Positions 1-64,000 of a DNA stretch of 64,000 nt are shown here, one piece after another. The stretch lies in the IMG/VR virus record IMGVR_UViG_3300045988_174353, positions 12,580 to 76,579 of that record; one strand, written 5' to 3'. The position numbers and the translations under genes were made by a program. The DNA comes from a virus. Below the pieces are notes generated by a model. The model was not told the DNA's origin, searched no databases, and saw nothing but the letters and a program-made list of their open reading frames with translations. The number at the start of each line of letters is the position of its first letter. Within the stretch, counting starts at the first letter, position 1.

Positions 1-2
1 AC

Positions 3-179
3 GAAAACGGCAACGACCCCGATAATTGGAAGGATAATTGGAAGTATGTCGACAGCGTCGAAGGTCAATTCAACGTCTACGATTGCGACACTAAGGACGC
101 AGAAGTTTTAACAACTCTCAGCGGTCGTTATGGCATTTACTGTAAACATGGCAATATGCTTTTGGTAAAATGGAATTAA
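3..179 (+). CDS. hypothetical protein, 5' partial (enters from window edge)
   Basis: Frame 3 is open from the window edge (..DCDTKDAEVLTTLSGRYGIYCKHGNMLLVKWN*). Stop TAA at 177-179 is followed directly by the AAGGAGG RBS of the next gene. Confidence 0.5.
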   Translation, partial: ENGNDPDNWKDNWKYVDSVEGQFNVYDCDTKDAEVLTTLSGRYGIYCKHGNMLLVKWN

Positions 180-191
180 GGAGGTATTAAT

Positions 192-641
192 ATGATAGCA
201 ATCAATAAAGAAGCGAGAGAGTATCTCGTAAAACTCTATCAGGAAACGAAAGAAAAGGCAGACAAGACGACTACCGAAAAAGACAAAGATTATTTCCGAG
301 GCGTATTAAATACGCTTTCGGCAACCGCTATGGAGTTCGGGTTTAACATCGTCAGCGGCAATGTTTACGACGACGAAGCGAAAGATGTTGACGATAGGCT
401 CGACCTTCTCGAAGCGATTATCGATAACCGTTGCGAAAACGAAGGCGCAGACGATACGGCGGACTTTTTGAGAGAGTTCGGAATATCCGACGAACAACTC
501 AGAAGGTGGGAGTTTGACGTTCCCGACGACGAGGACGACGAAGAAGACGACGAAGACAGTTACGACCCATACGAAGAAGATATGAAAGAGTATAGGTCAA
601 TGTGTAACGACGAAGCCCATTATATAAATCGCAGGAGGTAA
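192..641 (+). CDS. hypothetical protein with extremely acidic C-terminal half
   Basis: 149-aa ORF with AAGGAGG just upstream of the ATG. C-terminus reads VPDDEDDEEDDEDSYDPYEEDMKEY. Confidence 0.7.
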   Translation: MIAINKEAREYLVKLYQETKEKADKTTTEKDKDYFRGVLNTLSATAMEFGFNIVSGNVYDDEAKDVDDRLDLLEAIIDNRCENEGADDTADFLREFGISDEQLRRWEFDVPDDEDDEEDDEDSYDPYEEDMKEYRSMCNDEAHYINRRR

Positions 642-645
642 AACG

Positions 646-870
646 ATGGTTTACACTTACAGAGAAAACGAAGCAGGCAAGCAAGCCTTTACAAACGATA
701 TACTTACTATATTGGCAAGACAAGCAGGATATGAAGGTTGTATCTATTCCGTCGACAAAAACGGCGACGAATGGCTCACATGCCCGTCAGAGAAGGGCGG
801 AGAGTTGAAGGTTTGCGTATCAGCGGACAGTTGCCTATCTATGGCAAGAGATTTATTATCAAAACTATAA
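646..870 (+). CDS. hypothetical protein
   Basis: 74-aa ORF, 4 nt after the previous stop, with RBS GCAGGAGG upstream. Overlapping track ORF 738..986 judged spurious. Confidence 0.6.
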   Translation: MVYTYRENEAGKQAFTNDILTILARQAGYEGCIYSVDKNGDEWLTCPSEKGGELKVCVSADSCLSMARDLLSKL

Positions 871-881
871 AAGAGAGCGGA

Positions 882-908
882 GCGGAAACGTTCCGCCCTT
901 TCTTTATA
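882..908 (+). terminator. putative rho-independent terminator
   Basis: GCGGAA-acg-TTCCGC hairpin (882-896) followed by CCTTTCTTTATAT, just after the stop at 870. Confidence 0.4.
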
Positions 909-1004
909 TGTACCGTGCTATATGTGATACCCGAACGGCGGCGGAAACGAATCCGAACAAATCAAAGTAAATTAAAAATATTTTAATAAATGCCAAGAAA
1001 ACGC

Positions 1005-1033
1005 TTGACATTATTGTTATAATAGTATATAAT
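1005..1033 (+). promoter_or_regulatory. sigma-70/sigma-A type promoter
   Basis: TTGACA (1005-1010), 17-nt spacer, TATAAT (1028-1033). Preceded by AAAACGC, as at other promoters in the window. Confidence 0.7.
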
Positions 1034-1067
1034 GGACTTACCAAATAAAAGAGAGGTATTTATAGCA

Positions 1068-1445
1068 ATGAGCGAATACATCAAGAAAGGCGACACCTGG
1101 GAAGGCATTCCCGACAGTAGCAACAATTTCAGAACGGACGTTTTCCATATCGTCGACCATATTCCCGCTAATTATCAAGTGTGGAATATCCCCATAGAAG
1201 CAGATTTTTTGCCTTTATGCATTGCAACAAAAGAGTATCATGTAGATTTTAACAGCCCGCTTTTATGCGTAGAAATGCCGCAAGAAAAGGCGAAAAAACT
1301 CAGTAGAGCGGCTTGTTGGGGAGGCAATACACAAGCCAAATTAAAGGCGTTTGCCGCGAAGAAAAGCAATCAAAAGCATTACCCCGAAATCGTTGCGGCA
1401 ATCAACGAAGCGTTGCCTATAATGGCAGAGTTGGGCTTGAAGTAA
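1068..1445 (+). CDS. hypothetical protein
   Basis: Track ORF starts at 1032, but that ATG lies inside the -10 box. ATG 1068 (MSEYIKKGD..) has a GAGAGG RBS about 10 nt upstream. Confidence 0.65.
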   Translation: MSEYIKKGDTWEGIPDSSNNFRTDVFHIVDHIPANYQVWNIPIEADFLPLCIATKEYHVDFNSPLLCVEMPQEKAKKLSRAACWGGNTQAKLKAFAAKKSNQKHYPEIVAAINEALPIMAELGLK

Positions 1446-1642
1446 TGAACGGCGGGCATCTCGTACAAAAATATAAAGTGACGTTCGACTGGCGGCGGGA
1501 CATTCAAAACGGTTTCCGCCGTTCCGTCTCGTTCTGGGACGAGAACCTTGCACGGCAGTATGCGGCGCAGTTCCTTACCGCCCGCGTCTATCGGGTGTGG
1601 TTTAACCAAAGCGGCGAGATGGTACGCTACGAAGAGTTATAA
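1445..1642 (+). CDS. hypothetical protein (65 aa)
   Basis: ATG overlaps the previous stop (TAATG). Protein starts MNGGHLVQKYKVTFDW... The track ORF 1313..1642 start lies inside the upstream gene. Confidence 0.55.
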   Translation: MNGGHLVQKYKVTFDWRRDIQNGFRRSVSFWDENLARQYAAQFLTARVYRVWFNQSGEMVRYEEL

Positions 1643-1681
1643 AGGAGGTAGGAGCGGCGCGGTCGCTCCAAATGAATAATT

Positions 1682-1966
1682 ATGCAAATTTTAAGGCAAG
1701 GCAAAACGCCCGAAAACTACGACGTTCAGGCGGAAGTCTGGGAGTATAAGGACGGTAGCAAAAATTACACCGTTGCAATGTACCCGATAGTAGAGGATAG
1801 CACGGCAAGAGTCTTTGATTACGTCCCGAACGAACGGACCGCTCTGGCTATACTGGATGAATTTATCGCAGGGACAAAGACTTTCGCAGAAGTAAAATCC
1901 GTACGAAAAGACGGCTGTCTCGGACATATCATAAGTGGCACGGTTAGGGGTAAAAGCAATGTGTAA
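1682..1966 (+). CDS. hypothetical protein
   Basis: 94-aa ORF co-directional with its neighbours. The RBS is weak, and a GGAGCG..CGCTCC hairpin lies upstream. Confidence 0.5.
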   Translation: MQILRQGKTPENYDVQAEVWEYKDGSKNYTVAMYPIVEDSTARVFDYVPNERTALAILDEFIAGTKTFAEVKSVRKDGCLGHIISGTVRGKSNV

Positions 1967-2198
1967 TCCGCTCTACGAGGTACTGCAGGACGGCGAACCT
2001 GTCTACGCAACGGCGAATCTGGAAACGGCAAAAGACGTGTATTTTAACCGCGTTAAGGAAACCGAATCAGCACGGGTAGAGTTGGTTGAAAACGTATCGA
2101 ATCGCCCTGATTTTAACCTCAAAAAATTAACGCATCCGTCCCGCTGTAAACGCTACGAAAGAATTATGTACTACGACCCGTTCGAAATAACGAAGTAG
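1959..2198 (+). CDS. hypothetical protein (79 aa)
   Basis: ATG 1959 (MCNPLYEVLQDGEPVY..) is preceded by AGGGG and overlaps the upstream stop by 8 nt. Confidence 0.55.
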   Translation: MCNPLYEVLQDGEPVYATANLETAKDVYFNRVKETESARVELVENVSNRPDFNLKKLTHPSRCKRYERIMYYDPFEITK

Positions 2199-2229
2199 GA
2201 GTAGCACGGTAAAAAATATATTAAATCGC

Positions 2230-2258
2230 TTGACTTCTTAATTTTAATATGTTATAAT
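2230..2258 (+). promoter_or_regulatory. sigma-70/sigma-A type promoter of the HNH island
   Basis: TTGACT (2230-2235), 17-nt spacer, TATAAT (2253-2258), preceded by AAATCGC. Confidence 0.65.
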
Positions 2259-2379
2259 TATATTGAAATTAAGATAGGTACCAGATATTTTAATTACCAT
2301 ATATTAGCCAATAAAGCATTTATTGAAAGGGTGCTGGTACCACCTTAGTAAATAGGTGCTTTTGTTGTTTTATACGACT

Positions 2380-3086
2380 ATGTCTGAAGTTGTAGATATT
2401 ACAGGTCAAAAATTTAATCGACTTCTTGTAATAAAGAGAGTTGAAAACAATGAACATGGAGAATCGAGATGGCTATGTCGGTGTACCTGCGGGAAAGAAA
2501 AAATAGTAGTAGGGAGGTACCTAAAAGCAATCACACGAAATCATGCGGATGTCTTCATAAGGAATTGGGGGCAAAACGCATATATAAGTTTTCTAAAAAA
2601 TATAATACATACGACCTGTCTGGCGAATATGGCATTGGATATACAACAAAAGGATATCCATTTTATTTCGATTTAGAAGATTATGATAAAATCAAAGATG
2701 TGTGCTGGCATTTGACAAAACTTAAGTATATAGGCGGTCATTTTCAAGGTAAACTTGTTTTATTACATGCGTTTATACTTGGTAAAAAGTCTAAAATGGT
2801 GATAGACCATATAAACCATAATACAGCAGATAATCGGAAAGAGAATTTACGAATATGCTCACATCGCCAAAATCGCATGAATCACAAGATTTATAAAAAT
2901 AACACAACAGGTTATAGTGGAGTTCGTTTTTGTAAAGCGTCAAACAAATGGACCGCCCACATAAGTGTAAATTATAAAACGATTAACCTTGGCACATTTG
3001 AGTCAATGGAGGATGCGGTCGATGTTAGAAAGAAAGCCGAAAAAGAATATTTTGGAGAATTTGCCTATAAGGGAGATTTTGAATAG
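2380..3086 (+). pseudogene. HNH homing endonuclease with AP2 DNA-binding domain, interrupted by a -1 frameshift at an A4 run (2523-2526)
   Basis: Frame 1 gives MSEVVDITGQKFNRLLVIKRVENNEHGESRWLCRCTCGKEKIVVGRYLK. Frame 0 continues SNHTKSCGCLHKE.., then the HNH motif VIDHINHNTADNRKENLRICSHRQN and the AP2-like TTGYSGVRF..KWTAHISVNYKTINLGTFES. One extra A would fuse the two frames. Confidence 0.75.
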
Positions 3087-3093
3087 CACGGGA

Positions 3094-3897
3094 TTAGGTA
3101 TTTAAGGCTCTTCTTACCTCTTTCATAATATCTTTTTTGAAAGACGAATAATCAAAATCCGAATAAATTGGTTTTCTTGTCTGATGATATCTTCGTACGA
3201 AAATATTAAGAGGGGTATTAAGCACGGTATCGGTGTCTATGGGCTGAAAAAAATGTTTGCAAAACGGGCGCGAGCAAAGCCAATAAGGCTTACCCATCGC
3301 CTCTTCGACGGTCATAATACTGCGTTGTTTAATGAATTGTAGCACGGCTTCATATTGCGTCGGCTTAACATATAATCTCCAATGACGAGTGATATATAAT
3401 TTGTTCTGCAAAGGTTTATGCATGTCAGAGCAATTATCATGTCCCGCACAGAAAAAAAATATATATCCATTTTCTACGGCTCGCAGAAAAGAGTCGTGTT
3501 TTATTCTTGAATTACTTGTCGCATATGCTCTTCTCATTGTAGAAAAAAGAGTGTCGTAATTTACTTTGCGATATAGCAATTCCTTCCATTTCCCGTCGGA
3601 TATATGCCAACGCATTTTCTTCCACACAGCATAAATCGAATCATATACTTTGCTCTTTTCAGATAGAGATAAAACCGAATAGCGGTTAATCAACTGGCGA
3701 AGTTTTTCTTCAAACTGTTTTGAATACAATCTTTCTTCAAGACTTTTATCTATCAAAACATAGGATTTAACAAGCAAAGACTTATAATCTAAAACTTTTG
3801 CGGATTGAGGTTTGCTTGCCTGTTTTTTGCCTTTTATTTCACTTAATTTATATTTTTTTGACGATAATTTTGCATAATTATTCATTTTTATCACCAT
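3094..3897 (-). CDS. hypothetical basic protein in AT-rich island
   Basis: 267-aa ORF convergent with the HNH gene. No motif recognised. Alternative start at ATG 3885. Confidence 0.6.
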   Translation of the reverse strand: MVIKMNNYAKLSSKKYKLSEIKGKKQASKPQSAKVLDYKSLLVKSYVLIDKSLEERLYSKQFEEKLRQLINRYSVLSLSEKSKVYDSIYAVWKKMRWHISDGKWKELLYRKVNYDTLFSTMRRAYATSNSRIKHDSFLRAVENGYIFFFCAGHDNCSDMHKPLQNKLYITRHWRLYVKPTQYEAVLQFIKQRSIMTVEEAMGKPYWLCSRPFCKHFFQPIDTDTVLNTPLNIFVRRYHQTRKPIYSDFDYSSFKKDIMKEVRRALNT

Positions 3898-3914
3898 AAT
3901 ATGTATAATTATTC

Positions 3915-3965
3915 ATAAATAAAGTGGCGGCGGTCATCTCTTTTCAAAGAAAACCGTACCGCCAC
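3915..3965 (-). terminator. putative terminator after portal gene
   Basis: GTGGCGG (3924-3930) pairs with CCGCCAC (3959-3965). On the minus strand the hairpin is followed by a TTTATTTAT tract. Confidence 0.45.
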
Positions 3966-3973
3966 TCTTTGTT

Positions 3974-5680
3974 TTAGCCTATTTCTGCTCCGATTTCTCC
4001 GTTCTGCTCGTTTTCGGCAGTCGGAGTCCCGAACATTCCTGGTAAATTCTCCCCGCCGCCCGCAATTCCGAGCATTCCTTCGTCGCGCGGCTTCGTATGA
4101 TGTTCGATTAACCACTGCTTTTCGCGTTCATACTCGTCGGGGGCTAACGTGTCGTCATACAACTTCGCCATATACATCTCTTCAGACATACACTGCGCGT
4201 CCAACGCCGCTCCGAGTTTCTCTAACTTGTTTTCGAACGAAGAATCCGCAAATTCCGAGAATTTTACCGATATGTCATAGTCGTGAACGGTTATTTTGCC
4301 TGTGTCCATCAACTCTTTCGCGCATAACAACTGCGAACAAAGTGTTTTCAGTATCAATGCTTCGCTGTCGATTATGCAATTTCGGGTGAATATCGTTACT
4401 TTTTCTTTTTCTCTCTGCGCTTCCGCGTTATCTTTCTTTGCTATATCGATTCCCAGCGTCGCAGGAGACATTATTCCGTTAATAATCTGTAACAATATCT
4501 GCGTTGCCTGGTCGCTGTACTGCGCAAAATCAAGTTTCGGTTGCGTTACCTGTACCGCTACGCCCGTCGACGCTCCGTCCGCATTCGGCTGTCCTTGTAT
4601 TACCGTATATTTTCTGTCATAAGCGTGCGGCGGTATCGGCATTCCTGTCTTTGCATCTCTTTCCAGATAATCTGAATTGAAATACTCTATCGGCGTCGAT
4701 TTTCTCACACTCTCCGAGGCTTGCGACAAACACTGGTCCAAATCATCGAATAAATCGATTTTGCCTGTGAATATCGAACGCCCGAACCCGCCTATCTTCG
4801 ACGTGTCGGAAAACAGTACGCAAGGTACCGCTAAAAGCATATTGCAGTTCGAAACTTCTAAATCTTTCAAGTCGGCGAACTTATCAATGCTTTTTAAGTC
4901 TATCTCTTTGGCGGCGGTCACATCCGAATCTCCCGCACCCAACAAAAACAAATTATATTCGATTGCGAGATAGCGTTCTCTTTCCCCGCTCCCCGTAACG
5001 TCCCCGTCAACAGGGCGGCTTTTTATGCTTCGGGTTTCTGCTAACATATAATTCTTTCCGTCAGCCGAAGTATAGTAATCTTTGAATACCACACTCACTA
5101 CCCGATTAGCCTTATATATAAAGTCGACGCAGTCCGCTCTGTAATACGTCGCATACGGATAATCCGAGATGTCTTTATCCCAGTTTATCTTGTAACAGCC
5201 CCAACCTTCGACTAACGTCAACGGCAACTGCTCCTGACGATACAAATCTTTCAACCGCCCTTCTTCGATTATCTTTCTCAAATTGCGGTCGACTACGTTA
5301 TTCCCGTCCCCAGTCACTTTCGACGAAATCGTCGGGAATCGGCATATCCCCACAAGAGTATCTACTATGTTCCGCGGCTGTCCGCTATGCGTTCTTTTAA
5401 TGTCGCCTTCAGTAGACGATATTGCCCAAAAATAACTTTTTTTGTTCCGCAGATAAAACGGCTCGTAGTTCGCGTCTATCATATTGTTGTGGGTATAGTA
5501 ATTTAACAGTTCGTCACCGTCCCCGCAGTACCATATATTATATTCGCGTATACGCGTACGCATGAGCGCGTCATTATCATTTATAAAAGTGAGTCTGTCG
5601 TCGTCGGGTTTACCCGTCGCGCTCTTCGCTATTCCGCTCTTTCCGAACAGTTTTGTTTTTAACCATTCTCTGATTGTCAT
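3974..5680 (-). CDS. portal protein (SPP1 gp6-like)
   Basis: 568 aa from ATG 5680 (MTIREWLK..), which overlaps the upstream stop as ATGA. Portal-like core GIMSPATLGIDIAKKDNAEAQREKEKVTIFTRN. Size is typical of portals. Confidence 0.8.
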   Translation of the reverse strand: MTIREWLKTKLFGKSGIAKSATGKPDDDRLTFINDNDALMRTRIREYNIWYCGDGDELLNYYTHNNMIDANYEPFYLRNKKSYFWAISSTEGDIKRTHSGQPRNIVDTLVGICRFPTISSKVTGDGNNVVDRNLRKIIEEGRLKDLYRQEQLPLTLVEGWGCYKINWDKDISDYPYATYYRADCVDFIYKANRVVSVVFKDYYTSADGKNYMLAETRSIKSRPVDGDVTGSGERERYLAIEYNLFLLGAGDSDVTAAKEIDLKSIDKFADLKDLEVSNCNMLLAVPCVLFSDTSKIGGFGRSIFTGKIDLFDDLDQCLSQASESVRKSTPIEYFNSDYLERDAKTGMPIPPHAYDRKYTVIQGQPNADGASTGVAVQVTQPKLDFAQYSDQATQILLQIINGIMSPATLGIDIAKKDNAEAQREKEKVTIFTRNCIIDSEALILKTLCSQLLCAKELMDTGKITVHDYDISVKFSEFADSSFENKLEKLGAALDAQCMSEEMYMAKLYDDTLAPDEYEREKQWLIEHHTKPRDEGMLGIAGGGENLPGMFGTPTAENEQNGEIGAEIG

Positions 5681-5961
5681 ATTTCTTTGAACCTCTCTTC
5701 CTCGGTCATTTCGCCTTTCTTTATGAGATAATCTTCCCAACGCCGTACTTCGGCAATTGCTTCGTCGTATTCTTTTAATACAGGATAATATTTCGGGCAG
5801 TTAGGAATCTGTTGCCGAATCTTGTCGCAGTAATCCACTATCTTAAAATTTATTGGAAAATCAATATAACTATTATATTGCGCTACTGCAAATAATGCAG
5901 GTGTAATATCACAGTTTTCAACCAACCATTTCACTTCGGGGCAGGTCTTAGCCAACGACAT
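5677..5961 (-). CDS. hypothetical protein
   Basis: 94-aa ORF translationally coupled (ATGA) to the portal gene. Confidence 0.65.
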   Translation of the reverse strand: MSLAKTCPEVKWLVENCDITPALFAVAQYNSYIDFPINFKIVDYCDKIRQQIPNCPKYYPVLKEYDEAIAEVRRWEDYLIKKGEMTEEERFKEI

Positions 5962-6065
5962 TAAACCGACGTAATTTTTTACCCTGACTCGCCCTTTCCA
6001 GAATATATCGGATTTTATTAAAAACGGAGTTGTTTTCAGTCCACTTGCGAGACTTGGCTGAAACC

Positions 6066-6221
6066 TTAAAGTATAAAAAAATCGGTGTACCTCACAGCCG
6101 AATTGGCGGCGGGAGAATCGCCATTTTTGATAGGTGTGTTATCAAGAACGACTACCGCGCGTGACCCCCGTTTCCTGTCTTTCTGAAAGCCGAGCAACTC
6201 CCTACCCAAACTATCAATCAT
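6066..6221 (-). CDS. small hypothetical protein (51 aa, below ORF-track cutoff)
   Basis: ATG 6221 is preceded by AAGGAG. Protein MIDSLGRELLGFQKDRKRGSRAVVVLDNTPIKNGDSPAANSAVRYTDFFIL*. Confidence 0.35.
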   Translation of the reverse strand: MIDSLGRELLGFQKDRKRGSRAVVVLDNTPIKNGDSPAANSAVRYTDFFIL

Positions 6222-6291
6222 ATTCGTAAAAACTCCTTATAAAATCTAAAAAAATGCGCCCCAAAGCGGAGCGGGAATGGACCGAAGCGAA

Positions 6292-6873
6292 TCAGTCCTT
6301 TTTATCATTATTGATACAGTTATTATCATTATTGATAGAAGAAAATTTACCGTTACCGAGGTCATTAACGATAGTAATATTCGGTTGAGGAGCGGCATTT
6401 TCTTCGAGTTTCATGAAGTGTTTAATAACGCAAGCGAGAGCGGTATTGTTACCGCGTTGAGCGAGGTTATTAATAGCGCGTCTTGCCCAAACGTCAGCGA
6501 CGTCGGAGAGGGTATCGTAAGCATCTGTGAACTTCATATTATAGGCTTTCATGCAGAAGACGTCGAGTTGAGAAGCGGAGCAATGAAGGAGGCGCGTAAA
6601 GTTCTTTTTAGGGGTCCAGACGGAGACGAGGTTTTCGAAGGTATCGAGGTCGAAATCGAAGCCGTCTATTTTGCGATTTTTGCGATTAGGGCGAAGCAAA
6701 TCGAGGTAAGATTCAGGTTCGACGTCGGAGCGATAGCCTTTATCGGAGACGACTGCGAAGGACTGAGAAGAGGGGTCAGGGACGGACTTTTCCTTATCGA
6801 TAGCGTCGTCGGGAGATATACCGATTTTCATATCTTCTTCGAGCGATTTTTTATCGAAATTATTGTGTGCCAT
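6292..6873 (-). CDS. putative terminase small subunit (gp3-type DNA-packaging protein-like)
   Basis: ATG 6873 after an AGAGGTGA RBS. The central segment FTRLLHCSASQLDVFCMKAYNMKFTDAYDTLSDVADVWARRAINNLAQRGNNTALACVIKHFMKLEE fits the HTH plus ..G-N-x-T/G-A...-K-N/H-F pattern of gp3-type TerS. Called from memory of the family only. Confidence 0.4.
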   Translation of the reverse strand: MAHNNFDKKSLEEDMKIGISPDDAIDKEKSVPDPSSQSFAVVSDKGYRSDVEPESYLDLLRPNRKNRKIDGFDFDLDTFENLVSVWTPKKNFTRLLHCSASQLDVFCMKAYNMKFTDAYDTLSDVADVWARRAINNLAQRGNNTALACVIKHFMKLEENAAPQPNITIVNDLGNGKFSSINNDNNCINNDKKD

Positions 6874-6914
6874 GCGATTCACCTCTGAAATGTAGTTTGT
6901 TTTATAAATACCCG

Positions 6915-7703
6915 TTAAACGGATTCTTTCCGCCCTTGAAGCGATAAAACCCTATCTTTGAAAAGTTCTTCGAGTTTTTCTCTTTCTCGTCTTTTAACCG
7001 CCTTTCTGCCCTTTGACGCGGTATATTCATTCCAGAACGGAGTGAACCAGTTAAAATCGTAATCTTTAGCGGCGAGTTGGACGTAATAGTCGGCGAAGTC
7101 GGGAAGTTGAAGTTTTTTACGTTGTTTAGGGTTCGGGACGTGAATAGTTACGGGTTGACCGTTTTCGTCGAAGGAAACCACAGGAACGAGCCGAACTTCT
7201 TTAGGAATACCGAGAGCCGCTTTAACGGTAGCGGGTTTAGGTTGTAGGGATATTCTGCGATGTCGTTTTTTGTTCTGGTGTCTTGCGGCATTGAGGACCG
7301 TTGAAGAAATAGAGAAGAAGCGTTTGATAACGGCGAGGCAGAAGTCGCGTTGTTCTATGAAGGGGGCGTTGTCGAGTTCGTCCTGATTGGAGAATTTCAG
7401 GAAGATTGGGTCGTCGTCCGAAATTTGGCGTTTAGGGCGTTCTTCGTCGTCGGGGTCTGAGTCTTCGGGATAGAGGAAGGTAGAGAACTCGTCAAAGAGG
7501 AACGATTGTTCGCCGTAGCGGTGAAGGGATTGGAAGTAGAGAACGAAGCAATCCCTTGGTTTGCTGTAAGAAACGGACGGAAAGAGATTAGGGTTAAGTT
7601 TGAGTTTTAATCCCGAACTGACTGTTGAGCGAACGCCGCAGTCTTTAAGATAAGAGCGGACGGTTTCGGGGCAATTCGGGGAAACGATTTCGGAAACTGG
7701 CAT
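6915..7703 (-). CDS. hypothetical protein (262 aa)
   Basis: The track ORF extends to 7853 but runs across a consensus promoter. ATG 7703 (MPVSEIVSPN..) lies about 35 nt downstream of the -10 box and has a GAGG RBS. Confidence 0.65.
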   Translation of the reverse strand: MPVSEIVSPNCPETVRSYLKDCGVRSTVSSGLKLKLNPNLFPSVSYSKPRDCFVLYFQSLHRYGEQSFLFDEFSTFLYPEDSDPDDEERPKRQISDDDPIFLKFSNQDELDNAPFIEQRDFCLAVIKRFFSISSTVLNAARHQNKKRHRRISLQPKPATVKAALGIPKEVRLVPVVSFDENGQPVTIHVPNPKQRKKLQLPDFADYYVQLAAKDYDFNWFTPFWNEYTASKGRKAVKRREREKLEELFKDRVLSLQGRKESV

Positions 7704-7739
7704 AGTGAAACGAACCTCGTAAGATTTAATTCTGGGCAA

Positions 7740-7768
7740 AGTATACCACAGAAAAAAAGTGTTGTCAA
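7740..7768 (-). promoter_or_regulatory. sigma-70/sigma-A type promoter
   Basis: Minus strand reads AAAACGC-TTGACA (7768-7763), 17-nt spacer, TATACT (7745-7740). Confidence 0.7.
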
Positions 7769-7833
7769 GCGTTTTGCAAAAATTTTCAAAGAAAGAAACC
7801 TGTATAGCGGCGCGGGTGAGTAACGGGCAAAAC

Positions 7834-7877
7834 GTCAAAATGTCAAGTGTCAAGCGATGTCAAATCCGTAACTTGAC
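7834..7877. repeat. cluster of five TTGAC/GTCAA half-sites
   Basis: GTCAA at 7834, 7842, 7849 and 7859 (start-to-start spacing 8, 7 and 10 nt), plus an inverted TTGAC at 7873. Confidence 0.6.
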
Positions 7878-8012
7878 GGCACTTTCGTGGCAAAGTAAAA
7901 CAATCACTTAACATTTTTATCATTTTGGGGTATAAATAGAAATTTTCGTTTCATTTCAAGCCGTTTTAACCCACTTTGTTCTATATTTTTTCCTGCCAAA
8001 TCGTCAGTTTTT

Positions 8013-8273
8013 GAAAAATTGTAGTGTAAGTGATAAAGATTTCAGGTCAAAAATTTAAGATAATATCTACGATTTTGAAAGATTTTATACACGTTGTTGA
8101 CTAAAAATTTAATTTTTTGCTATTAATACTATATTTTTTTATTTTTATTTTTCATGCGTTTAATAGTAAAAATAATAATTTTTAAGAGAAAAGAAAGAAA
8201 TAAGAAAGAAAATGTCCTGTAATTATCTGCGATTTTGAGCAAAAAATCATTTTCACTTACACTACAATTTTTC
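8013..8273. repeat. perfect 21-bp inverted repeat pair flanking an AT-rich core
   Basis: GAAAAATTGTAGTGTAAGTGA at 8013-8033 and its exact reverse complement at 8253-8273, checked base by base. Confidence 0.9.
8061..8238. repeat. imperfect direct repeat pair inside the inverted repeat
   Basis: TAATATCTACGATTTTGA (8061-8078) versus TAATTATCTGCGATTTTGA (8220-8238). Confidence 0.7.
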
Positions 8274-8308
8274 CTGTCAGAATGTGATGAGATTGTGAAA
8301 AGAGGTGG

Positions 8309-8339
8309 TCGTCAGTTTTTTGATTTATACAACTGACGA
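8309..8339. repeat. hairpin built from the CGTCAG motif
   Basis: TCGTCAGTT (8309-8317) pairs with AACTGACGA (8331-8339). CGTCAG also occurs at 8002-8007 and 8358-8363. Confidence 0.7.
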
Positions 8340-8487
8340 AGAAAAAGGGGGGGTATACGTCAGTGGCACTTTACATTATTGTCATATCCTAAAATTTCGT
8401 AGTAAAGTATTGTATTGACATTATTGTTAAATGAAGAAAATCGGGGAATTTGGGGCGGGTGAGACCCGAAGAAAAAACTACAGAAAA

Positions 8488-8536
8488 CCCCGAATTTAGT
8501 GTAATCTCAAAAAAAGAAAAACGACTCGATTCGGGG
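8488..8536 (-). terminator. putative terminator downstream of 8594..9052
   Basis: CCCCGAAT (8488-8495) pairs with ATTCGGGG (8529-8536). T-runs follow on both strands, and a second small GC hairpin (CGGG..CCCG) lies at about 8445-8470. Confidence 0.5.
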
Positions 8537-8593
8537 TTTTCTTAAAGGAATAAAGGGGGAATGGATGGGCTTATTATTGTGTGAAGATTTTTC

Positions 8594-9052
8594 TTAACCT
8601 TCGATTTTGTCCTTGAAATACGGACACTGCGGTCGCTTGCTCTCAACCTTTAGTATGTCGAAACAATGACATATAGACGGCTCGCCGTCGATATTAACTT
8701 CGGAATTGTCGCAACTCTGGCAGGAAGACGGCTCGCAATTGTAACCGTCATATCGACAATACTTGCAATCATCGCGGTAAACTATTTTTCGGGGAGCAAT
8801 TTTGTCGAAAATTTTTATTCTGACGGTTTGCCCCTCTGCGGGTTCCTGACTCTGCTTCGGATTGTACTCTCCCTGCGACTGATTATTGATTTCGGGTAAA
8901 ACATCCGTTCCCCCGTTCTTTCGCTCGTCTTCGAGCCGCTCCGCAGTCTTACGCTCTTTTCGGTCGGCGATTCCCATCCCGATTAAACCGAGCATTATCG
9001 CAATCGTCCCCGCCGCAAGCAGTCCGATACAGATATTTGAAAAAATACTCAT
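8594..9052 (-). CDS. membrane-anchored Cys-rich hypothetical protein
   Basis: ATG 9052 (MSIFSNICIGLLAAGTIAIMLGLIGMGI..) follows a GAGGT RBS. One N-terminal TM segment and a C-terminal Cys-rich region. The track start 9067 lacks an RBS. Confidence 0.65.
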   Translation of the reverse strand: MSIFSNICIGLLAAGTIAIMLGLIGMGIADRKERKTAERLEDERKNGGTDVLPEINNQSQGEYNPKQSQEPAEGQTVRIKIFDKIAPRKIVYRDDCKYCRYDGYNCEPSSCQSCDNSEVNIDGEPSICHCFDILKVESKRPQCPYFKDKIEG

Positions 9053-9056
9053 ATCG

Positions 9057-9455
9057 TTATACCTCATCGACGAACGGCAAAGGCTTTTCGATTGATTCGC
9101 CGTAAACTTTCTTTAAGTTCTGCAACTTGATTAGTCTGTTCTTCTTCTCGGTAATCTGCTGTTCTAACTTCTCGATTTGATACTTTAAGACGTTTTCGCG
9201 AGTGTTGCCGATTACCTGATTCCCGATAACGTAAAATCTGTCGTACCCGTTCTCTTCGTCGAAAGTCGTAATGTTGTCTATCGTCCCGTCTTCGAGTCGT
9301 ACGGTACACTTTACGTAAGTCCGTAAAACTTTCGGAACGTCTAAACATGGAACGTCGTCCAGCGCGTCGCCTACTGCGATTATATCGCCCGTAATGCCGT
9401 CTGCCGTTACGACTTTGTCCGCAACGTGAAATTCTATTTTATTTCGTTTCTTCAT
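9057..9455 (-). CDS. hypothetical protein (paralogue of 12206..12604)
   Basis: 132 aa. Shares F-x-V-x-DKV-x-TA-x-G..G-x-I, FY-x-IG..V-x-GN and a C-terminal coiled coil with the other 132-aa ORF. Confidence 0.7.
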   Translation of the reverse strand: MKKRNKIEFHVADKVVTADGITGDIIAVGDALDDVPCLDVPKVLRTYVKCTVRLEDGTIDNITTFDEENGYDRFYVIGNQVIGNTRENVLKYQIEKLEQQITEKKNRLIKLQNLKKVYGESIEKPLPFVDEV

Positions 9456-10020
9456 TTTTCTGCTCCTGTTTCGTATATTTGTCGTAGTAACATTCTCTTA
9501 AATATTTAGTCCTGGCAACGGCGAGTTCTCTTTCGATTTCCGCCGCCGTCTTGCCTGATGAACGGGCAATTCGAGCCATACTCATCCCGTTCAGCCACTG
9601 CGTTAATATTTCGTTGCTGGGCGTATGCGGGTTGGGTATATCCCCGAATCTCGCCCCGCCGACTCTCTTCCTGACGTACTCGGTTGTGAATGTGGTTATA
9701 TTGATTCTCTCACCCCAACGAAACGCATTTAACGCCGCTATAACGCCCGAAAGCGAATCCTCGGCAGATAACCCGAACTTATCCGAAAGATAGTCCACAA
9801 GCCGCAATCTGTCAACTAAGGGCATTTTATAAAACTGTTGTGCTTCCGCTCTGGCGCGAGCCGCTTCGACTGCGGTCGAAAAATAGCCGAGCGCAATCTT
9901 TTCGCCGCTGTAATGAACGTAGGCGCGATACTTGCCCGCGACGGATTCAAACGAAACGCCTGTATATCCCGACGTATTATTCTTCGAAATTTTTCTGCCG
10001 TTGTTAGTAATTTCTGGCAT
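9439..10020 (-). CDS. AP2-domain DNA-binding protein with C-terminal HTH
   Basis: AP2/ERF-type signature NTSGYTGVSFESVAGKYRAYVHYSGEKIALGYFSTAVEAARARAEA. HTH-like C-terminal segment LNGMSMARIARSSGKTAAEIERELAVARTKYL. Confidence 0.65.
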   Translation of the reverse strand: MPEITNNGRKISKNNTSGYTGVSFESVAGKYRAYVHYSGEKIALGYFSTAVEAARARAEAQQFYKMPLVDRLRLVDYLSDKFGLSAEDSLSGVIAALNAFRWGERINITTFTTEYVRKRVGGARFGDIPNPHTPSNEILTQWLNGMSMARIARSSGKTAAEIERELAVARTKYLRECYYDKYTKQEQKNEETK

Positions 10021-10034
10021 AGTCGATTTTCTCC

Positions 10035-10343
10035 TTATATGTAATAAACCCCGTATTCAGAGGATATTGCAATTTTTTCGCCCGCTTTGACTGCTTCGAT
10101 TTGCTTACGATATTTCGGAATAGAATACTTAAACGCCGCAAGCAACTTAAAACCTTTTCTCGTCGGTTGTCCGTCAAGAGCAGATTTCGCCCCGAAGATA
10201 TAACCTTTCTTTTGTAACTGTTTCGCAAACGCCGCTTTTGACAAAGCGTCCATATAAGCGTAGTTCTGCGAATATCTGACTGCTGGATTCGTCGTTAAAA
10301 GATAGAACATCATTCCTGCAAAATATGCTTTACTGTTTTTCAT
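10035..10343 (-). CDS. hypothetical protein
   Basis: 102-aa ORF packed in the operon, overlapping the upstream stop by 14 nt. Confidence 0.6.
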   Translation of the reverse strand: MKNSKAYFAGMMFYLLTTNPAVRYSQNYAYMDALSKAAFAKQLQKKGYIFGAKSALDGQPTRKGFKLLAAFKYSIPKYRKQIEAVKAGEKIAISSEYGVYYI

Positions 10344-11037
10344 TTTTATCGTCGACCTCCGCCGCAGAATTTTGTGCTTCCGATTTTTCGACGATAACGT
10401 ATTTAACCGTTTCGAGTAAGTTTTCGTAAGACATTTTGTACTTTTTGATAAACGAATCTATTCCGTTAAGAATTTCGGGCGAAGGACGAGCGATTCCGAG
10501 TTCGGACATCGCCTTAAAAATCGATTCGGAATTTCTCCAGTGAATGTGCGGCAGTGCGATAATGTCGTGAATATTGCTTTTTGCAACGTCGCCTATCGTC
10601 GCGTAACCAGCCCGACGCAGGTCGGATTTTGTTTTCGTCGAAAAGTTAAACGCGGAAATAGAAGTGTCGGCAAGGGTTAATTCCTGTTCGGTTTTAAGTT
10701 TATCTCCACACAGAACAACAGGCTGATTGTCAACGCTTCTGAAAAATTCTTCGAAGTATTCTTCCCTGTTGAGTTTGCTTAACGCGGTGTGTTGCGCGAT
10801 TTGAAGGGCTTGACGAGTAACGGTATTGTCGTAGCGTTTTGCGATTGCCTGATAGGACAGTCCGTCGCGGTAACGCCAGATAAGAGATTCAACGTCGCGG
10901 TCGGAAATCTGCGCGTACATAGCGACGCGTTTAAGATTAAGTTCAAACGCTGTCGTATTGATTCCCGCGGAATCTTTGCCTGCGCCGAAAATCGCAAGGA
11001 TTAAATTGTAAGGATAGTATTCTGTTTGTATTGTCAT
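10330..11037 (-). CDS. putative transcription factor: sigma-70 region-4-like HTH fused to RNAP alpha-CTD-like helix-hairpin-helix
   Basis: Sigma region-4 pattern: DRDVESLIWRYRDGLSYQAIAKRYDNTVTRQALQIAQHTALSKL. Alpha-CTD pattern L..R..N.L..AGI.TIGDL...G.KS..EI...L...GL: FNFSTKTKSDLRRAGYATIGDVAKSNIHDIIALPHIHWRNSESIFKAMSELGI. Confidence 0.55.
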   Translation of the reverse strand: MTIQTEYYPYNLILAIFGAGKDSAGINTTAFELNLKRVAMYAQISDRDVESLIWRYRDGLSYQAIAKRYDNTVTRQALQIAQHTALSKLNREEYFEEFFRSVDNQPVVLCGDKLKTEQELTLADTSISAFNFSTKTKSDLRRAGYATIGDVAKSNIHDIIALPHIHWRNSESIFKAMSELGIARPSPEILNGIDSFIKKYKMSYENLLETVKYVIVEKSEAQNSAAEVDDKNEKQ

Positions 11038-11055
11038 TGTTTTGCCTCTTTATTA

Positions 11056-11520
11056 TTACATAACGTATAGTATTTCTATTTGAAGTTCGGATTTCTGAAC
11101 TTTTTTATTGCCCTGAAAAAAATTATATAATTTTGTTTTGAAACTTTTGGGTTTTTGTTTTACGCAGACAAGTATATAGCAGTGAGAAAGATATCCGCCC
11201 GATAAATTACCCTCATTAACTATACAAAACGTACTAACGGCACTATAAACATAATCTGTACAGTTTTTGTCGTTATGAACCGTTGTAACGTTTATTTTTT
11301 GAGACTGAATATTCCCGTCGGGATAAACTCCTTCAAGTTTGTCGTAGCCTTTGGAAGTTACGAGTTTATCGTATGCTTTTTTAACGCAGACTTCTGCCGC
11401 CCATTCCTGTTCGGTCTTGAAATCTTTATCTTTCGGGGCGCAAGCCGCGAGAAGAATTGCTCCGATTAAAAGAATGCCTAAAATCGACATAATGATGAGA
11501 AAAACTCTTTTTGTTTTCAT
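11056..11520 (-). CDS. putative lipoprotein
   Basis: MKTKRVFLIIMSILGILLIGAILLAAC: a positive n-region, a hydrophobic core and an LAAC lipobox. Confidence 0.65.
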   Translation of the reverse strand: MKTKRVFLIIMSILGILLIGAILLAACAPKDKDFKTEQEWAAEVCVKKAYDKLVTSKGYDKLEGVYPDGNIQSQKINVTTVHNDKNCTDYVYSAVSTFCIVNEGNLSGGYLSHCYILVCVKQKPKSFKTKLYNFFQGNKKVQKSELQIEILYVM

Positions 11521-11533
11521 TTTACTATATCTC

Positions 11534-11938
11534 CTAAATTAAGTTTGCTTTACCGTTTTCGTCTTCCCAAAACAACTTTATTCCCGAATCGGTTTTCAGA
11601 TTGTAACTTACGTCGCCGTAAATGTTATAGTTTCGGTCAAGAACAGTTCCGATTATCGGTTCGCCCGACGGCAGAAGAGTTGTTTGGACGCAGTCGCCGA
11701 TATTGTACTTATAAAGATTTTGATTTTTCGCGTCTTCTTTTGTAAGGAAAATCGAAACGCCCCAAATTCCCTTGTGCATTTTCATTCCGCGATATGTCAT
11801 TTCGTAGCCTTCAACTCGGAACGAAGATTTGCTGAACGTAAACGAAGTAACCGATATCGGAACGACGCGAAAGTTTATCTCGTCCTTCCAGTACAATGTC
11901 TCGCCAAAATCACAAGGCAGATTAAAAGTTTTTATCAT
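11534..11938 (-). CDS. hypothetical protein
   Basis: 134-aa ORF in the operon. Confidence 0.6.
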   Translation of the reverse strand: MIKTFNLPCDFGETLYWKDEINFRVVPISVTSFTFSKSSFRVEGYEMTYRGMKMHKGIWGVSIFLTKEDAKNQNLYKYNIGDCVQTTLLPSGEPIIGTVLDRNYNIYGDVSYNLKTDSGIKLFWEDENGKANLI

Positions 11939-12231
11939 CCATTCTCCTTTTCTGCTTCGATAAGAACCTTGTTGAGTTCGATTCTAACGCGTTTGAAATC
12001 GCTTTTCTTGTAAATTTTGCCGTCGTTCAGAAATATTTTCTGCTGATAAGCCGACAACCTGTTAAACCAAGCCCAGTAGGCGTTTGTACCCGAATCGAGA
12101 TTATTCATCTGCGGTTTTAATTCTTTAACGAAGATGATATTCGCCGCTTCGTTTGCCATGGACATTTCCATTAAACGCTCCGAAAAACATTTCGCATAAA
12201 GTTGTTTATCCATTCTTTTTGTCTCCTTCAT
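11935..12231 (-). CDS. hypothetical protein
   Basis: 98-aa ORF whose stop overlaps the next start (ATGA). Alternative start at 12213 (MDKQLYAK). Confidence 0.55.
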   Translation of the reverse strand: MKETKRMDKQLYAKCFSERLMEMSMANEAANIIFVKELKPQMNNLDSGTNAYWAWFNRLSAYQQKIFLNDGKIYKKSDFKRVRIELNKVLIEAEKENG

Positions 12232-12604
12232 TTTTTAATTTATTCAAAAATTTGATTTTGTCTTGCAATTTGTTTAACGTTGATAAGGCTTCGTTTCGCG
12301 CTTCTTCGACGGAAGACAGGTCTATATTGCCTAAAACGGTTTTCCCGATTTGATAAAAATCTTTATACTTGTTTTCGCAATCATATAAGTTTATTGCCCG
12401 TACTTCGGTACCGTTTGCTCCGTAGCCTTCGTAATTATTTTCTCTGAAATGCGCATCAGTCCAGCGAACGTCAATATCGGGAAACCCTTGTCCGTCCCAA
12501 AACCGAACACTTGTAATTCGTCCTATGTCGCCTTGCGCTGTTATAACTTTATCTCCGACGCGGAAATCGATTAAAGAGTCTATTGTAAATTCACCTTTCG
12601 GCAT
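12206..12604 (-). CDS. hypothetical protein (paralogue of 9057..9455)
   Basis: 132 aa with a GGAGGT RBS upstream. Contains FRVGDKVITAQGDIGRI and FYQIGKTVLGN. Confidence 0.7.
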   Translation of the reverse strand: MPKGEFTIDSLIDFRVGDKVITAQGDIGRITSVRFWDGQGFPDIDVRWTDAHFRENNYEGYGANGTEVRAINLYDCENKYKDFYQIGKTVLGNIDLSSVEEARNEALSTLNKLQDKIKFLNKLKNEGDKKNG

Positions 12605-12746
12605 TGTCTTTTACCTCCAAATTATCCAACGCAAATTCAAGGCACTTTCTGATTACCTGATTGCGTTTTCTTCCCGTCGACTTCGCTACGGATTCTATTT
12701 GTCGAATAGTTCCTGTGGAAGTCGTATCGAGAAATTCTTGCCACAT
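12591..12746 (-). CDS. small ribbon-helix-helix-like protein (51 aa, below ORF-track cutoff)
   Basis: MWQEFLDTTSTGTIRQIESVAKSTGRKRNQVIRKCLEFALDNLEVKDNAER*. It has the RHH-like pattern (strand, then a ..R..VIR.ALE..L helix) and fills an otherwise empty 170-nt gap. Confidence 0.45.
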   Translation of the reverse strand: MWQEFLDTTSTGTIRQIESVAKSTGRKRNQVIRKCLEFALDNLEVKDNAER

Positions 12747-12773
12747 TTCGATTTGTATTTATTCTGTTTAATT

Positions 12774-13157
12774 TCAAACATTCGGTTCGCTCCCTTGCAG
12801 ACCTGCAATAAACCCTTCGTTATATCCGATTGCATAGCCGCGGTCAAATTCAGACTTTTCATTGCCTCGTCTGTGATTAAATTCGGCGGAAAACGCCGCT
12901 TTAATAAACTGCTCGTCAATCAGGTTGATATAGGTATAACCGTTTGATTTAGCCCATTCTAAAACAGAACGGACAAACACCTGATTTCGATTGTTGACGA
13001 TTTCTGTCATAACTTTATCCGTTACGGTCATACAATCGATATCTTCGGGCTTTTCGATTTTGAAGTTTAAGGGAAGAGTTACGGTCGCGATTCCGTTATG
13101 TTCAAGACATTCCGTTGCTCTGTTGACTTCAGTTAAGAATTGTCTGCTGTTTTTCAT
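12774..13157 (-). CDS. hypothetical protein
   Basis: ATG 13157 (MKNSRQFLTEV..) follows a GGAGG RBS. The track start 13184 has no RBS. Confidence 0.6.
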   Translation of the reverse strand: MKNSRQFLTEVNRATECLEHNGIATVTLPLNFKIEKPEDIDCMTVTDKVMTEIVNNRNQVFVRSVLEWAKSNGYTYINLIDEQFIKAAFSAEFNHRRGNEKSEFDRGYAIGYNEGFIAGLQGSEPNV

Positions 13158-13464
13158 TTTCTTCGCCTCCGTTGTTACTTTCAAATTCTTTACCGAACGG
13201 GGCTTCTGCGTCCTGTTCGGCGATTTCTTGTTTTACCTGATACGTAACCATATCCAAAACATCGTTGAGCGGCATTTTACTACGCTTTGAAAACGCAAGG
13301 ATTAAAGTCGTAATGCTCGTAATTAACGATAACTTACTTCCGCACATTTCGCAATTGACGTTACCGTCTATCGCAGTCATAGCAATCGCCGCATTAAGGA
13401 GCGGCAGACTTTCGACTTTCTTTACCGTTGATTTTTTTATTAGTGATTTCTTTTTCATTTTCAA
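13129..13464 (-). CDS. hypothetical protein
   Basis: 111-aa ORF in the operon. Confidence 0.55.
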   Translation of the reverse strand: MKMKKKSLIKKSTVKKVESLPLLNAAIAMTAIDGNVNCEMCGSKLSLITSITTLILAFSKRSKMPLNDVLDMVTYQVKQEIAEQDAEAPFGKEFESNNGGEENEKQQTILN

Positions 13465-13509
13465 TATCCTGATATTCTTGTTCTATTTTATTTTTATCAA
13501 TGGAATAAT

Positions 13510-13713
13510 TCAACCCCTTAATATGTTTAACGAAATTGAATTTGTAAGGTCTGGTTCTTGAGATAAGGCACAAACATCCACACAAAATTCCTTCATTTCG
13601 TCCAAATAGCGAACAGTAACAAATCCAAACAATGTACATACCCTTATTACCACTATTTCTTTATGTAATAAAAAGAGTCTATCTCCAATCTTTGGATAAT
13701 TTTTGATATTCAT
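13510..13713 (-). CDS. hypothetical protein
   Basis: 67-aa ORF with an AAGGGAG RBS. Preferred over the overlapping ORF 13394..13639. Confidence 0.5.
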   Translation of the reverse strand: MNIKNYPKIGDRLFLLHKEIVVIRVCTLFGFVTVRYLDEMKEFCVDVCALSQEPDLTNSISLNILRG

Positions 13714-13746
13714 GTCAAATACTCCCTTTCATTGTCTAAATAGATT

Positions 13747-14313
13747 TCACCCGTAAATTTTATGTTTAGTAATGTAACATTGTTTTAATGTCCAACCCTC
13801 AATCCCATAACCTGTATTGATATACTCTACAAAGTTTTTAATGTCTGATTTATTTTGTTTCATAATTGCATCTTCAAAAAAATCTTTATTAAGTCTGTTA
13901 TTCAGTTGAAATAACTTAATAATTACATAAAAGAAACCTTCGTCGACAACATTAAATCTTTTTAATAAATCAATGAGAAGCGAATCGCTTGATTTAAGAA
14001 CTGCGTATAACGCATAGTCCATGTCAAAAGCAAGCCGTCCTGCAAGATATTTATAATCTTCACTATGAAGAAAAGCCATAAATGTCTTTGCGATGTCTTC
14101 CTTAGAAATATTCTCCATACCACAAGATGCAAGTTTAGAGTAAATACTATCGACCCTCTCTTTCCATGCATGATTTACGTATGACGAATCAACTCTTTCT
14201 ATTTTAGGCGTTTTATATTTATGTGTGCGGGGGGTATCTTTCATTGAACGAATGCACCAAATAACACTTAAGATTGCACTGATTACTAACGGTGTCATGA
14301 TAACGTAAAACAT
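13747..14313 (-). CDS. hypothetical protein with N-terminal TM helix
   Basis: 188 aa starting MFYVIMTPLVISAILSVIWCI. First gene downstream of the promoter at 14344-14372. Confidence 0.65.
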   Translation of the reverse strand: MFYVIMTPLVISAILSVIWCIRSMKDTPRTHKYKTPKIERVDSSYVNHAWKERVDSIYSKLASCGMENISKEDIAKTFMAFLHSEDYKYLAGRLAFDMDYALYAVLKSSDSLLIDLLKRFNVVDEGFFYVIIKLFQLNNRLNKDFFEDAIMKQNKSDIKNFVEYINTGYGIEGWTLKQCYITKHKIYG

Positions 14314-14343
14314 AAATTCAAACCTCTTTCATTTAATGTCTAT

Positions 14344-14372
14344 ATTTTACTACACTTTGTTTTACTTGTCAA
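14344..14372 (-). promoter_or_regulatory. sigma-70/sigma-A type promoter
   Basis: Minus strand reads AAAATCGC-TTGACA (14372-14367), 17-nt spacer, TAAAAT (14349-14344). Confidence 0.7.
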
Positions 14373-14419
14373 GCGATTTTACATAGTTTATTAAAATTTA
14401 TTTTGCGGTTTTGACGGGG

Positions 14420-14512
14420 TTAGCCTAACACTTTTTCAATTTCTTTCGCTATGGCAATAGAAAGAAGCGAGGGGACTGCGTTGCCGATTTTGGGTATACT
14501 ATTTTCATATTT
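14420..14512 (-). pseudogene. relic of the C-terminus (motif X) of a C5-cytosine DNA methyltransferase
   Basis: An intergenic frame reads ..SIPKIGNAVPSLLSIAIAKEIEKVLG*, the classic (Q/K)IGNAVP motif X and terminal helix of Dcm-type MTases. It has no in-frame start. An ATG with a GGTG RBS at 14508 is in another frame, one A short at the A4 run 14488-14491. Confidence 0.55.
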
Positions 14513-14581
14513 TCACCTCGTTGTGCCATAATTCGCTCTACTCGCCCAGCGTTGCGTCTAATAATTGTTTTGCTTTTTCGT

Positions 14582-15046
14582 TCATTTTTGTTTTCCGAAA
14601 CGTTTTTCAAATTCTTCGTTCAACTTCTCGCAACGTTCGTCTGCCGCCTCTTTTGTATCGAATTTTCCGTAATAAACGGCTAAGTCGTTAGGAACGACGT
14701 GAGTAACCGAATAATGTTTGATTTCTTTGTAACTGCCGTCCTTGTAAAATATACGCTTTACGTTATCGCAAATGACTACATATTTCGACTGCGGAATTTT
14801 AGGTTTTGTAATTAACAATGAACCACACTTAAAACATTGCCCATGGACTTCTGTTACAAGCCAATCTCTCTTCGATAAGAGGAACTCTTTAACCATTCTC
14901 ATCGCATCATATGGACTGTCACAAACAATCGTAGTTTTAATCTCGTCTTTAGTGCCGTTTTGAAAAGTTACTTCGCTCGTAACTTCATAACAACTTTCCT
15001 GTGTGAAATCAGGGAAATCAAGATAAACGTGCCTATATGCTTTCAT
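14582..15046 (-). CDS. hypothetical protein
   Basis: 154-aa ORF. Confidence 0.6.
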   Translation of the reverse strand: MKAYRHVYLDFPDFTQESCYEVTSEVTFQNGTKDEIKTTIVCDSPYDAMRMVKEFLLSKRDWLVTEVHGQCFKCGSLLITKPKIPQSKYVVICDNVKRIFYKDGSYKEIKHYSVTHVVPNDLAVYYGKFDTKEAADERCEKLNEEFEKRFGKQK

Positions 15047-15207
15047 TATTTTATCTCCTTTATTGTTTCGCCGATTAGCGAAAGATTTATATATCCGAAT
15101 TTCTTCTGTCTATCCGACGAAACCCAGTCGCCGTTTTTATATTTACTTCTGTAACAGTCGCCGTCTATAACGCCTTTTCTCTTTGCTCTAAATAAAATCT
15201 CTCTCAT
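15046..15207 (-). CDS. short YopX-N-terminal-like protein (53 aa)
   Basis: ATG 15207 follows a GAGG RBS. MREILFRAKRKG.. matches the N-terminus of the YopX paralogues at 23883 and 24372. Confidence 0.45.
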   Translation of the reverse strand: MREILFRAKRKGVIDGDCYRSKYKNGDWVSSDRQKKFGYINLSLIGETIKEIK

Positions 15208-15208
15208 T

Positions 15209-15763
15209 TTATACCTCATTCCCCCAACAATCCCAACTTTCTCTGTAATTTCTTGCATACATCTCAAGTTTGTTTGTGTTGGGATATAGTCTTTCGATGA
15301 TTTCGTATGCTACTTGAGGTTTTTGACTGTGCCGCTGTACTTTTTCGGTAAATACGCTATGTATCTTGCCACGTTCCTCTGTTGCAACAGGACGAAGTTT
15401 CCCTTTGTACATATAGAGTAAATATTCGTGTCCATATCGTATAGTAAACGCCGCAGGAATCCCCGTAACTTTATTCCAAATCATACGAGCGTGGAGTTTA
15501 TATCCCAACTCTTCTGCGATTTTTTGTGCCTCGAATAAATATTTATCTATTGTCCATAAAAACAATATACAGTCATTACCACATAAACTTGTCGCTTGAC
15601 GGATGTGTTCTTTTATCTCTTCGAGAGTTATGGTTTTATAATCCAACGGCTTACCACTACTGTTTGCTCTGACGGATTTCTTACCGCCTTTACTTTGTTG
15701 CCAAGGCGGGTCAGCGTAAATTATATCATACTTCTTTTCGGTGTTGTAAATGTCTACTTTCAT
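15209..15763 (-). CDS. MT-A70 family N6-adenine DNA methyltransferase
   Basis: 184 aa with the catalytic DPPW motif (YDIIYADPPWQQSKGG). Size is typical of phage MT-A70 methylases. Confidence 0.8.
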   Translation of the reverse strand: MKVDIYNTEKKYDIIYADPPWQQSKGGKKSVRANSSGKPLDYKTITLEEIKEHIRQATSLCGNDCILFLWTIDKYLFEAQKIAEELGYKLHARMIWNKVTGIPAAFTIRYGHEYLLYMYKGKLRPVATEERGKIHSVFTEKVQRHSQKPQVAYEIIERLYPNTNKLEMYARNYRESWDCWGNEV

Positions 15764-15778
15764 TTTGTTTTCTCCTTT

Positions 15779-16243
15779 TTATTTTACGATAGGTAGAGCG
15801 TTTAAGCCTTTGTCTTTGCAATACTGAATAAATTCATCTGCCGATAATGATTTCATAAGTTGTGCAAACATTATTTTTTCAGGGTTCGGTTCGGGAATGT
15901 ATTCGTAAGTCTTCGTTATTTTTTTGAAATCTTCCCATTTCATTCTTTTGCCAAATTCTTTGCCCGCGGGGATATATCTCAATTCCCAATCGGTCAATTT
16001 ATCCATTTTTCTCTTTCCTTTGAAATACGGTTCGGTCGCCCAGATTCCAGTGAAATAATCGACAGAGTTCAACAACGAGATTAAGTGCATACCGTCTTCC
16101 GAAGAATATGTTATAGTTTTGTTTTGTGGTAATTCTCCGTACCGAAGTTGCGGCTCATTGTTTATCCAGCCAATTGTATCGCGGCATGGAATATCGTTTA
16201 ATTTGTTTGATTCATAACATCTATATAAAATTCTTTTACTCAT
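15779..16243 (-). CDS. hypothetical protein
   Basis: 154-aa ORF. Confidence 0.6.
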   Translation of the reverse strand: MSKRILYRCYESNKLNDIPCRDTIGWINNEPQLRYGELPQNKTITYSSEDGMHLISLLNSVDYFTGIWATEPYFKGKRKMDKLTDWELRYIPAGKEFGKRMKWEDFKKITKTYEYIPEPNPEKIMFAQLMKSLSADEFIQYCKDKGLNALPIVK

Positions 16244-16448
16244 TTTGTTTTACCTTTTCTTTCTTTTCTTTGTATGCCTGTTTTAATCTTTCGCAAGGCT
16301 CTCCGTTGCAGTTCGGTTCGGTACAGTTGCAACACAACTCAACTTCACACTCGTACTTTAAGTTCGGGTTTGGCTTACTGTGTAATTTCGACGGGAATGG
16401 TCGAACACCCTTTATCGGCTCAATTCTGATTAGCCTTTGTTTTATCAT
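16236..16448 (-). CDS. hypothetical Cys-rich protein
   Basis: 70-aa ORF coupled at both ends. Contains CEVELCCNCTEPNCNGEPC. Confidence 0.55.
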   Translation of the reverse strand: MIKQRLIRIEPIKGVRPFPSKLHSKPNPNLKYECEVELCCNCTEPNCNGEPCERLKQAYKEKKEKVKQNE

Positions 16449-16906
16449 AATTCTTCTTCCTCGTTGATAAACATATTATACGGACAGCCTTTGCCGTCTT
16501 TGTATTGATTTATTTCGCAATCACACGCAATGCACATATTGTATACCGCGCAGTCTTTGAAATCATCTTTTGTACAGCCGATACATTTCCATGACCGCAA
16601 TTCTTCCAGAGCAGGTTCGATATCATCGCTTGCGACGTTTGATATTGTTGTTCCGCCCATTCCGTAACGACTAATCAGGTCGATTTTATTGTCGCGGTTC
16701 ATTGCCAAAATCTTTTTGCGATATGCGGCTCCCAAACGCTCTAAAATCGAGTCGTTCGCCTTGCCTATACAATTAGCCGCAAGCGTTAAATTACGGCTTT
16801 CTTCGGGCGTTAAAGCGTCGGAATGAGCCAAATCTTCTATAATCGGTTTAAGCCCGACGATAAAGATATGCCGCACGCGGTCTTTTGTTGTAAAATAGTC
16901 TTTCAT
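16445..16906 (-). CDS. hypothetical protein with C-terminal Cys cluster
   Basis: 153-aa ORF containing WKCIGCTKDDFKDCAVYNMCIACDC. Confidence 0.6.
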   Translation of the reverse strand: MKDYFTTKDRVRHIFIVGLKPIIEDLAHSDALTPEESRNLTLAANCIGKANDSILERLGAAYRKKILAMNRDNKIDLISRYGMGGTTISNVASDDIEPALEELRSWKCIGCTKDDFKDCAVYNMCIACDCEINQYKDGKGCPYNMFINEEEEL

Positions 16907-16914
16907 TTTACCTC

Positions 16915-17184
16915 CTAATCACAAGAAGAAACACGGCTGGAATCGTTCATAATATAATCGTGAATAATATCTATTGAATCCCACGATATGTAATATATAG
17001 CAGTCGGTTTGTAATTAACATCTGTAAACCCTAATGTATACGAAGTTAAACCGTCAAAATTAGCATAAAATCGATAATATCGATTAGCATTAGTTTTAAC
17101 TTTATTGTATAAATCTAAATCAAATTCTTGTATTGCGTTTAGCAATCTGCTTAATTGCTCTTTACTCAATGTTATAGGTTTCAT
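16915..17184 (-). CDS. hypothetical protein
   Basis: 89-aa ORF. Confidence 0.55.
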   Translation of the reverse strand: MKPITLSKEQLSRLLNAIQEFDLDLYNKVKTNANRYYRFYANFDGLTSYTLGFTDVNYKPTAIYYISWDSIDIIHDYIMNDSSRVSSCD

Positions 17185-17189
17185 AATTA

Positions 17190-17465
17190 TTAGTTCCTTT
17201 TAGATAACTTCTCCCAAAATACTAGTAAAAAATGACAAGCGAGACACAGTGTCGCTACTGAATGAGTGAGTATTTCGCATTTTGGAAGCCATATAACCAA
17301 TCCAAGTGAGCCGACGATGCAAAACTCAGATATCGCTGTTCCAAGAGGGTCTATATCGGGTTCCCAATTATCTGCGTCAATTACAAACCATCCAGATACC
17401 CAAATTATGACGTATACACCCAACCAAATCAACGCAAATATCATATTTGTATTTATTACTTTCAT
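17190..17465 (-). CDS. small membrane protein (about 3 TM)
   Basis: ATG 17465 (MKVINTNMIFALIWLGVYVIIWV..) lies 1 nt after the upstream TAA. The track start is 17504. Confidence 0.55.
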   Translation of the reverse strand: MKVINTNMIFALIWLGVYVIIWVSGWFVIDADNWEPDIDPLGTAISEFCIVGSLGLVIWLPKCEILTHSVATLCLACHFLLVFWEKLSKRN

Positions 17466-17466
17466 T

Positions 17467-17802
17467 TTACTTTTCATCCTCGTATTTTTTAATCGTATAG
17501 ACATGTTCTAACGGGACAAAATGGAACAATCTTTTCCCAATATCTACCCCGTCCCAGCCCTTATCGGAATAGTACAATCCTCTACAGATATCGTTATGTC
17601 CGTTATAGAATATTTCTTCACCGATTCCATAAGGCACCATAACTAACTTGCCGTTCTGAATCATATCTTCCAGTTCAGCCAATCGTTCCACAGCATTTTG
17701 TTCTGTCGCTTCAAAATCGACGTCATCGTATATGAGTTCGGCGATTTTGTTTTCGTCGCGCCGAGTCAGTCTTTTGTAAGTTGAATTAAAATCATCTTTC
17801 AT
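17467..17802 (-). CDS. hypothetical protein (paralogue of 21104..21490)
   Basis: The track start 17862 is the TTG of the -35 box. ATG 17802 (MKDDFNSTYKRLTRR..) has an AAAGGAAGG RBS. Shares YKRLT..RLAELED..NGKLV with 21104..21490. Confidence 0.7.
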   Translation of the reverse strand: MKDDFNSTYKRLTRRDENKIAELIYDDVDFEATEQNAVERLAELEDMIQNGKLVMVPYGIGEEIFYNGHNDICRGLYYSDKGWDGVDIGKRLFHFVPLEHVYTIKKYEDEK

Positions 17803-17833
17803 TTCGTTTACCTTCCTTTCATTTTGTAAGTAC

Positions 17834-17862
17834 ATTGTAACACATTCAAACAACATTGTCAA
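17834..17862 (-). promoter_or_regulatory. sigma-70/sigma-A type promoter
   Basis: Minus strand reads AAAATCGC-TTGACA (17862-17857), 17-nt spacer, TACAAT (17839-17834). Confidence 0.75.
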
Positions 17863-17887
17863 GCGATTTTACAACACTTTTGAAAAA

Positions 17888-17930
17888 TTTTTATAAAAAA
17901 TACCTGAACAGATTTGCTCTGCCCAGGTAT
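17888..17930 (-). terminator. rho-independent terminator
   Basis: Minus strand reads ATACCTG-GG-CAGA-gcaaa-TCTG-TT-CAGGTAT (17930-17900), followed by TTTTTATAAAAATTTTT. Confidence 0.75.
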
Positions 17931-17934
17931 ATTG

Positions 17935-18111
17935 TTACTTGCTCGGTCTGAACCTTTTACACTTTTTCTCGAATAGTCTCGGTCGCCCTAAACAGTAACA
18001 GCCTTTTAACGCTGTAAACTGGTCGCATTTATAGCAGTTTATCCCAGTGCATTTCAAGTACACGCATTTCGAACACTGCTTCGCTCGAAAACGCTTTATT
18101 CGGGATGTCAT
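17935..18111 (-). CDS. small Cys-rich protein (58 aa, below ORF-track cutoff)
   Basis: ATG overlaps the upstream TGA (ATGA). Protein MTSRIKRFRAKQCSKCVYLKCTGINCYKCDQFTALKGCYCLGRPRLFEKKCKRFRPSK*. The stop abuts the terminator. Confidence 0.55.
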   Translation of the reverse strand: MTSRIKRFRAKQCSKCVYLKCTGINCYKCDQFTALKGCYCLGRPRLFEKKCKRFRPSK

Positions 18112-18428
18112 TGCTGGGGTGTGGTTGTACCGTTGTCGCGGTAGATTATTGTTACCGTAGAATACGCATTTGTAGAATACATCGCGCCTATTTGAAATTC
18201 TATAGAAATAATCGTTTTATCCCGATTATCCATCAGCCATTCATTCGCTTGATTATTTATTTCTTCCAAATTAGTAGAAATAACTCCAATAATTTTTATT
18301 TTTATCTCTCCGCTGTAATCGGGTCTCGTTACTACGACCGTCGGCGTAGTTTCAGTCGTCGAACCGATTTTCTTCGCGCCGCAGGACGTACAGCCGATAA
18401 CGGTGCAGATTGCTACAATGAGTACCAA
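18108..18428 (-). CDS. putative lipoprotein (N-terminus probably disrupted by a frameshift)
   Basis: As given the ORF starts at TTG 18428 (..VLIVAICTVIGCTSCG). ATG 18448 has a GGAG RBS and encodes MKIKK.. in the +1 frame. One extra base in the A5/T4 runs at 18431-18439 would give MKIKK-VLLVLIVAICTVIGC, a canonical lipoprotein signal. Confidence 0.6.
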   Translation of the reverse strand: MVLIVAICTVIGCTSCGAKKIGSTTETTPTVVVTRPDYSGEIKIKIIGVISTNLEEINNQANEWLMDNRDKTIISIEFQIGAMYSTNAYSTVTIIYRDNGTTTPQQ

Positions 18429-18444
18429 TAAAACTTTTTGATTT

Positions 18445-18891
18445 TCATAATTTATTCTCCTTTAATAAATTTATAACTGTTTGAACAATTTTGTCGTGAT
18501 ATTCGTCGGCATATTCATCCGAATCATTAAAACTGGGGTCAATCCGACTTACTTTGTTTTGGTATTCCATAAGAGAATCATCATAAATGTTAGCGTTAGG
18601 CGAATATTCCCAATAACCACGAATGAACCTTGCATATCCTATTTCAGTTTCGTAATACCGATTGCCTTCAACCTCTCCTCCGCCGATAGATTCAAAGCCG
18701 TTTATCAGATGAATACAGCAGTCGGGGGCGGTCAAAGGAGATTGATATTTACCGATTGTAGATACCACAATTTTCTTGTTGTTAAACGAAATTAAAGTAT
18801 TTCTGTGATAGTTACAGCGCGACCCGCAAATCCAATGTCCTGCCCAGCCACGTTCCTTAACGGTTATATTTTCGTCGATATTATTATACAT
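18445..18891 (-). CDS. hypothetical protein
   Basis: ATG 18891 (MYNNIDENITVKERGW..) follows a GGGAGG RBS. The track start 19071 lies deep inside the upstream gene. Confidence 0.6.
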   Translation of the reverse strand: MYNNIDENITVKERGWAGHWICGSRCNYHRNTLISFNNKKIVVSTIGKYQSPLTAPDCCIHLINGFESIGGGEVEGNRYYETEIGYARFIRGYWEYSPNANIYDDSLMEYQNKVSRIDPSFNDSDEYADEYHDKIVQTVINLLKENKL

Positions 18892-19306
18892 TAGAACCTC
18901 CCGAAGTGCAAGTAATTTTATTAGGATTTTTCGCGCAAAATTGACAAGGCGAATCTCCGACATAAGGCGTTTTGAGATACTTCGGGTTATTCGGGCAACC
19001 TTCGCAACCGCTCCATTTATCCGCTTTCGTTGCCCAATCGGGAAGCGTGAAAGGGCGATAAACCAAGTCATTGAATTTATCTCCGCGAATTTTATATCCG
19101 TCTGGCAACGACGGATTCCCGTACCAAATCGGCGGTATGTAAGGGACCATTCCGTTCACGCCTTTATGCGGTAATTTCAGTTGACAGCAAGGACAAATCA
19201 CCACACCAACTCCCACGTCTTCATATTCGTAAGTAAACTCGCAACCACAATTCGGGCAAGTTATATTAAACTTTTTACAACCTTCTTTAACTATTTCTAT
19301 CGCCAT
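18884..19306 (-). CDS. hypothetical zinc-ribbon protein
   Basis: 140 aa containing CPNCGC..CPCC. Confidence 0.6.
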   Translation of the reverse strand: MAIEIVKEGCKKFNITCPNCGCEFTYEYEDVGVGVVICPCCQLKLPHKGVNGMVPYIPPIWYGNPSLPDGYKIRGDKFNDLVYRPFTLPDWATKADKWSGCEGCPNNPKYLKTPYVGDSPCQFCAKNPNKITCTSGGSNV

Positions 19307-19526
19307 TTTTCTGTTTTAACTCCTTAGTTTTTATTCCGAGTGTATTGTCAAACACAAACAGTTGCTTTATATCCGACTCAAACATTTTTCTCATACCTCT
19401 TCCCCAGTCGGCAATCATAAGCGGGCTGTGCGAATAGTATTTATATAATTCGCTTCCGTCGTTAAAAACGATAAGCAATGAATAACGCTTTTCGGCTTCG
19501 GGGCGGGGCTTTTGAAATGAAAACAT
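19287..19526 (-). CDS. hypothetical protein
   Basis: 79-aa ORF with a GAGGTG RBS upstream of ATG 19526. Confidence 0.6.
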   Translation of the reverse strand: MFSFQKPRPEAEKRYSLLIVFNDGSELYKYYSHSPLMIADWGRGMRKMFESDIKQLFVFDNTLGIKTKELKQKNGDRNS

Positions 19527-19693
19527 TTAATACACCTCGTATTCGCCTTTTTATTCCAGCAATCTTTCGGGCAGGTAAAGTGGTATCTCCGCTCGCATTT
19601 ACTGCAAGGTAATTTATTCCAATCTACCTCGATTATCTTTATTACATTGCCGTTTTTATCGACTTTCTTGATTTTGCGGATGTCAGGATTCAT
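19415..19693 (-). CDS. small Cys-rich protein; the 3' end as given is probably a frameshift artefact (true stop likely 19527)
   Basis: As given the ORF overlaps the next gene by 112 nt. One extra A in the A5 run (plus-strand T5, 19548-19552) gives ..CPKDCWNKKGEYEVY* with TAA directly abutting ATG 19526. Confidence 0.55.
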   Translation of the reverse strand: MNPDIRKIKKVDKNGNVIKIIEVDWNKLPCSKCERRYHFTCPKDCWNKKANTRCIKCFHFKSPAPKPKSVIHCLSFLTTEANYINTIRTARL

Positions 19694-19917
19694 GTTTCAT
19701 ATCTCCAACTATTCTGTCCTTTCATTACAGTCTTTTTAATGTAGTAAGGTCTTTGATAAAAATATTTAGTTTTATGTCTAAATGTTTTACCGTTAAAGCG
19801 TTTTCTTTCGCAACGATGATAATGTCTTTCTCTTTGATAAAACACATGCGTTCTTGCTCGTGCGTACCATTCATATTCACTTTCAACAAAGTTATACATT
19901 TGATTAAATTCCATCAT
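19690..19917 (-). CDS. hypothetical basic protein
   Basis: ATG 19917 (MMEFNQMYNF..) lies 1 nt after the upstream TAA, with a GGGGGAAAGAG RBS. The track start 20001 is inside the upstream gene. Confidence 0.55.
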   Translation of the reverse strand: MMEFNQMYNFVESEYEWYARARTHVFYQRERHYHRCERKRFNGKTFRHKTKYFYQRPYYIKKTVMKGQNSWRYET

Positions 19918-19918
19918 C

Positions 19919-20200
19919 TTAACTCTTTCCCCCCTTTTCTTTAAGTTCGTTCTGGATATCTTCGTCGACTTTTTCTTTGTAGCACAATTTGAGCATGTCA
20001 ATCATTCTATACATTGTAAATGTCCCGACCGCCCCCACTCCTGTTATAGTAACCAGCATGCAGATTTCTGTATCGGTCAAAAGCGATACAGTTCCAAGGA
20101 TAAGCAATCCAGCAAAAAGCATTCCTGTAAAGATAAGCATTGCAATCATACAAATCGTTAAGCCAATGAGTGCCGTTTCTTTTTTGTTATTGTCTTTCAT
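19919..20200 (-). CDS. small membrane protein (2 TM)
   Basis: 93 aa, first gene after the promoter at 20231-20259, with a GAGGTG RBS. Confidence 0.65.
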   Translation of the reverse strand: MKDNNKKETALIGLTICMIAMLIFTGMLFAGLLILGTVSLLTDTEICMLVTITGVGAVGTFTMYRMIDMLKLCYKEKVDEDIQNELKEKGGKS

Positions 20201-20230
20201 TTATTTGCACCTCGTTTATTTTGTACCCCT

Positions 20231-20259
20231 ATTTTATCATAAAGAAATAATCTTGTCAA
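20231..20259 (-). promoter_or_regulatory. sigma-70/sigma-A type promoter
   Basis: Minus strand reads TTGACA (20259-20254), 17-nt spacer, TAAAAT (20236-20231). Confidence 0.65.
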
Positions 20260-20301
20260 TCATTTTCTTTACATTTACTAATTTTTTTTGAACTGACAAA
20301 T

Positions 20302-20760
20302 TTACAGATTTTCTTCCACCACAAGGCTTATCGCCGTTATATCGTTGCAGTCGACCGCGGACCGTACTCCAATAACTTTGTAATCATTATACGGACAAGG
20401 GACAATACCACGAGACTGCATAGAAGCAATATCTTCTTTATTACCCGATGCTTGCCAATCCATACCTTTCCAGAGCAACGTGTCGACACGTTTGCGAAGT
20501 TTACAATTGTCCCGAACCTGCTCGAACTCAAACGTTTCTTTATAGATATACAAGGCTGAATTATGCGCGACATAGCGTTCCACAAACTCCGAAACGGTTA
20601 ATTGCGTTCCGTTTTTTAGTTTTTGAATTTCGGTTGCCGCGCGTTTGGCAAACTCTTCGTGTTCCTGTAACTCTTTCTTAAATTCGGCAAGCATTTCTTC
20701 GTAAAGTTTTGCTCCTGCCTTAAACCCTTTTTCATAGGCTAATTCTGCTGTGTTTATCAT
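20302..20760 (-). CDS. hypothetical protein
   Basis: 152-aa ORF. Confidence 0.6.
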   Translation of the reverse strand: MINTAELAYEKGFKAGAKLYEEMLAEFKKELQEHEEFAKRAATEIQKLKNGTQLTVSEFVERYVAHNSALYIYKETFEFEQVRDNCKLRKRVDTLLWKGMDWQASGNKEDIASMQSRGIVPCPYNDYKVIGVRSAVDCNDITAISLVVEENL

Positions 20761-20789
20761 AATGAACCTCTTAATTTTCCTGTACTTAA

Positions 20790-21104
20790 TTATAAATTTA
20801 CTTCTAACCCTTTTGCTTTTACTTGTCGTTTTAAGTTTTCAAATTTATTTTGTGCATCAACTATTCTTTTCATTTCGATAGACAATGTGTCGTCTATGTA
20901 CTTTTGAACAATTTTCTTAAAATCTGTTTCGTTAGTCGTCCAAGTCTCGCCCTCTTCAGCCTTTCGAAGTTGCGAGACGTACCGAACCGTACGAAGTGAG
21001 GACTGCCTATCAAGATAATATAATTTATCCGTTTCTTTGATAACGGGAATTGTCTCGACATATAATTTCCCATATATGACTTTAATTGCATAAATTTTTT
21101 TCAT
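20790..21104 (-). CDS. hypothetical protein
   Basis: 104-aa ORF. Confidence 0.6.
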   Translation of the reverse strand: MKKIYAIKVIYGKLYVETIPVIKETDKLYYLDRQSSLRTVRYVSQLRKAEEGETWTTNETDFKKIVQKYIDDTLSIEMKRIVDAQNKFENLKRQVKAKGLEVNL

Positions 21105-21490
21105 TATATCGTTTGCCCTGCCTCTTTTATCTTTTTTAATGCTTCGGCTTCCGTTAAAAATAACGTTTTCCCTAAACTTGAAATTGCCGTTTCATATACC
21201 GAATTTCGAGCCAATTTCAGTTTTAATCCTTTTTCTGTAATTATGATTTTCTCGACCTTTGTTTGCTGAATAAACGGCGGTTTATGGTTTTTGAAAACTT
21301 CGTAAATAGTGTCTCCTACTTTACAAGGCAACTCAACAAGCGTTCCGTTTTCGTTTTTGTCTTCCAATTCAGCAAGGCGTTCTAAAATTTCTTCATCAGG
21401 TGCATTTTTCAAAGTTAATCGAGTTCCTTTTTTGAAAAAATCGCCTTCTTCTTCAACATAGCGTTCTGTCAATCTTTTATAGTCTTTCAT
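21104..21490 (-). CDS. hypothetical protein (paralogue of 17467..17802)
   Basis: MKDYKRLTERY...ILERLAELEDKNENGTLVELPCKVGDTIYEV. Confidence 0.65.
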   Translation of the reverse strand: MKDYKRLTERYVEEEGDFFKKGTRLTLKNAPDEEILERLAELEDKNENGTLVELPCKVGDTIYEVFKNHKPPFIQQTKVEKIIITEKGLKLKLARNSVYETAISSLGKTLFLTEAEALKKIKEAGQTI

Positions 21491-21678
21491 CTTACTATCT
21501 CTATTTTTTTAACGTGTGTTTTACGAAAAGAATAATTTGCAACTTCGTAACGGTCGGGCTTCCACTCCGCGCGGGTTAATACGCCCGTTATTGTTGTATC
21601 GTCAAAAAGTGTAACTTTTACTTTCTTGCCCAAAATGGCATTTAACTCTTCGCTTTCGTGTGTGTAGTGCTTTTTCAT
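21487..21678 (-). CDS. hypothetical protein
   Basis: 63-aa ORF, ATGA-coupled to the next gene. Confidence 0.5.
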   Translation of the reverse strand: MKKHYTHESEELNAILGKKVKVTLFDDTTITGVLTRAEWKPDRYEVANYSFRKTHVKKIEIVR

Positions 21679-21682
21679 TTTT

Positions 21683-22114
21683 TTACTCCTTAATTAGTGA
21701 TTTTAGTTTTTCTGTTTTCGGGTCAAGTGTATTATCGCAAATAATATTATTCGCAAGGATTCCGCTTGCAAGCAATATCGTCAATTCGTTTGCGTTTGGG
21801 AACTGCTTTATAAATTGTTCTAACAATCGCGCTCGCGTTTCGTGGCAATTATCCGCTTGAATATCTACTCCGACAATACTTGATAAAGCCTTTAAGCCGT
21901 CTTTTTCATTTTCACAACGTGAGTATTTGCGAGCGAGTATTTCGACCAAAAAGTTACCGTTCCCGCAAGCGGGTTCAAAAAAAGTGCTTTCGATATTATC
22001 CCATATTTCGACAGGAATAAGGTCGCACATATCTTTAACAATAAATTCGGGTGTATATACTTCCGCAAAATCTTTAACTCTTTGCTTGCTCTTTATGATT
22101 TTCGACTTGCCCAT
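21683..22114 (-). CDS. truncated N6-adenine MTase-like protein (SAM-binding motif I only)
   Basis: EVYTPEFIVKDM....FFEPACGNGNFLVEI matches the TP...V and EP-x-CG-x-G-x-F motifs at the N-terminus of gamma-class DNA MTases. The ORF is only 143 aa and no (N/D)PPY motif is present. Confidence 0.45.
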   Translation of the reverse strand: MGKSKIIKSKQRVKDFAEVYTPEFIVKDMCDLIPVEIWDNIESTFFEPACGNGNFLVEILARKYSRCENEKDGLKALSSIVGVDIQADNCHETRARLLEQFIKQFPNANELTILLASGILANNIICDNTLDPKTEKLKSLIKE

Positions 22115-22226
22115 TTATTAAATTTAACAAATCCTCCACTATCATTTTACTTTTGCTTTTATACGCTTTGAGTGCCTTTATCAAAACTTTCAAATCCTTT
22201 TCGGTTAAATCGAATTTAATTATCAT
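22074..22226 (-). CDS. possible small protein (50 aa)
   Basis: MIIKFDLTEKDLKVLIKALKAYKSKSKMIVEDLLNLINGQVENHKEQAKS*. It overlaps both neighbouring genes, so the call is uncertain. Confidence 0.25.
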   Translation of the reverse strand: MIIKFDLTEKDLKVLIKALKAYKSKSKMIVEDLLNLINGQVENHKEQAKS

Positions 22227-22812
22227 TGTTGTTTTGTTCCTCCACCTCTTCAACAAACATATATGACTGCGGCGGGCGATATAAATACTTCCTTTCGCCC
22301 GTGCAAGTTCTGCAAGGCATTTCGAAGAGCGGTGTTTCGTGCCAAACACAACCGCAACAACAATCGCTCTCGTCGGCAATCGTAAAAAACTCGTTCAACT
22401 CTTTCGGCTTGTCGTAAATCTTTAAGTCGGATATATGCCAGCCGTAAAGGGTTTTGCCTTTGCCGTACCGTATCAGTTCGGGCTGATTAAGGCACATTGC
22501 TTTTTGTTCGACGTGTGTTACTCGATATTCTGCTTCGTAATGGCTAAAAGTATATTCATCAACCTTATCGCATATAAACTCGCCGATTACTCTGCCAAAC
22601 CCATAATAAGCGTCTGTGTTTTCCCAAAAATTTACCTTTTGCAATACTTTACCGTGTTCTATCGGTAACAGGTTTTTACGGTCTTTCGTGCAATAGATAT
22701 AAGCCTTAAACGGTAATTCTTTCGGCGCAGATTTGCGAACTTCGATTGTCTTTTCGCCATTCACTATTTTTTCAACCCATTCAGGGCGAATACTGATTAA
22801 AACGCTTTTCAT
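22216..22812 (-). CDS. ASCH (PUA-like) domain protein with C-terminal Cys cluster
   Basis: The N-terminus MKSVLISIRPEWVEKIVNGEKTIEVRKSAPK is the typical ASCH opening. C-terminus contains CCCGCVWHETPLFEMPCRTC. Confidence 0.6.
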   Translation of the reverse strand: MKSVLISIRPEWVEKIVNGEKTIEVRKSAPKELPFKAYIYCTKDRKNLLPIEHGKVLQKVNFWENTDAYYGFGRVIGEFICDKVDEYTFSHYEAEYRVTHVEQKAMCLNQPELIRYGKGKTLYGWHISDLKIYDKPKELNEFFTIADESDCCCGCVWHETPLFEMPCRTCTGERKYLYRPPQSYMFVEEVEEQNNNDN

Positions 22813-23369
22813 TACTCATACTCCTTTAATAGTTCGTCGATGTCTTTAACAAGTATGACGTGCTTGCTCGTACAATAACAGTCAATGCTTGGATAATAGT
22901 TATGTACTTTCTTTTTCAAGTTTTTCGCAAACTCTTTGACAATCGATTTTTTACATTCTTTCAACTGAAAACATAAATGATTGTTTACTTCCATAAGCCT
23001 GTCGATTTTTTTCATATTATTGTTAAGTTCGTCGCATATCTCGTGAATATCCTTAAACTCGTGTCTACACCCGTCGAGAATATTCGTTACATACAGAATT
23101 TTGCCGTCTTTCACGACGAACCCGCGCACTATACCGTCAATGTCTGGATATTCTTTTTTCGATGTATCTACGGGCTTTTCGACTGTTTCTTCAATGCCTT
23201 TTTCGTAGCCCTCTTTATATGCCTTTTGCGTGTCGCTTGCAAAGTCGCTTGTAAAGGTCTTGCGATAACCTGCATTGTAAAGGGCTTCGGCAAGTTTATA
23301 AGTGCCACCATCAAAAAGATTATCAATTATATCATTTTGAAATTCTACAATCTGCTGTTCTTTGTTCAT
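22812..23369 (-). CDS. hypothetical protein
   Basis: 185-aa ORF. Confidence 0.6.
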   Translation of the reverse strand: MNKEQQIVEFQNDIIDNLFDGGTYKLAEALYNAGYRKTFTSDFASDTQKAYKEGYEKGIEETVEKPVDTSKKEYPDIDGIVRGFVVKDGKILYVTNILDGCRHEFKDIHEICDELNNNMKKIDRLMEVNNHLCFQLKECKKSIVKEFAKNLKKKVHNYYPSIDCYCTSKHVILVKDIDELLKEYE

Positions 23370-23380
23370 TCATATACTCC

Positions 23381-23677
23381 TTAAAAAATTTTATCTCCGC
23401 GACCCTCATAACGCCTTTCGATTTTCTTAAAAATCATTTTTAATCGATACTTAAATCCCGATAATGCCGTTTCACATTCCTTTTTTGTCGGTCGAATCAC
23501 ATTGTATTCACACAATATTGTGCCGTCATACCCCGTACCAATATTAAACCCAACACCGTTGTTATTCCCAAAAGTTACCAACTCATCAAATACTGCCTTG
23601 TTGATTTTAACGAATTTATCCAAATTATTTATTTTATCCTTAATTTCGTATAATCCTCTGATAAATTTTTTAGCCAT
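23381..23677 (-). CDS. hypothetical protein
   Basis: ATG 23677 (MAKKFIRGLYEIKD..) lies 1 nt after the upstream stop. The track start is 23698. Confidence 0.55.
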   Translation of the reverse strand: MAKKFIRGLYEIKDKINNLDKFVKINKAVFDELVTFGNNNGVGFNIGTGYDGTILCEYNVIRPTKKECETALSGFKYRLKMIFKKIERRYEGRGDKIF

Positions 23678-23678
23678 T

Positions 23679-23876
23679 TTACTCTTTCCTTGTGTCAAAA
23701 TAAGTTATATCTTTTATTCGATAACGACAAGTGCAATCGCGAGAAGTATTTTTACAAAGTTGAGCGTAATACTTGTACTTAATCGTTTTGCCGTTCTCGA
23801 ACTTTATTTGTGTTACCTTTTGCAATTTACCTTTATTTATGCAGTCGCACTCGGCTATGCAATAAAAATATTTCAT
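23679..23876 (-). CDS. hypothetical Cys-rich protein
   Basis: 65-aa ORF. Confidence 0.5.
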   Translation of the reverse strand: MKYFYCIAECDCINKGKLQKVTQIKFENGKTIKYKYYAQLCKNTSRDCTCRYRIKDITYFDTRKE

Positions 23877-23882
23877 TTCTCT

Positions 23883-24362
23883 TTATAAGTCGTGTAATAA
23901 TTCGGGAAATTCAAACCTGTTCCCGATAACCTCTATATTGTCCATTATATCGTCGTCAAGCCTACGTAAGTTGTGCCTTTGTCCGAAAACGCCGACCATT
24001 CTTCTATTTACCTTATTGTGAGTCCACTCTATGCCGAAAACACCGCACTTAAATTGAACGTCGCCGACACCTAGTATTTTGTCGTTTACGAAATCGGCGA
24101 CAACATCACCCTCAAATATCGGATAACCCCGCTTATCTTTCAGCCCTGTGAACTGCCCGACGCTTTCTTTTTTGACTTCGTGCATAACGACCGACCTTGA
24201 CAGCACACCGTCTACTTGAAAAGCGTTTGCTCGCGGGTGAATATAATATTTGTCTTTGCTTACGATTAGGTCGCCGATCACCCAACCGCCATTAAATGCC
24301 CAAACGCCGTCATAAATTTTACCGTCTACCCGCTTTCCGCGATATAAATTCTTATCGTTCAT
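23883..24362 (-). CDS. YopX family protein
   Basis: LYRGKRVDG...YYIHP......VKKESVGQFTGLKDKRGYPIFEGDVV....IEVIGNRFEFPELL. This is the canonical YopX pattern. Confidence 0.75.
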   Translation of the reverse strand: MNDKNLYRGKRVDGKIYDGVWAFNGGWVIGDLIVSKDKYYIHPRANAFQVDGVLSRSVVMHEVKKESVGQFTGLKDKRGYPIFEGDVVADFVNDKILGVGDVQFKCGVFGIEWTHNKVNRRMVGVFGQRHNLRRLDDDIMDNIEVIGNRFEFPELLHDL

Positions 24363-24371
24363 AAGTACCTC

Positions 24372-24773
24372 TTATTTTTCTAAAAGTTCGGGATTGTCGT
24401 AAATATTGCCGATTACTTCGACATCAATATACTCTCCAAACTCGTAATCAGTTCCACAACTGCTTAACCCGAATTTCGCTTTACCTTCTGTATAATAAAC
24501 TTCTTTATTTACATACCCATATTCTAATGAAAGACATTTTACAATGTCGCCCTCAAATATCTTTTTACCGTTTTTATCTGTCAAACCCGTATACTGCCCG
24601 ACTGTTTCAGATTTTACCTCGTGTAAAACGATTAACCTTGATAATACACCGTCAACTTGAAACGAATTTCCTTGCGGGTGAATATAATATTTATTTTTGC
24701 TTACAATTAAATCCCCAAAAGTCCATTCGTCGTTATCTACTCGCTTGCCTCTAAATAAAATTTCTTTATTCAT
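24372..24773 (-). CDS. YopX family protein (tandem paralogue)
   Basis: ATG 24773 (MNKEILFRGKRVDNDEW..), with VKSETVGQYTGLTDKNGKKIFEGDIV...VEVIGNIYDNPELL. Confidence 0.75.
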   Translation of the reverse strand: MNKEILFRGKRVDNDEWTFGDLIVSKNKYYIHPQGNSFQVDGVLSRLIVLHEVKSETVGQYTGLTDKNGKKIFEGDIVKCLSLEYGYVNKEVYYTEGKAKFGLSSCGTDYEFGEYIDVEVIGNIYDNPELLEK

Positions 24774-25197
24774 TTTTACTCCCTTGCCCATTCGACCCAT
24801 CTTTGAACTCTATTCCGTATTTGCCTCTTAAATAGTCAATAGTAGGCATAAAGAAGAATTTCGGTAAATTCATTTTCGGAATATTTTCTCTTGCCCAATC
24901 AAGAAGAATTTCGGGCAAATCCATTGACAGCATACAATATGTAACGATTTTATTTAACTTTTGGGCTGTATCGGAATCTATGCCGTCCTCGTTTCTCACA
25001 TCGATTTTTACGGGAATCCACGACCTTGCATAGTCCAATTGTTTCTGAATTTTTCCCGCTTTAATTGCCGCGAGTTCGGGTATCATTCGCAGTCCAAGGT
25101 CTTCAAAATTGTTTTCGACGAACCATTTTTTGATAATTTCGATATCTTCGTAATGAAATAGTTTATTTTCTTCGATTAGTTGTTTTAATGATGTCAT
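24766..25197 (-). CDS. hypothetical protein
   Basis: 143-aa ORF. Confidence 0.6.
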   Translation of the reverse strand: MTSLKQLIEENKLFHYEDIEIIKKWFVENNFEDLGLRMIPELAAIKAGKIQKQLDYARSWIPVKIDVRNEDGIDSDTAQKLNKIVTYCMLSMDLPEILLDWARENIPKMNLPKFFFMPTIDYLRGKYGIEFKDGSNGQGSKNE

Positions 25198-25472
25198 TTT
25201 ACATTTCTCCTAATATTACAGAGCATTTGGCGGAATATTTCGTTATTTATTTCGCAGTATAACTTAATCAATATCCACGCCATAAATTCTCCGAGCAAAG
25301 TCAAATACCATAAATCTTGCCAGTTAAATATATGGAATCCGCCGAAAAATTCGCCATATCTTTCGAGTTGCAATCTGATTTGATATATAAAAGCCCAAAT
25401 CGGACCAGCCAGACTCGCAATAGCAAAGACGATTCCCGAAACGAGAAGAACTATGTGCCAGCGTTTATTCAT
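25194..25472 (-). CDS. small membrane protein
   Basis: ATG 25472 (MNKRWHIVLLVSGIVFAIASLAGPIWAFIY..). The track start 25559 has no support. Confidence 0.55.
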   Translation of the reverse strand: MNKRWHIVLLVSGIVFAIASLAGPIWAFIYQIRLQLERYGEFFGGFHIFNWQDLWYLTLLGEFMAWILIKLYCEINNEIFRQMLCNIRRNVK

Positions 25473-25574
25473 ATTGAGGAATCTCCGTCCATGCAATAAC
25501 CTTGCCTTCCATGTGAGTGAAGTCCAAACTCCAAAACTGCGACGGGTGATAAGTCCCAAGAGTATAAAACTGGC

Positions 25575-25922
25575 TCATTCTTGCACCCTGACAGAAACAT
25601 AATACTTCTTGTCCGATTTTGGGGAACTCACCGTCTTCTGTTTTGCGCCATATAAAATCGAACTTGCCCGTTTCGACTCGTTGCAGTTTATTGTATACGT
25701 CGCGATAACATTCGACAGCAAGGGAAAATATTTCGCCTTTTCGGTCTTCAACTGTTGCTCAAAGTCTGCTACGAGATTGTCTTGTGGATATAGTCCCGAA
25801 ACCAATTTCGCCGCCAAAATCTCTGCTTCTTTTTTGTTTAATCGAACCGTACCGAATCCGTTAGAATTAGGCAGGTCCGTATCGCATATAATTTTTGCTA
25901 TGTGATTAGTCATTAAGTCCAT
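25575..25922 (-). CDS. hypothetical protein
   Basis: 115-aa ORF. Confidence 0.55.
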   Translation of the reverse strand: MDLMTNHIAKIICDTDLPNSNGFGTVRLNKKEAEILAAKLVSGLYPQDNLVADFEQQLKTEKAKYFPLLSNVIATYTINCNESKRASSILYGAKQKTVSSPKSDKKYYVSVRVQE

Positions 25923-26298
25923 TTTCGATTTCCTTCAAAAAATCTTTTATTGTTACAAGTATATTCTTTTTAGTAAATTTATCTTCATCGTTGTAATAGG
26001 CAAAAGCCTCTTCAATCTTAAATGCAAGTTTTTCGGCTCCTTGAACTTGTAACGACTTTAAGTCTTCCTTGCGGCAATGTTCAAATTCATCTGCCATAAA
26101 TTGTCCGAAAATACAGTCCAAATCAACCTCATAAACCGCATCCTCGTCGATTCTATCATAGTTTTCGTGTGCTTTCTTGATTAAAATGTCGTGCAATTTC
26201 CAGAACTTTTGAGCGTATACCGATTCATCTTTTATGATTCGCCTTATCTCGTTCTCTGACATTTCTGTATTCCTCCAACATTCTGTTCCAGTTTTCAT
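25906..26298 (-). CDS. hypothetical protein
   Basis: 130-aa ORF with an AAGGAG RBS. Confidence 0.6.
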   Translation of the reverse strand: MKTGTECWRNTEMSENEIRRIIKDESVYAQKFWKLHDILIKKAHENYDRIDEDAVYEVDLDCIFGQFMADEFEHCRKEDLKSLQVQGAEKLAFKIEEAFAYYNDEDKFTKKNILVTIKDFLKEIENGLND

Positions 26299-26317
26299 TT
26301 ATCATATCTTCTCCTTG

Positions 26318-26449
26318 TCAATAATCGTCTGAAATCGGGCAATGATATGATATGGCATTGTATTGCAACCTTATACCTTTGTATTCGGTTGTAGTGAGAA
26401 CTTCGACAGTGTTGACCTCGTGCGTTCCCATACAACTCAAACACAACAT
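26318..26449 (-). CDS. possible small protein (43 aa, below ORF-track cutoff)
   Basis: MLCLSCMGTHEVNTVEVLTTTEYKGIRLQYNAISYHCPISDDY*. It fills a 170-nt gap, but the RBS is weak. Confidence 0.35.
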   Translation of the reverse strand: MLCLSCMGTHEVNTVEVLTTTEYKGIRLQYNAISYHCPISDDY

Positions 26450-26468
26450 TTTATTCTTTTTAACAATC

Positions 26469-26711
26469 TCACTTTTCATTTTCAAGTTCCCTTGCTATCT
26501 CATCTATTTTTTCTGCCATAACTGACGGTATGATTTCGTCAAATTCTTGATAGAAAGCCAGTTTGACGCGGTCTGCAAATTTTTTAATTATTATAGACTG
26601 TTTCGTTCCGACCTTTTTACAACTTTCTTTCCCTGTCGGGATGCAGAACTCTCTGTCAGTGCCAGCGTGTTCGCATCCCCTTATACAGTTCTTGCAGTTA
26701 TCGTGTCTCAT
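26469..26711 (-). CDS. hypothetical Cys-rich protein
   Basis: 80-aa ORF. Confidence 0.55.
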   Translation of the reverse strand: MRHDNCKNCIRGCEHAGTDREFCIPTGKESCKKVGTKQSIIIKKFADRVKLAFYQEFDEIIPSVMAEKIDEIARELENEK

Positions 26712-27145
26712 TTTTCTATTTCAACACCGTAATATTCTGCCAAAGACAAAATATCGTCGGGGTCAATGCTGCCTTTACATTCTTCGCAATCGTTGTCGTA
26801 CGGGTCAACCAGTTCGAAGCATTTATCGTACATATCCTGTAAAACTTCCTGCGCGACGACTTTCTTTGCCTTTTCATATTCTTCTTTTCTCATTTGGTCT
26901 TTCAAATCCGCTTCGAGTTGAAGATACGACGGAGCCTGACCGAGAAAAATTATCGATTGAGCCAATTCGGTTCCCGACGTCACCCAAAGTGCGCCTTGCG
27001 GAATTTGACAGTAATTTTCGGCTACGAGTTTTTCCGCAATAAGTCGTCTTTGATTATCTGTCAAAAACTTTTTCTTTCCGTTGAAAGTCGCGGGAATAAA
27101 TCTTGTCATGTTTTTGATTTCTTGCTGTTTAATTTCGTTATTCAT
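26708..27145 (-). CDS. hypothetical protein
   Basis: ATG 27145 (MNNEIKQQEIK..) follows an AGAGAGG RBS, about 30 nt downstream of the -10 box. The track start 27190 lies upstream of the predicted transcription start. Confidence 0.65.
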   Translation of the reverse strand: MNNEIKQQEIKNMTRFIPATFNGKKKFLTDNQRRLIAEKLVAENYCQIPQGALWVTSGTELAQSIIFLGQAPSYLQLEADLKDQMRKEEYEKAKKVVAQEVLQDMYDKCFELVDPYDNDCEECKGSIDPDDILSLAEYYGVEIEK

Positions 27146-27175
27146 AAGTTTACCTCTCTTTGATTTGGTGCCTTG

Positions 27176-27204
27176 ATTGTAACATAACAAAAAAATATTG
27201 TCAA
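27176..27204 (-). promoter_or_regulatory. sigma-70/sigma-A type promoter
   Basis: Minus strand reads AAAACGC-TTGACA (27204-27199), 17-nt spacer, TACAAT (27181-27176). Confidence 0.75.
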
Positions 27205-27244
27205 GCGTTTTGTTGACAATATTTTAATTTTTTTTAAGATTTTT
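27191..27244. repeat. 54-bp conserved intergenic cassette, copy 1 (palindrome = terminator/operator overlapping the -35 box)
   Basis: 51 of 54 nt identical to 37938-37991. Contains the perfect inverted repeat ATATTGTCAA (27195-27204) / TTGACAATAT (27213-22), flanked by A- and T-runs. Confidence 0.85.
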
Positions 27245-27587
27245 CTATTTCGTTTTGATTTTCTTCGGATTTGCCTTGCTTTTTGCTTTTTATTTTATTG
27301 AAAATCGCTTTAATTCCTGCCGTACAGCCAAGGCAAATCAATAAAAATGGCGTTCCTGGCAGTTGCCAAAAGACAAAACAAGCCGTTCCGAAACTCGTTA
27401 ATGTAATTCCTGTCGGAGTTTTCATCCCGACGCAAAACGCTATGATATACGGCACCCACACTTCACTACTCAACACGACGAAGACTATTGCGAATATAAG
27501 AAAAGTGTGCCAATCTTTGCAGTTCTGAACAATCCACTTGAACGGTTTGAGCATTAACTCCCAAACCTTTTTGAAAAATTTCTTCAT
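27234..27587 (-). CDS. membrane protein (about 3 TM) downstream of terL
   Basis: ATG 27587 (MKKFFKKVWELMLKPF..) with three hydrophobic segments. Confidence 0.6.
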   Translation of the reverse strand: MKKFFKKVWELMLKPFKWIVQNCKDWHTFLIFAIVFVVLSSEVWVPYIIAFCVGMKTPTGITLTSFGTACFVFWQLPGTPFLLICLGCTAGIKAIFNKIKSKKQGKSEENQNEIEKS

Positions 27588-27629
27588 AACACGCAAAGTA
27601 TAGCACACTTTTTTGTATAACGCAAACGA

Positions 27630-29186
27630 TTAATGCAATTTGAACGACCGCCAACGCTTTAATTGACCGATAATCGGCTGAAAACCATATTCGGTAGCAG
27701 TCAATATATGGTCGTCGACATCGGCTCTTGCTTCGCCTTTCTTGCCTCTACGCGCGTTTTTAATTTCGCGGATAAGGTTTTTGCACTGGTCGCAAACAAG
27801 GAACGACGAATAAGCCATCATTAAACGCCAAAAGTCAATACGGGACTGAATGCTGATTTTCGTTGACGGCATAAACCGTAAATTGAAAAATCCCCATTCG
27901 CGGGCTTTCATTTCGAGTACTGCTCTGGCACCGACATCGGCAGAATCGACATAGACGTTAATCTGTCCGTTCATTAGCAAAGTCCCGCCGCCGCTGTATT
28001 TTTTCATCCATTCGGAGATATATTGCATAAGTCGGTCGGCTTGTGCGGGCAATCCGAGATTTTCGCGGTCGTCCGTATTGCAAGAGTTGTCTGCCGCATT
28101 GTTGCTGTGATAATATTCGTCGATGACAACCATTTTTTCAAGGTCGGACGTTACGGCGCAAAGCGACATAGTCGTAGCCGCGCGGATTTTTCTGTTTGGG
28201 TCTTCGCCTTTATTGACTTTTACTTTTTTACCTTCGCCGTCGGATAAGCCTATATCTATACCGATTGCAAAATCGTAGAAATTCATAACGGGCTTGCCGT
28301 AATTATCCTTGCCGACAAACGACGATAAGGGCAAAACCAAAGAATCGTTAAACTCGTCGTAAACGCTCGAACCTGTATTGCCGAACATTCCCAAAAATTC
28401 AACCTGATAGATTTTCGGCGATTTCCGCTTCATTTCCTGTGCGGATAAATCGTAATCTGCCGCCCTGAACTCATTGATTTTATAGGTTGATTTGTGAAGA
28501 TATAGTCCCCTGCCGTACGGTCCGATAAATTGCGGGTCGTAATAATCGACGTAATGCGTTTCGGGTCGGTCTAATAATTCGTAATCGTCGTCTAATCTGC
28601 CTTTGAAAAATTCTTCGTTAAGCCAAGATTCTCCGTCCCAAGCATTGAAACACATTGTTATCTGAAAGAATAAATCACCAGGCAGTTTACCACGGATTGA
28701 ACCGTCAAGTTTACGAAAGTCTTCGAATGTCGGAATCTCGAACGCTTCGTCGATGTAAGCGTCGGTAAAATAGCCGTGTGCGAACGTGATACCGTTTAAG
28801 GAAGTCGGGTTGTTAAGCCCACGAAAGATTATCTGTTGCCCCGTCGGTATATATTCGATTGTCAACGGATTCTTTGATATCTTAAAACTGTTTTCCAGAC
28901 CGAGGTCGATAATTCGTCCCGTAATGTTTTCAAACGTCGATTGACGGTTATCGCTATCGTTTTGACGAGCGATTAGAATATTTCGTCGCGAATCTGACAG
29001 AATTTTCATAATCGGCTCGCAACCGATTATATTATATGATTTTTTCGTAGAACGTGCGCCGCAGAACAGTCTGTAACGGACTCGACAATTTGTAAACCAA
29101 GCGTCGGTATAACCTTCGCCGATAAGCCGAGACAGCAGTAAATGTCTGTAACCGCGGTCGTCTACGCTGAATATTTCATCCCTCAT
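27630..29186 (-). CDS. terL: terminase large subunit (PBSX/Terminase_3-like)
   Basis: 518 aa. Walker A-like CGARSTKKS, Walker B AYIDEAFE, and a C-terminal RNaseH-like nuclease with acidic residues (IGIDIGLSDG, VYVDSADVG). Confidence 0.85.
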   Translation of the reverse strand: MRDEIFSVDDRGYRHLLLSRLIGEGYTDAWFTNCRVRYRLFCGARSTKKSYNIIGCEPIMKILSDSRRNILIARQNDSDNRQSTFENITGRIIDLGLENSFKISKNPLTIEYIPTGQQIIFRGLNNPTSLNGITFAHGYFTDAYIDEAFEIPTFEDFRKLDGSIRGKLPGDLFFQITMCFNAWDGESWLNEEFFKGRLDDDYELLDRPETHYVDYYDPQFIGPYGRGLYLHKSTYKINEFRAADYDLSAQEMKRKSPKIYQVEFLGMFGNTGSSVYDEFNDSLVLPLSSFVGKDNYGKPVMNFYDFAIGIDIGLSDGEGKKVKVNKGEDPNRKIRAATTMSLCAVTSDLEKMVVIDEYYHSNNAADNSCNTDDRENLGLPAQADRLMQYISEWMKKYSGGGTLLMNGQINVYVDSADVGARAVLEMKAREWGFFNLRFMPSTKISIQSRIDFWRLMMAYSSFLVCDQCKNLIREIKNARRGKKGEARADVDDHILTATEYGFQPIIGQLKRWRSFKLH

Positions 29187-29643
29187 TATTTTCGACCTCG
29201 ACTTCTTCGATTAAATTGCGTTCTTTCAACAATGCAATCTCTTCGGGGAAGTATTTGTCGAGTAAATCTTTATTGTAGTAAATCGAAGTGTCGCTCATAT
29301 CTAACGACGAAAATCCGACCCACCTATCGCCTTTGAGTTCGATTAGAATTTGCCAATTCGAAATCATTTCGGTAAATTTCGGTGTGAGTTTCAAATTACC
29401 GCCTTTATCGTATCTCAAATCAAATCTTTCTCTGAACACTTTTCTGTTTGGTTTGTAAATCTTATCACGCCATTCGGGGTTGCCATAGAACTGTTTTATT
29501 TTATATTGCGGGAGTTCGTGTTCTAAACCGAGTTCGTAAACTTTTACGACGGTATAATCTGCGGTCGGTATTATATCATAACCGATTTCGCCGAACGTAT
29601 TGTTGTCTGCTTCGTCTTTTACTTTATAAATTTTATCTGCCAT
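29176..29643 (-). CDS. hypothetical protein immediately upstream of terL
   Basis: 155-aa ORF overlapping the terL start by 11 nt. No TerS motif recognised. Confidence 0.6.
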   Translation of the reverse strand: MADKIYKVKDEADNNTFGEIGYDIIPTADYTVVKVYELGLEHELPQYKIKQFYGNPEWRDKIYKPNRKVFRERFDLRYDKGGNLKLTPKFTEMISNWQILIELKGDRWVGFSSLDMSDTSIYYNKDLLDKYFPEEIALLKERNLIEEVEVENNEG

Positions 29644-29653
29644 AAGTAACTCC

Positions 29654-32077
29654 TTAAAATCTTGTTTTTAACGCTCTGCGTCTTGCGTCGTACGCCTTAA
29701 TGCAGTATGGAATATCCATATCTACATAATCGTAGACTATCGGTTGTTTTTTGTTTTCCATATATCGTTCGATTCGCCCGACCGACTGAACAATCATTGC
29801 CTTTTCTTTTATCGGTGTTGCCAAATGCAAAGTATCGAGTTCTTTAATAGAAACGCCTTCTTTAAGTAACGAATAAGTAGCCACAAGACATTGCCAGTCA
29901 ACTTTGCCCGTCAATATTTCGTTTCTGCGTTTCGCCGTTACCGCACCCGTACATAAAACGGCTTTTACACCGCGTTCGAGCAACTTCTCGACAATAACCT
30001 TGCAATGCTCGACGCGAAGTGCCAGCACGACCTGTTTTCTGCCATCTAAATCGCATTTTACGACATTATCGATAATCTTATCGGTTCGGTCGTTGTCGTC
30101 CGATAAAGCGGTGATTAAATCGTTATAAATAATCATTCCCGAACTGTCGTAAATGTCGAGCATATTTTCCACATTGTCGTAACCGTTTTGCAATTCAACT
30201 TTCTCGTGAACTGCCTGAATTGTTTTAACCAATGAGCGGTCAACTTTATACGTCGGTGCAAATTCGCCTTTATTATCTGCTCCGATATAAGCATACATTG
30301 CCCGTATCATTCCTGCGTCGGAACGCGACGGAGTAGCCGTCAATCCGATTTTAATTCGAGCGGGAATATTTGATAAAACCTTACCGAACATTTGTAATTT
30401 AGACGGGAACGAGCATACATGAGCGCATTCGTCACAAATAATAACGTCAAATTCGTTTTTATACAGTGCTGGGTCTATTCGAGAAAGTGTCTGAACGGTC
30501 GAAATTGTAACGTCCTCGCCGATTTCGAGTTTGCCTTCGGTCGTTAAACCGATTTTAATCGACGGATAGAGTTCTTCCATATCTCGCTTTGCCTGACGCA
30601 ACAAATCGCCCGTCATACACAACCAAAGGGCTTTACGACCTATTCTGTGTATTGTTTCTATTCCCATTCGAGTATTGTGAGTAATAATAAAATGGTCGGT
30701 TACATACAATTCATCTTTTGCGTCAACTGTTATGCATCTACTTATAATAGGAGCAACTTCATTAACTGATATAATTTTTCTATATGCGGTCTTGTATTTC
30801 TTTCTTTTAATATATTTACTTAAATGTTTTTCACTTGTAAATGGAACAAATAAATATAACTTAAATTCTATTCTATAATTTAATTTGCTATATCTAATTT
30901 CTCCTTTATACAAATGAGATGTTATCCTTGGGTTTATTTTCCCAGTGCCGCCTAAACTCTCTACAATTTCCAAAAAATCATTCGCTAATTGTAAAGATGA
31001 GGTACTATAAGAATAAGTCCCATTATAAATTGTTCCGTCAGTGTCAAATAAGCCTTGTAAAACAGCAAGTCGAACTTCAATAGAATTATACTTATAATCA
31101 TTAGGAATATATTTCTTTTCAAAAGTACATCCGTTTAAGCCCATTTTTCTTATATGATTAAGAATTTCACCGCCAACAAATGAAAAAGAATATTTATCTC
31201 GTTGATTTAGTTTATCTGTTGTTAATGATTTAACTTTCAAAATGATGTCTTTTTCAGTTGCAGACAATGTTACTTCTTTTTTCTTAAGACTCCCATCCCC
31301 TAATAACACTCCCAATAACCACGGATTTATAGTGACAGGTTTAGGATTAAATTGTACGGGTTGAACTATAGGTATATACAATTCTTTACTCTTTTTGTCT
31401 ATGGAATTATAATATTCATATAGTTCCGTTGCGGTTTTTATTTGAAAACCTCTTTCGTAAGACCTTGCTTCCTGACTTTGAACCGCCCATAAATGGTCTT
31501 TATCACAGATAATTTCGGTTTTGTCAGTAAACGTTAATTTGTATGCAGGGACTTCGCCTTTATCGAAAATTCCTGTAACGGTTGTTTCTTTACCGTCCGA
31601 GCCGATAACTTTATCTCCGATTACTAAATCGCCATTTCTTTTCCAGCCGTCAGGCGTATAGATTTTGGCATCCAAGGGCAGTCCTTTCCCTGCCCCGCAA
31701 GGAGCAACCAAAACGCCGCCTTTTGCCGCGATAATCGCCTTAACAGCCGTTTCCTGATAATCGTATAACGGCGATGTCGGTTTACAATCTTTTATGCTGA
31801 TTTCGCCCGCATTATTAAATCCCGTATCAAACGGAGAGTCCTTGATGAATCTCCACACAGACTTTAACAACCCGAACGGAAGAATCAATCTGTTCCCTTT
31901 TTGAGCGTATAAATACAGTTTTTCGGGGATATGTTGCCATTTTATAAGCCGTTCCTTCCCCATAAGCATTAACTGTTTGTATTCAGGATTGTCTAAAATC
32001 AGTCGAGATTTCGCCCAATCGAGAATTTCCCGCGACGGGTCGGTTATTTCTATTTGACTTCCGATAAAGGTTTGCAT
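29654..32077 (-). CDS. SF2 DEAH-box helicase interrupted by an intein
   Basis: The extein reads ..VLVAPCGAGK | TRMGIETIHR.., which restores Walker A GAGKT. It also has DECAH (motif II), LTATPSRSD (motif III) and a C-terminal QSVGRIER (motif VI). Confidence 0.85.
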   Translation of the reverse strand: MQTFIGSQIEITDPSREILDWAKSRLILDNPEYKQLMLMGKERLIKWQHIPEKLYLYAQKGNRLILPFGLLKSVWRFIKDSPFDTGFNNAGEISIKDCKPTSPLYDYQETAVKAIIAAKGGVLVAPCGAGKGLPLDAKIYTPDGWKRNGDLVIGDKVIGSDGKETTVTGIFDKGEVPAYKLTFTDKTEIICDKDHLWAVQSQEARSYERGFQIKTATELYEYYNSIDKKSKELYIPIVQPVQFNPKPVTINPWLLGVLLGDGSLKKKEVTLSATEKDIILKVKSLTTDKLNQRDKYSFSFVGGEILNHIRKMGLNGCTFEKKYIPNDYKYNSIEVRLAVLQGLFDTDGTIYNGTYSYSTSSLQLANDFLEIVESLGGTGKINPRITSHLYKGEIRYSKLNYRIEFKLYLFVPFTSEKHLSKYIKRKKYKTAYRKIISVNEVAPIISRCITVDAKDELYVTDHFIITHNTRMGIETIHRIGRKALWLCMTGDLLRQAKRDMEELYPSIKIGLTTEGKLEIGEDVTISTVQTLSRIDPALYKNEFDVIICDECAHVCSFPSKLQMFGKVLSNIPARIKIGLTATPSRSDAGMIRAMYAYIGADNKGEFAPTYKVDRSLVKTIQAVHEKVELQNGYDNVENMLDIYDSSGMIIYNDLITALSDDNDRTDKIIDNVVKCDLDGRKQVVLALRVEHCKVIVEKLLERGVKAVLCTGAVTAKRRNEILTGKVDWQCLVATYSLLKEGVSIKELDTLHLATPIKEKAMIVQSVGRIERYMENKKQPIVYDYVDMDIPYCIKAYDARRRALKTRF
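30674..31684 (-). mobile_element. intein (337 aa, residues 132-468) with LAGLIDADG homing endonuclease; class-3-like signature
   Basis: Starts GLPLDAKIYTPDGW (no Cys/Ser/Thr at position 1) and ends ..DHFIITHN|T. Block B is DKDHLW, block F is SRCITVD. Two LAGLIDADG motifs (LLGVLLGDGSL and LAVLQGLFDTDGTIY). The insert is visibly more AT-rich than the flanking extein. Confidence 0.8.
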
Positions 32078-32460
32078 ATCAATTCTCTCATATTAACCGA
32101 CTTATTGCCCGCCTTTTCAAGCCCTTTATACATTCGGTACGGCATATAATAAAGTCGGTCGGGATTTCTATCCCAATAAATGAAGAATCCGACGTTTGCC
32201 ATATTTGCTCTTTCCGTCGCAATCTTCATCGCTGTTTTTTGGTTCGGCTCAATCCGTTCGAACGAAAACGACGCTTTATTTTGCTCTAAATGTTTTGCGT
32301 CGACAAACCAAGTTTCCTTATCTTTGCTTGCTATAATGTCGAACGGTTGTCCGCCTATTTTTTTAGGTAAAATATATACCCAAAATCCTAACGATTGAAA
32401 ATAATCCGCGATAATCTGTTCGGTTTCGTTTCCAACCTTTAATTGCTTTGATTTTATCAT
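32050..32460 (-). CDS. PD-(D/E)XK nuclease, Hjc-type Holliday junction resolvase-like
   Basis: 136 aa with GNETEQ..., FDIIAS and VDAKH, giving the E...D...(D/E)xK arrangement. Sits in the replication module. Confidence 0.55.
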   Translation of the reverse strand: MIKSKQLKVGNETEQIIADYFQSLGFWVYILPKKIGGQPFDIIASKDKETWFVDAKHLEQNKASFSFERIEPNQKTAMKIATERANMANVGFFIYWDRNPDRLYYMPYRMYKGLEKAGNKSVNMRELICKPLSEVK

Positions 32461-35006
32461 ATCTTATCCCCGCCGATATATACGCCGTTAAGTCGAATGC
32501 CGCAATACATCCGCGCTCCTGTCGACGCCATCTCGGTTTTTATGTTTGCCAAACGCTGTAATCTTTCTCGAAATACAGTTTCTTTGAGTTGTAATTCGTT
32601 ATTATCTTTCGCCCAAGTCTTAAACGCCGCAAACATTTCTTTTGCTTCTGTTTTGCTATGCTGAGTAAGTTTACATTCGTCTTTAACAAATTGAGCAACA
32701 ACATCCATTTTTTGTCTGTATTTCGCTTTGTCTTCTGTGAATATCTTACTTTCGGCAAAATTGCAGTTCTCGCCTTTTGCATTTCTTGTGTTCCAATACT
32801 TTACAAATCCCTGAATACACCAGCCGAGAATCTGCGGGTATTCTCTTTGCAATTTTTCGGGCAAGAACTTATCTTTTTTATCGCCCGTAAATGAATTGAT
32901 AAACGGCAAAGTTTTCGGTCTTCTCCAAATGCCTTCGTCCGTACCCGTTATTATAGGACGGTTATTCGTCGACATCCAAATCTTAAACTGCGGATAAAAT
33001 TCAAAAGGCTGTCCGAATTTGAACTGCGCTTGTATCTTATCTCCGCCCGTCAAAAGTTTAATCTGTGATTCTGCGAGTTTCCCGCCGTTATCCGTTTCGC
33101 CTGTTTCGACAAATCGAACTCCGCGGAGTCTTGCCAATGCAAATTCTACCGCTGACGAAGTATTATTTTTTTGTGCCATTAAAATCGCACTCGGAATTGC
33201 AGACGAATAATCGCCCATAATCTTCGCTACTGTTTCGGTCAAAGTTGATTTACCGTTCGAGCCTATGCCGTAAAGCAGAAACATTACCTGCTCTTTCGTC
33301 GAACCTGACAATGAATAACCCAAATAGGTTTGTACCGCATTTACACATTCTTCCGCGTCGTATATGTTATTATCCGACGGCATAAAGACGCTACGAAGAA
33401 ATTTTAACCATTCTGTCGGTTCTTCAAACGAAACTTTAATATTCGTATTTTTAGACATATAATAGTCTTTGGCAGTTTCTTGCGGAAGTATTTCACCCGT
33501 TCTCAAATCAACAACGCCAGATTCGGTGTTAAGCAGATACGGGTCCTGGTCGAATAGAGTATTTTCAACCGCCATTTTACCCGTATGCTTTAATTCGGCG
33601 AGCATAGCGTCTTTCCCCGCCTTATTCGACACCTTTTTGGTGTTTTTAATAAGTTCGGCAAGAAACGCTACAAGTTCCTGCGATTTCGCGTCATTGCCCT
33701 CTTTTTGGGCTTCTAATGCCTGTGCATGAATTTCGTCTTCTTCGGCTTTTAATATTGCGATAAATTTATCCGCATATTTACGGATAATGTCTTTCGTATC
33801 TTTTACCCAAGTCTTACCCGTCCAAAACATAAAGCATTCGTCGGTCGTATTATATCTGAAGATTTCTCCAAAATAATCGTAAAACCGCTCTGCATTGCCT
33901 GTATCGGTCAAGGGGTATCGCTTGAATATCTTTTTTATGCGGAATATCGGCTCGCCTTCGTCGTCAATATTCATAGTTAAACCGTCAGGATTTAATTCGG
34001 TCGACGACAATTCGGTATTCCCTGATTCAGAACGAATAGTAAATTTTTTATCCGCAACAGTCATTCCGCGAGTATCGCCGTTTGTGAATAGTCTTTCACC
34101 CGAATATCCGCCATCGCACGTTTGAATTGCTTTTAACAATGTCTTCTCGCCATAAGTGTATTCGCCGCGATATTCGTCCCATTTGTCACGCATTAAAGCC
34201 GAACTACGGAATATTCTATCCATTTGCGCTTTATCGCCGTTGCACCACCACGCAAGCATATTACAGAAAGACATATCCGCCGAACTCGCATCTCCACCGT
34301 CCATAGATATATCGCCATCGTGATAATACGCATAGAATTTCGCGTCCTGTTTACTCGCCAATGCGGTGTTAAGAATTTCATCATCGGACAGCACCAATGC
34401 GGAACGGTTCGGCTCTCTTTTAACTACGTTTTGAGCGTATTCGGATTTAACGTACTTCTCCCATAACGGTTTGACTTCTTCGGAACGTTCGTTAATCGTC
34501 GTATTACGAATTGTATTGCCCGTAAACGCAAAAAAACGACCCGAATCATACATTTCCACACAGCCCTTACGACGACTACCTTCGGGAAGTTGTCCTGCGC
34601 AAATAATGTGTATACCTTTCCCGCTTTGCGAATATTCGGTGTAAGAATCCAACGCGTCGATAAATTGAGTCGAAAAGGTTTTGAACTCTTCGTCGCTCAT
34701 CGGGACATTGCCGTCTTTATCTGCATGGTTGTCAAGGTCAATACCGAATATTCCAAACCCAAGAACAAATCCAATACCGTCGTGATGATACTTTACACAG
34801 CCGTTTAACGCGTTGTTAAAAGTCGTCCATGTAATTTCGTCGTTGACTTTCGCCTTTTTGCCAGTCAAAGCATTATAAGGGCGTTTTGTCGTTTTCCCGT
34901 CTTCCGTCCCTTCGACGTTAAAGCACACCCATCTCTTCAGTGCCTTGAGTTCGCTCGGAACGCTTTTATATTTTTCTTGTAATGCATGTAAGTCCATATA
35001 GTACAC
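32457..35006 (-). CDS. bifunctional primase-polymerase / D5-P4-type SF3 helicase
   Basis: N-terminal Prim-Pol motif GIGFVLGFGIFGIDLDNH. C-terminal P-loop LLYGIGSNGKSTL with ARLRGVRFVETGE. 849 aa. The start is GTG 35006 or ATG 34997. Confidence 0.85.
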   Translation of the reverse strand: MYYMDLHALQEKYKSVPSELKALKRWVCFNVEGTEDGKTTKRPYNALTGKKAKVNDEITWTTFNNALNGCVKYHHDGIGFVLGFGIFGIDLDNHADKDGNVPMSDEEFKTFSTQFIDALDSYTEYSQSGKGIHIICAGQLPEGSRRKGCVEMYDSGRFFAFTGNTIRNTTINERSEEVKPLWEKYVKSEYAQNVVKREPNRSALVLSDDEILNTALASKQDAKFYAYYHDGDISMDGGDASSADMSFCNMLAWWCNGDKAQMDRIFRSSALMRDKWDEYRGEYTYGEKTLLKAIQTCDGGYSGERLFTNGDTRGMTVADKKFTIRSESGNTELSSTELNPDGLTMNIDDEGEPIFRIKKIFKRYPLTDTGNAERFYDYFGEIFRYNTTDECFMFWTGKTWVKDTKDIIRKYADKFIAILKAEEDEIHAQALEAQKEGNDAKSQELVAFLAELIKNTKKVSNKAGKDAMLAELKHTGKMAVENTLFDQDPYLLNTESGVVDLRTGEILPQETAKDYYMSKNTNIKVSFEEPTEWLKFLRSVFMPSDNNIYDAEECVNAVQTYLGYSLSGSTKEQVMFLLYGIGSNGKSTLTETVAKIMGDYSSAIPSAILMAQKNNTSSAVEFALARLRGVRFVETGETDNGGKLAESQIKLLTGGDKIQAQFKFGQPFEFYPQFKIWMSTNNRPIITGTDEGIWRRPKTLPFINSFTGDKKDKFLPEKLQREYPQILGWCIQGFVKYWNTRNAKGENCNFAESKIFTEDKAKYRQKMDVVAQFVKDECKLTQHSKTEAKEMFAAFKTWAKDNNELQLKETVFRERLQRLANIKTEMASTGARMYCGIRLNGVYIGGDKI

Positions 35007-35025
35007 CGATTTTTCTTTTAATGAA

Positions 35026-35101
35026 AGGCGGCTACGGATTTGAACCGCAACGAGCCGAAAGGTAATATGCTGTGCTTGTGGAGACCTTTTCTCTGCCGCC
35101 T
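35026..35101 (-). other. tRNA-like element (acceptor, D-like and T arms, but no anticodon arm); not called as a tRNA
   Basis: Minus strand reads AGGCGGC..GAGA-aaagg-TCTC..(31 nt)..TGCGG-TTCAAAT-CCGTA-GCCGCCT. It has a 7-bp acceptor and a consensus T-loop, but no 5-bp/7-nt/5-bp anticodon arm can be drawn. Confidence 0.4.
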
Positions 35102-35138
35102 ATAAAAGTCCGCAATACTCTTTCTTATCACGGACTTT
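35101..35138 (-). terminator. putative terminator after SSB gene
   Basis: AAAGTCCG (35138-35131) pairs with CGGACTTT (35112-35105) on the minus strand, followed by TATA. Confidence 0.35.
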
Positions 35139-35158
35139 GCTGTGTTGATATTTAGAAA

Positions 35159-35623
35159 TTAGAAAGGCAAATCTTCACTTACTTCCGTAAGCGTCGGCTT
35201 TTCGGTTTTCGGAAGGTGTTCCGTCGTTCTGTACGAACAATAGCCGACAATACTTTTTGCGGGATAATCGCCTTGCGCTTCTTGCGTTTCAATCGATATA
35301 ATCATGTTCTGACCGTTGATATACTGAATAAGTTCATCGTAATCGTTGAAATCCATCTTTGCGCAGGGAATCGCCATAAGAATGGCGTTAATCTTCGAAG
35401 CGTTGTATTCGCCCGTCGTTTTACTCTTGTAAATCCCGTCGAATACCATTCTGCCGCCGAACTTCTGTTCTACGTCTTTACGAATTGTAAACTTACAGTT
35501 TATGTAAGGCTCATTCGTCGATTTTGTTTTTGCCCATTCCGCTTCGAGCGTAACTTCGTAATCGCCTTCCGCGATGGGTTCAAATTCTTTGTTTTCCTGT
35601 ACTTTTCCGTCAAAATGCAACAT
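35159..35623 (-). CDS. DUF669-type single-stranded DNA-binding protein
   Basis: 154 aa. The opening FEPIAEGDYEVTLEAEW...YINCKFTI is typical of DUF669, and the C-terminal acidic tail SEDLPF resembles the SSB D-(D/I)-(L/I)-P-F tip. Confidence 0.6.
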   Translation of the reverse strand: MLHFDGKVQENKEFEPIAEGDYEVTLEAEWAKTKSTNEPYINCKFTIRKDVEQKFGGRMVFDGIYKSKTTGEYNASKINAILMAIPCAKMDFNDYDELIQYINGQNMIISIETQEAQGDYPAKSIVGYCSYRTTEHLPKTEKPTLTEVSEDLPF

Positions 35624-35640
35624 ATTGTTTAATCTCCTTT

Positions 35641-36138
35641 TTAATTATTGTTTTCGGTGTTGCCGTTTTTGCTTAAATATTCTGCCTTACATTCCGCCGA
35701 GCAAATGCCCGCGCCGTATGCCTTTTTCGTCGCAAGATAGGTTTTTTTATCTATAACCTTTCCGCAAACTTCACAAGCATAAACTTCTTCTGCGGGGACT
35801 TCCGCTCTGATACGAAGACAAGGAACTATATCTCGTGCGAATTTCGTAGTCGTAGCAAAGATTTTAATTCTCTTGCCTATCCAGTTTTCGATTTCGCCCG
35901 TCTTGTAGATTTTCTCTATGGTTTTGCAATTCGTTTTATTGAGAACCATAGGTTTAACTTCTACGCCGTCTACGTTCGTTTCTTCAAAGTGCGCGACAAT
36001 ACAGTCTTCGCTCTTTCCGCCCTCGGAAGTTACGCGTTCACGTTTTATTTCTTTAATCGTAAGTACAACGTCTTCCGTTCTGCCTTCAAGCGAATACGCT
36101 CCAAGGTAGTCATAATTTGCCAAATTTTTCCAGTGCAT
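35641..36138 (-). CDS. hypothetical protein with C-terminal zinc-finger-like motif
   Basis: 165 aa containing CEVCGKV...CSAEC. Confidence 0.6.
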   Translation of the reverse strand: MHWKNLANYDYLGAYSLEGRTEDVVLTIKEIKRERVTSEGGKSEDCIVAHFEETNVDGVEVKPMVLNKTNCKTIEKIYKTGEIENWIGKRIKIFATTTKFARDIVPCLRIRAEVPAEEVYACEVCGKVIDKKTYLATKKAYGAGICSAECKAEYLSKNGNTENNN

Positions 36139-36155
36139 AATGATACTCCTTCATT

Positions 36156-36998
36156 TTATTTTACCGAATTTTCTTCGGGTTTTACCTTTTCATCGTTACT
36201 TTCTATGCCTTCTTCGCGAAGTTCATCTCCGCTCATTCCCGCATACTCGTAACTTATCAATCTTGCCTTTTTCGACGACCTGCAATACGGACATTTCTCA
36301 CAACGATGCGGAGCGACTTTCCCCTGCCTTATTTGCATATATCGCGGTAAATTGTTTCTGACCGTCTGTAACGCCTTATCCAATGCGTCCTGCGGGATTT
36401 CAAACAGCCCTATATCAGGCGGATTCTCTTTCGTCGCACAGACTAAATAGCAGGGCAGTACTTTGCCTGTATTCTGTCGTACAATTTCTTGAAAAATGGC
36501 AAGTTCGATATCGTAGTCGAAAGCCTCCACAAAATTGACATACGCTCTATATGCGTCCGACCAAACTTTGTTAAAGTCTTTCATAATCTTCAAGTCGACT
36601 ATCGCTTCGTCTTTCAGATACGAGTCCATTTTAATTTTGAATGGAACGCCGTCTATCTCTCCCGACATTATCGCTTGCTTTTCGCCGCTCATATAATGAA
36701 CAAGCAACGGGTCTTGCTCTATGCGTGTGATTATCTCGTCTGCCTTTACAAAATCTTTTTTCAGTTCGCCCGTCCTGCTGTTATACATTTCGGGATGAAG
36801 TGCCTGAAATTCGGGCATTTCGCCACTGAAATGAGCATCCACATAAGAACCTACTAAAAATGCAGTAGTCGGTTCCGTTTTGTAGTCGGCAAACGCCGCC
36901 GCTTCGCAGTCCAAAAATTTAGAAAACCGCGAGTAAGACAAATAATAATGATTGTCTTTGTAATTTTCTTTTGTTAAAATCTTTTCTTCGTCTATCAC
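36156..36998 (-). CDS. PD-(D/E)XK exonuclease, Cas4/RecB-like with C-terminal Cys cluster
   Basis: VDLKIMKD (D-x-K), N-terminal Cys FLDCEAA and C-terminal CEKCPYC. The likely start is GTG 36998, overlapping the upstream TGA (GTGA). The track start 37040 overlaps the HTH gene by 46 nt. Confidence 0.65.
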   Translation of the reverse strand: MIDEEKILTKENYKDNHYYLSYSRFSKFLDCEAAAFADYKTEPTTAFLVGSYVDAHFSGEMPEFQALHPEMYNSRTGELKKDFVKADEIITRIEQDPLLVHYMSGEKQAIMSGEIDGVPFKIKMDSYLKDEAIVDLKIMKDFNKVWSDAYRAYVNFVEAFDYDIELAIFQEIVRQNTGKVLPCYLVCATKENPPDIGLFEIPQDALDKALQTVRNNLPRYMQIRQGKVAPHRCEKCPYCRSSKKARLISYEYAGMSGDELREEGIESNDEKVKPEENSVK

Positions 36999-37216
36999 TT
37001 CTGTATTGTAGAAGCCTTGAAAAGCGCGTCGTAAGAACAATGCAACGCCTCGGACAATTTATATATTGTCTGCGAAGTCGGTTCGCAAATGCCTTCGCGT
37101 AAATTGCGTAACTGTCCGACCGAAATTCCCGACATAGTCGATAGTTTCGTCATTGACAATCCGCGTTCTTCAAGAACTCTTCTAAACTCCTCGCTGAATT
37201 TACTTTTCGCTGTCAT
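36995..37216 (-). CDS. XRE-family HTH transcriptional regulator
   Basis: ATG 37216 follows an AAGGAG RBS. Contains FRRVLEERGLSMTKLSTMSGISVGQLRNLREG. Confidence 0.75.
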   Translation of the reverse strand: MTAKSKFSEEFRRVLEERGLSMTKLSTMSGISVGQLRNLREGICEPTSQTIYKLSEALHCSYDALFKASTIQK

Positions 37217-37277
37217 AAACACTCCTTTTATAAATAAAATATTTTTGACAGCATATATTTAATCTCCACTGATTATT

Positions 37278-37622
37278 TTAGCCCTTTGTATGTTTCAATG
37301 CTTCATCTATTTTTGTCTGAATTTTCTTCATATCGCCTAACGATATCAAATCCAACAGATTGATAGACTTAAACATATCGCTCGCGACGACCTCACCGCT
37401 ATCGGTTATATAAATCAACGCGGGCGGAATAGCATATTCCACTTTAACTCCGTATACAGCGTTCGTCGCGTCGAAAAACACCGCCGCTTTGTCTACGCTC
37501 AACCTAATATTTTGCAATCTTTCTTTCTGTTGGTCGTAGAGTTTAGCCTTATGCATCGCGCCGTCATTCATGTCGGCAAGCATTGCTTTAATCTCTTTTA
37601 TATCCGATTTTACCGTAGCCAT
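37278..37622 (-). CDS. hypothetical protein
   Basis: 114-aa ORF lying between the two HTH genes. Confidence 0.6.
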   Translation of the reverse strand: MATVKSDIKEIKAMLADMNDGAMHKAKLYDQQKERLQNIRLSVDKAAVFFDATNAVYGVKVEYAIPPALIYITDSGEVVASDMFKSINLLDLISLGDMKKIQTKIDEALKHTKG

Positions 37623-37625
37623 AAT

Positions 37626-37898
37626 TTATTCCTCGTCGGTCATTTCTTCGTTAATATAAGCAATCATCCGCCGTCTTTCTTCGTTGTTCTTCGGTTTAAT
37701 CTTAAAATTATCCGCGCCGTATAAATCTATCGGATTACAATTGAATATTTCGCACATTACCGCTTGTATTCTCGGCGTAAGACTACCGCATTCGGGGCTT
37801 TCCCACCAAATGACCGACGCACGAGATACTCCGATTCTGTCGGCAAAATCTTGCTGTGATATTCCTAATGTGCCTCTCAACTTTTTAATGTTTAACAT
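37626..37898 (-). CDS. XRE-family HTH transcriptional regulator
   Basis: ATG 37898 follows a GAGGTGAG RBS. Contains LNIKKLRGTLGISQQDFADRIGVSRASVIWWE. Confidence 0.75.
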   Translation of the reverse strand: MLNIKKLRGTLGISQQDFADRIGVSRASVIWWESPECGSLTPRIQAVMCEIFNCNPIDLYGADNFKIKPKNNEERRRMIAYINEEMTDEE

Positions 37899-37922
37899 TA
37901 CTCTCACCTCACTTGCAAGGGC

Positions 37923-37951
37923 ATTTTAACACATAAAAAAAATATTGTCAA
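37923..37951 (-). promoter_or_regulatory. sigma-70/sigma-A type promoter of the early/replication operon
   Basis: Minus strand reads AAAATGC-TTGACA (37951-37946), 17-nt spacer, TAAAAT (37928-37923). Confidence 0.7.
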
Positions 37952-37991
37952 GCATTTTCTCGACAATATTTTAATTTTTTTTAAGATTTTT
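37938..37991. repeat. 54-bp conserved intergenic cassette, copy 2
   Basis: 51 of 54 nt identical to 27191-27244. Palindrome ATATTGTC..GACAATAT with flanking A/T runs. Confidence 0.85.
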
Positions 37992-37998
37992 ATTTTGC

Positions 37999-38430
37999 TT
38001 AAATAGAACGCGGATAACGATAATAATTTTTTATTACGCGATTCAAAAGTCCACACGATTGAAGCGCGTCCGTAGCAGGTACGCATAACCCAATTTCCTC
38101 GATTTCGGCACGAGTTATAACTTTGCCTTTCTCAATATCGTAGCCAGAATCGGTCATAAGGTCGCCGTTGCGCAATACATATTCCGCCTGCTTGATTATA
38201 GCACGTTTCAAACAGTTTAATTGATAATCGGTCAGATTATCCCAGCGATAAACTCTGAAAGATAAATGGTCGACGCGGAACATTAAGTCCTCTTCGACAT
38301 TTTTCAGAAATAAATTGCTTTTATTCGATTCGTTCTCGTTAGGTTGTAAAATCGCGTCAAGACTTCTTCCCGTATAATTGAAAAAGTCGTCGGGTGTTAC
38401 AAACTTTGGAGCGGTAGTAAATTCGGTCAT
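37999..38430 (-). CDS. hypothetical protein (monocistronic unit)
   Basis: ATG 38430 (MTEFTTAPKFVTPDDFFNYTG..) follows a GCGAGGTG RBS. The gene is bracketed by promoter 38455-38483 and the palindromic cassette at 37938-37991. Confidence 0.65.
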   Translation of the reverse strand: MTEFTTAPKFVTPDDFFNYTGRSLDAILQPNENESNKSNLFLKNVEEDLMFRVDHLSFRVYRWDNLTDYQLNCLKRAIIKQAEYVLRNGDLMTDSGYDIEKGKVITRAEIEEIGLCVPATDALQSCGLLNRVIKNYYRYPRSI

Positions 38431-38454
38431 ACTTCGGACACCTCGCTTAACTAT

Positions 38455-38483
38455 AATATACACCCTTTATTTTAATTTGTCAA
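38455..38483 (-). promoter_or_regulatory. sigma-70/sigma-A type promoter
   Basis: Minus strand reads TTGACA (38483-38478), 17-nt spacer, TATATT (38460-38455). Confidence 0.65.
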
Positions 38484-38510
38484 GAAAAACCCCGAAAAAA
38501 CTTTTCGGGG
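38484..38510 (-). terminator. rho-independent terminator
   Basis: Minus strand reads CCCCGAAAA-gtt-TTTTCGGGG (9-bp stem) followed by TTTTTTC, 8 nt after the stop at 38519. Confidence 0.85.
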
Positions 38511-38518
38511 CTGTAATT

Positions 38519-39085
38519 TTAACACATTTCGACTTTGTAACCGTCTTTCAACCGATTTTCGAACTTTTCATGCAGTTCTTTTTGGTCGTACATAACGTAG
38601 TTTGCATCGTAACCTACCGCTTTGTAATCAAGCATAAGTCTTGTAGCGCATTTCAGATTTTTATCGACGCATTTAATTAATTCGTTGATTTTATCGGCTT
38701 CCGCAATTTTTGCGTTATCTGTAAGAATCTTGAAACGAGTCTCATAATATTTTTTCGTTTCGGATTCCCACATAACCCATTTCTCAACTGCTTCGGAAAG
38801 ATATTTTTTGCGTGTTCCCGTATCGACGTCGGCTCGAACATGACTATACCATGACGAATCGATATAATCTTCGCGGGCTATATCGTTTTCTTTTATAAGC
38901 CTGTTCAAGCGATTCAAAGCGTAGCGGTGCAGTCCGCGTCGTTCGCAAATCGTTTCGATATGTAACGTTTCCATAATGCGTTTTAATCCATGTAACGACA
39001 AGAAGTCAAACATATCCGCCATTTCGCTGTAAAACATTATACTACGGGTCATTCTTGTGCTTATCTCGTTGAAAATTTCAATCAT
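38519..39085 (-). CDS. hypothetical helical protein
   Basis: 188-aa ORF, last gene before the strong terminator. Confidence 0.6.
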   Translation of the reverse strand: MIEIFNEISTRMTRSIMFYSEMADMFDFLSLHGLKRIMETLHIETICERRGLHRYALNRLNRLIKENDIAREDYIDSSWYSHVRADVDTGTRKKYLSEAVEKWVMWESETKKYYETRFKILTDNAKIAEADKINELIKCVDKNLKCATRLMLDYKAVGYDANYVMYDQKELHEKFENRLKDGYKVEMC

Positions 39086-39284
39086 TTCGGTCTATCTCCT
39101 TTAACATTTTAATAATCTGTTCGTTTTGCTCGATGATTTTGGAGAGCATTTTGTTTTGGTTGTTTTGCATTTCTCGCATTATATCATTGACCTGAATTTT
39201 GTTTAGATTCAAGTTCTCAAGCCCAATAATAAATGAAAGCATTGAAACAAAATCAATTATCGAAAATTCCTCTCCAAAATTCAT
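39078..39284 (-). CDS. small protein, BhlA/UviB holin-like architecture (tentative)
   Basis: 68 aa. An N-terminal hydrophobic stretch (FSIIDFVSMLSFIIGL) is followed by a K/N/Q/E-rich coiled coil. The call rests on architecture only. Confidence 0.3.
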   Translation of the reverse strand: MNFGEEFSIIDFVSMLSFIIGLENLNLNKIQVNDIMREMQNNQNKMLSKIIEQNEQIIKMLKEIDRND

Positions 39285-39298
39285 CTCGCACCCCTTTA

Positions 39299-39718
39299 TT
39301 ACAGACTTTCTACGTCAAATTCAACGTTACTCGTTGTGATTGCAAGCGGTCCAGTAATAAGCGTTATGACGTCGTTTGTACAACCGCTCGTCGATTTGAT
39401 AATCGTGCTGAACGAAAGATTTCTTACTTCGGTCGTCGCGGTTGTTATAGTTGTAGACGCTGTTGCTCCTGTTATCGTCGCACCGTTCTGTTGCATTAAA
39501 AGTTGTATCGTCCCAGCAACAGGCGCGGTAAACGTTACGTTTGCGGTTATTTTATATCCGTTCGAACAACGGTCATAAATAACCACGCTATTGCCGACGC
39601 GTTCAATGTTGCAACGGTTATAGCCCGTTGTCAAGGTAGAGCCAATAGGCACTATACTGTTTGCAAGTACCGAAGTCGCGTTTGCGTTTACAGTTTTTAC
39701 ATAAGATTTTCTACTCAT
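39299..39718 (-). CDS. BclA C-terminal/C1q-TNF-like beta-sandwich protein (tentative)
   Basis: 139 aa. The pattern GYKITANVTFTAPVAGTIQLLMQQNGATITGATAS...ITLITGPLAITTSNVEFDVESL resembles the BclA exosporium C-terminal domain. No collagen repeats are present. Confidence 0.4.
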   Translation of the reverse strand: MSRKSYVKTVNANATSVLANSIVPIGSTLTTGYNRCNIERVGNSVVIYDRCSNGYKITANVTFTAPVAGTIQLLMQQNGATITGATASTTITTATTEVRNLSFSTIIKSTSGCTNDVITLITGPLAITTSNVEFDVESL

Positions 39719-39747
39719 AATATTTTAATTCTCCTTAATTTAATTTG

Positions 39748-39785
39748 AAAGGGCGAACGGTTCAAATCCGAGCCGTCCACCCTTT
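39748..39785 (-). promoter_or_regulatory. intergenic stem-loop (attenuator or processing site?)
   Basis: AAAGGG..ACGG-[loop containing TTCAAATCC]-CCGT..CCCTTT, between the stop at 39829 and the start at 39718. No U-tract follows. Confidence 0.3.
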
Positions 39786-39828
39786 GCTTAACAGTTATGG
39801 CTCGTACAGCCGAATGTCTTATTTAATT

Positions 39829-40473
39829 TTAGTAACTTGCGTTGTTGCAACCGCACGCTCCCCCACAGAACGGGGACTGACCTGCGCTATATGCGTAAGT
39901 CATAGGATATCTTACGACACCCGCAACCGCCTGCTGAAGTTCAAGTTGGTTAATCTTGCTCTGCATTTGAGCCATTCTGTCCTGCGAAATCGCGTCGAGG
40001 ACTTTCTGAATGCCCGCAGTTGTGTTGGCGTTGATAAGTGCCGTACTGTTAGCCAACTGAAAGTTGGTTTGGTCGGACGCGCGAAGTAACTGACAGCAAC
40101 ATTGCTGTGCTTGTGCATTACCTTCCGCGACAGCCGCTTCCAAATCTCTTATTTCGCTAAGAGTATTGTAATTAGCGTCTTTAATCGCGGTCTGCAAGTC
40201 GTAACCAGCCTGACGGGTCGCCGCAATACCCTCGTTGTTCTGTCTTTCCAATGCCGCAAAGTTAGACGCTTGCGTTACATCGTTTGCCGTAGCGGGTCTG
40301 TCAGTCATAAAACCGTCATAAACCCCTCTGTTTGCGCCGAAACCACCGAAGCCGCCCATGCCGAACAAAATGAGCAAGGCAAAAAGCCAAATCGATGAGT
40401 CACAGCCGCCGCCGAAGCCCGAATAATTGCCACCTAAAGGCATTACGGGCGTGATTCCCGAAGAACCATCCAT
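39829..40473 (-). CDS. Gly/Cys-rich membrane-anchored coiled-coil protein
   Basis: 214 aa with GGGCDSSIWLFALLILFGMGGFGGFG (TM), a central coiled coil containing QQCCCQ, and the C-terminus SPFCGGACGCNNASY. Confidence 0.6.
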   Translation of the reverse strand: MDGSSGITPVMPLGGNYSGFGGGCDSSIWLFALLILFGMGGFGGFGANRGVYDGFMTDRPATANDVTQASNFAALERQNNEGIAATRQAGYDLQTAIKDANYNTLSEIRDLEAAVAEGNAQAQQCCCQLLRASDQTNFQLANSTALINANTTAGIQKVLDAISQDRMAQMQSKINQLELQQAVAGVVRYPMTYAYSAGQSPFCGGACGCNNASY

Positions 40474-40547
40474 TTTCTTTATCTCCTTTATATTTTTTTA
40501 TATACACATTTGCATTAGTCGACATCTGCAAAAGGCATACCAAACAT

Positions 40548-40576
40548 TTGCAATCTTTATCTTTTTATGTTATACT
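40548..40576 (+). promoter_or_regulatory. putative promoter of the second HNH island
   Basis: TTGCAA (40548-40553), 17-nt spacer, TATACT (40571-40576). An AAGAGG RBS precedes ATG 40594. Confidence 0.5.
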
Positions 40577-40593
40577 TATAGTAAGAGGTAGTT

Positions 40594-41238
40594 ATGAAAA
40601 ATCGCTATGATTATTTAATGGGTTCAAAACAAAATGCTCTTACTGCTATTGATGTTGTTATTCGTCCGCATCCTGCAAAACCATGGCAAAAACAATCACT
40701 TATAAAATGTAAATGTGAATGCGGGAATATAACCTTTTTACTCCCTTCCCAATTTAAGACGGGAAATGTAAAAAGTTGCGGATGTTATCGTCATCGTAGT
40801 CCTTACAATACCACACATAAACAAAGTAAAACTCTATTATATCATATTTGGGAGACAATGCGCTTGCGTTGCTCTTCTCCAAACAATAAAAAATATTATA
40901 TGTATGGCGCAAGAGGAATTAAAGTCTGCGATGAATGGTTTGACAATTTTATTGCGTTTCGAGACTGGTCTTTATCTCATGGTTGGGAACAAGGTTTGAC
41001 TCTTGACCGAATAGATAATAACGCAGGGTATTCACCTGACAATTGTCGTTGGACAACCCATGCCGTTCAACAACGAAATACTCGTAGAAATGTCTATATT
41101 ACATATCAAGGGAAAACTCAAATTCTTGCAGACTGGTGTACGGAACTGGGATTAAACTACAAAACCATTCAAAACCGTATTCTAAATGGTTGGGATAAAA
41201 TTCGTGCATTAACCGAGCCTATTCATAAACCACATTAA
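40594..41238 (+). CDS. free-standing HNH-family homing endonuclease
   Basis: The N-terminus C-x-C-x-CGN...SCGC is like the 2380..3086 gene. LTLDRIDNNAGYSPDNCRWTTHAVQQRN is HNH-like. C-terminal HTH ILADWCTELGLNYKTIQNRILNGW. Opposite strand to all neighbours. Confidence 0.7.
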   Translation: MKNRYDYLMGSKQNALTAIDVVIRPHPAKPWQKQSLIKCKCECGNITFLLPSQFKTGNVKSCGCYRHRSPYNTTHKQSKTLLYHIWETMRLRCSSPNNKKYYMYGARGIKVCDEWFDNFIAFRDWSLSHGWEQGLTLDRIDNNAGYSPDNCRWTTHAVQQRNTRRNVYITYQGKTQILADWCTELGLNYKTIQNRILNGWDKIRALTEPIHKPH

Positions 41239-41501
41239 CCCCGCAACGCTCTCATCAAAGCATCGCAGTCTATTCCCTTTTGTTTGCACATTTGCCGTAC
41301 AACCGTTTCGGGATTCTGACCTTGTACCATTTGCATAGCCTGTGCCATTTGCGGATTTTGAGCGATTATGCGTTGTATTGCGCCGTTCATATCCCCGTTA
41401 CACATAGCCTGCATTTGTTTTATTTGTTGTATACTCTGTGTGAGTTTAGGCGGTAAATTCGCCGCACCCTGTCGCATAAAGCCTTGATTCAATATATTCA
41501 T
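41235..41501 (-). CDS. Met/Gln-rich hypothetical protein
   Basis: 88-aa ORF whose start abuts the upstream stop (TAAATG). Confidence 0.55.
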   Translation of the reverse strand: MNILNQGFMRQGAANLPPKLTQSIQQIKQMQAMCNGDMNGAIQRIIAQNPQMAQAMQMVQGQNPETVVRQMCKQKGIDCDALMRALRG

Positions 41502-41681
41502 TTAATTGCTTCCCCCTCTTTTCAGAAAGTCCGTAAACAACTGTAACGAACATTTTAATTTTTTATTTTCGCGTTCCAGTTCGTCATTTGCCTCGGTAAG
41601 ATTAACTATCCGCAATTTCAAATCTCTGATTCGTTCCGTTTCGGTTTTGGGCTTGCCGTTATAGTTGGGCTGTTGGTTCAT
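41502..41681 (-). CDS. small coiled-coil protein (59 aa, below ORF-track cutoff)
   Basis: ATG 41681 follows an AAAGGAG RBS. Protein MNQQPNYNGKPKTETERIRDLKLRIVNLTEANDELERENKKLKCSLQLFTDFLKRGGSN*. Confidence 0.5.
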   Translation of the reverse strand: MNQQPNYNGKPKTETERIRDLKLRIVNLTEANDELERENKKLKCSLQLFTDFLKRGGSN

Positions 41682-42096
41682 TTAACGGTTCGCTCCTTTC
41701 GTTTAATCTTGCCGATAAAGCGTCAAATTTAGCCTGTAACGCTTCAAAATCTTTTTTACTAACAAACTCTTGCGGATTGAGTGTTTGAACCGTTTCGGGC
41801 TGTTTTGCGACTTCCTTATGCTCGGTTACGTCGTAAGCCTTTACATCAAAATGTCCTGTACCGTCAACGACTTTACGATATATCATTGATTTTTCGTTAT
41901 CAAAGAATATAAAGTCGCTGTTCGGCTCAAGCATACGCATTTTAACGTCTTCTATGCCGCTGACAAATATCTTGTTTGTATTTATCTTCGGCTGTTGCTG
42001 TGACTGCTGATAATTCGGATAAAAGTTGTTTACCGCGTATGGGTTATAGTTTGGAACCTGCGGAACTTGTTGTCCGAAATTGTTTCCGTAATACAT
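41659..42096 (-). CDS. hypothetical protein with Q/N/Y-rich N-terminus
   Basis: 145 aa starting MYYGNNFGQQVPQVPNYNPYAVNNFYPNYQQSQQQ. AAGGAG RBS upstream. Confidence 0.6.
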   Translation of the reverse strand: MYYGNNFGQQVPQVPNYNPYAVNNFYPNYQQSQQQPKINTNKIFVSGIEDVKMRMLEPNSDFIFFDNEKSMIYRKVVDGTGHFDVKAYDVTEHKEVAKQPETVQTLNPQEFVSKKDFEALQAKFDALSARLNERSEPLNEPTAQL

Positions 42097-42131
42097 ATCT
42101 GATTCGCTCCTTATCGTTTATTTGCAACTCG

Positions 42132-42159
42132 ATTTTACCATAAAAAATAGGTTTGTAAA
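42132..42159 (-). promoter_or_regulatory. putative promoter with its -35 inside the terminator arm
   Basis: Minus strand reads TTTACA (42159-42154), 16-nt spacer, TAAAAT (42137-42132). Confidence 0.5.
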
Positions 42160-42180
42160 CCCACAAAATGGATACAAACC
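42141..42180 (-). terminator. rho-independent terminator
   Basis: Minus strand has GGTTTGTA (42180-42173) pairing with TACAAACC (42157-42150), followed by TATTTTTTAT. Confidence 0.65.
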
Positions 42181-42743
42181 TAAATAATTGCCGTATTTAA
42201 CTTTTCTTTTAGTCGTTTCTTTCGAATTTGAACCGACTTTTCGTTAATGCACAACTCGTCGGCAATAACGCTTTGCTTTGTTTTAAGAATAAAGAACTGA
42301 ACCGCGAGTTTCGTATTGTCTTCGCTTAAATGAATTTCTTCGCAACGCTTTAATAATTCTGATTGCGTACAGGTCAGACAATCAAAAGGTTTCGGCGCGG
42401 TTAGTCTGTCTATCTTTGTTTCGGCTTTATCGAGTTTCTTCTTTATATAACCGATATATCCTATAAAGTAACAGAGATAAACAGTTGAGAACAAACTGAA
42501 TTTTATCGGAGCAATCAGCACCATACCCACAACAAATACAATTGCAGTAACGATTCTGCATTTAGCGTGAGTGCTACAATGATATTGATATTGAAATTGT
42601 TCGCGAATAAGCCAATGACAGAAGAAAAAGAAAATCGCTTCGACCCACTTATCAAACAGATAAGCGGGTATAATAATAGCGGCACCCGAAACGAGTACCG
42701 CCATTATCGCGTTTTTAAGTTTAATCTTCGTGCTGAATTGCAT
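42180..42743 (-). CDS. membrane-anchored protein with C-terminal sigma-region-4/LuxR-type HTH
   Basis: 187 aa. About 4 N-terminal hydrophobic helices, then LSEDNTKLAVQFFILKTKQSVIADELCINEKSVQIRKKRLKEKL. Confidence 0.6.
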   Translation of the reverse strand: MQFSTKIKLKNAIMAVLVSGAAIIIPAYLFDKWVEAIFFFFCHWLIREQFQYQYHCSTHAKCRIVTAIVFVVGMVLIAPIKFSLFSTVYLCYFIGYIGYIKKKLDKAETKIDRLTAPKPFDCLTCTQSELLKRCEEIHLSEDNTKLAVQFFILKTKQSVIADELCINEKSVQIRKKRLKEKLNTAII

Positions 42744-42882
42744 ACGAGATTATTTCGGTATTCGCTTTCGCAAGTTCAAGCAAAGTTTCTTTATCGTACT
42801 TGCCTGTTTTGATTTTAGCGATAAGTTTCTCGCTAACTTCAATTGCGGTGCCTAAATCTGTGCCGTATAACGGCAGACTCAT
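42721..42882 (-). CDS. small hypothetical protein
   Basis: ATG 42882 (MSLPLYGTDLGTAIEVSEKLIAKIK..). The start is uncertain; the alternative is 42915. Confidence 0.4.
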   Translation of the reverse strand: MSLPLYGTDLGTAIEVSEKLIAKIKTGKYDKETLLELAKANTEIISYAIQHED

Positions 42883-42892
42883 AATTCCAATG

Positions 42893-43213
42893 TTATTTTT
42901 CCTCTCCTTTACCATTATTTGTTTTATATGTAAAAGCAAAGTATAACAATGCTTCGAACATATACACATCTATAAGCAATATCAACAATGTCGCAAAATT
43001 ATAATCGGCAATCTTCGTTTTGATATTACGAATTTCAAGAGTAAAAATCTGGACTAAATTTACAGACGAGAATACAATAGCCGTAGGTTTAAGTTTTGCC
43101 TTCATAATACACGGCAATGCAATTAACGAAATATAATTTATTGCAGAGTAATATGCTGGCAAGAATCTCTTAACAAGATATCCAATTCCTATCGTTGCGA
43201 CGATAAGCAACAT
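42893..43213 (-). CDS. membrane protein (3-4 TM)
   Basis: 106-aa hydrophobic ORF. Confidence 0.55.
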   Translation of the reverse strand: MLLIVATIGIGYLVKRFLPAYYSAINYISLIALPCIMKAKLKPTAIVFSSVNLVQIFTLEIRNIKTKIADYNFATLLILLIDVYMFEALLYFAFTYKTNNGKGEEK

Positions 43214-43306
43214 TTCTATAATTGTTAATTTTGACCGTCTGCAACAAGCACAACATATTAAATAATACGAAAGAAAAGATAATACCGAACTCGCTAAATA
43301 CCAAGC

Positions 43307-43474
43307 CTATTTATGCGTATCGATATATTTACCGATTTCGCAAATCTTTTCGCTTTGAGCAGTTTCAACAACAAAAGACGGAAAGAAAATCTTTAAGACA
43401 TATAAGGAAATGAGTATCATTCCGCAAAGAATTAACCCCATTACCCATATATTATCGAATTTTTTAATCTTCAA
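43307..43474 (-). CDS. small single-pass membrane protein
   Basis: The track ORF starts at GTG 43546 but spans a promoter. TTG 43474 (MKIKKFDNIWVMGLILCGMILISLYVL..) follows a GGAAGTGAGAGAG RBS. ATG 43441 is an alternative. Confidence 0.4.
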   Translation of the reverse strand: MKIKKFDNIWVMGLILCGMILISLYVLKIFFPSFVVETAQSEKICEIGKYIDTHK

Positions 43475-43496
43475 CTCTCTCACTTCCTTATCACCT

Positions 43497-43524
43497 ATTA
43501 TATCACAAATTTTTAACTTGTCAA
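43497..43524 (-). promoter_or_regulatory. sigma-70/sigma-A type promoter
   Basis: Minus strand reads TTGACA (43524-43519), 16-nt spacer, TATAAT (43502-43497). Confidence 0.6.
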
Positions 43525-43554
43525 TAGGTAATCGGAAAATTTTCACAAAAGATT

Positions 43555-44172
43555 TTATAACTCTACGACATTATCCGTCAATTCGGAAATCTCTGTCCCC
43601 ATACGTTCTAAATATTTAACGGTAGTGCCGTCTTCCGTATACAACCCGTGAGCAATTATTTTTAGAACATTATCCGTATCGCGATAAACTTGTCCGTTTA
43701 CGCTTGATAAATGAGTTGATGCTGAATATGTAAAATGAGCCGCCGCATTGTCAGGCATTACGGGTAATGTCTCTTTTGTATAAGAAATTCCCTTACTCGA
43801 CGAAAAATCATAGAAGAAAAACTCGTTTGTAACTAATTTTAATTGTATGTAGTGACGATAAGTTTTTTGAACTTCGGAAGTTTGTTCATCCCCGTAGTCC
43901 TCATCGGTTTTTATAAAGATTTTATAACTGCTATCGTCGGCGGGCGGTTCCGTCCCGATATAAATTTCTGAAGCACTGACAAACGGCAATTCAGTAGCCG
44001 AACTGGTCCCATCGCCGACTTTTATTCTCGGCTCGGTGAAATTAAAATCCGCGTCGAAAACTATAATCTCTCCGCTATTAGGAATATACGGAGTTTCTAA
44101 CGCCGTCCATTGCGCTTCTGTACCGTGTTTACTGGTTATTTTTAATGCTCTTAATTGCTTTGCGTCTGCCAT
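43555..44172 (-). CDS. tail fibre protein with Mtd_N-like N-terminal domain
   Basis: LKITSKHGTEAQWTALETPYIPNSGEIIVFDADFNFTEPRIKVGDGTSSATELPF. The same N-terminal module occurs in 47353, 48356 and 51447. Confidence 0.65.
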   Translation of the reverse strand: MADAKQLRALKITSKHGTEAQWTALETPYIPNSGEIIVFDADFNFTEPRIKVGDGTSSATELPFVSASEIYIGTEPPADDSSYKIFIKTDEDYGDEQTSEVQKTYRHYIQLKLVTNEFFFYDFSSSKGISYTKETLPVMPDNAAAHFTYSASTHLSSVNGQVYRDTDNVLKIIAHGLYTEDGTTVKYLERMGTEISELTDNVVEL

Positions 44173-44183
44173 AAAATTTACCC

Positions 44184-44531
44184 TTAAAGAACAATAGCAT
44201 TATATTCCGCTTCAAGTTCGTTGTATTTAACTCGCCACTCTTCGCGCTGTTGACCTATTGATTCATATTCCTCGGCGGGCATTTTACCTTCAAGAAATTT
44301 AATTGCCTGATAATCGGTTTTATCCAATTGTAATTTAAGCGCATTCATTTCTGCAAGTAAACGACCTTTTTGTCTACGTTTTTCATTTTTTTGTTTTAAC
44401 GCTTCAAGTTTTTCGTTTTCGGCTTGTTTTTGCGCTTCAAGCGTTAATTTATCTTCTTCCGTAGGTATTCTTGCCCCGTCAGGAATATCGAGTTCAACAA
44501 GTTTGCCGTTTTTTTCTATTACATAAATCAT
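44184..44531 (-). CDS. coiled-coil protein, tail-fibre chaperone-like
   Basis: 115 aa. LDKTDYQAIKFLEGKMPAEEYESIGQQREEWRVKYNELE resembles the TDW..E..W..R..R..I motif of fibre assembly proteins. Confidence 0.45.
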   Translation of the reverse strand: MIYVIEKNGKLVELDIPDGARIPTEEDKLTLEAQKQAENEKLEALKQKNEKRRQKGRLLAEMNALKLQLDKTDYQAIKFLEGKMPAEEYESIGQQREEWRVKYNELEAEYNAIVL

Positions 44532-44540
44532 ATTTTACCT

Positions 44541-45605
44541 CTACGAATATAATATACTATTCCAAAAGCCATTGCTGATTATTTCAGATAGGCACTCTAA
44601 ACAATCTTTTGCAAATCCCTTTTCATTGTCGTACACAACGGCAAATTTTATCAGCGAGCCAAAAGTTTCAGATACGGTCTTAATAGTACTCTGAACTGGC
44701 AACATCGAACCGCTCGAATTTATAACATCGGAAGAAACAATGCTATCTTCAATTACTGTGATATCACTCAATGAACCATCGCTAAAAATATTCCAAATCG
44801 CTCCCTCATCAAATGTAGTCGGCATACATAATTCAAACTGCAAAAGGCTTCCACATAACACAGGAACTCTATATGCGTTAGTAATGATTTTGGTAGATAA
44901 ACTTGTCAAAACCGAACCAATTAAATCAGCCGCATTTGTAGTCGTTGGAACAATGTTTTGTGCCGCGGCTCGTCCTCGTTCAGGGGCTTCAGAATAACTA
45001 TCTGCAATTGCCTGGTCGTTTGTATAAGCGTGAATTGTTGTGATTCCACCACACAATATTTCTGACCCTAAACTACTCGCAACAATATTAAGGATTCGAA
45101 CCGCAATTTCTGTACTGCAAGAACCCATAGAAATCATATCCTGGTTGTTTGCAGACTCAATATTTACTCCGCGCACTATCACATTTGAATTTGACGGATA
45201 AAATTTTACCACATAATTTGCGCCAAGATTTAGAAATTCTCCATTTTGAACTGAGAACAAACCAGAACAATCCAAAACCGCAACACCGTTTGTACTAATA
45301 GTTGAGTCTGACAATATCGTATATATTTTACTATCCGAAGTAAGGACATCCGTATCAGTAGCAAATGGATAACTCGTACCGTCAATAGAAAGAGTAGCAT
45401 TAGTATCGGAATCGGTTCCTTCAACTATAACATCTTTCCATTGCCCGTAAACAGTGTCGTATTTTAACAAATATGCACATTTGCTCGGCGTTAAAATGGG
45501 GTCGCCAAATCCAACAATGTTAAAAGTTGAACTGTACCCGTCATGCAAAAACCTTGTAACGGCTCGCCCGATTCGCCCCATGCCGTAAATAAATACATTT
45601 ACCAT
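44541..45605 (-). CDS. glyceraldehyde-3-phosphate dehydrogenase (GAPDH) family protein, divergent
   Basis: Full-length collinear match to GAPDH motifs: IYGMGRIGR (INGFGRIGR), LLKYDTVYG, LDCSGLF, ISMGSCSTE (SNASCTTN), TTIHAYTNDQ, RGRAAAQNIVPTTTNAA, YRVPV and VVYDNEKGF. Confidence 0.85.
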   Translation of the reverse strand: MVNVFIYGMGRIGRAVTRFLHDGYSSTFNIVGFGDPILTPSKCAYLLKYDTVYGQWKDVIVEGTDSDTNATLSIDGTSYPFATDTDVLTSDSKIYTILSDSTISTNGVAVLDCSGLFSVQNGEFLNLGANYVVKFYPSNSNVIVRGVNIESANNQDMISMGSCSTEIAVRILNIVASSLGSEILCGGITTIHAYTNDQAIADSYSEAPERGRAAAQNIVPTTTNAADLIGSVLTSLSTKIITNAYRVPVLCGSLLQFELCMPTTFDEGAIWNIFSDGSLSDITVIEDSIVSSDVINSSGSMLPVQSTIKTVSETFGSLIKFAVVYDNEKGFAKDCLECLSEIISNGFWNSILYS

Positions 45606-45615
45606 ATTTTACCTC

Positions 45616-45831
45616 TTAATAATAATCGTTGCCGAGTTTTTGAAGTTGAAGTTTGACTTTGGTTGTTGAAGTCAAGTTTATCGTAGTATCAAGCGAGCCG
45701 TTATAAGTCCCGACTGTTACTCCGTCTTGTTTAATAGTTAAAGTCTTTATATCTGCAACAGTTCCACTACCCGAACCTAACCCCTGAATTTTCTTCCATT
45801 CGCGGTTCTTTTTATAATAAATAGTCGCCAT
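45616..45831 (-). CDS. short fibre N-terminal module protein (71 aa)
   Basis: MATIYYKKNREWKKIQGLGSGSG.. parallels MATFYYNKNNVWTKVDISGGGDSGG.. of 46288..46884. Confidence 0.55.
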   Translation of the reverse strand: MATIYYKKNREWKKIQGLGSGSGTVADIKTLTIKQDGVTVGTYNGSLDTTINLTSTTKVKLQLQKLGNDYY

Positions 45832-45832
45832 A

Positions 45833-46276
45833 TTATCCCTCTGTATTTATTTTAACCCAATCTAAATCGTCGGGTTCCACCATTGTATCTGTTGCGTCCA
45901 GCCAAGCCCTGTACCACACAGCCAATTCGTTATGTTGCACTTCAGTCAGCGTGTCGTACCACAACTGCCCGCGGTTAATTATCGGAAAACACTTTTCTTC
46001 ACGATTTGCCCGAATATTTGCTTTTATTTGCTCTTCGGTCTGGACGTGCGGGACAAGTTTTAATGTGCCTGTTCTGTGTCCGAGTTCATTTATTGATGTA
46101 ATTTTATCCACAACAGGATATACACTTTCGAGCAAACTAAACGCGGGAATTTCATTGACAAGAATAAAAGAATATTCGGGATTTTTTATGATATAATCTT
46201 CATAATTTTCTCCGTCCTTGACAAAATAATAACTAAAAATTTCGGGTTCTTTTGGTTTATAATTAAATACTAACAT
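45833..46276 (-). CDS. tail fibre assembly protein-like (cassette copy B)
   Basis: 147 aa, about 60% identical by eye to 46891..47346. Shared stretches: VDKITSINELGHRTGTLKLV, CFPIINRG-LWY and DTMVEPDDL-WV. Confidence 0.65.
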   Translation of the reverse strand: MLVFNYKPKEPEIFSYYFVKDGENYEDYIIKNPEYSFILVNEIPAFSLLESVYPVVDKITSINELGHRTGTLKLVPHVQTEEQIKANIRANREEKCFPIINRGQLWYDTLTEVQHNELAVWYRAWLDATDTMVEPDDLDWVKINTEG

Positions 46277-46287
46277 ATATCTCTCCC

Positions 46288-46884
46288 TTAATATTGAGGA
46301 TAAATTATAAAACTTTTGAATACATTTCCGCTTGTCCCGTAATTCCCTACACCAGTTTTTATCTTAGTAGAAGAAGTATTAGAAACATCGATAGTAAAAT
46401 ACATTCTTAACGCATCATTTGTTATTGCAATGCTGTGACCTGTATCGCTGAACCCCTTGATTGCCGAGTTGTTCAAAGTTGTCGCCGAACAGCCGCCATC
46501 TGGCTTAACTGCAACAAATGTAACGCTACTCATTTTATAAAGGTCAATAGTTTCGAAACTTTGATTTTGAGACAAAGACGAAGTTAATATTATTCCTGAT
46601 AGTGCTAATTCATAAGCCTTAAAAAAATTCGGATTATTAGAAGCATCGAATGCAATATATTTTATCCCCGTGCCAGTAGGTTTTGAAGTCGGAGCATATA
46701 TTGTTGCCCCCGCTTTTGACCTGAAAGTTGAACCATTTATCATAACAGGTTCAATCCATTTGCTGTCTCCAAATAATACTTTTGACGTTGTACCTCCGCT
46801 CGGCAATGAGCCGCCGCTATCTCCACCGCCTGAAATGTCCACTTTTGTCCATACATTATTTTTATTGTAATAAAACGTAGCCAT
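46288..46884 (-). CDS. tail fibre tip / receptor-binding protein candidate
   Basis: 198 aa. The N-terminus GGSLPSGGTTSKVLFGDSKWIEPVMINGSTFRSKAGATIYAPTSK is shared with the middle of 47353..48231. The C-termini diverge. Confidence 0.6.
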   Translation of the reverse strand: MATFYYNKNNVWTKVDISGGGDSGGSLPSGGTTSKVLFGDSKWIEPVMINGSTFRSKAGATIYAPTSKPTGTGIKYIAFDASNNPNFFKAYELALSGIILTSSLSQNQSFETIDLYKMSSVTFVAVKPDGGCSATTLNNSAIKGFSDTGHSIAITNDALRMYFTIDVSNTSSTKIKTGVGNYGTSGNVFKSFIIYPQY

Positions 46885-46890
46885 ATCTCG

Positions 46891-47346
46891 TTAATCCCCC
46901 ATATTTACATTTACCCAAGACAAATCGTCGGGTTCTACCATTGTATCGGGAGCGACTAACCATGCTTCGTACCAGGAGTCCAATTCTTGCAATTGTGCGT
47001 TAGACAGTTTATTGTACCATAACTTTCCGCGATTGATTATCGGAAAACATTTTTGTTCACGATTATATCTAATTTCGTTTTTTCTTTGTTCTGCGGTCTG
47101 AACACGCGAAACTAATTTTAATGTCCCAGTCCTATGACCGAGTTCGTTTATCGAAGTTATTTTATCCACAATAGGATAAATCCCGTCAAAGACATCGTAT
47201 TCGGGTATTTCGTCAACAAGAATAAAAGTATATTCATCGTTACGAACTATATCCTTTGTATAATCTCCGTCTTTTTCCACTTTATAATAAGTAAAAGTAG
47301 CGGAGTCGTCTATTTTATAGTTAAATACGTACATATTATCAAGCAC
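46891..47346 (-). CDS. tail fibre assembly protein-like (cassette copy A)
   Basis: 151 aa, paralogue of 45833..46276. Confidence 0.65.
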   Translation of the reverse strand: MLDNMYVFNYKIDDSATFTYYKVEKDGDYTKDIVRNDEYTFILVDEIPEYDVFDGIYPIVDKITSINELGHRTGTLKLVSRVQTAEQRKNEIRYNREQKCFPIINRGKLWYNKLSNAQLQELDSWYEAWLVAPDTMVEPDDLSWVNVNMGD

Positions 47347-47352
47347 CTCTCC

Positions 47353-48231
47353 TTAATAAATCAAATAGGCTCTTAAACCTGCGGTCAGGTTGTTGTAAGA
47401 AGAACTTTTAACAGTTACCATCGTAGACCCGCCGCTTGAAATCGACGTCATATTTGAAGTTGATAATTGAAAGCCATTAGAAGAGTCATCAATGGAAAAA
47501 TAATTACCTGATAACAACATTTGTCTATTAAACGCCGTAGAAATCCAATAACCGTTTTTATGCCCCACCGCAAAAATTACAAGCCGACACCACCTTAAAT
47601 CACGAGCAATTGTATAACTTTTAGCCGTTGCGTTTGTCGGCATACTTGTCGTTACTGTTACGGTCTCAATATAATCGTCAGTGCTGAACGTATCTGTCCA
47701 AATCGGAGTTGTTCCGCCTTTTTGAAAAACGCAGTAAGACTTAGCCTTTGCGGGCGCGTAATAATAGGGAAAAGTATCTGATGAGGTAGCCCCTTTGAAC
47801 CCCGACTTAGTAATAGGTGCGTAAATCGTTTTGCCCGCTTGCGACCTGAACGTATTACCATTTATCGAAACTGGGGTAGCCCAGACTGAATTACCCCATA
47901 AAACGTCAGTACTCGTGCCACCAGTCGGCAATGAACTACCGCCCGACGATGACCCGCCTGTATAATTTTCGTCTGTTTTTATAAAAAATTTGCGAGTTTC
48001 ATCTGCTATCGGAAGAGATGTTCCAATGAGAACTTCATCTGTCCCCACGAACGGCAACGCATTGACTAACTTTGTCCCGTCGCCAACCTTAAAACGCGGT
48101 GCAGAATGAGTGCTATCCGCGTCATAAACAATCAGTTCGCCTGCTTCGGGTCTGAAATTTGTCGCTTTCTTCCAATTTGCTTCTGTATCGTGCTTTTGCT
48201 TGATACGTAATTTTGCTGTTTTTTCAGCCAT
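47353..48231 (-). CDS. tail fibre protein with Mtd_N-like N-terminal domain
   Basis: LRIKQKHDTEANWKKATNFRPEAGELIVYDADSTHSAPRFKVGDGTKLVNALPF, then GGSSLPTGGTSTDVLWGNSVWATPVSINGNTFRSQAGKTIYAP. Confidence 0.65.
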   Translation of the reverse strand: MAEKTAKLRIKQKHDTEANWKKATNFRPEAGELIVYDADSTHSAPRFKVGDGTKLVNALPFVGTDEVLIGTSLPIADETRKFFIKTDENYTGGSSSGGSSLPTGGTSTDVLWGNSVWATPVSINGNTFRSQAGKTIYAPITKSGFKGATSSDTFPYYYAPAKAKSYCVFQKGGTTPIWTDTFSTDDYIETVTVTTSMPTNATAKSYTIARDLRWCRLVIFAVGHKNGYWISTAFNRQMLLSGNYFSIDDSSNGFQLSTSNMTSISSGGSTMVTVKSSSYNNLTAGLRAYLIY

Positions 48232-48322
48232 ATATAATCTCCTTTGAATTTATCGCTTTCAAAATCTGGAAACAAGTCGCGTCATCTTTTCAGGCGCGGC
48301 TGAATATACAAATTTAGCCTCG

Positions 48323-48341
48323 GCGGGGAATTGCTCCCCGC
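48323..48341 (-). terminator. GC-rich hairpin after the fibre gene (weak terminator)
   Basis: GCGGGGA-aattg-TCCCCGC, 15 nt after the stop at 48356. No clear U-tract follows. Confidence 0.3.
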
Positions 48342-48355
48342 TTTGGCGTTGAATG

Positions 48356-50017
48356 TTATAATACTGTACTGGACGTTCCGCAATCGATTATCATAATCTG
48401 CGAATCGTCGGACTGGTTTGCGTTAAATATTTCAGTTCCTGCCCTGTCGGTTAATTTACCGCTGTTCGGAGCGATTGCGTCGGGAAGTTTCTTTCTCTCT
48501 ACGGCAATTACACCGTCGGTTTGAGACACTTTCGAAACATAATAATTAGCCTGTTCGGTATCGGTATAATCAAGTTTTCCGATTTCTCTTTGAATTGAAC
48601 CAATCGTCGCCAAATCCATTATTCCTGTTGGCGTGTCAGATTCGCTATTAACCTGACGCAGAAGTCGTGCGCCTACTTTTACCTTATCATTTGCTGAATC
48701 GAAAACTGTAAGTATTTCAACTTCGGAACCTACATCAGGAGTAAAATGTATTGTTTTTGGAGAATATGTTTGTTCTTCAGAAGTTAAATCTTCTTTCCCG
48801 ACAACATAAACAATACCTTGTGCATCTTCTCTCCATGCAGGATTACCGCTTGCGTCGGTCTTCCAAACCTTATTCGCCTGCCCAGAACCTTTCGTTACAT
48901 AACCGTCGGCAGTCTTCGAGTTCGCAACCCATGTATATTTATCGATTTCGCCGTGAATTACGCTCCAGGTCGCCGCTGTAGCACCCGATTTTATCGTTTC
49001 GCAAAGAAGCAAATCGCCAGGGTGAAGAGTTTCGCTGTTATAAGTAAATCCAACCGAAACACGGCAGAAATCGCCTTTGCTATCAGGCTTCAATGCGTTT
49101 AATTCTGCAAGGCTCTTGACGGTACCCAAATACTGAACTGCTCCGACGACCATTTCATCGACTTCGCCTTTTGTATAAACAGGTAAAGTAATCGTACTTG
49201 CCGACGACTGATTCGCTGTAAACGAACCCGTTCCCGAAACATTACCCTCTTTACCGACTTTAATCGTTAAAGCCCCATTACCAACCGTCGGGATAGTCGG
49301 GGGGACAGGAATAGTTATATCAATAGAACTATCAGCAACAGTTGTAACATGTCCATATTCATTTACAGACATTGAAGGAATTTTTATCGTATGTACTTTC
49401 CCGTCCGCTGTTACTTCCGTCGGATTACTTCCCGATGTCCAGGCTCCACTTGCGTGTTCCTTTTTATGCTTAATAGTCTTTTCCGCTGAATCGACTATAA
49501 CCGTTCCATCGCCAGTATAAACCGTATCGGTATCAGTCCACGGAACGGCAACCATTAAATGCCCGTTTTTATCGAGTTCGACAGCATAAATTTTTGAGCC
49601 TGTACCTTTCGAAGCCACCGCGGCATTTTTCGTGTAGTTCACCAAGTCTGCACTAACGGTATAAGCATTAGTCCCTTCGTTTTTTGCAGTTGTTACGCCG
49701 TTTCTGCCCGTAATGCTTGCAACGGGCGGTAAAGTTGCTTTTGCCCATTCGTAAACGTCTGCGGCAAGTCCTGAAGCCCACGGAAGAGAATTAAACGCAG
49801 TTCCCGTGATTTCGCCCGTCGACGAAACCTGTCCGTCGCCGACCTTGAAAAGAATTTGAGGAGCCGAAATAGAATTAACTTCTTTGGTCGGTTTAGCCGC
49901 CACATATACGGCGGCGAGTTCGCCCGCAAGAAGTATCGGATTGTTTTCAGTCCAATTCTCGTAACTGTCGTATTTTAATTTAATACGAGTCTGTAATGTT
50001 TTTTGATTTGTAGCCAT
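48356..50017 (-). CDS. tail fibre protein (553 aa) with Mtd_N-like N-terminal domain
   Basis: TRIKLKYDSYENWTENNPILLAGELAAVYV...ILFKVGDGQ..., followed by a long Thr/Gly/Val-rich beta-type region. Confidence 0.65.
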   Translation of the reverse strand: MATNQKTLQTRIKLKYDSYENWTENNPILLAGELAAVYVAAKPTKEVNSISAPQILFKVGDGQVSSTGEITGTAFNSLPWASGLAADVYEWAKATLPPVASITGRNGVTTAKNEGTNAYTVSADLVNYTKNAAVASKGTGSKIYAVELDKNGHLMVAVPWTDTDTVYTGDGTVIVDSAEKTIKHKKEHASGAWTSGSNPTEVTADGKVHTIKIPSMSVNEYGHVTTVADSSIDITIPVPPTIPTVGNGALTIKVGKEGNVSGTGSFTANQSSASTITLPVYTKGEVDEMVVGAVQYLGTVKSLAELNALKPDSKGDFCRVSVGFTYNSETLHPGDLLLCETIKSGATAATWSVIHGEIDKYTWVANSKTADGYVTKGSGQANKVWKTDASGNPAWREDAQGIVYVVGKEDLTSEEQTYSPKTIHFTPDVGSEVEILTVFDSANDKVKVGARLLRQVNSESDTPTGIMDLATIGSIQREIGKLDYTDTEQANYYVSKVSQTDGVIAVERKKLPDAIAPNSGKLTDRAGTEIFNANQSDDSQIMIIDCGTSSTVL

Positions 50018-50035
50018 ATCTTTCTCCTATATATT

Positions 50036-51433
50036 TTACTTTGTAGCGGCACCGCCATCCAAAACAAGTTCCAAATCTCCGTTATAGAGCAAATCCGTAT
50101 TGACCTTATCAAGCGAAAGTTTTCCGTTTTCGACTTTCAAATTCGTTTCGCCGTCTTTAAGCCCACTTATAAACGCAGGCGGTAATTCTCCTATTGAAGT
50201 TTCAAGCGCGGCAACACGTTCAAACAAAGGACCTTTCGTATCGGCTGTACCGACCTCTTCGCGAAGTTTCGCAATTTTACCGAATAAAGTATCGGCGTCC
50301 GAAGAATCAGAAGAACCCCCAACGTCATCGCGAAGATTGCTAATCAATGTGCCTTGATTTTCTACGGTTGTTTTAAGAGTTGTTAAAATGCCGTTTGTTG
50401 TAGCGTCGGCGTCCGCTCTTGCCTTCGCTTCGTCCGCAATTAACTTGAACAAGCCAGTCGCTTCGGTCGAGCCTTCTTTTGCTGAACCGACCTTTTCTAC
50501 AAGTGTATTGACCTTGCCCGAAATCTCCGAAACGGTCGAACTGTCAGCCTTACCGTTTATCGCCGTTTGCAAATCCTGTTCGGCTTGCATTGCTCGATTT
50601 TGTTCGGTTTGTACCGCACTACTGACTTTGCCGATTTCGGCTGTTAAATCTTCTTTTGCTTTAGCGACTTTCTCGTCGACATATTCGTGTGTTGCGTGCT
50701 TCCCTTCGTCACCTAATTCACGCCATGTTTTTAATTTACCGTTATAGATAAATTCTTTATCCCCGAAGAAGCAGATATCACCGTTGTTAAACGAAGTATA
50801 TCCTTCAACCGTCGGTCCGCCTGCACCTGTCGGGTCTGTTGTAGATTCGCCAACATAACGCATACCGCTTTTAACGGTATTTTTTAACGTAGTCACATCG
50901 CCTGAAAGTGTGTCTACAACGTTTTTCTTTGCATAGGTACCTTCAAGCGCAATATTAACCGTTTTGTTTACAGGTGTTACATCTGTCCCGTCAACTTGAA
51001 TTTTGTCGATTTTAGTCGCAGTCAACGTGTCGAGTTTCGCCTTATCTTCTTTCGATAATAAGCCGTCTCTATCGTTCGTGGCAAGAATTAACTTCCCTTC
51101 GATGACTGTGACTCTACCCTTTAGTTTTTCAAATTCCGCGGTTAATTCTTCCGCCGAAGCCGCCTGTCCGAACTTTGTTAAAGTGCCAACTCCATCAACG
51201 TTTTTTGTTATCTGATAAAATCCAATTCCTTGTACTTTATCAACAACTATAATAACTTCACCGAAGAAAAATGCAGAATCCGAACTTCCGACAGGAACAG
51301 CAGTCGCCGCCGCTCGTACTGCTTCATCGTAATCTTCAAAATAACTATTAACTTCTAACGGAAACGCTTTAGTTCTATTGAAGCCCAATAAGAAGTCTAA
51401 TTTACCAAAATTTATGTCTTTTTGTAATGCCAT
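50036..51433 (-). CDS. coiled-coil tail fibre/shaft protein
   Basis: 465 aa with long heptad-like segments (LTAEFEKLKGRVTVIEGKL.., EQNRAMQAEQDLQTAINGK..). Confidence 0.55.
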   Translation of the reverse strand: MALQKDINFGKLDFLLGFNRTKAFPLEVNSYFEDYDEAVRAAATAVPVGSSDSAFFFGEVIIVVDKVQGIGFYQITKNVDGVGTLTKFGQAASAEELTAEFEKLKGRVTVIEGKLILATNDRDGLLSKEDKAKLDTLTATKIDKIQVDGTDVTPVNKTVNIALEGTYAKKNVVDTLSGDVTTLKNTVKSGMRYVGESTTDPTGAGGPTVEGYTSFNNGDICFFGDKEFIYNGKLKTWRELGDEGKHATHEYVDEKVAKAKEDLTAEIGKVSSAVQTEQNRAMQAEQDLQTAINGKADSSTVSEISGKVNTLVEKVGSAKEGSTEATGLFKLIADEAKARADADATTNGILTTLKTTVENQGTLISNLRDDVGGSSDSSDADTLFGKIAKLREEVGTADTKGPLFERVAALETSIGELPPAFISGLKDGETNLKVENGKLSLDKVNTDLLYNGDLELVLDGGAATK

Positions 51434-51446
51434 CTTATCTTTCTCC

Positions 51447-52499
51447 TTAACCTAACGTTACGTTCCAGTTATTTTTCGTACTGTTCGCATTCGCATTATC
51501 TTTATAATAAACGTTATAAGCAATAGCAGTATAACCATTCGCACCCTCTACGTTTACTGTGATTTTTGTAAAACCCGATATTGCTTCGGCGTTCAATCCG
51601 TTTACGTCTTTTATCGAAGTGCAACTCAACGTCGCGGGAACAGCGATTATAACTCGCATTGCACCGACATCTTCGGGACAGTTAAAGTTTTTTCCTCTAT
51701 TCCAAGCCGCATTAGACTTCCTTAACGCTCTTATAACGGCACTTGTCGGCGTACCCGCCTTACTCGTTACGCTTCCGTAAAATACGTTTCTATAACCCGT
51801 TATCGCGTTCGACGTTGCATTCTTCGTCCCTGCCACAATTTTAAGATTTGGCACTTCGACCTCTAAATTGTTTTTAGGCGCGTTCGTCGCGGCTCCATGT
51901 GTAATCTTCGCCGTGAGTTTATAGTTTGTACCATCTGCAACCGTTATCTCTGTAAAACTGCCCGTCGCAGTAGTTTTTGTCGTTGTACCGTCGCTTATCT
52001 CGTAGCCCGTAGCCGTAACACCAGTTGCAGGTCCGTATTGATATGAACCCGCATTGAGCGACGCTGTATAAGTCGGAGTAACTTTCGTACCAACCTCTTT
52101 AGCACCTTGTTCATTAAGTCTTATGCTCGCCGACGGTTGGATTACGTGCGGATTTTCTGCTTTGCCTGTCAAATTTTGCAACCAATTCTGAACACTTAGT
52201 GGGTTGCCGTTTGAATCTTGATACGGGATTCTTACACTGCCCGTACTCCCAGGCGTCCACACCCCGATAGCCTTAGTTGCTACAACGTCGGCAGTCATAA
52301 AAACATGGTCTGCGTCAAGCGTAATATCTACCGCGTAATCAAGTTGCGTCCATGTTTTTACGCCATCGCCGAACTTGAATTTGTTGGTATCGACTTCAAT
52401 ACCCATTTCGCCTTTATGCAAAACGGGATTTTTAGTCGTCCAATTTGCCGCGGTAGCGTTACGAATTATTATCGTAACGTTCATATTTTTTGCCGCCAT
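51447..52499 (-). CDS. tail fibre/baseplate protein with Mtd_N-like N-terminal domain
   Basis: IIIRNATAANWTTKNPVLHKGEMGIEVDTNKFKFGDGVKTWTQLDY. Confidence 0.6.
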   Translation of the reverse strand: MAAKNMNVTIIIRNATAANWTTKNPVLHKGEMGIEVDTNKFKFGDGVKTWTQLDYAVDITLDADHVFMTADVVATKAIGVWTPGSTGSVRIPYQDSNGNPLSVQNWLQNLTGKAENPHVIQPSASIRLNEQGAKEVGTKVTPTYTASLNAGSYQYGPATGVTATGYEISDGTTTKTTATGSFTEITVADGTNYKLTAKITHGAATNAPKNNLEVEVPNLKIVAGTKNATSNAITGYRNVFYGSVTSKAGTPTSAVIRALRKSNAAWNRGKNFNCPEDVGAMRVIIAVPATLSCTSIKDVNGLNAEAISGFTKITVNVEGANGYTAIAYNVYYKDNANANSTKNNWNVTLG

Positions 52500-52520
52500 A
52501 CTGTTTTCTCCTGCTATGAA

Positions 52521-53699
52521 TTACGCTTCGCCGCCGTTTATGATAATTTCGTCGTCCGCGAATATAATATCCGATTTCTTTATGGTTTTTACCAGTTCGG
52601 TACCGTCCATAATTTGCGTGCCGATAGGACGGGCTTCGAGTTTGGTAAGTTTCTTATTGACTTCTTCAAAATTCTTATCAACTTCGCCCTGGTCTGCAAT
52701 TGTCGGCTTGTTTCGAATGTACGCAGGACTTGTTGCGTCTTCTTCTTTCCAGTCGGGTTTCGTACTCGCAACGGCGATTTTCGCAAACGCCTTTTTGAGT
52801 TCGCCCATAATGTCGTTATAACGAACAGAAACTTGCTGGTCTATTATCGACCTGTTATATCCGACTGTCTTTTCAACCAATACTTCAACAGGCGAAAACG
52901 GATATCTTTCAACGCTACCGTCTTTGTCTATGACAGTATCGGACGGGCTGTACAAAACCAACATTTCCCAAATGCCTAACGTCGGATTCCACTGCCAAAC
53001 GTCGTAGAAGTCTATCGTTTGTTTTGTTGCGTTGTATTTTGCTCTTACATATAATTCATCCGTATTCGTTTCGGGAGCGGCAACGGGTTCGTCTTCGCCA
53101 ACGTTGACAGTCGATTCGCTATTCGCCAATAAGTTCCACAGATTTATCGTCGAAGTGCCTGTACGTACTTTCGCTTCTATTTTCTGTGTTTGCGTATTGT
53201 ACGAATACGCAATACCGCGTTCTCCGTTGGCTAATTTATAATTGCCTTTATTCCAAATGGTAGTTTCGGCAATTTTCACATAATCTTGTGTCGTAAGGTC
53301 GTTTGCCGCGGTGAAATGCAGTTCAACTTTACCCCAAAAATCCCGCGACGTACTCGCAGGAACATGGAATTTATACATAAGATAAACATTGCCAGGTATC
53401 AGATTGTATACAACCTCGGAACCGTACAATCTCTCAAATGTAGACAGTTCGCCGTCAAGCGGTCCGTCAGGCGTAAAATCAATAGTCGAAACAGTCGCGT
53501 CTACCCCATCCAAACCTTGCGGAGTGACAATTTTCAAACTCATTAACGCCGAGTTCCTTTCGCCTATATGCCACCCTTTTGCTAACCAAAAATCGTAGTC
53601 AAGGCAGACGGTGATATGCAAATCACCGCCTTGCCTTAATTTCTCGCCATGGTCTATTTTGGTCTTTAATACGCCCTCTTTGTCAAAATAAAGATACAT
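52521..53699 (-). CDS. tail/baseplate structural protein
   Basis: 392-aa ORF, first gene after the promoter at 53720-53748. Antisense ORFs 52218..52979 and 52375..52821 rejected. Confidence 0.55.
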   Translation of the reverse strand: MYLYFDKEGVLKTKIDHGEKLRQGGDLHITVCLDYDFWLAKGWHIGERNSALMSLKIVTPQGLDGVDATVSTIDFTPDGPLDGELSTFERLYGSEVVYNLIPGNVYLMYKFHVPASTSRDFWGKVELHFTAANDLTTQDYVKIAETTIWNKGNYKLANGERGIAYSYNTQTQKIEAKVRTGTSTINLWNLLANSESTVNVGEDEPVAAPETNTDELYVRAKYNATKQTIDFYDVWQWNPTLGIWEMLVLYSPSDTVIDKDGSVERYPFSPVEVLVEKTVGYNRSIIDQQVSVRYNDIMGELKKAFAKIAVASTKPDWKEEDATSPAYIRNKPTIADQGEVDKNFEEVNKKLTKLEARPIGTQIMDGTELVKTIKKSDIIFADDEIIINGGEA

Positions 53700-53719
53700 T
53701 TTACTACTACCTCGTTCCT

Positions 53720-53748
53720 ATTGTAGCACGATTTTTTTATTTTCGCAA
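53720..53748 (-). promoter_or_regulatory. putative promoter inside the tail module
   Basis: Minus strand reads TTGCGA (53748-53743), 17-nt spacer, TACAAT (53725-53720). A GAGG RBS precedes ATG 53699. Confidence 0.5.
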
Positions 53749-53770
53749 CATTTTTTGAAAAGTTTTTGAA

Positions 53771-56700
53771 TTAAATTGCAAAGAACGGAGAAATTGCGCC
53801 TGTATCACCGCCACTTACCAATGAACCAAATGCCCTATACAACAACGGCGTTCCACCGCCAACCGATTCGCTATCCCTTAAAAACCACACACCTGCTGTC
53901 TCTGTTCCGACAATATTTTTTGTGTATTTCTTGATTGTTTTATAATACTGTAATTGCGAAATATTAACATTTCCCGAACCAGTAATTTCAGTATAGGACG
54001 GAAGGAATAATTTCCCTTGTGTTTCTCTCCCCGCAGGGCGAACATTGCCAGGAAGTTCAAAATCATAAACAGTGTATTTAACCTCTTTTATTACAGCCTG
54101 CAAATCATCGGGTAGTAAGTCAAAGAATGACGGTAAAATAGTTGTCTGAATGTCAGAACCTACATATAAAGTTTTGGGGTTAAGAACAGGGGTAAAATCT
54201 GTTTGTCCTTCCAAATTTATACATTCTACAAATTCAAAAATAATATGCGGGACTTCTCCTCCGTCGATGGGATATACATGCCCAGGTCTTGTTTCAACAA
54301 GCCGCACAATATATTGTCTACCGTCTTTAGTCGTGACTGTTTTAGTATCTCCAATATTCCAAACTGGAAGTGCCATATCACTTTCCGCAATACGTTTTAT
54401 ATCAGCCCAAGACGTATCGTTTAGGCTCTTTGTAACAAGCGGAACTTCAACGCTTTCAAAAAGTTGCATCCCCCATTTTTTTGCCTGCGGATGTTGAAGA
54501 TAATTTAACGATTTGCCAACGACTTGATGATATTTATTAAAGATTCGCATATCTTTTCTTTTTACCGCAGATATATACGCTTTATATGGTTCTTCTTTAT
54601 TATTATCAGAGAAATTTACTCCAAAAACAAAGTGGTAAAGACAATTATTTGGTTCGTAAGAATAATTTACAATCGCTCCTGTTGGTCCAAAATCTTTTTT
54701 ATAAGCCTCGGCATCATCCAAATAATACAATGAAAGACTTTTACAATTATTTACTGGAGTAACAGATACATAACTATTTCCATTTTCGTCCGTATTTAAT
54801 GTCATGTAATCTTTTACATTAAGATTATTTTTATTTGTCAACTCATTATATGTATAGGTTTTTGAAACAATTTCTTTATTGATTGCGTTATCAGAAGGCA
54901 ACAAAACCATATTTTTATGATATAAAATTTTATCTTTTTGAGAAGTCGCAATTTGTAAAGAAATTTCTTGCTTTTGCAAATCCAAAATATTATGCCCATT
55001 CCATTCAAGCCCCCTGTTAGGGATGTAATAGTCAAGACTCCCCGCTCTATACATCCAACGCGTTGGACCGCCTAAATAACAGCCTATTTGGACTCCTAAA
55101 AACTGATTATCATTCATCGGATAGGAACTAATAGGATAAGATATAACTTTATTATTGCTTAAATCTTTATAGCGGAATTTTTTAAGCATTGTTTCCGCAT
55201 TAGTAAAAGGGTCTATTTGTCCGTCATCGGCAAGAATCGACATATCAACACCCCCACAAATAGATACAGGGCTAATCAATGACGGGAACCATTCGCTCTT
55301 CAAAAGTCGAGTCTTTCCAAACACACTATTGAATTGACTCTTATCTATAGCACTGCCAGCCTTGTCATCTGCCAATGTGGCAAAATATACCCAACCATCG
55401 CCCGAATTTAATCCACATTGAGTATATTCCTGTATTCCGTTAGGCATTAAAGTTCCGCTAAATGAAGGAATTTGTCCCATGACTGGTAAATAAAATGCAA
55501 AATCTGATATTATGTGTTCGGTGTAAGATATCTCGCCATAATTTGTCGCAGAAAGAGGTTTAGATATCACAAAAAAAGACAATTCACCGCGCAAAAAAGC
55601 CATTACAGGAGTTGAATCTGTATCATTTGTAAATTTTAATTGAATTTTTTTGCCCGTAAACTTATTTAAGAAAATACCACTTGTAAAGTTGTTGTGAAAT
55701 AATTGACTTTTTAGTGAATATTCATCTTTCAGATTGTTAAATTTTATTTCAAAATTTTCTATATTAGGGATTTCTTTTAATCCGTCAATATTCGAAACAG
55801 AGACTAAGTTTTCTTTTCTTATGTTATTTTGTCCAATTTGTAAAATTACGGCAGGAGTCAAATGGACTTCTTGTGTTGACGAGTTAAAAGATGTGCCAAC
55901 AGTAAATATATTGCTATATCCCTCAAACTGGACTGCATACACTTTTATTCCCGACTTAAATCCAACATCTTGTTCTTTTTCGATATCTTCTGCAAATCTA
56001 TGTTTTCCTCCTAAGAGGTCGGACAACTTAAAAATCCAAGGCGATAAAACTATATTATCGCTTAAACATAAATTTTCAAATTGTAAAGTCATATCAATAT
56101 GTTCTTTATTATCTTTACTATACGATTTCTCTACGCCTATTTTATCATTAAGTTCTGTCAACATTTGCGGAGCCGTAAAAATATTAGAAGCATATATTTG
56201 AGCAATTTTATCAGTCGCCTTTTCTGAATTTAGTTTTTTGAAGTTTTCAAAATAGAATAAATCATTATTGTCCTGGTGTCCTACAAAAAAACCTAATCGA
56301 GTCGCATATCCATAATTATCTGTAAAAACGGTAAGTTTTTGTTTACTTCCTGCATAGTCCTTACTATTAGAGCCAAAGAAAAGTTCTTTCCATGTTTTAG
56401 AACTATAATCAAAGACGTCTCCATTGTCATCAATAGCGTTCACAAATGGTTCAAAAGCAGAAATAAATGGACCTTGCGTATAATTATCATTCATTTTTAC
56501 ATTAAAACATAAGTTATTCCCCGCCGCAAAAGCCTGAACATCGGAATAAAATTTTTTGCCATCAGTCAAAATATATCCTGCGTTAATATCATAATCATTG
56601 CGAAATTCGTAGACGCCGATAATATCATCAGCCGTATAAGGAGATAAAAAACTAAATATACGATTAAAAGAATTTACCGAAGATGAAGCGTCAACAATAT

Positions 56701-58651
56701 TTTCATCTTCATAAAATGAACAATCGTCTGCCCAATAAAAATATTCCTTTTCATTTTCGGCACGTCTAACACTTTCATTATAGGACATAATTCTCCATGT
56801 CCTATACTTTGCAAAAACCGAGGTAAACCAATTTTTTAAGACATAATTCTTTATTCCATAATAAACACATGAAATATAATTGTTAAATATCGAATACTCT
56901 CTATGGTAGATAACTACATCATTTTCATAGTTTGAGTTGTACACACTGCCTAACTGTTGCAAAGTCTCTGTGCCATCATGACCCCAAAATGCTTTATATC
57001 TTGCATTGATTTGAAGGGCTTTGTTGCCAAATCTATTAACTTTTTCCTTTTGAAAAACTGAATCTTGTTCGATAAGTGTTAAACTATCCGAAGTGTTATC
57101 ATTTATAACAATATCATCTTTTTCATTATCCTTAGAATGGACAATTGCCCCATTATAAAATCCTTGATAATCAACAATAAAAAATATTGCCTTTAAGCCC
57201 AAAGAGGCATTTTTATACGGATTGAATACCGAAGAAAATACGTTATATACAACTCCATTTTTTTCTTCGCTGTTTATTCCTTGAGCAGATTCCCACAACT
57301 TAAATACAGAACTACTGTCATAGACCTGGCTAATTTCAACGTCTTCATCATCATCTTCTTTGAATTGTTCTCTTACTTCTGCATTACTAAGGATTCCGTA
57401 AGGGCAAAAATACTCCATTCTTGTCAGCAAATTTTGAACATAAGTATATTTATTGTCATTATAAAATCCAGGATAAGTATAGAGTTTTCCCCAACCCTCG
57501 ATATACCGACTACCGATATCATAGCCCACGGTACAAAAAAGATATTCCGCCATCTCATCAATGCTTGTGGGGATATTATCTTTATGTAAATCACTCCAAT
57601 CTTGCGACAACGCATTCCTTTCAGTATTTAATTTTACAAGTTTTGAAATATCTTGTTGGCATAAAATATATTTTTGCTGTGCAGAAGATTTAGTCCCGTC
57701 TTTTTTAATATGTATCACATTTATTTTCTTGTAGTAACACATATACATTTTATTTATGCGATAAATCGGATAGCCTAATTCTATACGCATATTTTCAATC
57801 GTCATCAATGCGTTATCATTATTCCTAAAATTTACACACTCAACAGACCTACAAATCCCATCTTTTGATAAAGCGTCGGAATAATTTCTACGCAAATTAT
57901 CGCAATAATTATCACTTGTCATTGAACCTGTAATAATATTCACATTTTGCGGATTTTTATCAAATTCCCCATTACGTTTTGATATGTCTAAAGCATATAT
58001 AACATCATCTTTTACATAAGGAATCATGTCTTTTACAATAAATAAAGATGACAAAAAACTCCGCAGTGTGGGGGCGTTAAAAGTTTTTTCGGGAGCCAGA
58101 ACATCACCGAAAATATCAGACAATGTCTCACTTAACGAATATTTCTTTACAAATTCCCACTTAAATGTTTTTTGCCCGTAATAACTATAAACTTGTTTTT
58201 TATATATCGGAGAATATAATTCTACAATAGTTGTTGCTTTATCCCAAACGTTTATTTTTCGACCTTCAAGAGGTTGAGTTATTGAAATATTAGGTAACTG
58301 TATCGTTTCGAGTTTTTTCGTTTCACTCATTAACTCGATTTTATATTTATACCGTCCTTCTTCTTCCGAATCGCCTAAACGCAATACTTCTTCCGTAAAC
58401 TGGTCTACAAGTAAATGTTTATAAAATTTCGGTTGCGGATTCGTTTCGTCAAAAGGATATCCAATAAATTTATAATCTTTATCTGTAAAAGAATAAATAA
58501 AAACGTCATCATAAGGCATTAATCCTTTTATTTTGCTAACGTTATTTATTATAATGGAGCCGCTATCCAAAGTTTCGTTATACTCCTCTGCAAAAGTGGC
58601 TCCTTGTAATATATCATATTGTATTCCGTTAATTGTCGCTCTTAAATCCAT
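53771..58651 (-). CDS. giant tail protein (1626 aa; Tal/minor-structural-protein-like N-terminus)
   Basis: The N-terminus MDLRATINGIQYDILQGATFAEEYNETLDSGSIIINN resembles the N-terminal region of phage minor structural/tail-associated proteins. Very AT-rich compared with its flanks. Confidence 0.65.
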   Translation of the reverse strand: MDLRATINGIQYDILQGATFAEEYNETLDSGSIIINNVSKIKGLMPYDDVFIYSFTDKDYKFIGYPFDETNPQPKFYKHLLVDQFTEEVLRLGDSEEEGRYKYKIELMSETKKLETIQLPNISITQPLEGRKINVWDKATTIVELYSPIYKKQVYSYYGQKTFKWEFVKKYSLSETLSDIFGDVLAPEKTFNAPTLRSFLSSLFIVKDMIPYVKDDVIYALDISKRNGEFDKNPQNVNIITGSMTSDNYCDNLRRNYSDALSKDGICRSVECVNFRNNDNALMTIENMRIELGYPIYRINKMYMCYYKKINVIHIKKDGTKSSAQQKYILCQQDISKLVKLNTERNALSQDWSDLHKDNIPTSIDEMAEYLFCTVGYDIGSRYIEGWGKLYTYPGFYNDNKYTYVQNLLTRMEYFCPYGILSNAEVREQFKEDDDEDVEISQVYDSSSVFKLWESAQGINSEEKNGVVYNVFSSVFNPYKNASLGLKAIFFIVDYQGFYNGAIVHSKDNEKDDIVINDNTSDSLTLIEQDSVFQKEKVNRFGNKALQINARYKAFWGHDGTETLQQLGSVYNSNYENDVVIYHREYSIFNNYISCVYYGIKNYVLKNWFTSVFAKYRTWRIMSYNESVRRAENEKEYFYWADDCSFYEDENIVDASSSVNSFNRIFSFLSPYTADDIIGVYEFRNDYDINAGYILTDGKKFYSDVQAFAAGNNLCFNVKMNDNYTQGPFISAFEPFVNAIDDNGDVFDYSSKTWKELFFGSNSKDYAGSKQKLTVFTDNYGYATRLGFFVGHQDNNDLFYFENFKKLNSEKATDKIAQIYASNIFTAPQMLTELNDKIGVEKSYSKDNKEHIDMTLQFENLCLSDNIVLSPWIFKLSDLLGGKHRFAEDIEKEQDVGFKSGIKVYAVQFEGYSNIFTVGTSFNSSTQEVHLTPAVILQIGQNNIRKENLVSVSNIDGLKEIPNIENFEIKFNNLKDEYSLKSQLFHNNFTSGIFLNKFTGKKIQLKFTNDTDSTPVMAFLRGELSFFVISKPLSATNYGEISYTEHIISDFAFYLPVMGQIPSFSGTLMPNGIQEYTQCGLNSGDGWVYFATLADDKAGSAIDKSQFNSVFGKTRLLKSEWFPSLISPVSICGGVDMSILADDGQIDPFTNAETMLKKFRYKDLSNNKVISYPISSYPMNDNQFLGVQIGCYLGGPTRWMYRAGSLDYYIPNRGLEWNGHNILDLQKQEISLQIATSQKDKILYHKNMVLLPSDNAINKEIVSKTYTYNELTNKNNLNVKDYMTLNTDENGNSYVSVTPVNNCKSLSLYYLDDAEAYKKDFGPTGAIVNYSYEPNNCLYHFVFGVNFSDNNKEEPYKAYISAVKRKDMRIFNKYHQVVGKSLNYLQHPQAKKWGMQLFESVEVPLVTKSLNDTSWADIKRIAESDMALPVWNIGDTKTVTTKDGRQYIVRLVETRPGHVYPIDGGEVPHIIFEFVECINLEGQTDFTPVLNPKTLYVGSDIQTTILPSFFDLLPDDLQAVIKEVKYTVYDFELPGNVRPAGRETQGKLFLPSYTEITGSGNVNISQLQYYKTIKKYTKNIVGTETAGVWFLRDSESVGGGTPLLYRAFGSLVSGGDTGAISPFFAI

Positions 58652-58665
58652 AAATTGTTCTCCAT

Positions 58666-59256
58666 TTAATTAAGAGTATTTTGACCTTCATTAGAAAGCC
58701 CAAGTCGTTGTGCCTGAAATTGAGTTTGAGCATTTGTAGCATTCAATTGCTGATAATATCCACTCATTTTTTGCTGATACTGAATTTCTCGATTAACGCC
58801 ATAAGTAATTCCGCCCCCAGCCGCTCCAATCACTGCCCCAATTGCCCCACCTATAGGACCGAAAGCGGACCCCAAAGCAAAGCCTGTTTTCCCGCCTGAA
58901 TACATACTTTTACCTAAAGATACAGCATAAGAAATTTGCCCAGATATCTGATTATAAGCATTTTCAGAAAGATAGTCTTCCTTTATAGAAAAATATCTTC
59001 CTTTTGCATAATTTAAGGAAGAACTTAAAATTGAAGTTGCTTGCGCACTCGCAATTTTAAGCATAGAAACAACCGCGACGGCTTTGGACCCTGCGGCGGC
59101 ACCTTCACTATCTGACGCATTATCTAAAATCTTTTTAGCGTCAAGAGCCTTTTTGCCCCCATCGTCAGAACCGTTTCCAGAAATACTGCCATTTGATTGT
59201 CCTTTTCCCCCGCCACCTACTATTCGTATTGTCACGGTACGAGTTGAACCAGCCAT
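58666..59256 (-). CDS. Gly-rich protein with glycine-zipper segment
   Basis: 196 aa containing GFALGSAFGPIGGAIGAVIGAAGGGITYG. Confidence 0.55.
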   Translation of the reverse strand: MAGSTRTVTIRIVGGGGKGQSNGSISGNGSDDGGKKALDAKKILDNASDSEGAAAGSKAVAVVSMLKIASAQATSILSSSLNYAKGRYFSIKEDYLSENAYNQISGQISYAVSLGKSMYSGGKTGFALGSAFGPIGGAIGAVIGAAGGGITYGVNREIQYQQKMSGYYQQLNATNAQTQFQAQRLGLSNEGQNTLN

Positions 59257-59267
59257 GTTACCTCCTT

Positions 59268-60131
59268 TTATTTGGCAAAAGCGAACGATAATATCGGAAT
59301 TTCACCAATATTTGATTGTCCATCAAACGAAACCAATTTTGTCTTTGTTCTTATAGCAGGAAGTAAATAATTCCCATCTTTGTCTTTCGCCTTAAACCGA
59401 ATTTCAATATCAAAAGAATTATCTATACCTATCGGTACATTTTGCAAATCTCCATTTACAAGACTTGTCAAAGTCACACAGTCTTTTATAAGTTTGCTAT
59501 CCGTGAATAAATAAATCGCACACCCACAATTAAATGAACCTAATCGAGCAACCGAATCGGCAATATCATGAGTGCCATAAAAGGCTTGACTATCCAAATT
59601 GTTGTTAAAGTGAAATTCAGAAGAAATCAAATCAATTTGCTCAACAACTTCTTCATTGTTTTCATCTGTATAATGATAAAACATGTCGAATTGACTAATT
59701 GATTTTGTAATTACAAAAGTCCCGTTAAGAGCCAAAACTCCGCGAAAGCCTTCGTAAACCTCATTGAAATTTAATAAAACAGTTGGAGTTTCATAGATTT
59801 GCTGTGTATAATCATTTTCAAACTCTAAATTATACTTTGCCGCATAATCAGTTAAAAGTTTTTGGCACACAAAACAATGATTTTGTTCAGATATCGCAGT
59901 TAAAGAAACTCCTAAAACCGTTTGTCCAAACAATATAGAAGCAGGAGCAAATTTAACTACAATGTAAATGGTTTTTGAATGTGCAAATGTCTTTTTTAAG
60001 AACTGAACTTCATTTGTGACTTCGATATTATAGCCGTCAAAATACGGGTCTTCCATTACAACCGCTAAATTGTTTCGGACAACCTGAATCAATTCTTCGT
60101 AATTTATTTTTTCGGGGTCGCGTTTTACCAT
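59268..60131 (-). CDS. virion structural protein (tail tube or distal tail candidate)
   Basis: 287-aa ORF. Assigned only by its position between the head-tail joining-like genes and the giant tail protein. Confidence 0.45.
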   Translation of the reverse strand: MVKRDPEKINYEELIQVVRNNLAVVMEDPYFDGYNIEVTNEVQFLKKTFAHSKTIYIVVKFAPASILFGQTVLGVSLTAISEQNHCFVCQKLLTDYAAKYNLEFENDYTQQIYETPTVLLNFNEVYEGFRGVLALNGTFVITKSISQFDMFYHYTDENNEEVVEQIDLISSEFHFNNNLDSQAFYGTHDIADSVARLGSFNCGCAIYLFTDSKLIKDCVTLTSLVNGDLQNVPIGIDNSFDIEIRFKAKDKDGNYLLPAIRTKTKLVSFDGQSNIGEIPILSFAFAK

Positions 60132-60141
60132 TCAAATCACC

Positions 60142-60504
60142 TTAATATTTTGCTTTTAATCCCATAAGAGTTAGCCATTGAGAAATCGATTTCCTTATAC
60201 AATTATCTACATAATTCGCATGCAATCCGCTATAGCCACCAGTTATATCAACTTCATTAGCATAACTTCCCTTGCCCGTATAAACAACTACACCCTTTTT
60301 TCGATACAGTGCGACGTCATAAATTTGAGCAGGAATTTCTATATCAAAACCGCTATCGCCATTGATATTTTGATATTGTTTTATCGTTATTGTATTTGCA
60401 AGATTGCCCGATAAATGAACTTTATCAAATTCGGCTTTGAGATTTTGAATGATTATTTTTGCTAATTTTAATTTGGCTCGTTGCCAATCTATCTCTTTAG
60501 CCAC
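60142..60504 (-). CDS. hypothetical virion protein
   Basis: 120-aa ORF. Confidence 0.5.
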   Translation of the reverse strand: MAKEIDWQRAKLKLAKIIIQNLKAEFDKVHLSGNLANTITIKQYQNINGDSGFDIEIPAQIYDVALYRKKGVVVYTGKGSYANEVDITGGYSGLHANYVDNCIRKSISQWLTLMGLKAKY

Positions 60505-60506
60505 AA

Positions 60507-60881
60507 TTAACCTTTTAACTGAATATACGTTCGATAACTTCCGACCCGCAAATATTGATTTTGTTTCTTTATCGGCTCGGACTGAATCCTGTCGACGCGG
60601 AACAATTCGTCGTGATAACGAACGATATCGTTCTGCTTTAATGCGACAGGCGTTTTTACGTTGTCGTGCGTTTCAAGCGTTACGGTTCTTTGCTCTGCCA
60701 TAAACGCACTTTCTACTATCTGATTTTCGGTTGTGTCTGCGTTGACTTCCTTTGCGTAAAACATCCCCGTCGGACGCGGATAATGAGCAATTAAGTCTGC
60801 AGGTAACATATCTCTGTCATCCACAGACCAAAACTCACATTTCATAAACGCGTCTCTTCTGCCCATCCAAAGGTCTATCAT
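60507..60881 (-). CDS. head-tail joining / head-closure-like protein (tentative)
   Basis: 124 aa. The C-terminus ..NDIVRYHDELFRVDRIQSEP....YLRVGSYRTYIQLKG resembles the D.V.Y.G..Y.V..V pattern of head-closure proteins. Confidence 0.4.
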   Translation of the reverse strand: MIDLWMGRRDAFMKCEFWSVDDRDMLPADLIAHYPRPTGMFYAKEVNADTTENQIVESAFMAEQRTVTLETHDNVKTPVALKQNDIVRYHDELFRVDRIQSEPIKKQNQYLRVGSYRTYIQLKG

Positions 60882-61441
60882 TTCTTTTCGTCCTTTCCGA
60901 GATGTCCTTTTATCGAAGAAATTATTTTGCTTGCATTGAACGAAACTTCTTCGATTTTATTTTCGTATGCCCAACGCGGTATAGGGTTGACTGCGGTGGC
61001 GGGTATTTGACAAATAAACACAACTACAAGGAACTGCAACAGTTCTTCCTGCACCGAACCCATAAAATAAATTATGATAATCGCTAACAGTAACGGGATA
61101 AATATTTTCGTCATTGCGTCAATCGCTTTCGTATACGCAGAAAAAATCATCCCTTTACGAATCGCTTTCAGCATTTTAATGAAGAATATCGCAATAAACA
61201 CTATTGCAATCAATCCCCACCCGCCAATCGTTACGGATTCTTTGCTCGGCTTCGAAACAAACAGATTAAACCGCCATGCAAGAAACGCAAACGGGATTAT
61301 TGCCCCAATAAAGACATATAGAGCCAATCTTGTAGCAAATTCCTTAGGCGTTAGTTTTCTTGGTATTTGCGGGCTTTTTACCGCTTCTGACGACGTCTGG
61401 GTGTTGCTGTTGTTCGTCGCTTTGATTTCCTGCTCCGACAT
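60878..61441 (-). CDS. polytopic membrane protein in structural operon
   Basis: 187 aa with about 4-5 TM segments. AAGGAG RBS. Overlaps the upstream ORF by 98 nt. Confidence 0.55.
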   Translation of the reverse strand: MSEQEIKATNNSNTQTSSEAVKSPQIPRKLTPKEFATRLALYVFIGAIIPFAFLAWRFNLFVSKPSKESVTIGGWGLIAIVFIAIFFIKMLKAIRKGMIFSAYTKAIDAMTKIFIPLLLAIIIIYFMGSVQEELLQFLVVVFICQIPATAVNPIPRWAYENKIEEVSFNASKIISSIKGHLGKDEKK

Positions 61442-62399
61442 CTTTCGATTTCTCCTTTTCTTTGATAAAGTCTAAAATAAATTTGTCGATTTCCTGTTCT
61501 TCGTCAAAATCTTCTACGACTTTCGGATTGTTTTCCATTGTAACGTAAAACTCGTTGATATATTCGGTCTTCTGAATGACGTGCGACTGTCTGTATTCGT
61601 ATTCCATGAAATATTTAGCGTTAGCGTATTTCATAGACCCAAATGAAATCCATAACAAAATCTGCAACGAGTTCCACATCATATTCGCAAGAACCTGGTC
61701 GGAAAATACAGGCTTCAACATGTACAAACCGCAAATAATACCCATTGCGACTTTGTAGAATACGTCGGACGTATTGACTATCGCGGAATATTCGCGTTCG
61801 GATTTACCAAACCTGCCAAATGTTTTCCCTAAAAGCGTTTTATCCTTATTAGAATCGCTCAAAAGGTCGCCCGCGTAAAGTTTATCAACCTTAGCCGATT
61901 TTGCCCGTTCTAACTGCCTTTTCTGGTCTTCGTTGAGTTTATCTGGGTGAGATTCGTAATATCCAACCTTAAAGCCTTTCCAGGATAAGCCAGCCGACAA
62001 TATTATGTCTTTCCTCTTTGATTCGAGTTCAATTGCGTTTTTATATTCGCACCACGATTGAAGTTTATCGAAGTATTTCGTCGCTTTTGTTTTTGCTTCG
62101 CCGTACGCTTTCATTGAGCCTTCAAACAGTTCGCCTTTGCGACCGTCTTTTAAGCCCATTGAGTTCATACTTGCCGAAATGATTATTCCGATAACCAACG
62201 ATAATCCGATATCGCCAAGAACTTCAAGTATGGTGACGTTCTTTTTTGTTAATGAAAATAAACCTTGCGAAACGTATACGACGGAAACAACCAAGATAAG
62301 CAATTTCTGTATGCTGTCTCTCAGTTTTTCTCCAAACTTCTTTTTCTTTGTTACGTATTGCGTATCAATTGATGCCAATTGCTTGTTTTCGTCAGTCAT
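61344..62399 (-). CDS. membrane protein in structural operon
   Basis: ATG 62399 follows an AGGTGAGG RBS. TM pairs lie near residues 35-75 and 225-270. Confidence 0.55.
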   Translation of the reverse strand: MTDENKQLASIDTQYVTKKKKFGEKLRDSIQKLLILVVSVVYVSQGLFSLTKKNVTILEVLGDIGLSLVIGIIISASMNSMGLKDGRKGELFEGSMKAYGEAKTKATKYFDKLQSWCEYKNAIELESKRKDIILSAGLSWKGFKVGYYESHPDKLNEDQKRQLERAKSAKVDKLYAGDLLSDSNKDKTLLGKTFGRFGKSEREYSAIVNTSDVFYKVAMGIICGLYMLKPVFSDQVLANMMWNSLQILLWISFGSMKYANAKYFMEYEYRQSHVIQKTEYINEFYVTMENNPKVVEDFDEEQEIDKFILDFIKEKEKSKDVGAGNQSDEQQQHPDVVRSGKKPANTKKTNA

Positions 62400-62417
62400 G
62401 TGCCTCACCTATTATTC

Positions 62418-63458
62418 TTAATATCTTCCCGCGACATCTTCCTGTTTAACTTCAGCAGGTTTTCCGTCGCCGAGCGAATTATTTTTTTCTTCCAACTCTT
62501 TAATCATGTCGAGTTTATCCTGTTCGGCTTGCTTGTTCGTCTCTATTTCCGCGTGAACGATTTTCTTTACTTCGTCGGCAAGCGTTTCCGCTTTCTTCGA
62601 ATTAGCCGAAAGTTCCTGAATTATAGCAAGTCTTGCTTCAGGCGTGTTCTCTTGCGACAACACCATACAACGCGCCATAGATTGACAAGTTGCCGTAATA
62701 TCCGTCAAACTCTTACTAAGTTCATCAAAAGACGGTCCGAACTTTTCGCCAAGGAATGAGTTGATTCCTTTTGAAACTTCGCTTTCCGTAGCAACTTGAA
62801 CCGCGGCGGAAATCTCCTGCGCGGTTTGCGCCTTTATCTTCTTCGATTTAAGCAAAGTTACGCAGAACCCACTTCCCATAAATAACGAGATTGCCCAACT
62901 TATCAACGTCATCAAATTCTTTAACGTAAACAAATCTTCAAACTTACCGTTCTTTACAGTATCGACAAGACCTAAAATATATTTAATTTCATTCTGATTT
63001 ACTTCAAATACAGCCGAAACAAGATTTTCACCTTCGACCATGGCAAACGTATAACTTCCGTCTTCGCTTGCCACCAAAGCCGTCCCGTTTACGGTCAACG
63101 ATTTCAAACCGAATAAAGAGTACGGTTTTGCGTATACCGTTACGATATCGCCAACATTGCCTTCGGTCTTATCGATTATAACGTCGCCGTACTGAATATT
63201 GTCAAGCACAACCTTACAAGGCATTTCAGTTGTTTCGCCAGCATCAGGATTTTTTTCTTCGCCGCCTTCAGCGGGTTGACTTCCCTTTCCTTCACCAGTC
63301 GCAGGAGTCTGTTCACCCTCGGTCGCGGGCGGTGTAACGACGGCGTCTTCCGCCGCATAAACTCTCGTAGCCGTCTTCGGCATCCACACAAGCCCCGCAA
63401 CACCTATCAAGGCAAAACAAAGCGTCATTGTAGCAAAAAATGCGGTTAATTTCTTCAT
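62418..63458 (-). CDS. secreted/membrane-anchored protein with Ig-like repeat and coiled coil
   Basis: Signal peptide MKKLTAFFATMTLCFALIGVAGLVWMP..VYAAE, a Pro/Glu/Gly linker, a beta-domain (CKVVLDNIQYGDVIIDKTEGNVGDIVTVYAKP..LTVNGTAL), a TM segment and then a coiled coil. Confidence 0.6.
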   Translation of the reverse strand: MKKLTAFFATMTLCFALIGVAGLVWMPKTATRVYAAEDAVVTPPATEGEQTPATGEGKGSQPAEGGEEKNPDAGETTEMPCKVVLDNIQYGDVIIDKTEGNVGDIVTVYAKPYSLFGLKSLTVNGTALVASEDGSYTFAMVEGENLVSAVFEVNQNEIKYILGLVDTVKNGKFEDLFTLKNLMTLISWAISLFMGSGFCVTLLKSKKIKAQTAQEISAAVQVATESEVSKGINSFLGEKFGPSFDELSKSLTDITATCQSMARCMVLSQENTPEARLAIIQELSANSKKAETLADEVKKIVHAEIETNKQAEQDKLDMIKELEEKNNSLGDGKPAEVKQEDVAGRY

Positions 63459-64000
63459 ACATTATCTCCTTCCGTATTCTCCGTTATGGTTCCCGTAGAA
63501 TCGGTTGTTTCGGTTTTTTCTTCTGCCGCTATGCAGGTTTTTTTGACGAGTTCAAGTATCTTTGCGTTCGTTTCTTTATAAGTCTTATAAAACTCCGCCT
63601 GTTCGGCTTCGATTTTCGCCTTAAACTCTGCTATTTCTGCGTGAGTTTCGCTCTGCGCTTTCGCGAACATTAAAGATAAATTATCGACGGTACTGTTAAA
63701 TCTGGAATTATTATTCGACATTGTTCCGTCAAACTCGTTTCTCGTCGAAGTCCTAAACGTGTCAAACGACGCATTCAATGCCGCGATTCTGCTGTCTATA
63801 TCGCCCGCCGAACTCGACTTAAACTCATTAAACGTTTTTACTAATTCCGTTACTGTTTCGTCGATAGCCGCTTTCGTCCTTGATATTTGTTTTTCTGCGG
63901 CTTCTACAATCTTTTCCAACTCGCCGATTTTTGCATTTTGCGGCGCAAGCAGATTATCGCGCGATGTAACGTAGTAATTTCTTTTCTGCGCGTTGTACAC
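63455..64000 (-). CDS. coiled-coil protein, 5' partial (continues beyond window end)
   Basis: The ORF is open to the window edge and its stop overlaps the next start (ATGA). Alpha-helical, coiled-coil composition. Confidence 0.55.
   Translation of the reverse strand: MYNAQKRNYYVTSRDNLLAPQNAKIGELEKIVEAAEKQISRTKAAIDETVTELVKTFNEFKSSSAGDIDSRIAALNASFDTFRTSTRNEFDGTMSNNNSRFNSTVDNLSLMFAKAQSETHAEIAEFKAKIEAEQAEFYKTYKETNAKILELVKKTCIAAEEKTETTDSTGTITENTEGDNV

What the first reader, a model, noticed from the sequence alone, without database searches (positions are those of the whole stretch)
7860..8593. A 730-bp AT-rich non-coding region with nested inverted and direct repeats: candidate replication origin or packaging site
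This is the largest non-coding stretch in an otherwise tightly packed window. It has a symmetrical architecture.
- A perfect 21-bp inverted repeat, GAAAAATTGTAGTGTAAGTGA, at 8013-8033 and 8253-8273.
- Inside that, an 18/19-nt direct repeat, TAAT(T)ATCT(A/G)CGATTTTGA, at 8061 and 8220.
- Both enclose a roughly 120-bp core that is almost pure A/T, with A- and T-tracts and AGAAA repeats (8100-8215).
- To the right, the motif CGTCAG occurs four times (8002, 8310, 8333 inverted, 8358). Two of the copies form a 9-bp-stem hairpin at 8309-8339.

A DNA-unwinding-element-like core flanked by repeated protein-binding sites is what an origin looks like. Alternatively, the region sits just upstream of the operon containing the TerS-like gene and the portal, so it could hold the pac or cos site.
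Basis: partly seen in the sequence, partly recalled or inferred. Interest (0 to 1): 0.6.

Follow-up and report, generated by a model that had tools for sequence, protein, structure and literature searches.

The report
Paired palindromic origin-like phage cassette
The gene-free stretch is one of two copies of a conserved, AT-rich palindromic DNA element in a gut phage; it is most likely a protein-bound replication-origin-type site, a known kind of element not yet described for this phage group.

Summary

First, a paralogous ~290-bp palindrome ("A") lies 12 kb away, outside the window. A and the element in the finding ("B") are the two largest palindromes in the 76.5-kb circular phage genome. 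B holds its most AT-rich 100 bp, and A ranks among the top four. Paired elements occur at the same two places (upstream of the portal operon and of the scaffold/capsid operon) in relatives down to 47% portal identity.

Second, the outer arms are specific to each genome but shared by both copies. They switch type together with the N-terminal domain of the adjacent orphan gene p263, even where neighbouring genes are mostly 90-99% identical.

The phage encodes a P4/SaPI-type primase-helicase. Phage SPP1 has the same layout: two origins ~13 kb apart, one interrupting the head genes.

My odds:
- origin-type cassette: about 0.4
- transcription-control site for p263: about 0.3
- packaging site: about 0.1, although p196 does prove to be a TerS homologue

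Earlier notes from this scan describe similar two-copy origin cassettes in other phages.

The parts
7704..8593 (.). Whole gene-free region B (890 bp, 32% GC), between the end of the long minus-strand block and the start of the portal operon
7740..7768 (-). Sigma-70-type promoter of the portal operon (TTGACA-17-TATACT with TG, 11/12). It is conserved in relatives and separate from the palindrome.
7834..7877 (-). Tandem array of CTTGACA / GTCAA repeats (3-4 copies), conserved in relatives
8001..8012 (+). Box1 12-mer TCGTCAGTTTTT at the operon-proximal edge of the palindrome. Of its 6 matches (<=1 mismatch) in the 76.5-kb genome, 5 lie in regions A and B.
8013..8033 (+). Operon-proximal outer arm, a type-specific 21-mer (core GTAGTG-TAAGTGA)
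8061..8092 (+). Inner arm block TAATATCTACGATTTTGAAAGATTTTATACAC. It holds one copy of the direct repeat and two GATTTT hexamers 10 bp apart. Its 26-bp core CTACGATTTTGAAAGATTTTATACAC (8067-8092) is identical in type I and IIa genomes.
8100..8215 (.). AT-rich core (13.8% GC), candidate unwinding element. It contains the conserved asymmetric centre TATTAATAC...TTTTTCATGCGTTTAATAG (8121-8166) and the AG-rich run (8170-8215) that replaces the lost right inner arm.
8220..8238 (+). Second copy of the direct repeat TAATTATCTGCGATTTTGA
8253..8273 (-). Operon-distal outer arm, a perfect inverted copy of the 21-mer
8309..8363 (+). Three CGTCAG boxes in alternating orientation (8310 +, 8333 -, 8358 +) around a G7 run (8346-8352). 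Highly conserved. The 9-bp stem is not kept in the G001 relative, so these read better as protein sites than as a hairpin.
8368..8425 (+). Two conserved blocks, TTTACATTATTG and TTGACATTATTG. They look like a vestigial copy of the rightward consensus promoter of region A.
8482..8542 (-). Terminator-type hairpin (AAAACCCCGAAT...ATTCGGGGTTTT) ending the long minus-strand block, with compensatory changes in relatives
6915..7703 (-). p263, an orphan protein and first gene of the portal operon. Its N-terminal ~190 aa switch type together with the palindrome arms.
6292..6882 (-). p196, homologue of the gene at the TerS position (abutting TerL) in relative G005
32457..35006 (-). P4-family / SaPI PriRep-like primase-helicase (NrS-1 HBD, D5_N, DUF5906, Pox_D5; TIGR01613), the probable replication initiator

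Best explanation
Region B (palindrome at 8001-8280 plus flanking boxes) and its paralogue A (genome 8596-8884, 12 kb to the left and outside the window) form a pair of origin-type cis elements of a virulent-looking 76.5-kb gut Firmicutes phage.

Shown:
- Each element has a ~100-120-bp core that ranks among the most AT-rich DNA of the genome.
- The core is flanked by short sequence-specific sites in opposite orientation, plus a 12-mer box and a G-run.
- The sites are kept by selection as islands of identity, not by wholesale homogenisation.
- The outer arms are specific to each genome, are shared by A and B, and switch type together with the N-terminal domain of the adjacent gene p263.

Inferred:
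- p263 binds the outer arms through its N-terminal domain.
- The inner blocks and the centre, which are conserved across arm types, are used by the conserved P4/SaPI-type primase-helicase. It would load on either side of the AT-rich core, which melts.
- Negative supercoiling from the strong promoters that fire away from the elements would help melting.
- A is a full palindrome at a divergent gene junction and would fire in both directions.
- B has lost its right inner arm, and no gene is read rightwards from it. It would act in one direction, or as the auxiliary or fork-arrest site, like P4 crr or SPP1 oriR.
For: Size and composition:
- A and B are the two largest palindromes genome-wide in G000 and G001. 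In G003 the B equivalent ranks first and the A equivalent is also among the top palindromes.
- B holds the most AT-rich 100-bp window in G000, with A among the top four. The two elements hold the top two windows in G001 and G003, and the top and third windows in G002.

Conservation:
- The architecture is kept at the same two places in relatives down to 47% portal identity. The arm sequence is replaced, but it stays shared by both copies of each genome.
- The small relative G005 also has two near-identical copies.
- Identity between A and B comes in islands: the 21-mer arms, CTACGATTTT..AAGATTTTATACAC, and a 99-bp centre at 89%. The spacers between them have diverged.
- TGTAAGTGA occurs only at the four arms in 76.5 kb. 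Of the 6 box1 matches (<=1 mismatch), 5 lie in A or B.

Initiator:
- The phage encodes a P4-family primase-helicase (TIGR01613 at 231 bits; best solved-structure match is the 797-aa DNA primase 7OLA).
- For SaPI Rep proteins, the known origins are iterons pointing in opposite directions on both sides of an AT-rich region (PMC9371898).
- Its C-terminal DNA-binding end is among its fastest-evolving parts.

Precedent:
- SPP1 has two origins ~13 kb apart with repeats plus an AT-rich unwinding element. One of them sits in a moron-bearing segment that interrupts the head genes before the scaffold gene (PMC6316719).
- A sits in exactly that place.
- A RecU-like nuclease and a DUF3799 exonuclease are encoded next to the primase-helicase.

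Independence from promoters:
- The conserved promoters lie 10 to about 530 bp from the palindromes, across poorly conserved spacers.

Link to p263:
- Three p263 types match three arm types.
Against: - No replication data exist.
- The element is not next to the primase-helicase gene, unlike SaPI origins.
- The arms co-vary with p263, not demonstrably with the primase-helicase. p263 has no recognisable fold or family.
- p263 and B are adjacent, so linkage could explain part of the co-variation. I could not obtain copy A of a type IIa genome.
- Both elements lie upstream of operons, as regulatory sites would.
- G005 has the element but no p263.
- The GATTTT hexamer is enriched only in G000 and G001.
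- GC skew follows transcription and gives no independent signal.
Confidence: 0.4

Rival explanations
1. Transcription-control region. p263 is a site-specific regulator that binds the outer arms at B (its own operon) and at A (the scaffold/capsid operon and the divergent plus-strand block). It loops the flexible AT-rich DNA to switch these operons, much as operator sets are shared between two promoter regions in an immunity module. The AT-rich centre and the conserved TATAAAAT blocks would be promoter or UP-like elements.
For: - Both copies lie upstream of operons. In G003 and G005 they sit within ~10-45 bp of a consensus promoter.
- The inner arm is kept only on sides that face genes, and was lost on B's gene-less side in both G000 and G001.
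- The site type co-varies with the N-terminal domain of the adjacent gene, while its C-terminus stays constant. This is typical of regulator/operator cassettes.
- A-tracts sit on the operon-sense strand, and GTGTATAAAATC is conserved with TTGATT/TTGAAT 18 bp upstream in G001 and L063.
Against: - The well-conserved strong promoters are separate from the palindromes, at variable distances (about 233 and 270 bp in G000) across unconserved spacers. One relative has a 90-bp deletion there.
- No candidate promoter inside the palindrome reaches 10/12.
- The centre is flipped between the two copies of G003, which argues against an orientation-dependent promoter element.
- p263 has no detectable DNA-binding fold.
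- G005 has the element without p263.
Confidence: 0.3
2. Packaging recognition site (pac or cos). B is where the terminase small subunit, perhaps together with p263, binds and where cutting starts. The G-run between inverted CGTCAG boxes would be the cut site.
For: - B lies ~0.85 kb upstream of p196, which is homologous to the gene abutting TerL in G005 (hhalign probability 95.6%, E 1e-8).
- A split between a variable N-terminal domain and a constant C-terminus, co-varying with nearby DNA sites, is also what terminase small subunits show (lambda Nu1/cosB, from established knowledge).
- An HNH gene lies three genes upstream.
- Several metagenome contigs end in B.
Against: - There are two copies per genome in all relatives, and G005's second copy is upstream of its replication genes.
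- Contig ends fall at different positions that coincide with A/B repeat boundaries (window-equivalent 8101 and 8032). One 63-kb contig is about the size expected for the genome minus the ~11-12-kb A-B interval.
- TerL is Terminase_3. From memory, untested here, this family is associated with headful packaging, which needs no cos site.
- The HNH gene shows a faint AP2 hint, like the homing-type HNH-AP2 gene nearby.
- p155, which abuts TerL, is another TerS candidate by position.
Confidence: 0.1
3. No sequence-specific function. On this view the element is a relic of an old duplication of an AT-rich spacer, kept similar by gene conversion, or a MITE-like selfish palindrome.
For: It is a palindrome with terminal inverted repeats, is present in two copies, and breaks assemblies.
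Against: - It stays syntenic in genomes with 47-91% portal identity.
- There are only two copies and no target-site duplications.
- Identity comes in islands separated by diverged spacers.
- Both arms change in concert in near-isogenic genomes.
Confidence: 0.05

Closest known systems
SPP1 oriL / oriR (Bacillus subtilis phage SPP1)
   Same: - Two similar elements lie ~12-13 kb apart on the circular map, each with repeats plus an AT-rich unwinding region.
- One copy sits in a segment carrying moron genes that interrupts the conserved head-gene order just before the scaffold gene.
- A RecU-type resolvase and an exonuclease are encoded, as needed for the proposed fork-arrest switch (PMC6316719, PMC3485210).
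   Different: - The initiator is different: SPP1 uses gp38/gp39 with a DnaB-type gp40, while this phage has a P4-family primase-helicase.
- SPP1 oriL lies inside the initiator gene.
- SPP1 uses direct repeats, not a 290-bp palindrome.
- No sequence similarity was found.
SaPI / PICI Rep or PriRep origins
   Same: - The phage encodes a homologous primase-helicase (best solved-structure match 7OLA; D5_N / Pox_D5).
- The element has an AT-rich centre with short hexamer-like repeats on both sides pointing in opposite directions, at a 200-300-bp scale (PMC9371898).
   Different: - It is not immediately downstream of the helicase gene.
- It is present in two copies.
- Only about two repeats per side sit in the outer arms.
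- The arm type tracks another protein (p263).
Satellite phage P4 ori and crr with the alpha protein
   Same: - The phage has a P4-family primase-helicase domain (TIGR01613).
- Two separated cis sites carry the same genome-specific motifs.
   Different: - P4 uses arrays of an octamer. Here the sites are arranged as a large palindrome with additional 12-mer boxes.
- Whether both sites are required is unknown.
Lambda-type specificity cassettes (O protein N-domain with ori iterons; Nu1 N-domain with cosB; repressor with OL/OR)
   Same: DNA sites and the N-terminal domain of the adjacent gene are exchanged together, while the C-terminal domain stays constant.
   Different: p263 has no detectable similarity to any of these proteins, so the analogy does not say which process is involved.

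Membership tests
SaPI/PICI-type Rep-ori module | Element encodes a self-loading SF3 primase-helicase with a C-terminal DNA-binding domain | tested here: met
   Pfam NrS-1 HBD, D5_N, DUF5906 and Pox_D5; best PDB match 7OLA (797-aa DNA primase), E 5e-38; TIGR01613 at 231 bits
SaPI/PICI-type Rep-ori module | AT-rich centre with short repeats on both sides pointing in opposite directions | tested here: met
   Core is 12-14% GC. Arms GTAGTG-TAAGTGA are inverted at 8013-8033 and 8253-8273, and inner GATTTT pairs are present.
SaPI/PICI-type Rep-ori module | Origin lies immediately downstream of the rep gene | tested here: not met
   The primase-helicase gene (32457-35006) is followed directly by another gene. 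B is 24 kb away.
SaPI/PICI-type Rep-ori module | Repeats are bound by, and co-vary with, the helicase C-terminal domain | tested here: inconclusive
   The C-terminal ~90 aa are among the fastest-evolving parts. However, the arm types track p263, and no primase-helicase sequence was available for type IIa genomes.
SPP1-type double origin | Two similar repeat plus AT-rich elements about 13 kb apart | tested here: met
   A is at genome 8596-8884 and B at 20580-20859. The centre is 89% identical over 99 bp.
SPP1-type double origin | One copy sits with moron genes between the portal-side head gene and the scaffold gene | tested here: met
   Order is portal, p267, [plus-strand block, A], scaffold, capsid. 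Distant relatives have portal, p267, scaffold and capsid contiguous.
SPP1-type double origin | A gp38-type origin-binding protein with the other origin inside its gene | tested here: not met
   B is non-coding. No gp38/39/40-type match turned up among the ~60 proteins scanned against Pfam/PHROGs; these families were not searched for specifically.
pac / cos packaging site | Next to or inside the small-terminase gene | tested here: inconclusive
   B is 0.85 kb upstream of the TerS homologue p196, with p263 in between. A has no terminase gene nearby.
pac / cos packaging site | A single site per genome that defines the DNA ends | tested here: not met
   There are two copies in G000-G003 and G005. 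Contig ends vary in position and sit at repeat boundaries.
pac / cos packaging site | Read termini pile up at the site | not testable with these tools
Promoter/operator switch region | Binding sites overlap conserved promoter hexamers | tested here: not met
   Conserved promoters are at 7768->7740, genome 8328->8300 and genome 9413-9441, outside the palindromes. Sites inside score at most 9/12.
Promoter/operator switch region | Sites co-vary with a neighbouring DNA-binding regulator | tested here: inconclusive
   Co-variation with the p263 N-domain is clear. DNA binding by p263 is not shown, and no fold match was found.
MITE-like mobile palindrome | Many dispersed copies with target-site duplications | tested here: not met
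   Two copies only, syntenic across relatives.
Known RNA families (Rfam) | Match at gathering score | tested here: not met
   No match in the window. Only a chance-level rliE hit (E 0.36) in the A and B loci.

The most novel reading that the evidence does not exclude
The palindrome and the N-terminal domain of p263 form an exchangeable specificity cassette of a new kind. An orphan-fold DNA-binding protein would mark two sites per genome and decide where the conserved primase-helicase starts replication, or where forks stop to switch to concatemer synthesis. Related phages in one host would then carry incompatible 'replicon types', as immunity types do for repressors.
Probability: 0.2. Interest if true: 0.65.

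Novelty: new variant of a known kind. Interest (0 to 1): 0.45.

Why it matters
Replication origins are unmapped for almost all uncultured gut phages. Here one finds a pair of conserved cis elements, a candidate binding partner with no known relatives, and natural cassette swaps among neighbouring genes that are mostly 90-99% identical. Together these give a directly testable system: three arm types against three p263 types. If the origin reading holds, it extends the SPP1 two-origin layout to phages that use a P4/SaPI-type primase-helicase. It would also supply origin and specificity parts for work with gut Firmicutes phages. If the regulatory reading holds, p263 is a new family of phage transcription factor.

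Tried and rejected
Searches that found nothing useful:
- Rfam and tRNA scans: nothing.
- blastn of the region against cultured phages: no match. The portal is at most 31% identical to any cultured phage.
- Exact 21-mer in IMG/VR: none.

Small conserved ORF:
- The + strand ORF at 8305-8418 stays open in relatives.
- It is only 52% identical in protein in G001.
- It has no properly spaced ribosome-binding site, so I rejected it.

Hairpin at 8309-8339:
- The stem is not maintained in G001, so I read the boxes as protein sites.

Other tests:
- A genome-wide scan for other iteron clusters found no outlier elsewhere.
- GATTTT is enriched only in G000 and G001, so it is not a general iteron.
- p196 and p263 gave no Pfam, PHROG or NCBIfam hit and no PDB or BFVD fold match.
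- No integrase, resolvase or ParB was found, so attP and partition-site readings were dropped.

Copy A of a type IIa genome:
- The records are not held.
- The IMG/VR hit was an unrelated phage.
- The one metagenome scan gave only one relevant contig, without A.
- An exact-protein look-up gave only short contigs.

GC skew:
- It follows gene orientation and was not used as evidence.
Full report
**Setting**

The window is bases 12580-76579 of a 76,579-bp virus record whose ends overlap by 119 bp. The assembly is therefore circular or circularly permuted. The main genes are:
- portal at 3974-5740 (-)
- Terminase_3 large terminase at 27630-29186 (-)
- P4-family primase-helicase at 32457-35006 (-)
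- recombination genes and tail-fibre genes

. No integrase, resolvase or ParB was found. Consensus TTGACA/TATAAT promoters and GGAGG-type ribosome sites point to a Firmicutes host. The nearest cultured phages (Anaerostipes, Clostridium, Solobacterium) share at most 31% portal identity.

**The observation**

- The perfect 21-bp inverted repeat is at 8013-8033 and 8253-8273.
- The 18/19-nt direct repeat is at 8061 and 8220.
- The core at 8100-8215 is 13.8% GC.
- Four CGTCAG copies lie at 8002, 8310, 8333 (-) and 8358, with a 9-bp inverted pair at 8309-8339.

None of this is chance.
- The 21-mer never occurs in shuffles, even with 3 mismatches.
- Four CGTCAG in 362 bp has Poisson P ~1e-5.
- The palindrome folds as single-stranded DNA with z = -4.1.

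The gene-free stretch actually runs from 7704 to 8593. The left gene starts at the ATG at 7703, behind a conserved sigma-70 promoter at 7768->7740.

**A second copy**

The own genome holds a paralogue, A, at genome 8596-8884. That is 12 kb to the left and outside the window, inside a 1.2-kb gene-free gap.
- A is a fuller ~290-bp palindrome running TCGTCAG...CTGACGA (z = -5.2).
- A and B share the 21-mer arm, the block CTACGATTTT..AAGATTTTATACAC, and a 99-bp centre at 89% identity in the same orientation. The spacers between these islands have diverged.
- B's right inner arm is replaced by an AG-rich run. The closest relative shows the same loss.
- TGTAAGTGA occurs only at the four arms in the whole genome. 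Of the 6 matches to TCGTCAGTTTTT (<=1 mismatch), 5 lie in A or B.

**Gene context**

- A sits at a divergent junction. The scaffold and capsid genes run leftwards from it, and a plus-strand block of small genes ending in an HNH-AP2 gene runs rightwards.
- B sits between a terminator-type hairpin that ends the long minus-strand block (8482-8542, with compensatory changes in relatives) and the operon p263, p196, p94, portal, p267.
- Distant relatives have the canonical contiguous order TerL, portal, p267, scaffold, capsid.
- In this clade that order is broken twice, and A and B lie at the two breaks.
- Conserved strong promoters are separate from the palindromes: 7768->7740, genome 8328->8300, and genome 9413-9441 (a 12/12 match). 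They lie about 230-530 bp away across poorly conserved spacers.

**Relatives**

I fetched five complete relatives, G001-G005. All encode the same primase-helicase at 41-87% identity.
- In G000 and G001, A and B are the two largest palindromes genome-wide. In G003 the B equivalent ranks first and the A equivalent is also among the top palindromes.
- In G000, B holds the most AT-rich 100 bp and A ranks among the top four. The two elements hold the top two windows in G001 and G003. In G002 they hold the first and third, and G004 shows the same two places.
- The arm sequence differs between genomes but is shared by both copies within each genome:
  - G000: TGTAGTGTAAGTGA
  - G001: T(C/G)TAAGTGATGAACTTT
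  - G002: TTTAAGTGCA
  - G003: CCAGGTAAAGTCAAAA

.
- The centre (CATG..AAAAATAAAAATAAAAA..TAT..ATTAATA) is recognisably conserved between G000 and G003, although their portals are only 47% identical. It is flipped between the two G003 copies.
- The 36-kb relative G005 has two nearly identical ~105-bp copies (TTATGATATTTT-N65-AAAATATCATAA with an A16 centre). One lies between TerL and portal. The other lies upstream of the operon that contains its primase-helicase.
- Many other distant relatives have only a 65-90-bp TerL-portal gap with a promoter and no palindrome.

**A partner gene**

Comparing near-identical strains from metagenomes showed that p263, the first gene left of B, falls into discrete types that match the arm types.
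- Type I: p263 at least 80% identical to G000. Arms are ...TGTAGTGTAAGTGAAAATG.
- Type IIa: p263 at 55-57%. Both arms changed to GAGTCTAACTGATAA.
- Type IIb: p263 about 50%. Arms are TGTGAGTGTAAGTGATGAACTTT.

Type IIa genomes are otherwise close to G000: portal 98.8%, p267 98.9%, HNH 97.9%, p196 91.8%. The type IIa protein is a mosaic. Its N-terminal ~190 residues are divergent, and its last ~65 residues are nearly identical to type I.

The exchanged unit therefore runs from the distal arm through the promoter into the N-terminal domain of p263. Inside that unit, the 26-bp core of the inner block (CTACGATTTTGAAAGATTTTATACAC) stays identical and the centre nearly so.

In G000 and G001 the far copy A carries the same arm type as B. 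Homologues of p263 follow the B-type element in G002, G003 and G004 as well. p263 has no family, solved-structure or fold match, although the model is fair at pLDDT 75.

Because p263 and B are adjacent, linkage is a confounder. I could not obtain copy A of a type IIa genome to break it.

**What it most likely is**

With high confidence (about 0.9), this is a conserved, duplicated, protein-bound cis element. With moderate confidence (about 0.6), p263 recognises its outer arms.

For the process involved, I favour an origin-type role at about 0.4, for these reasons.
- The phage's only recognisable initiator is a P4/SaPI-type self-loading primase-helicase. The known origins of that family have short repeats pointing in opposite directions on both sides of an AT-rich region (PMC9371898).
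- Phage SPP1 provides a precedent for the whole layout. It has two origins ~13 kb apart, each with repeats plus an AT-rich unwinding element. One of them sits with moron genes in a segment that interrupts the head genes before the scaffold gene, which is where A lies. That second origin is proposed to stall forks and trigger the switch to concatemer synthesis with a RecU-type resolvase (PMC6316719 and the PMC3485210 abstract). This phage encodes a RecU-like nuclease and an exonuclease beside its primase-helicase.
- The variable, unconserved distance to the flanking promoters fits a function that does not depend on promoter geometry.

Against this reading:
- The element is far from the primase-helicase gene.
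- The arms track p263 rather than the helicase.
- No replication evidence exists.

**Rivals**

Transcription control by p263, about 0.3:
- For: the position upstream of operons. The inner arm was lost exactly on B's gene-less side. The regulator/operator-like cassette behaviour.
- Against: the separate, variably spaced promoters and the flipped centre in G003.

Packaging site, about 0.1:
- For: p196 proved to be a homologue of the gene that abuts TerL in G005 (hhalign probability 95.6%, E 1e-8).
- Against: there are two copies per genome. Contig ends fall at repeat boundaries rather than at one base. TerL is a Terminase_3 member, a family that from memory is associated with headful packaging.

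A functionless relic or mobile palindrome, about 0.05, is excluded by synteny and by the island-like conservation.

**Limits**

Earlier notes of this scan (AI notes, unchecked) describe similar two-copy iteron cassettes in other phages with P4-family primase-helicases. I treat them as leads only.

Noticed in passing
window 6292-6882 (-) and 27630-29643 (-): The TerS homologue p196 sits next to the portal gene, about 21 kb from the large terminase gene. The large terminase keeps a different small ORF (p155, 29176-29643) abutting it. Distant relatives have TerS, TerL and portal contiguous.
   Followed up: partly
window 6915-7703 (-): p263 is an orphan protein (AlphaFold pLDDT 75, no PDB or BFVD match) that occurs in discrete types. 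Type IIa is a mosaic with a divergent N-terminal ~190 aa and a constant C-terminal ~65 aa.
   Followed up: yes
window 7834-7877: A tandem CTTGACA (-35-like) array of 3-4 copies lies about 70-110 bp upstream of the -35 box of the portal-operon promoter and is conserved in relatives. The sigma-region-4/alpha-CTD-like gene p235 (10330-11037) lies 2 kb upstream and could be its binder. This was not tested.
   Followed up: partly
own genome 9068-9146 (L002 1974-2052), outside the window: To the right of palindrome A, a G-rich box (GGGGTTTGGCGGGGGTGGGA) is followed ~40 nt later by a complementary C-rich box (CCACCCCTACCCGC). One apparent compensatory change separates G000 and G001 (GCGGG/CCCGC versus GAGGG/CCCTC). 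This may be a structured element.
   Followed up: no
window 6001-8000: GC skew is positive (+0.10, +0.25) although p196 and p263 are on the minus strand, the opposite of all other minus-strand genes in the window.
   Followed up: no
window 2469-3086 (+) and 9439-10020 (-): Two HNH genes are present. The first is a clear HNH_3 plus AP2 homing-type gene at the convergent end of the plus-strand block. The second has only a faint AP2 hint.
   Followed up: partly
L068 (ENA scaffold of 214,258 bp): A 214-kb scaffold carrying a type IIb relative is about three times the ~71-kb genome length. It is probably a concatemer-like assembly rather than an integrated prophage.
   Followed up: no
L058 16006-16620 (G005): In the small relative G005, a ParB_N-domain protein sits directly upstream of the TerS homologue.
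   Followed up: no
L061, L066, L039 and other metagenome contigs: Assemblies of relatives often break inside A and B. One 63-kb contig is about the size expected for the genome minus the ~11-12-kb A-B interval, and several ~7-10-kb contigs start in or near B. The A/B repeat is therefore widespread and long enough to split assembly graphs.
   Followed up: partly

Follow-up and report, generated by a model that had tools for sequence, protein, structure and literature searches.

A probable class 3 intein with a LAGLIDADG endonuclease domain in the Walker A loop of a phage superfamily 2 helicase

In the window (the whole 64,000-nt stretch of phage DNA that was analysed), a helicase gene of the replication module is interrupted by an in-frame segment placed within its ATP-binding motif, and the question is whether this segment is removed by protein splicing, by which chemistry, and whether it is mobile. 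The 1011-nt insert was interpreted, with a probability of roughly 85%, as an active and mobile class 3 intein that interrupts the Walker A loop of a superfamily 2 (SF2) helicase encoded by the phage; the intein is considered real and probably functional. The evidence from the insertion site, the allele history and the signature residues is given below in this order, together with the alternatives on which it bears.

The interrupted helicase gene and its insert

The features of the gene were assigned as follows, with residues counted in the precursor for the exteins and in the intein for all of its parts.

29654..32077, minus strand: SF2 (ResIII/DEAD-like) helicase precursor gene, intein-interrupted, 807 aa, 91.6 kDa (ORF list, Pfam, molecular weights)
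31685..32077, minus strand: N-extein, residues 1-131, the last residues being the Walker A Gly-Ala-Gly-Lys (intein-free homologues read CG[SGA]GK[T/S] without a break)
30674..31684, minus strand: intein, Gly1 to Asn337, 337 aa, 38.5 kDa (junctions, PDB matches, relatives, predicted structure)
31475..31684, minus strand: Hint N-terminal half (blocks A and B), residues 1-70 (aligned to residues 4-71 of MchDnaB1 and MsmDnaB1, E about 1e-10)
31493..31495, minus strand: His64 (B:10), in the Hint N-terminal half
31487..31489, minus strand: Trp66 (B:12), in the Hint N-terminal half
30743..31474, minus strand: linker and LAGLIDADG homing-endonuclease domain, residues 71-314 (Pfam LAGLIDADG_3, PI-SceI profile match, Foldseek)
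31286..31318, minus strand: LAGLIDADG motif 1, LLGVLLGDGSL, residues 123-133, with the putative catalytic Asp130 at 31295..31297
31025..31069, minus strand: LAGLIDADG motif 2, LAVLQGLFDTDGTIY, residues 206-220, with the putative catalytic Asp216 at 31037..31039
30674..30742, minus strand: Hint C-terminal part (blocks F and G), residues 315-337 (alignment to MchDnaB1)
30734..30736, minus strand: Cys317 (F:4), the predicted class 3 nucleophile, in SRCITV
30674..30682, minus strand: Thr335-His336-Asn337, in the Hint C-terminal part
29654..30673, minus strand: C-extein, residues 469-807, the first residue being Thr+1 at 30671..30673 (Pfam, motifs)

The insert comprises residues 132-468 of the precursor, with the junctions APCGAGK/GLPLDAKIYTPDGW ... 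DHFIITHN/TRMGIE, and splits the Walker A motif between Lys and Thr; the fused exteins read ...GGGGCAGGGAAA/ACTCGAATGGGA... around the K/T junction. The original prediction had placed a 337-aa insert inside the P-loop, terminating in HN before a +1 Thr and regenerating GAGKT on excision, and it was borne out by the junctions, by in silico excision and by the homologues with which the extein was aligned. An uninterrupted GxGK[T/S] was found in no fewer than 96 of the 120 best homologues of the helicase, one of which (P0091) is 96% identical across all 470 aa and lies at a syntenic locus, and the insert was present in eight of the 120, always between K and T and always ending with the pattern H336-N337/T+1. 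The segment is therefore an in-frame insert that is absent from close homologues and restores a conserved motif when removed, and it carries a C-terminal Asn (G:7) after His (G:6) and a nucleophilic +1 residue, as expected of an intein. Its first residue was fixed as Gly by the intein-free homologues, and a class 1 intein starting with Cys, Ser or Thr, as would result from another placement of the boundary, was ruled out because the GK[T/S] of these homologues is restored by the K/G...N/T boundary only.

Removal of the insert in silico gave a 470-aa protein with the motifs GAGKT (I), DECAH (II), TAT (III) and QSVGR (VI), of which II, III and VI, together with the Helicase_C domain, are contained in the C-extein. 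The Pfam ResIII score rose from 58 bits for the precursor to 79 bits for the excised protein, for which DEAD and Helicase_C also exceeded the Pfam cut-offs, and the helicase matched PHROG 16 "DNA helicase" with an E value of 5e-50. Motifs I, II, III and VI and two RecA-like domains identify the excised protein as an SF2 helicase; of the DEAH helicase that had been predicted, the SF2 assignment stood and the literal motif did not, the actual DECAH being a DExH-type variant. The precursor is identical to the database protein P0090, labelled only "superfamily II DNA or RNA helicase", and the deposited labels of the helicase gene are "superfamily II helicase" or "chromatin remodeling complex ATPase" and nothing else, so that recognition of the intein corrects both the gene annotation and the predicted mature product. 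Related intein-bearing phage ATPases carry the label "DarB-like antirestriction" in RefSeq phage records. In the ORF list, no opposite-strand ORF of 80 aa or more was found within the insert.

The insert has a GC content of 31.8%, whereas the two exteins have 43.5% and 42.2%, in agreement with the AT-richness noticed originally. The low GC is limited to the portion downstream of block B: residues 1-70 are extein-like (41.9%), and the endonuclease part and Hint-C have 29.4% and 27.9%, respectively. The fold was modelled with AF2 (pLDDT 95.5, pTM 0.92) as Hint plus LAGLIDADG, and in Foldseek the model matched TliVMA, PI-SceI and PI-PfuI with E values from 1e-17 to 1e-9 and TMq of 0.6-0.72, the class 3 mini-inteins with TMt of 0.75-0.82 and, on the nuclease lobe, I-DmoI (TMt about 0.54) and the nuclease domain of PI-SceI, with a probability of 1.00 for PI-SceI, TliVMA, MchDnaB1 and MsmDnaB1. 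In this predicted structure the N- and C-terminal segments form a Hint fold, the lack of which had been named beforehand as evidence against an intein. The two LAGLIDADG motifs that had been read from the sequence were also recovered (Pfam LAGLIDADG_3, E 1e-11), each with a putative catalytic acidic residue (D130 and D216), and the order of secondary structure in the model fits the pseudo-dimeric alpha-beta-beta-alpha-beta-beta-alpha LAGLIDADG fold.

Relatives of the phage and of the locus were searched for separately. Megablast of the helicase gene against 50,697 phage records gave no match, and the phage terminase is less than 30% identical to any phage record; judged by sequence, the phage is without a close cultured relative. 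No relative of the full helicase protein was found in 185,579 species-representative genomes. A DGR template repeat was looked for near the Mtd_N protein, and none was found.

Endonuclease module, allele history and homing

Strong purifying selection acts on the splicing domain, whose dN/dS of 0.02-0.08 is no higher than that of the exteins (0.03-0.09), and among distant alleles the Hint protein identity is 72-80% versus 59-65% for the exteins. The endonuclease module is the least conserved segment (39-49% identity among alleles), with dN/dS of 0.10-0.17 in two close allele pairs and of 0.10-0.31 overall. Where intein alleles are otherwise nearly identical, it is this AT-rich domain (GC about 29%) in which they differ, which gives a mosaic pattern, and the distribution of the intein among the helicase alleles is sporadic and incongruent. 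Between the window and L005, dS is 0.10 for the endonuclease and 0.375 for the extein, and a value so far below that of the extein indicates recent lateral movement. At precisely the insertion site, the intein-free alleles show hyper-divergence (20 mismatches in the 60-nt bin, as compared with about 5 in other places; binomial P about 1e-7), and this was seen in both intein-free partners.

In the proposed homing cycle, the central LAGLIDADG domain would act as a homing endonuclease that cuts intein-free alleles at the fused K/T site during co-infection, and gene conversion would then copy the intein into the cut helicase allele. The alternative to be taken most seriously is a splicing intein late in its homing cycle, in which the endonuclease is inactive and the element is passed on by vertical inheritance or general recombination only. 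Such a loss of activity could occur while the fold is kept, and the dN/dS of the module above that of the Hint domain and its low conservation point in this direction, as does the dominance of intein-free alleles in the database (clusters of 130 and 122 members for P0091 and P0094, respectively, against 3 for the present intein-bearing allele). Against this stand the intact D130 and D216 and the likewise intact, near-invariant K191, R205 and G211, a dN/dS well under 1, the recent lateral movement indicated by the dS values, and the hyper-diverged target site of both intein-free partners, which suggests continuing endonuclease pressure. An inactive endonuclease is considered less likely than an active one, which is part of the preferred reading.

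The endonuclease module differs in its history from the Hint ends and exteins, and this suggests cassette exchange. We tentatively propose, with confidence somewhat short of even, that the module (between blocks B and F) is a cassette swapping among inteins at the same P-loop site, with the highly conserved Hint-coding ends as recombination anchors, and that divergence of their homing sites (within about 20 nt on each side) has allowed intein-free helicase alleles to persist. The population concerned consists of related uncultivated phages, probably of the gut. Co-conversion tracts can also cause diverged target sites in intein-free alleles. If the proposal is true, cassette exchange and diverged homing sites would represent an arms race between endonuclease and target site, resolved at a single locus.

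Class 3 signature and splicing chemistry

The class of the intein was assessed from its closest solved relatives and from the conservation of its catalytic residues. With phmmer against PDB, the only significant matches were MchDnaB1 (6rix, 6riy), MsmDnaB1 (6bs8, named "class 3 DnaB intein") and gp41-1, with E values from 1e-10 to 2e-8 and with both intein termini in register; with the family profile, these matches rose to 1e-25 and the endonuclease domain of PI-SceI was matched at 6e-21. The nearest solved structures are thus class 3 DnaB inteins, and the class 1 intein gp41-1 scores as high as they do in the PDB searches. In the alignment, H64, W66, C317, T335, H336 and N337 correspond to H65, W67, C124, T143, H144 and N145 of MchDnaB1, the roles of which are taken from PMC7664689, and H64-L65-W66 lies opposite H65-Q-W67, which places the Trp at B:12; the same catalytic residues are also found one for one in MsmDnaB1.

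Among 67 complete metagenomic relatives, His B:10, Cys F:4 and Thr G:5 (the position of T335) were each found in 67 and Trp B:12 in 65, so that Trp-Cys-Thr is near-universal in the detected relatives; Cys317 was invariant also in a 48-sequence alignment, and H336 and N337 were invariant in the 67, for which an HN terminus was one selection criterion. The putative catalytic residue of motif 1 (D130) is Asp in 61 and Glu in two of the 67, and that of motif 2 (D216) is Asp in 63. Residue 1 is Ala in 42 of these relatives, Gly in 13, Ser in 6 and others in 6. In relatives of the intein, T or S is found at +1. Gly1 was kept in all eight helicase alleles, none of which has Cys, Ser or Thr at this position; as a novelty it was rejected, since the 13 relatives with Gly1 include inteins hosted by SNF2, Cas4-like and other proteins. 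The Gly first residue, the Trp after the block B His, the block F Cys and the Thr before HN had all been named in the original prediction and were confirmed, and its class 3 assignment is supported by W/C/T at B:12, F:4 and G:5, by Thr+1 and by the closest solved structures.

The definition and mechanism of class 3 inteins have been described previously (PMC2807308, PMC5222942, PMC7664689), and they form a monophyletic clade according to Tori and Perler 2011 as summarised in PMC3196547. By definition these are P-loop inteins of phages and helicases, and by 2020 the catalogue of them had reached 1701. In the searched collection, relatives of the present intein were detected in 843 phage records. 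The same module is present at the P-loops of unrelated proteins (among them PhoH, AAA_24, DnaB, RecA, DnaC-like loaders, terminases and Cas4-like nucleases), and through this shared element the intein matches the PHROG terminase, primase and helicase-loader families. The WCT triplet alone is no guarantee of activity, since grafting it onto gp41-1 gave no splicing (PMC7664689).

For the window allele, the following steps are inferred. Translation would give the 91.6-kDa precursor, unable to bind ATP because its P-loop is split, and the Hint halves (residues 1-70 and about 315-337) would fold together. With Gly as residue 1 the usual N-S/O acyl shift is impossible; instead, His64 would activate Cys317, which, held in place together with Trp66 and Thr335, would attack the peptide bond between Lys(-1) and Gly1 to form a branched thioester bearing the N-extein. 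Transesterification would move the N-extein onto Thr+1, cyclisation of Asn337 with the assistance of His336 would free the 38.5-kDa intein, and an O-N shift would yield the 53.1-kDa helicase with GAGKT intact. The block F branched intermediate is assigned by homology to inteins in which it was demonstrated, the identity across the aligned N-terminal approximately 90 residues being about 30% (Foldseek).

A class 2-like route, in which Thr+1 attacks the N-terminal junction directly, or other non-class-3 chemistry, with Cys317 being structural only, draws on this indirect knowledge of the intermediate and on the non-nucleophilic residue 1, which is also a class 2 trait. Direct attack of a Thr hydroxyl on an amide is, as a matter of general chemistry, energetically unfavourable. 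The route is improbable also in view of the F:4 Cys kept in all 67 relatives and of the experimentally class 3 nearest structures, and class 2 is known only from archaeal KlbA inteins, which are without WCT (PMC2807308, PMC3196547).

A degenerate, non-splicing intein in a dead helicase gene is more improbable still. This possibility is raised by the Gly1 intein of Arsp-FB24 Arth_1007, the only one discussed in the founding papers, which is a non-splicing pseudogene (PMC2807308, PMC3196547) and shares Gly1 with the helicase intein. Arth_1007, however, has neither the Cys at F:4 nor the His at B:10 (PMC3196547), both of which the helicase intein has as part of a full set of catalytic residues; the 807 codons are an open frame, the Hint domain and exteins together remain at dN/dS of 0.02-0.09, the eight alleles have the same termini at extein identities down to about 60%, and the gene lies within an intact replication module, beside the terminase gene. 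That the helicase family simply carries the segment as an ordinary accessory domain is suggested by its continuous reading frame and nothing else, and is refuted by the absence of the segment from most of the 120 homologues (the original prediction had named its presence there as contrary evidence), by the same module at the P-loops of unrelated proteins, by the predicted Hint fold and by a Walker A motif that cannot work when interrupted.

Meaning and comparison with known systems

Among class 3 inteins, the archetype is one that lies at the K/T site of the P-loop in a helicase-like ATPase of a phage (PMC2807308, PMC5050341), and the helicase intein is a textbook case of a well-known intein class; no new mechanism is opened and no long-standing question is resolved by it. 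Most work on class 3 inteins has concerned DnaB and terminases, and to these is added a member with Gly1 and an endonuclease domain whose host is an SF2 helicase. The near-identical alleles with the intein, without it or with a swapped cassette form a compact natural system, useful for the study of how specific homing endonucleases are, of resistance at target sites and of the exchange of modules between phage inteins.

The class 3 prototype is the DnaB intein of mycobacteriophage Bethlehem, MP-Be DnaB (PMC2807308), and the history given in the original prediction, with this prototype and the Deinococcus Snf2 intein, agrees with PMC2807308 and PMC3196547. Both the prototype and the present intein are phage-encoded and of full length (341 and 337 aa, respectively), lie in the P-loop of a helicase ATPase, and share a non-nucleophilic residue 1, WCT at B:12/F:4/G:5, a THN C-terminus and Thr+1; they are likened by their described features, and the host of MP-Be DnaB is a DnaB-type RecA-fold hexameric helicase, whereas that of the present intein is of the SF2 ResIII/DEAD-like type.

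The DnaB-1 inteins of M. smegmatis and M. chimaera (6bs8, 6rix, 6riy), the best PDB sequence matches, share the insertion point GK/(S or T) and the partial Foldseek identity given above; they are mini-inteins of about 140 aa without an endonuclease, start with Ala and reside in bacterial chromosomal genes, whereas the helicase intein has a 244-aa LAGLIDADG insert and starts with Gly. The Deinococcus radiodurans Snf2 intein is likewise a class 3 intein in an SF2-type ATPase/helicase (Brace et al. 2010, as cited in PMC3196547 and PMC5222942), and by the description given there its host family is Snf2, against ResIII/RadD-like for the present gene; related inteins that start with Gly ("GLGK/GQP...") were also found in the metagenomic SNF2 proteins P0027 and P0075.

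The Walker A K/T position has been called a "classic" P-loop insertion (PMC5050341), and the mycobacteriophage terminase inteins (TerL1-a) and those of other phage ATPases described there are also placed between the invariant Lys and Thr. These inteins are homologous to the present one, with 30-37% identity over the full length; they differ in their host proteins, and most begin with Ala-Gln-Pro-Leu rather than Gly-Leu-Pro-Leu. PI-SceI (the VMA1 intein), TliVMA and PI-PfuI, the best whole-model Foldseek matches, share the two-domain architecture of Hint plus LAGLIDADG. In contrast to the helicase intein, they are class 1 inteins (Cys1, Asp F:4) of V-ATPase or RNR hosts, with 13-16% identity, and are at least 100 aa longer, with extra DNA-recognition regions.

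The helicase gene, its insert and the insertion boundary

The SF2 helicase gene and its insert were located in the window as follows.
29654-32077, minus strand: helicase ORF with insert, 807 codons
30674-31684, minus strand: insert, protein residues 132-468, 337 aa, reading GLPLDAKIYTPDGW...DHFIITHN

The insert is preceded by APCGAGK and followed by TRMGIE, and its in-silico excision gave a 470-aa protein with the full SF2 helicase motifs (GAGKT, DECAH, TAT and QSVGR), so that the placement exactly in the P-loop and the restoration of GAGKT claimed by the original prediction were both borne out. The name 'DEAH helicase' used there was only approximate, motif II being DECAH, and the assignment to an SF2 helicase with complete motifs stood. 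In Pfam, ResIII scored 58 bits before excision and 79 bits after it, and the cut-offs of DEAD and Helicase_C were then exceeded. The GC content was 31.8% in the insert versus 42-43.5% in the exteins, in line with the higher AT content noted in the original prediction, and low GC began only past block B (first 70 intein codons, 41.9%; endonuclease part, 29.4%; last 37 codons, 27.9%). No ORF of at least 80 aa was found on the opposite strand of the insert.

The alternative of an ordinary helicase domain was addressed by a homologue search using the spliced (insert-free) helicase sequence as the query, by which hundreds of homologues were obtained and the best 120 were inspected. The insert was present in 8 of these 120, each time between the Walker A Lys and Thr and each time starting with GLPL and ending with [IV]THN|T, and GxGK[T/S] was unbroken in at least 96. 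The intein-free helicase P0091 was 96% identical across all 470 residues of the spliced helicase, and its locus was syntenic with the window (primase-polymerase, 136-aa protein, helicase, 155-aa protein and large terminase). This comparison confirmed the predicted junction, and the intein boundary cannot be shifted, because the conserved GK[T/S] is regained with K|G...N|T and with no other boundary. On these alignments, the 337-aa segment is an insertion and not a domain of the helicase.

Class 3 assignment and predicted splicing

The insert gave a LAGLIDADG_3 match (Pfam, E 1e-11), and a phmmer search against all PDB sequences returned only five significant matches (E 1e-10 to 2e-8), namely three entries for class 3 DnaB-1 inteins, from M. 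chimaera (6rix, 6riy) and from M. smegmatis (6bs8), together with two for gp41-1, one the wild type and the other the WCT-grafted variant 6riz (WCT, the Trp/Cys/Thr triplet of class 3). The alignments were in register at both intein termini, and H64, W66, C317, T335, H336 and N337 of the insert were aligned to H65, W67, C124, T143, H144 and N145 of MchDnaB1, in which the class 3 catalytic centre consists of C124-H65-T143 plus W67 (PMC7664689). With a profile of 48 family members, the same intein matches rose to E 1e-25 and the PI-SceI endonuclease domain was also matched (E 6e-21). An AlphaFold2 model of the insert was built with the 48-member alignment (mean pLDDT 95.5, pTM 0.92) and compared with the PDB by Foldseek. 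The top ranks were TliVMA, PI-SceI, PhoVMA and PI-PfuI (E 1e-17 to 1e-9, TMq 0.6-0.72), followed by class 3 mini-inteins covering both model ends (TMt 0.75-0.82), and I-DmoI was matched to the nuclease lobe. Because of these matches of the predicted model to endonuclease-containing inteins and class 3 mini-inteins, the Hint fold on which the original prediction depended was upheld.

Class 3 inteins are defined by a non-nucleophilic residue 1, by Trp, Cys and Thr at block positions B:12, F:4 and G:5, by Thr or Ser at the first C-extein residue (+1) and by an obligate block F Cys leading to a class-specific branched intermediate; their hosts are helicase-like proteins (DnaB, RecG, SNF2 and terminases), mostly interrupted at the ATPase P-loop (PMC2807308), where the Lys|Thr position is termed the 'classic' insertion (PMC5050341). 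All sequence features of this definition are present in the window intein. The original prediction had read Gly1, the WCT triplet and HN followed by Thr+1 as class 3; this interpretation is correct, as is the observation on which it was built. In 67 complete inteins taken from homologues of the insert, B:10 His, F:4 Cys and G:5 Thr were found in 67/67 and B:12 Trp in 65/67, and therefore the whole detectable family carries WCT. Residue 1 was Ala in 42, Gly in 13 and Ser in 6 (these with WCT kept), the remainder being Leu, Glu, Gln or Pro. Since 13 family inteins start with Gly, also in SNF2-like and Cas4-like proteins, Gly1 is a minority state and not unique. A second recurrent site of the class-3-type family lies in PhoH-like ATPases, after 'MRGR' and not in the P-loop (P0002, P0007, P0011 and ~30 other PhoH proteins), and in Cas4/PD-(D/E)XK-like nucleases further members follow 'HK' or 'YK'.

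Nei-Gojobori estimates were made on the four intein-containing alleles (window, L005, L003 and L006).
Hint domain: dN/dS 0.02-0.08, four alleles
Exteins: dN/dS 0.03-0.09, four alleles
Endonuclease module: dN/dS 0.10 and 0.17, two close allele pairs

Between distant alleles, the Hint ends (72-80% protein identity) were more conserved than the helicase itself (exteins, 59-65%). The LAGLIDADG catalytic aspartates D130 and D216 are both present and conserved, and the helicase gene lies within an otherwise intact replication/packaging block (RecE-like exonuclease, DUF669/SSB-like protein, D5-type primase, resolvase-like protein, helicase and large terminase). Because of the purifying dN/dS, the conserved Hint ends, the catalytic residues and the intact gene block, the insert is by far most likely an active splicing element; the endonuclease is likely active as well, with less certainty than splicing. 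Homology with class 3 inteins that have been studied experimentally predicts a thioester at the block F Cys317, then an ester at Thr+1 and then Asn337 cyclisation, a splicing pathway given a probability of about 0.85.

The endonuclease module and the intein-free alleles

The window allele and P0093, the intein-bearing helicase in L003, shared 92-93% protein identity in the exteins and 96% in intein residues 1-70; nucleotide identity was 96% in the 90-nt bin at gene nt 1351-1440, which takes in the C-terminal junction together with the last 18 intein codons. From approximately intein residue 65 to 315, identity was only 46% for protein and 50-60% for nucleotides.
30743-31474: mosaic segment, compared with L003:3001-5454 and L006:1001-3457; flanks 91-96% nucleotide identity

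The P0093 endonuclease module grouped instead with that of another intein-bearing allele, P0095 from a more distant phage (78%), despite exteins only 77% identical between P0093 and P0095.

Synonymous distances (dS) between intein-containing alleles
Alleles: extein; Hint; endonuclease
L003 and L006: 1.90; 1.76; 0.85
Window and L003: 0.74; 0.24; 1.66
Window and L005: 0.375; 0.339; 0.10

Because the protein identities and synonymous distances conflict with those of the flanks, the block B-to-block F segment has its own history, which suggests, as the simplest explanation, cassette exchange in which same-site inteins recombined by crossing over within the conserved Hint ends.

The insertion-site flanks were compared with two intein-free loci.
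~30650-30673 and 31685-31710: insertion-site flanks, compared with L001:6001-7413 and L007:501-1916

Between the window and L001 (90% nucleotide identity overall), 20 mismatches fell in the 60-nt bin with the insertion point versus ~5 per bin elsewhere (binomial P ~1e-7), and between intein-containing L006 and intein-free L007 (96.1% identical), five of the differences lay at +3 to +9 past the junction. This hyper-divergence right at the insertion site could represent endonuclease-resistant homing sites in surviving intein-free alleles, or it could represent co-conversion tracts.

Phage background and related inteins

The source contig is an uncultivated phage, for which no close match was found among cultured phages or species-representative bacterial genomes; distant homologues point to Firmicutes hosts. 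Other features of the window were as follows.
2469-3086, plus strand: 205-aa ORF with HNH_3 and AP2 domains, opposite in strand to its neighbours; probably a free-standing HNH homing endonuclease, which would make it a second mobile element
42180-42743, minus strand: AgrB-like protein (PF04647, E 3.5e-9); possibly a gene for quorum-sensing peptide processing carried by the phage, and a hint of a Firmicutes host
44541-45605, minus strand: 354-aa protein containing both domains of glyceraldehyde-3-phosphate dehydrogenase (Gp_dh_N and Gp_dh_C); a candidate auxiliary metabolic gene, unusual for a phage
51447-52499, minus strand: 350-aa protein bearing the N-terminal domain of a major tropism determinant (Mtd_N), adjoining other large structural ORFs, among them a 1626-aa protein (53771-58651); the window showed no template repeat of the DGR type
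17834-17907, 20231-20304, 27176-27249 and 37923-37996: four copies (62-88% identity) of a 74-nt AT-rich intergenic element with the core TTGTCAAGC...TTGACAAT; probably a promoter or operator that recurs at operon boundaries

By tblastn with the intein, related inteins (30-37% identity) were found in 843 of 50,697 phage records, 757 of them covering at least 80% of the query, from phages of Mycobacterium, Salmonella, Vibrio, Klebsiella, Pseudomonas, Clostridium and others, in hosts including terminases, helicases, PhoH, DnaC-like loaders and SNF2 proteins. The intein alone matched the PHROG families 'terminase', 'primase' and 'helicase loader', because these contain intein-bearing members. RefSeq phage records tag intein-bearing P-loop ATPases as 'DarB-like antirestriction', for example gp42 of Clostridium phage phi8074-B1 (L008:1234-2937), a DnaC/IstB-like loader reading GNGK|AQPL...THN|T; since unrelated host proteins with that tag share only the intein, the tag has probably spread by way of the intein as an annotation artefact.

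The nearest non-helicase relative was only 43% identical to the window intein, and the exact protein sequence is already in public data, where it carries no intein annotation. Beyond routine annotation there are only the cassette-like endonuclease module and the target-site divergence of intein-free alleles, both incremental. Given the 843 phage records, the 1701 class 3 inteins counted in NR in 2020 (PMC7891396) and the inteins already listed in a mycobacteriophage DEXDc/HELICc helicase (PMC5050341), the window intein is an addition to a well-populated, well-understood class and an archetypal class 3 situation. Gly1 is shared with an intein, Arsp-FB24 Arth_1007, named in the class 3 founding paper, a dead pseudogene without F:4 Cys and B:10 His (PMC3196547), whereas both residues are present in the window intein.
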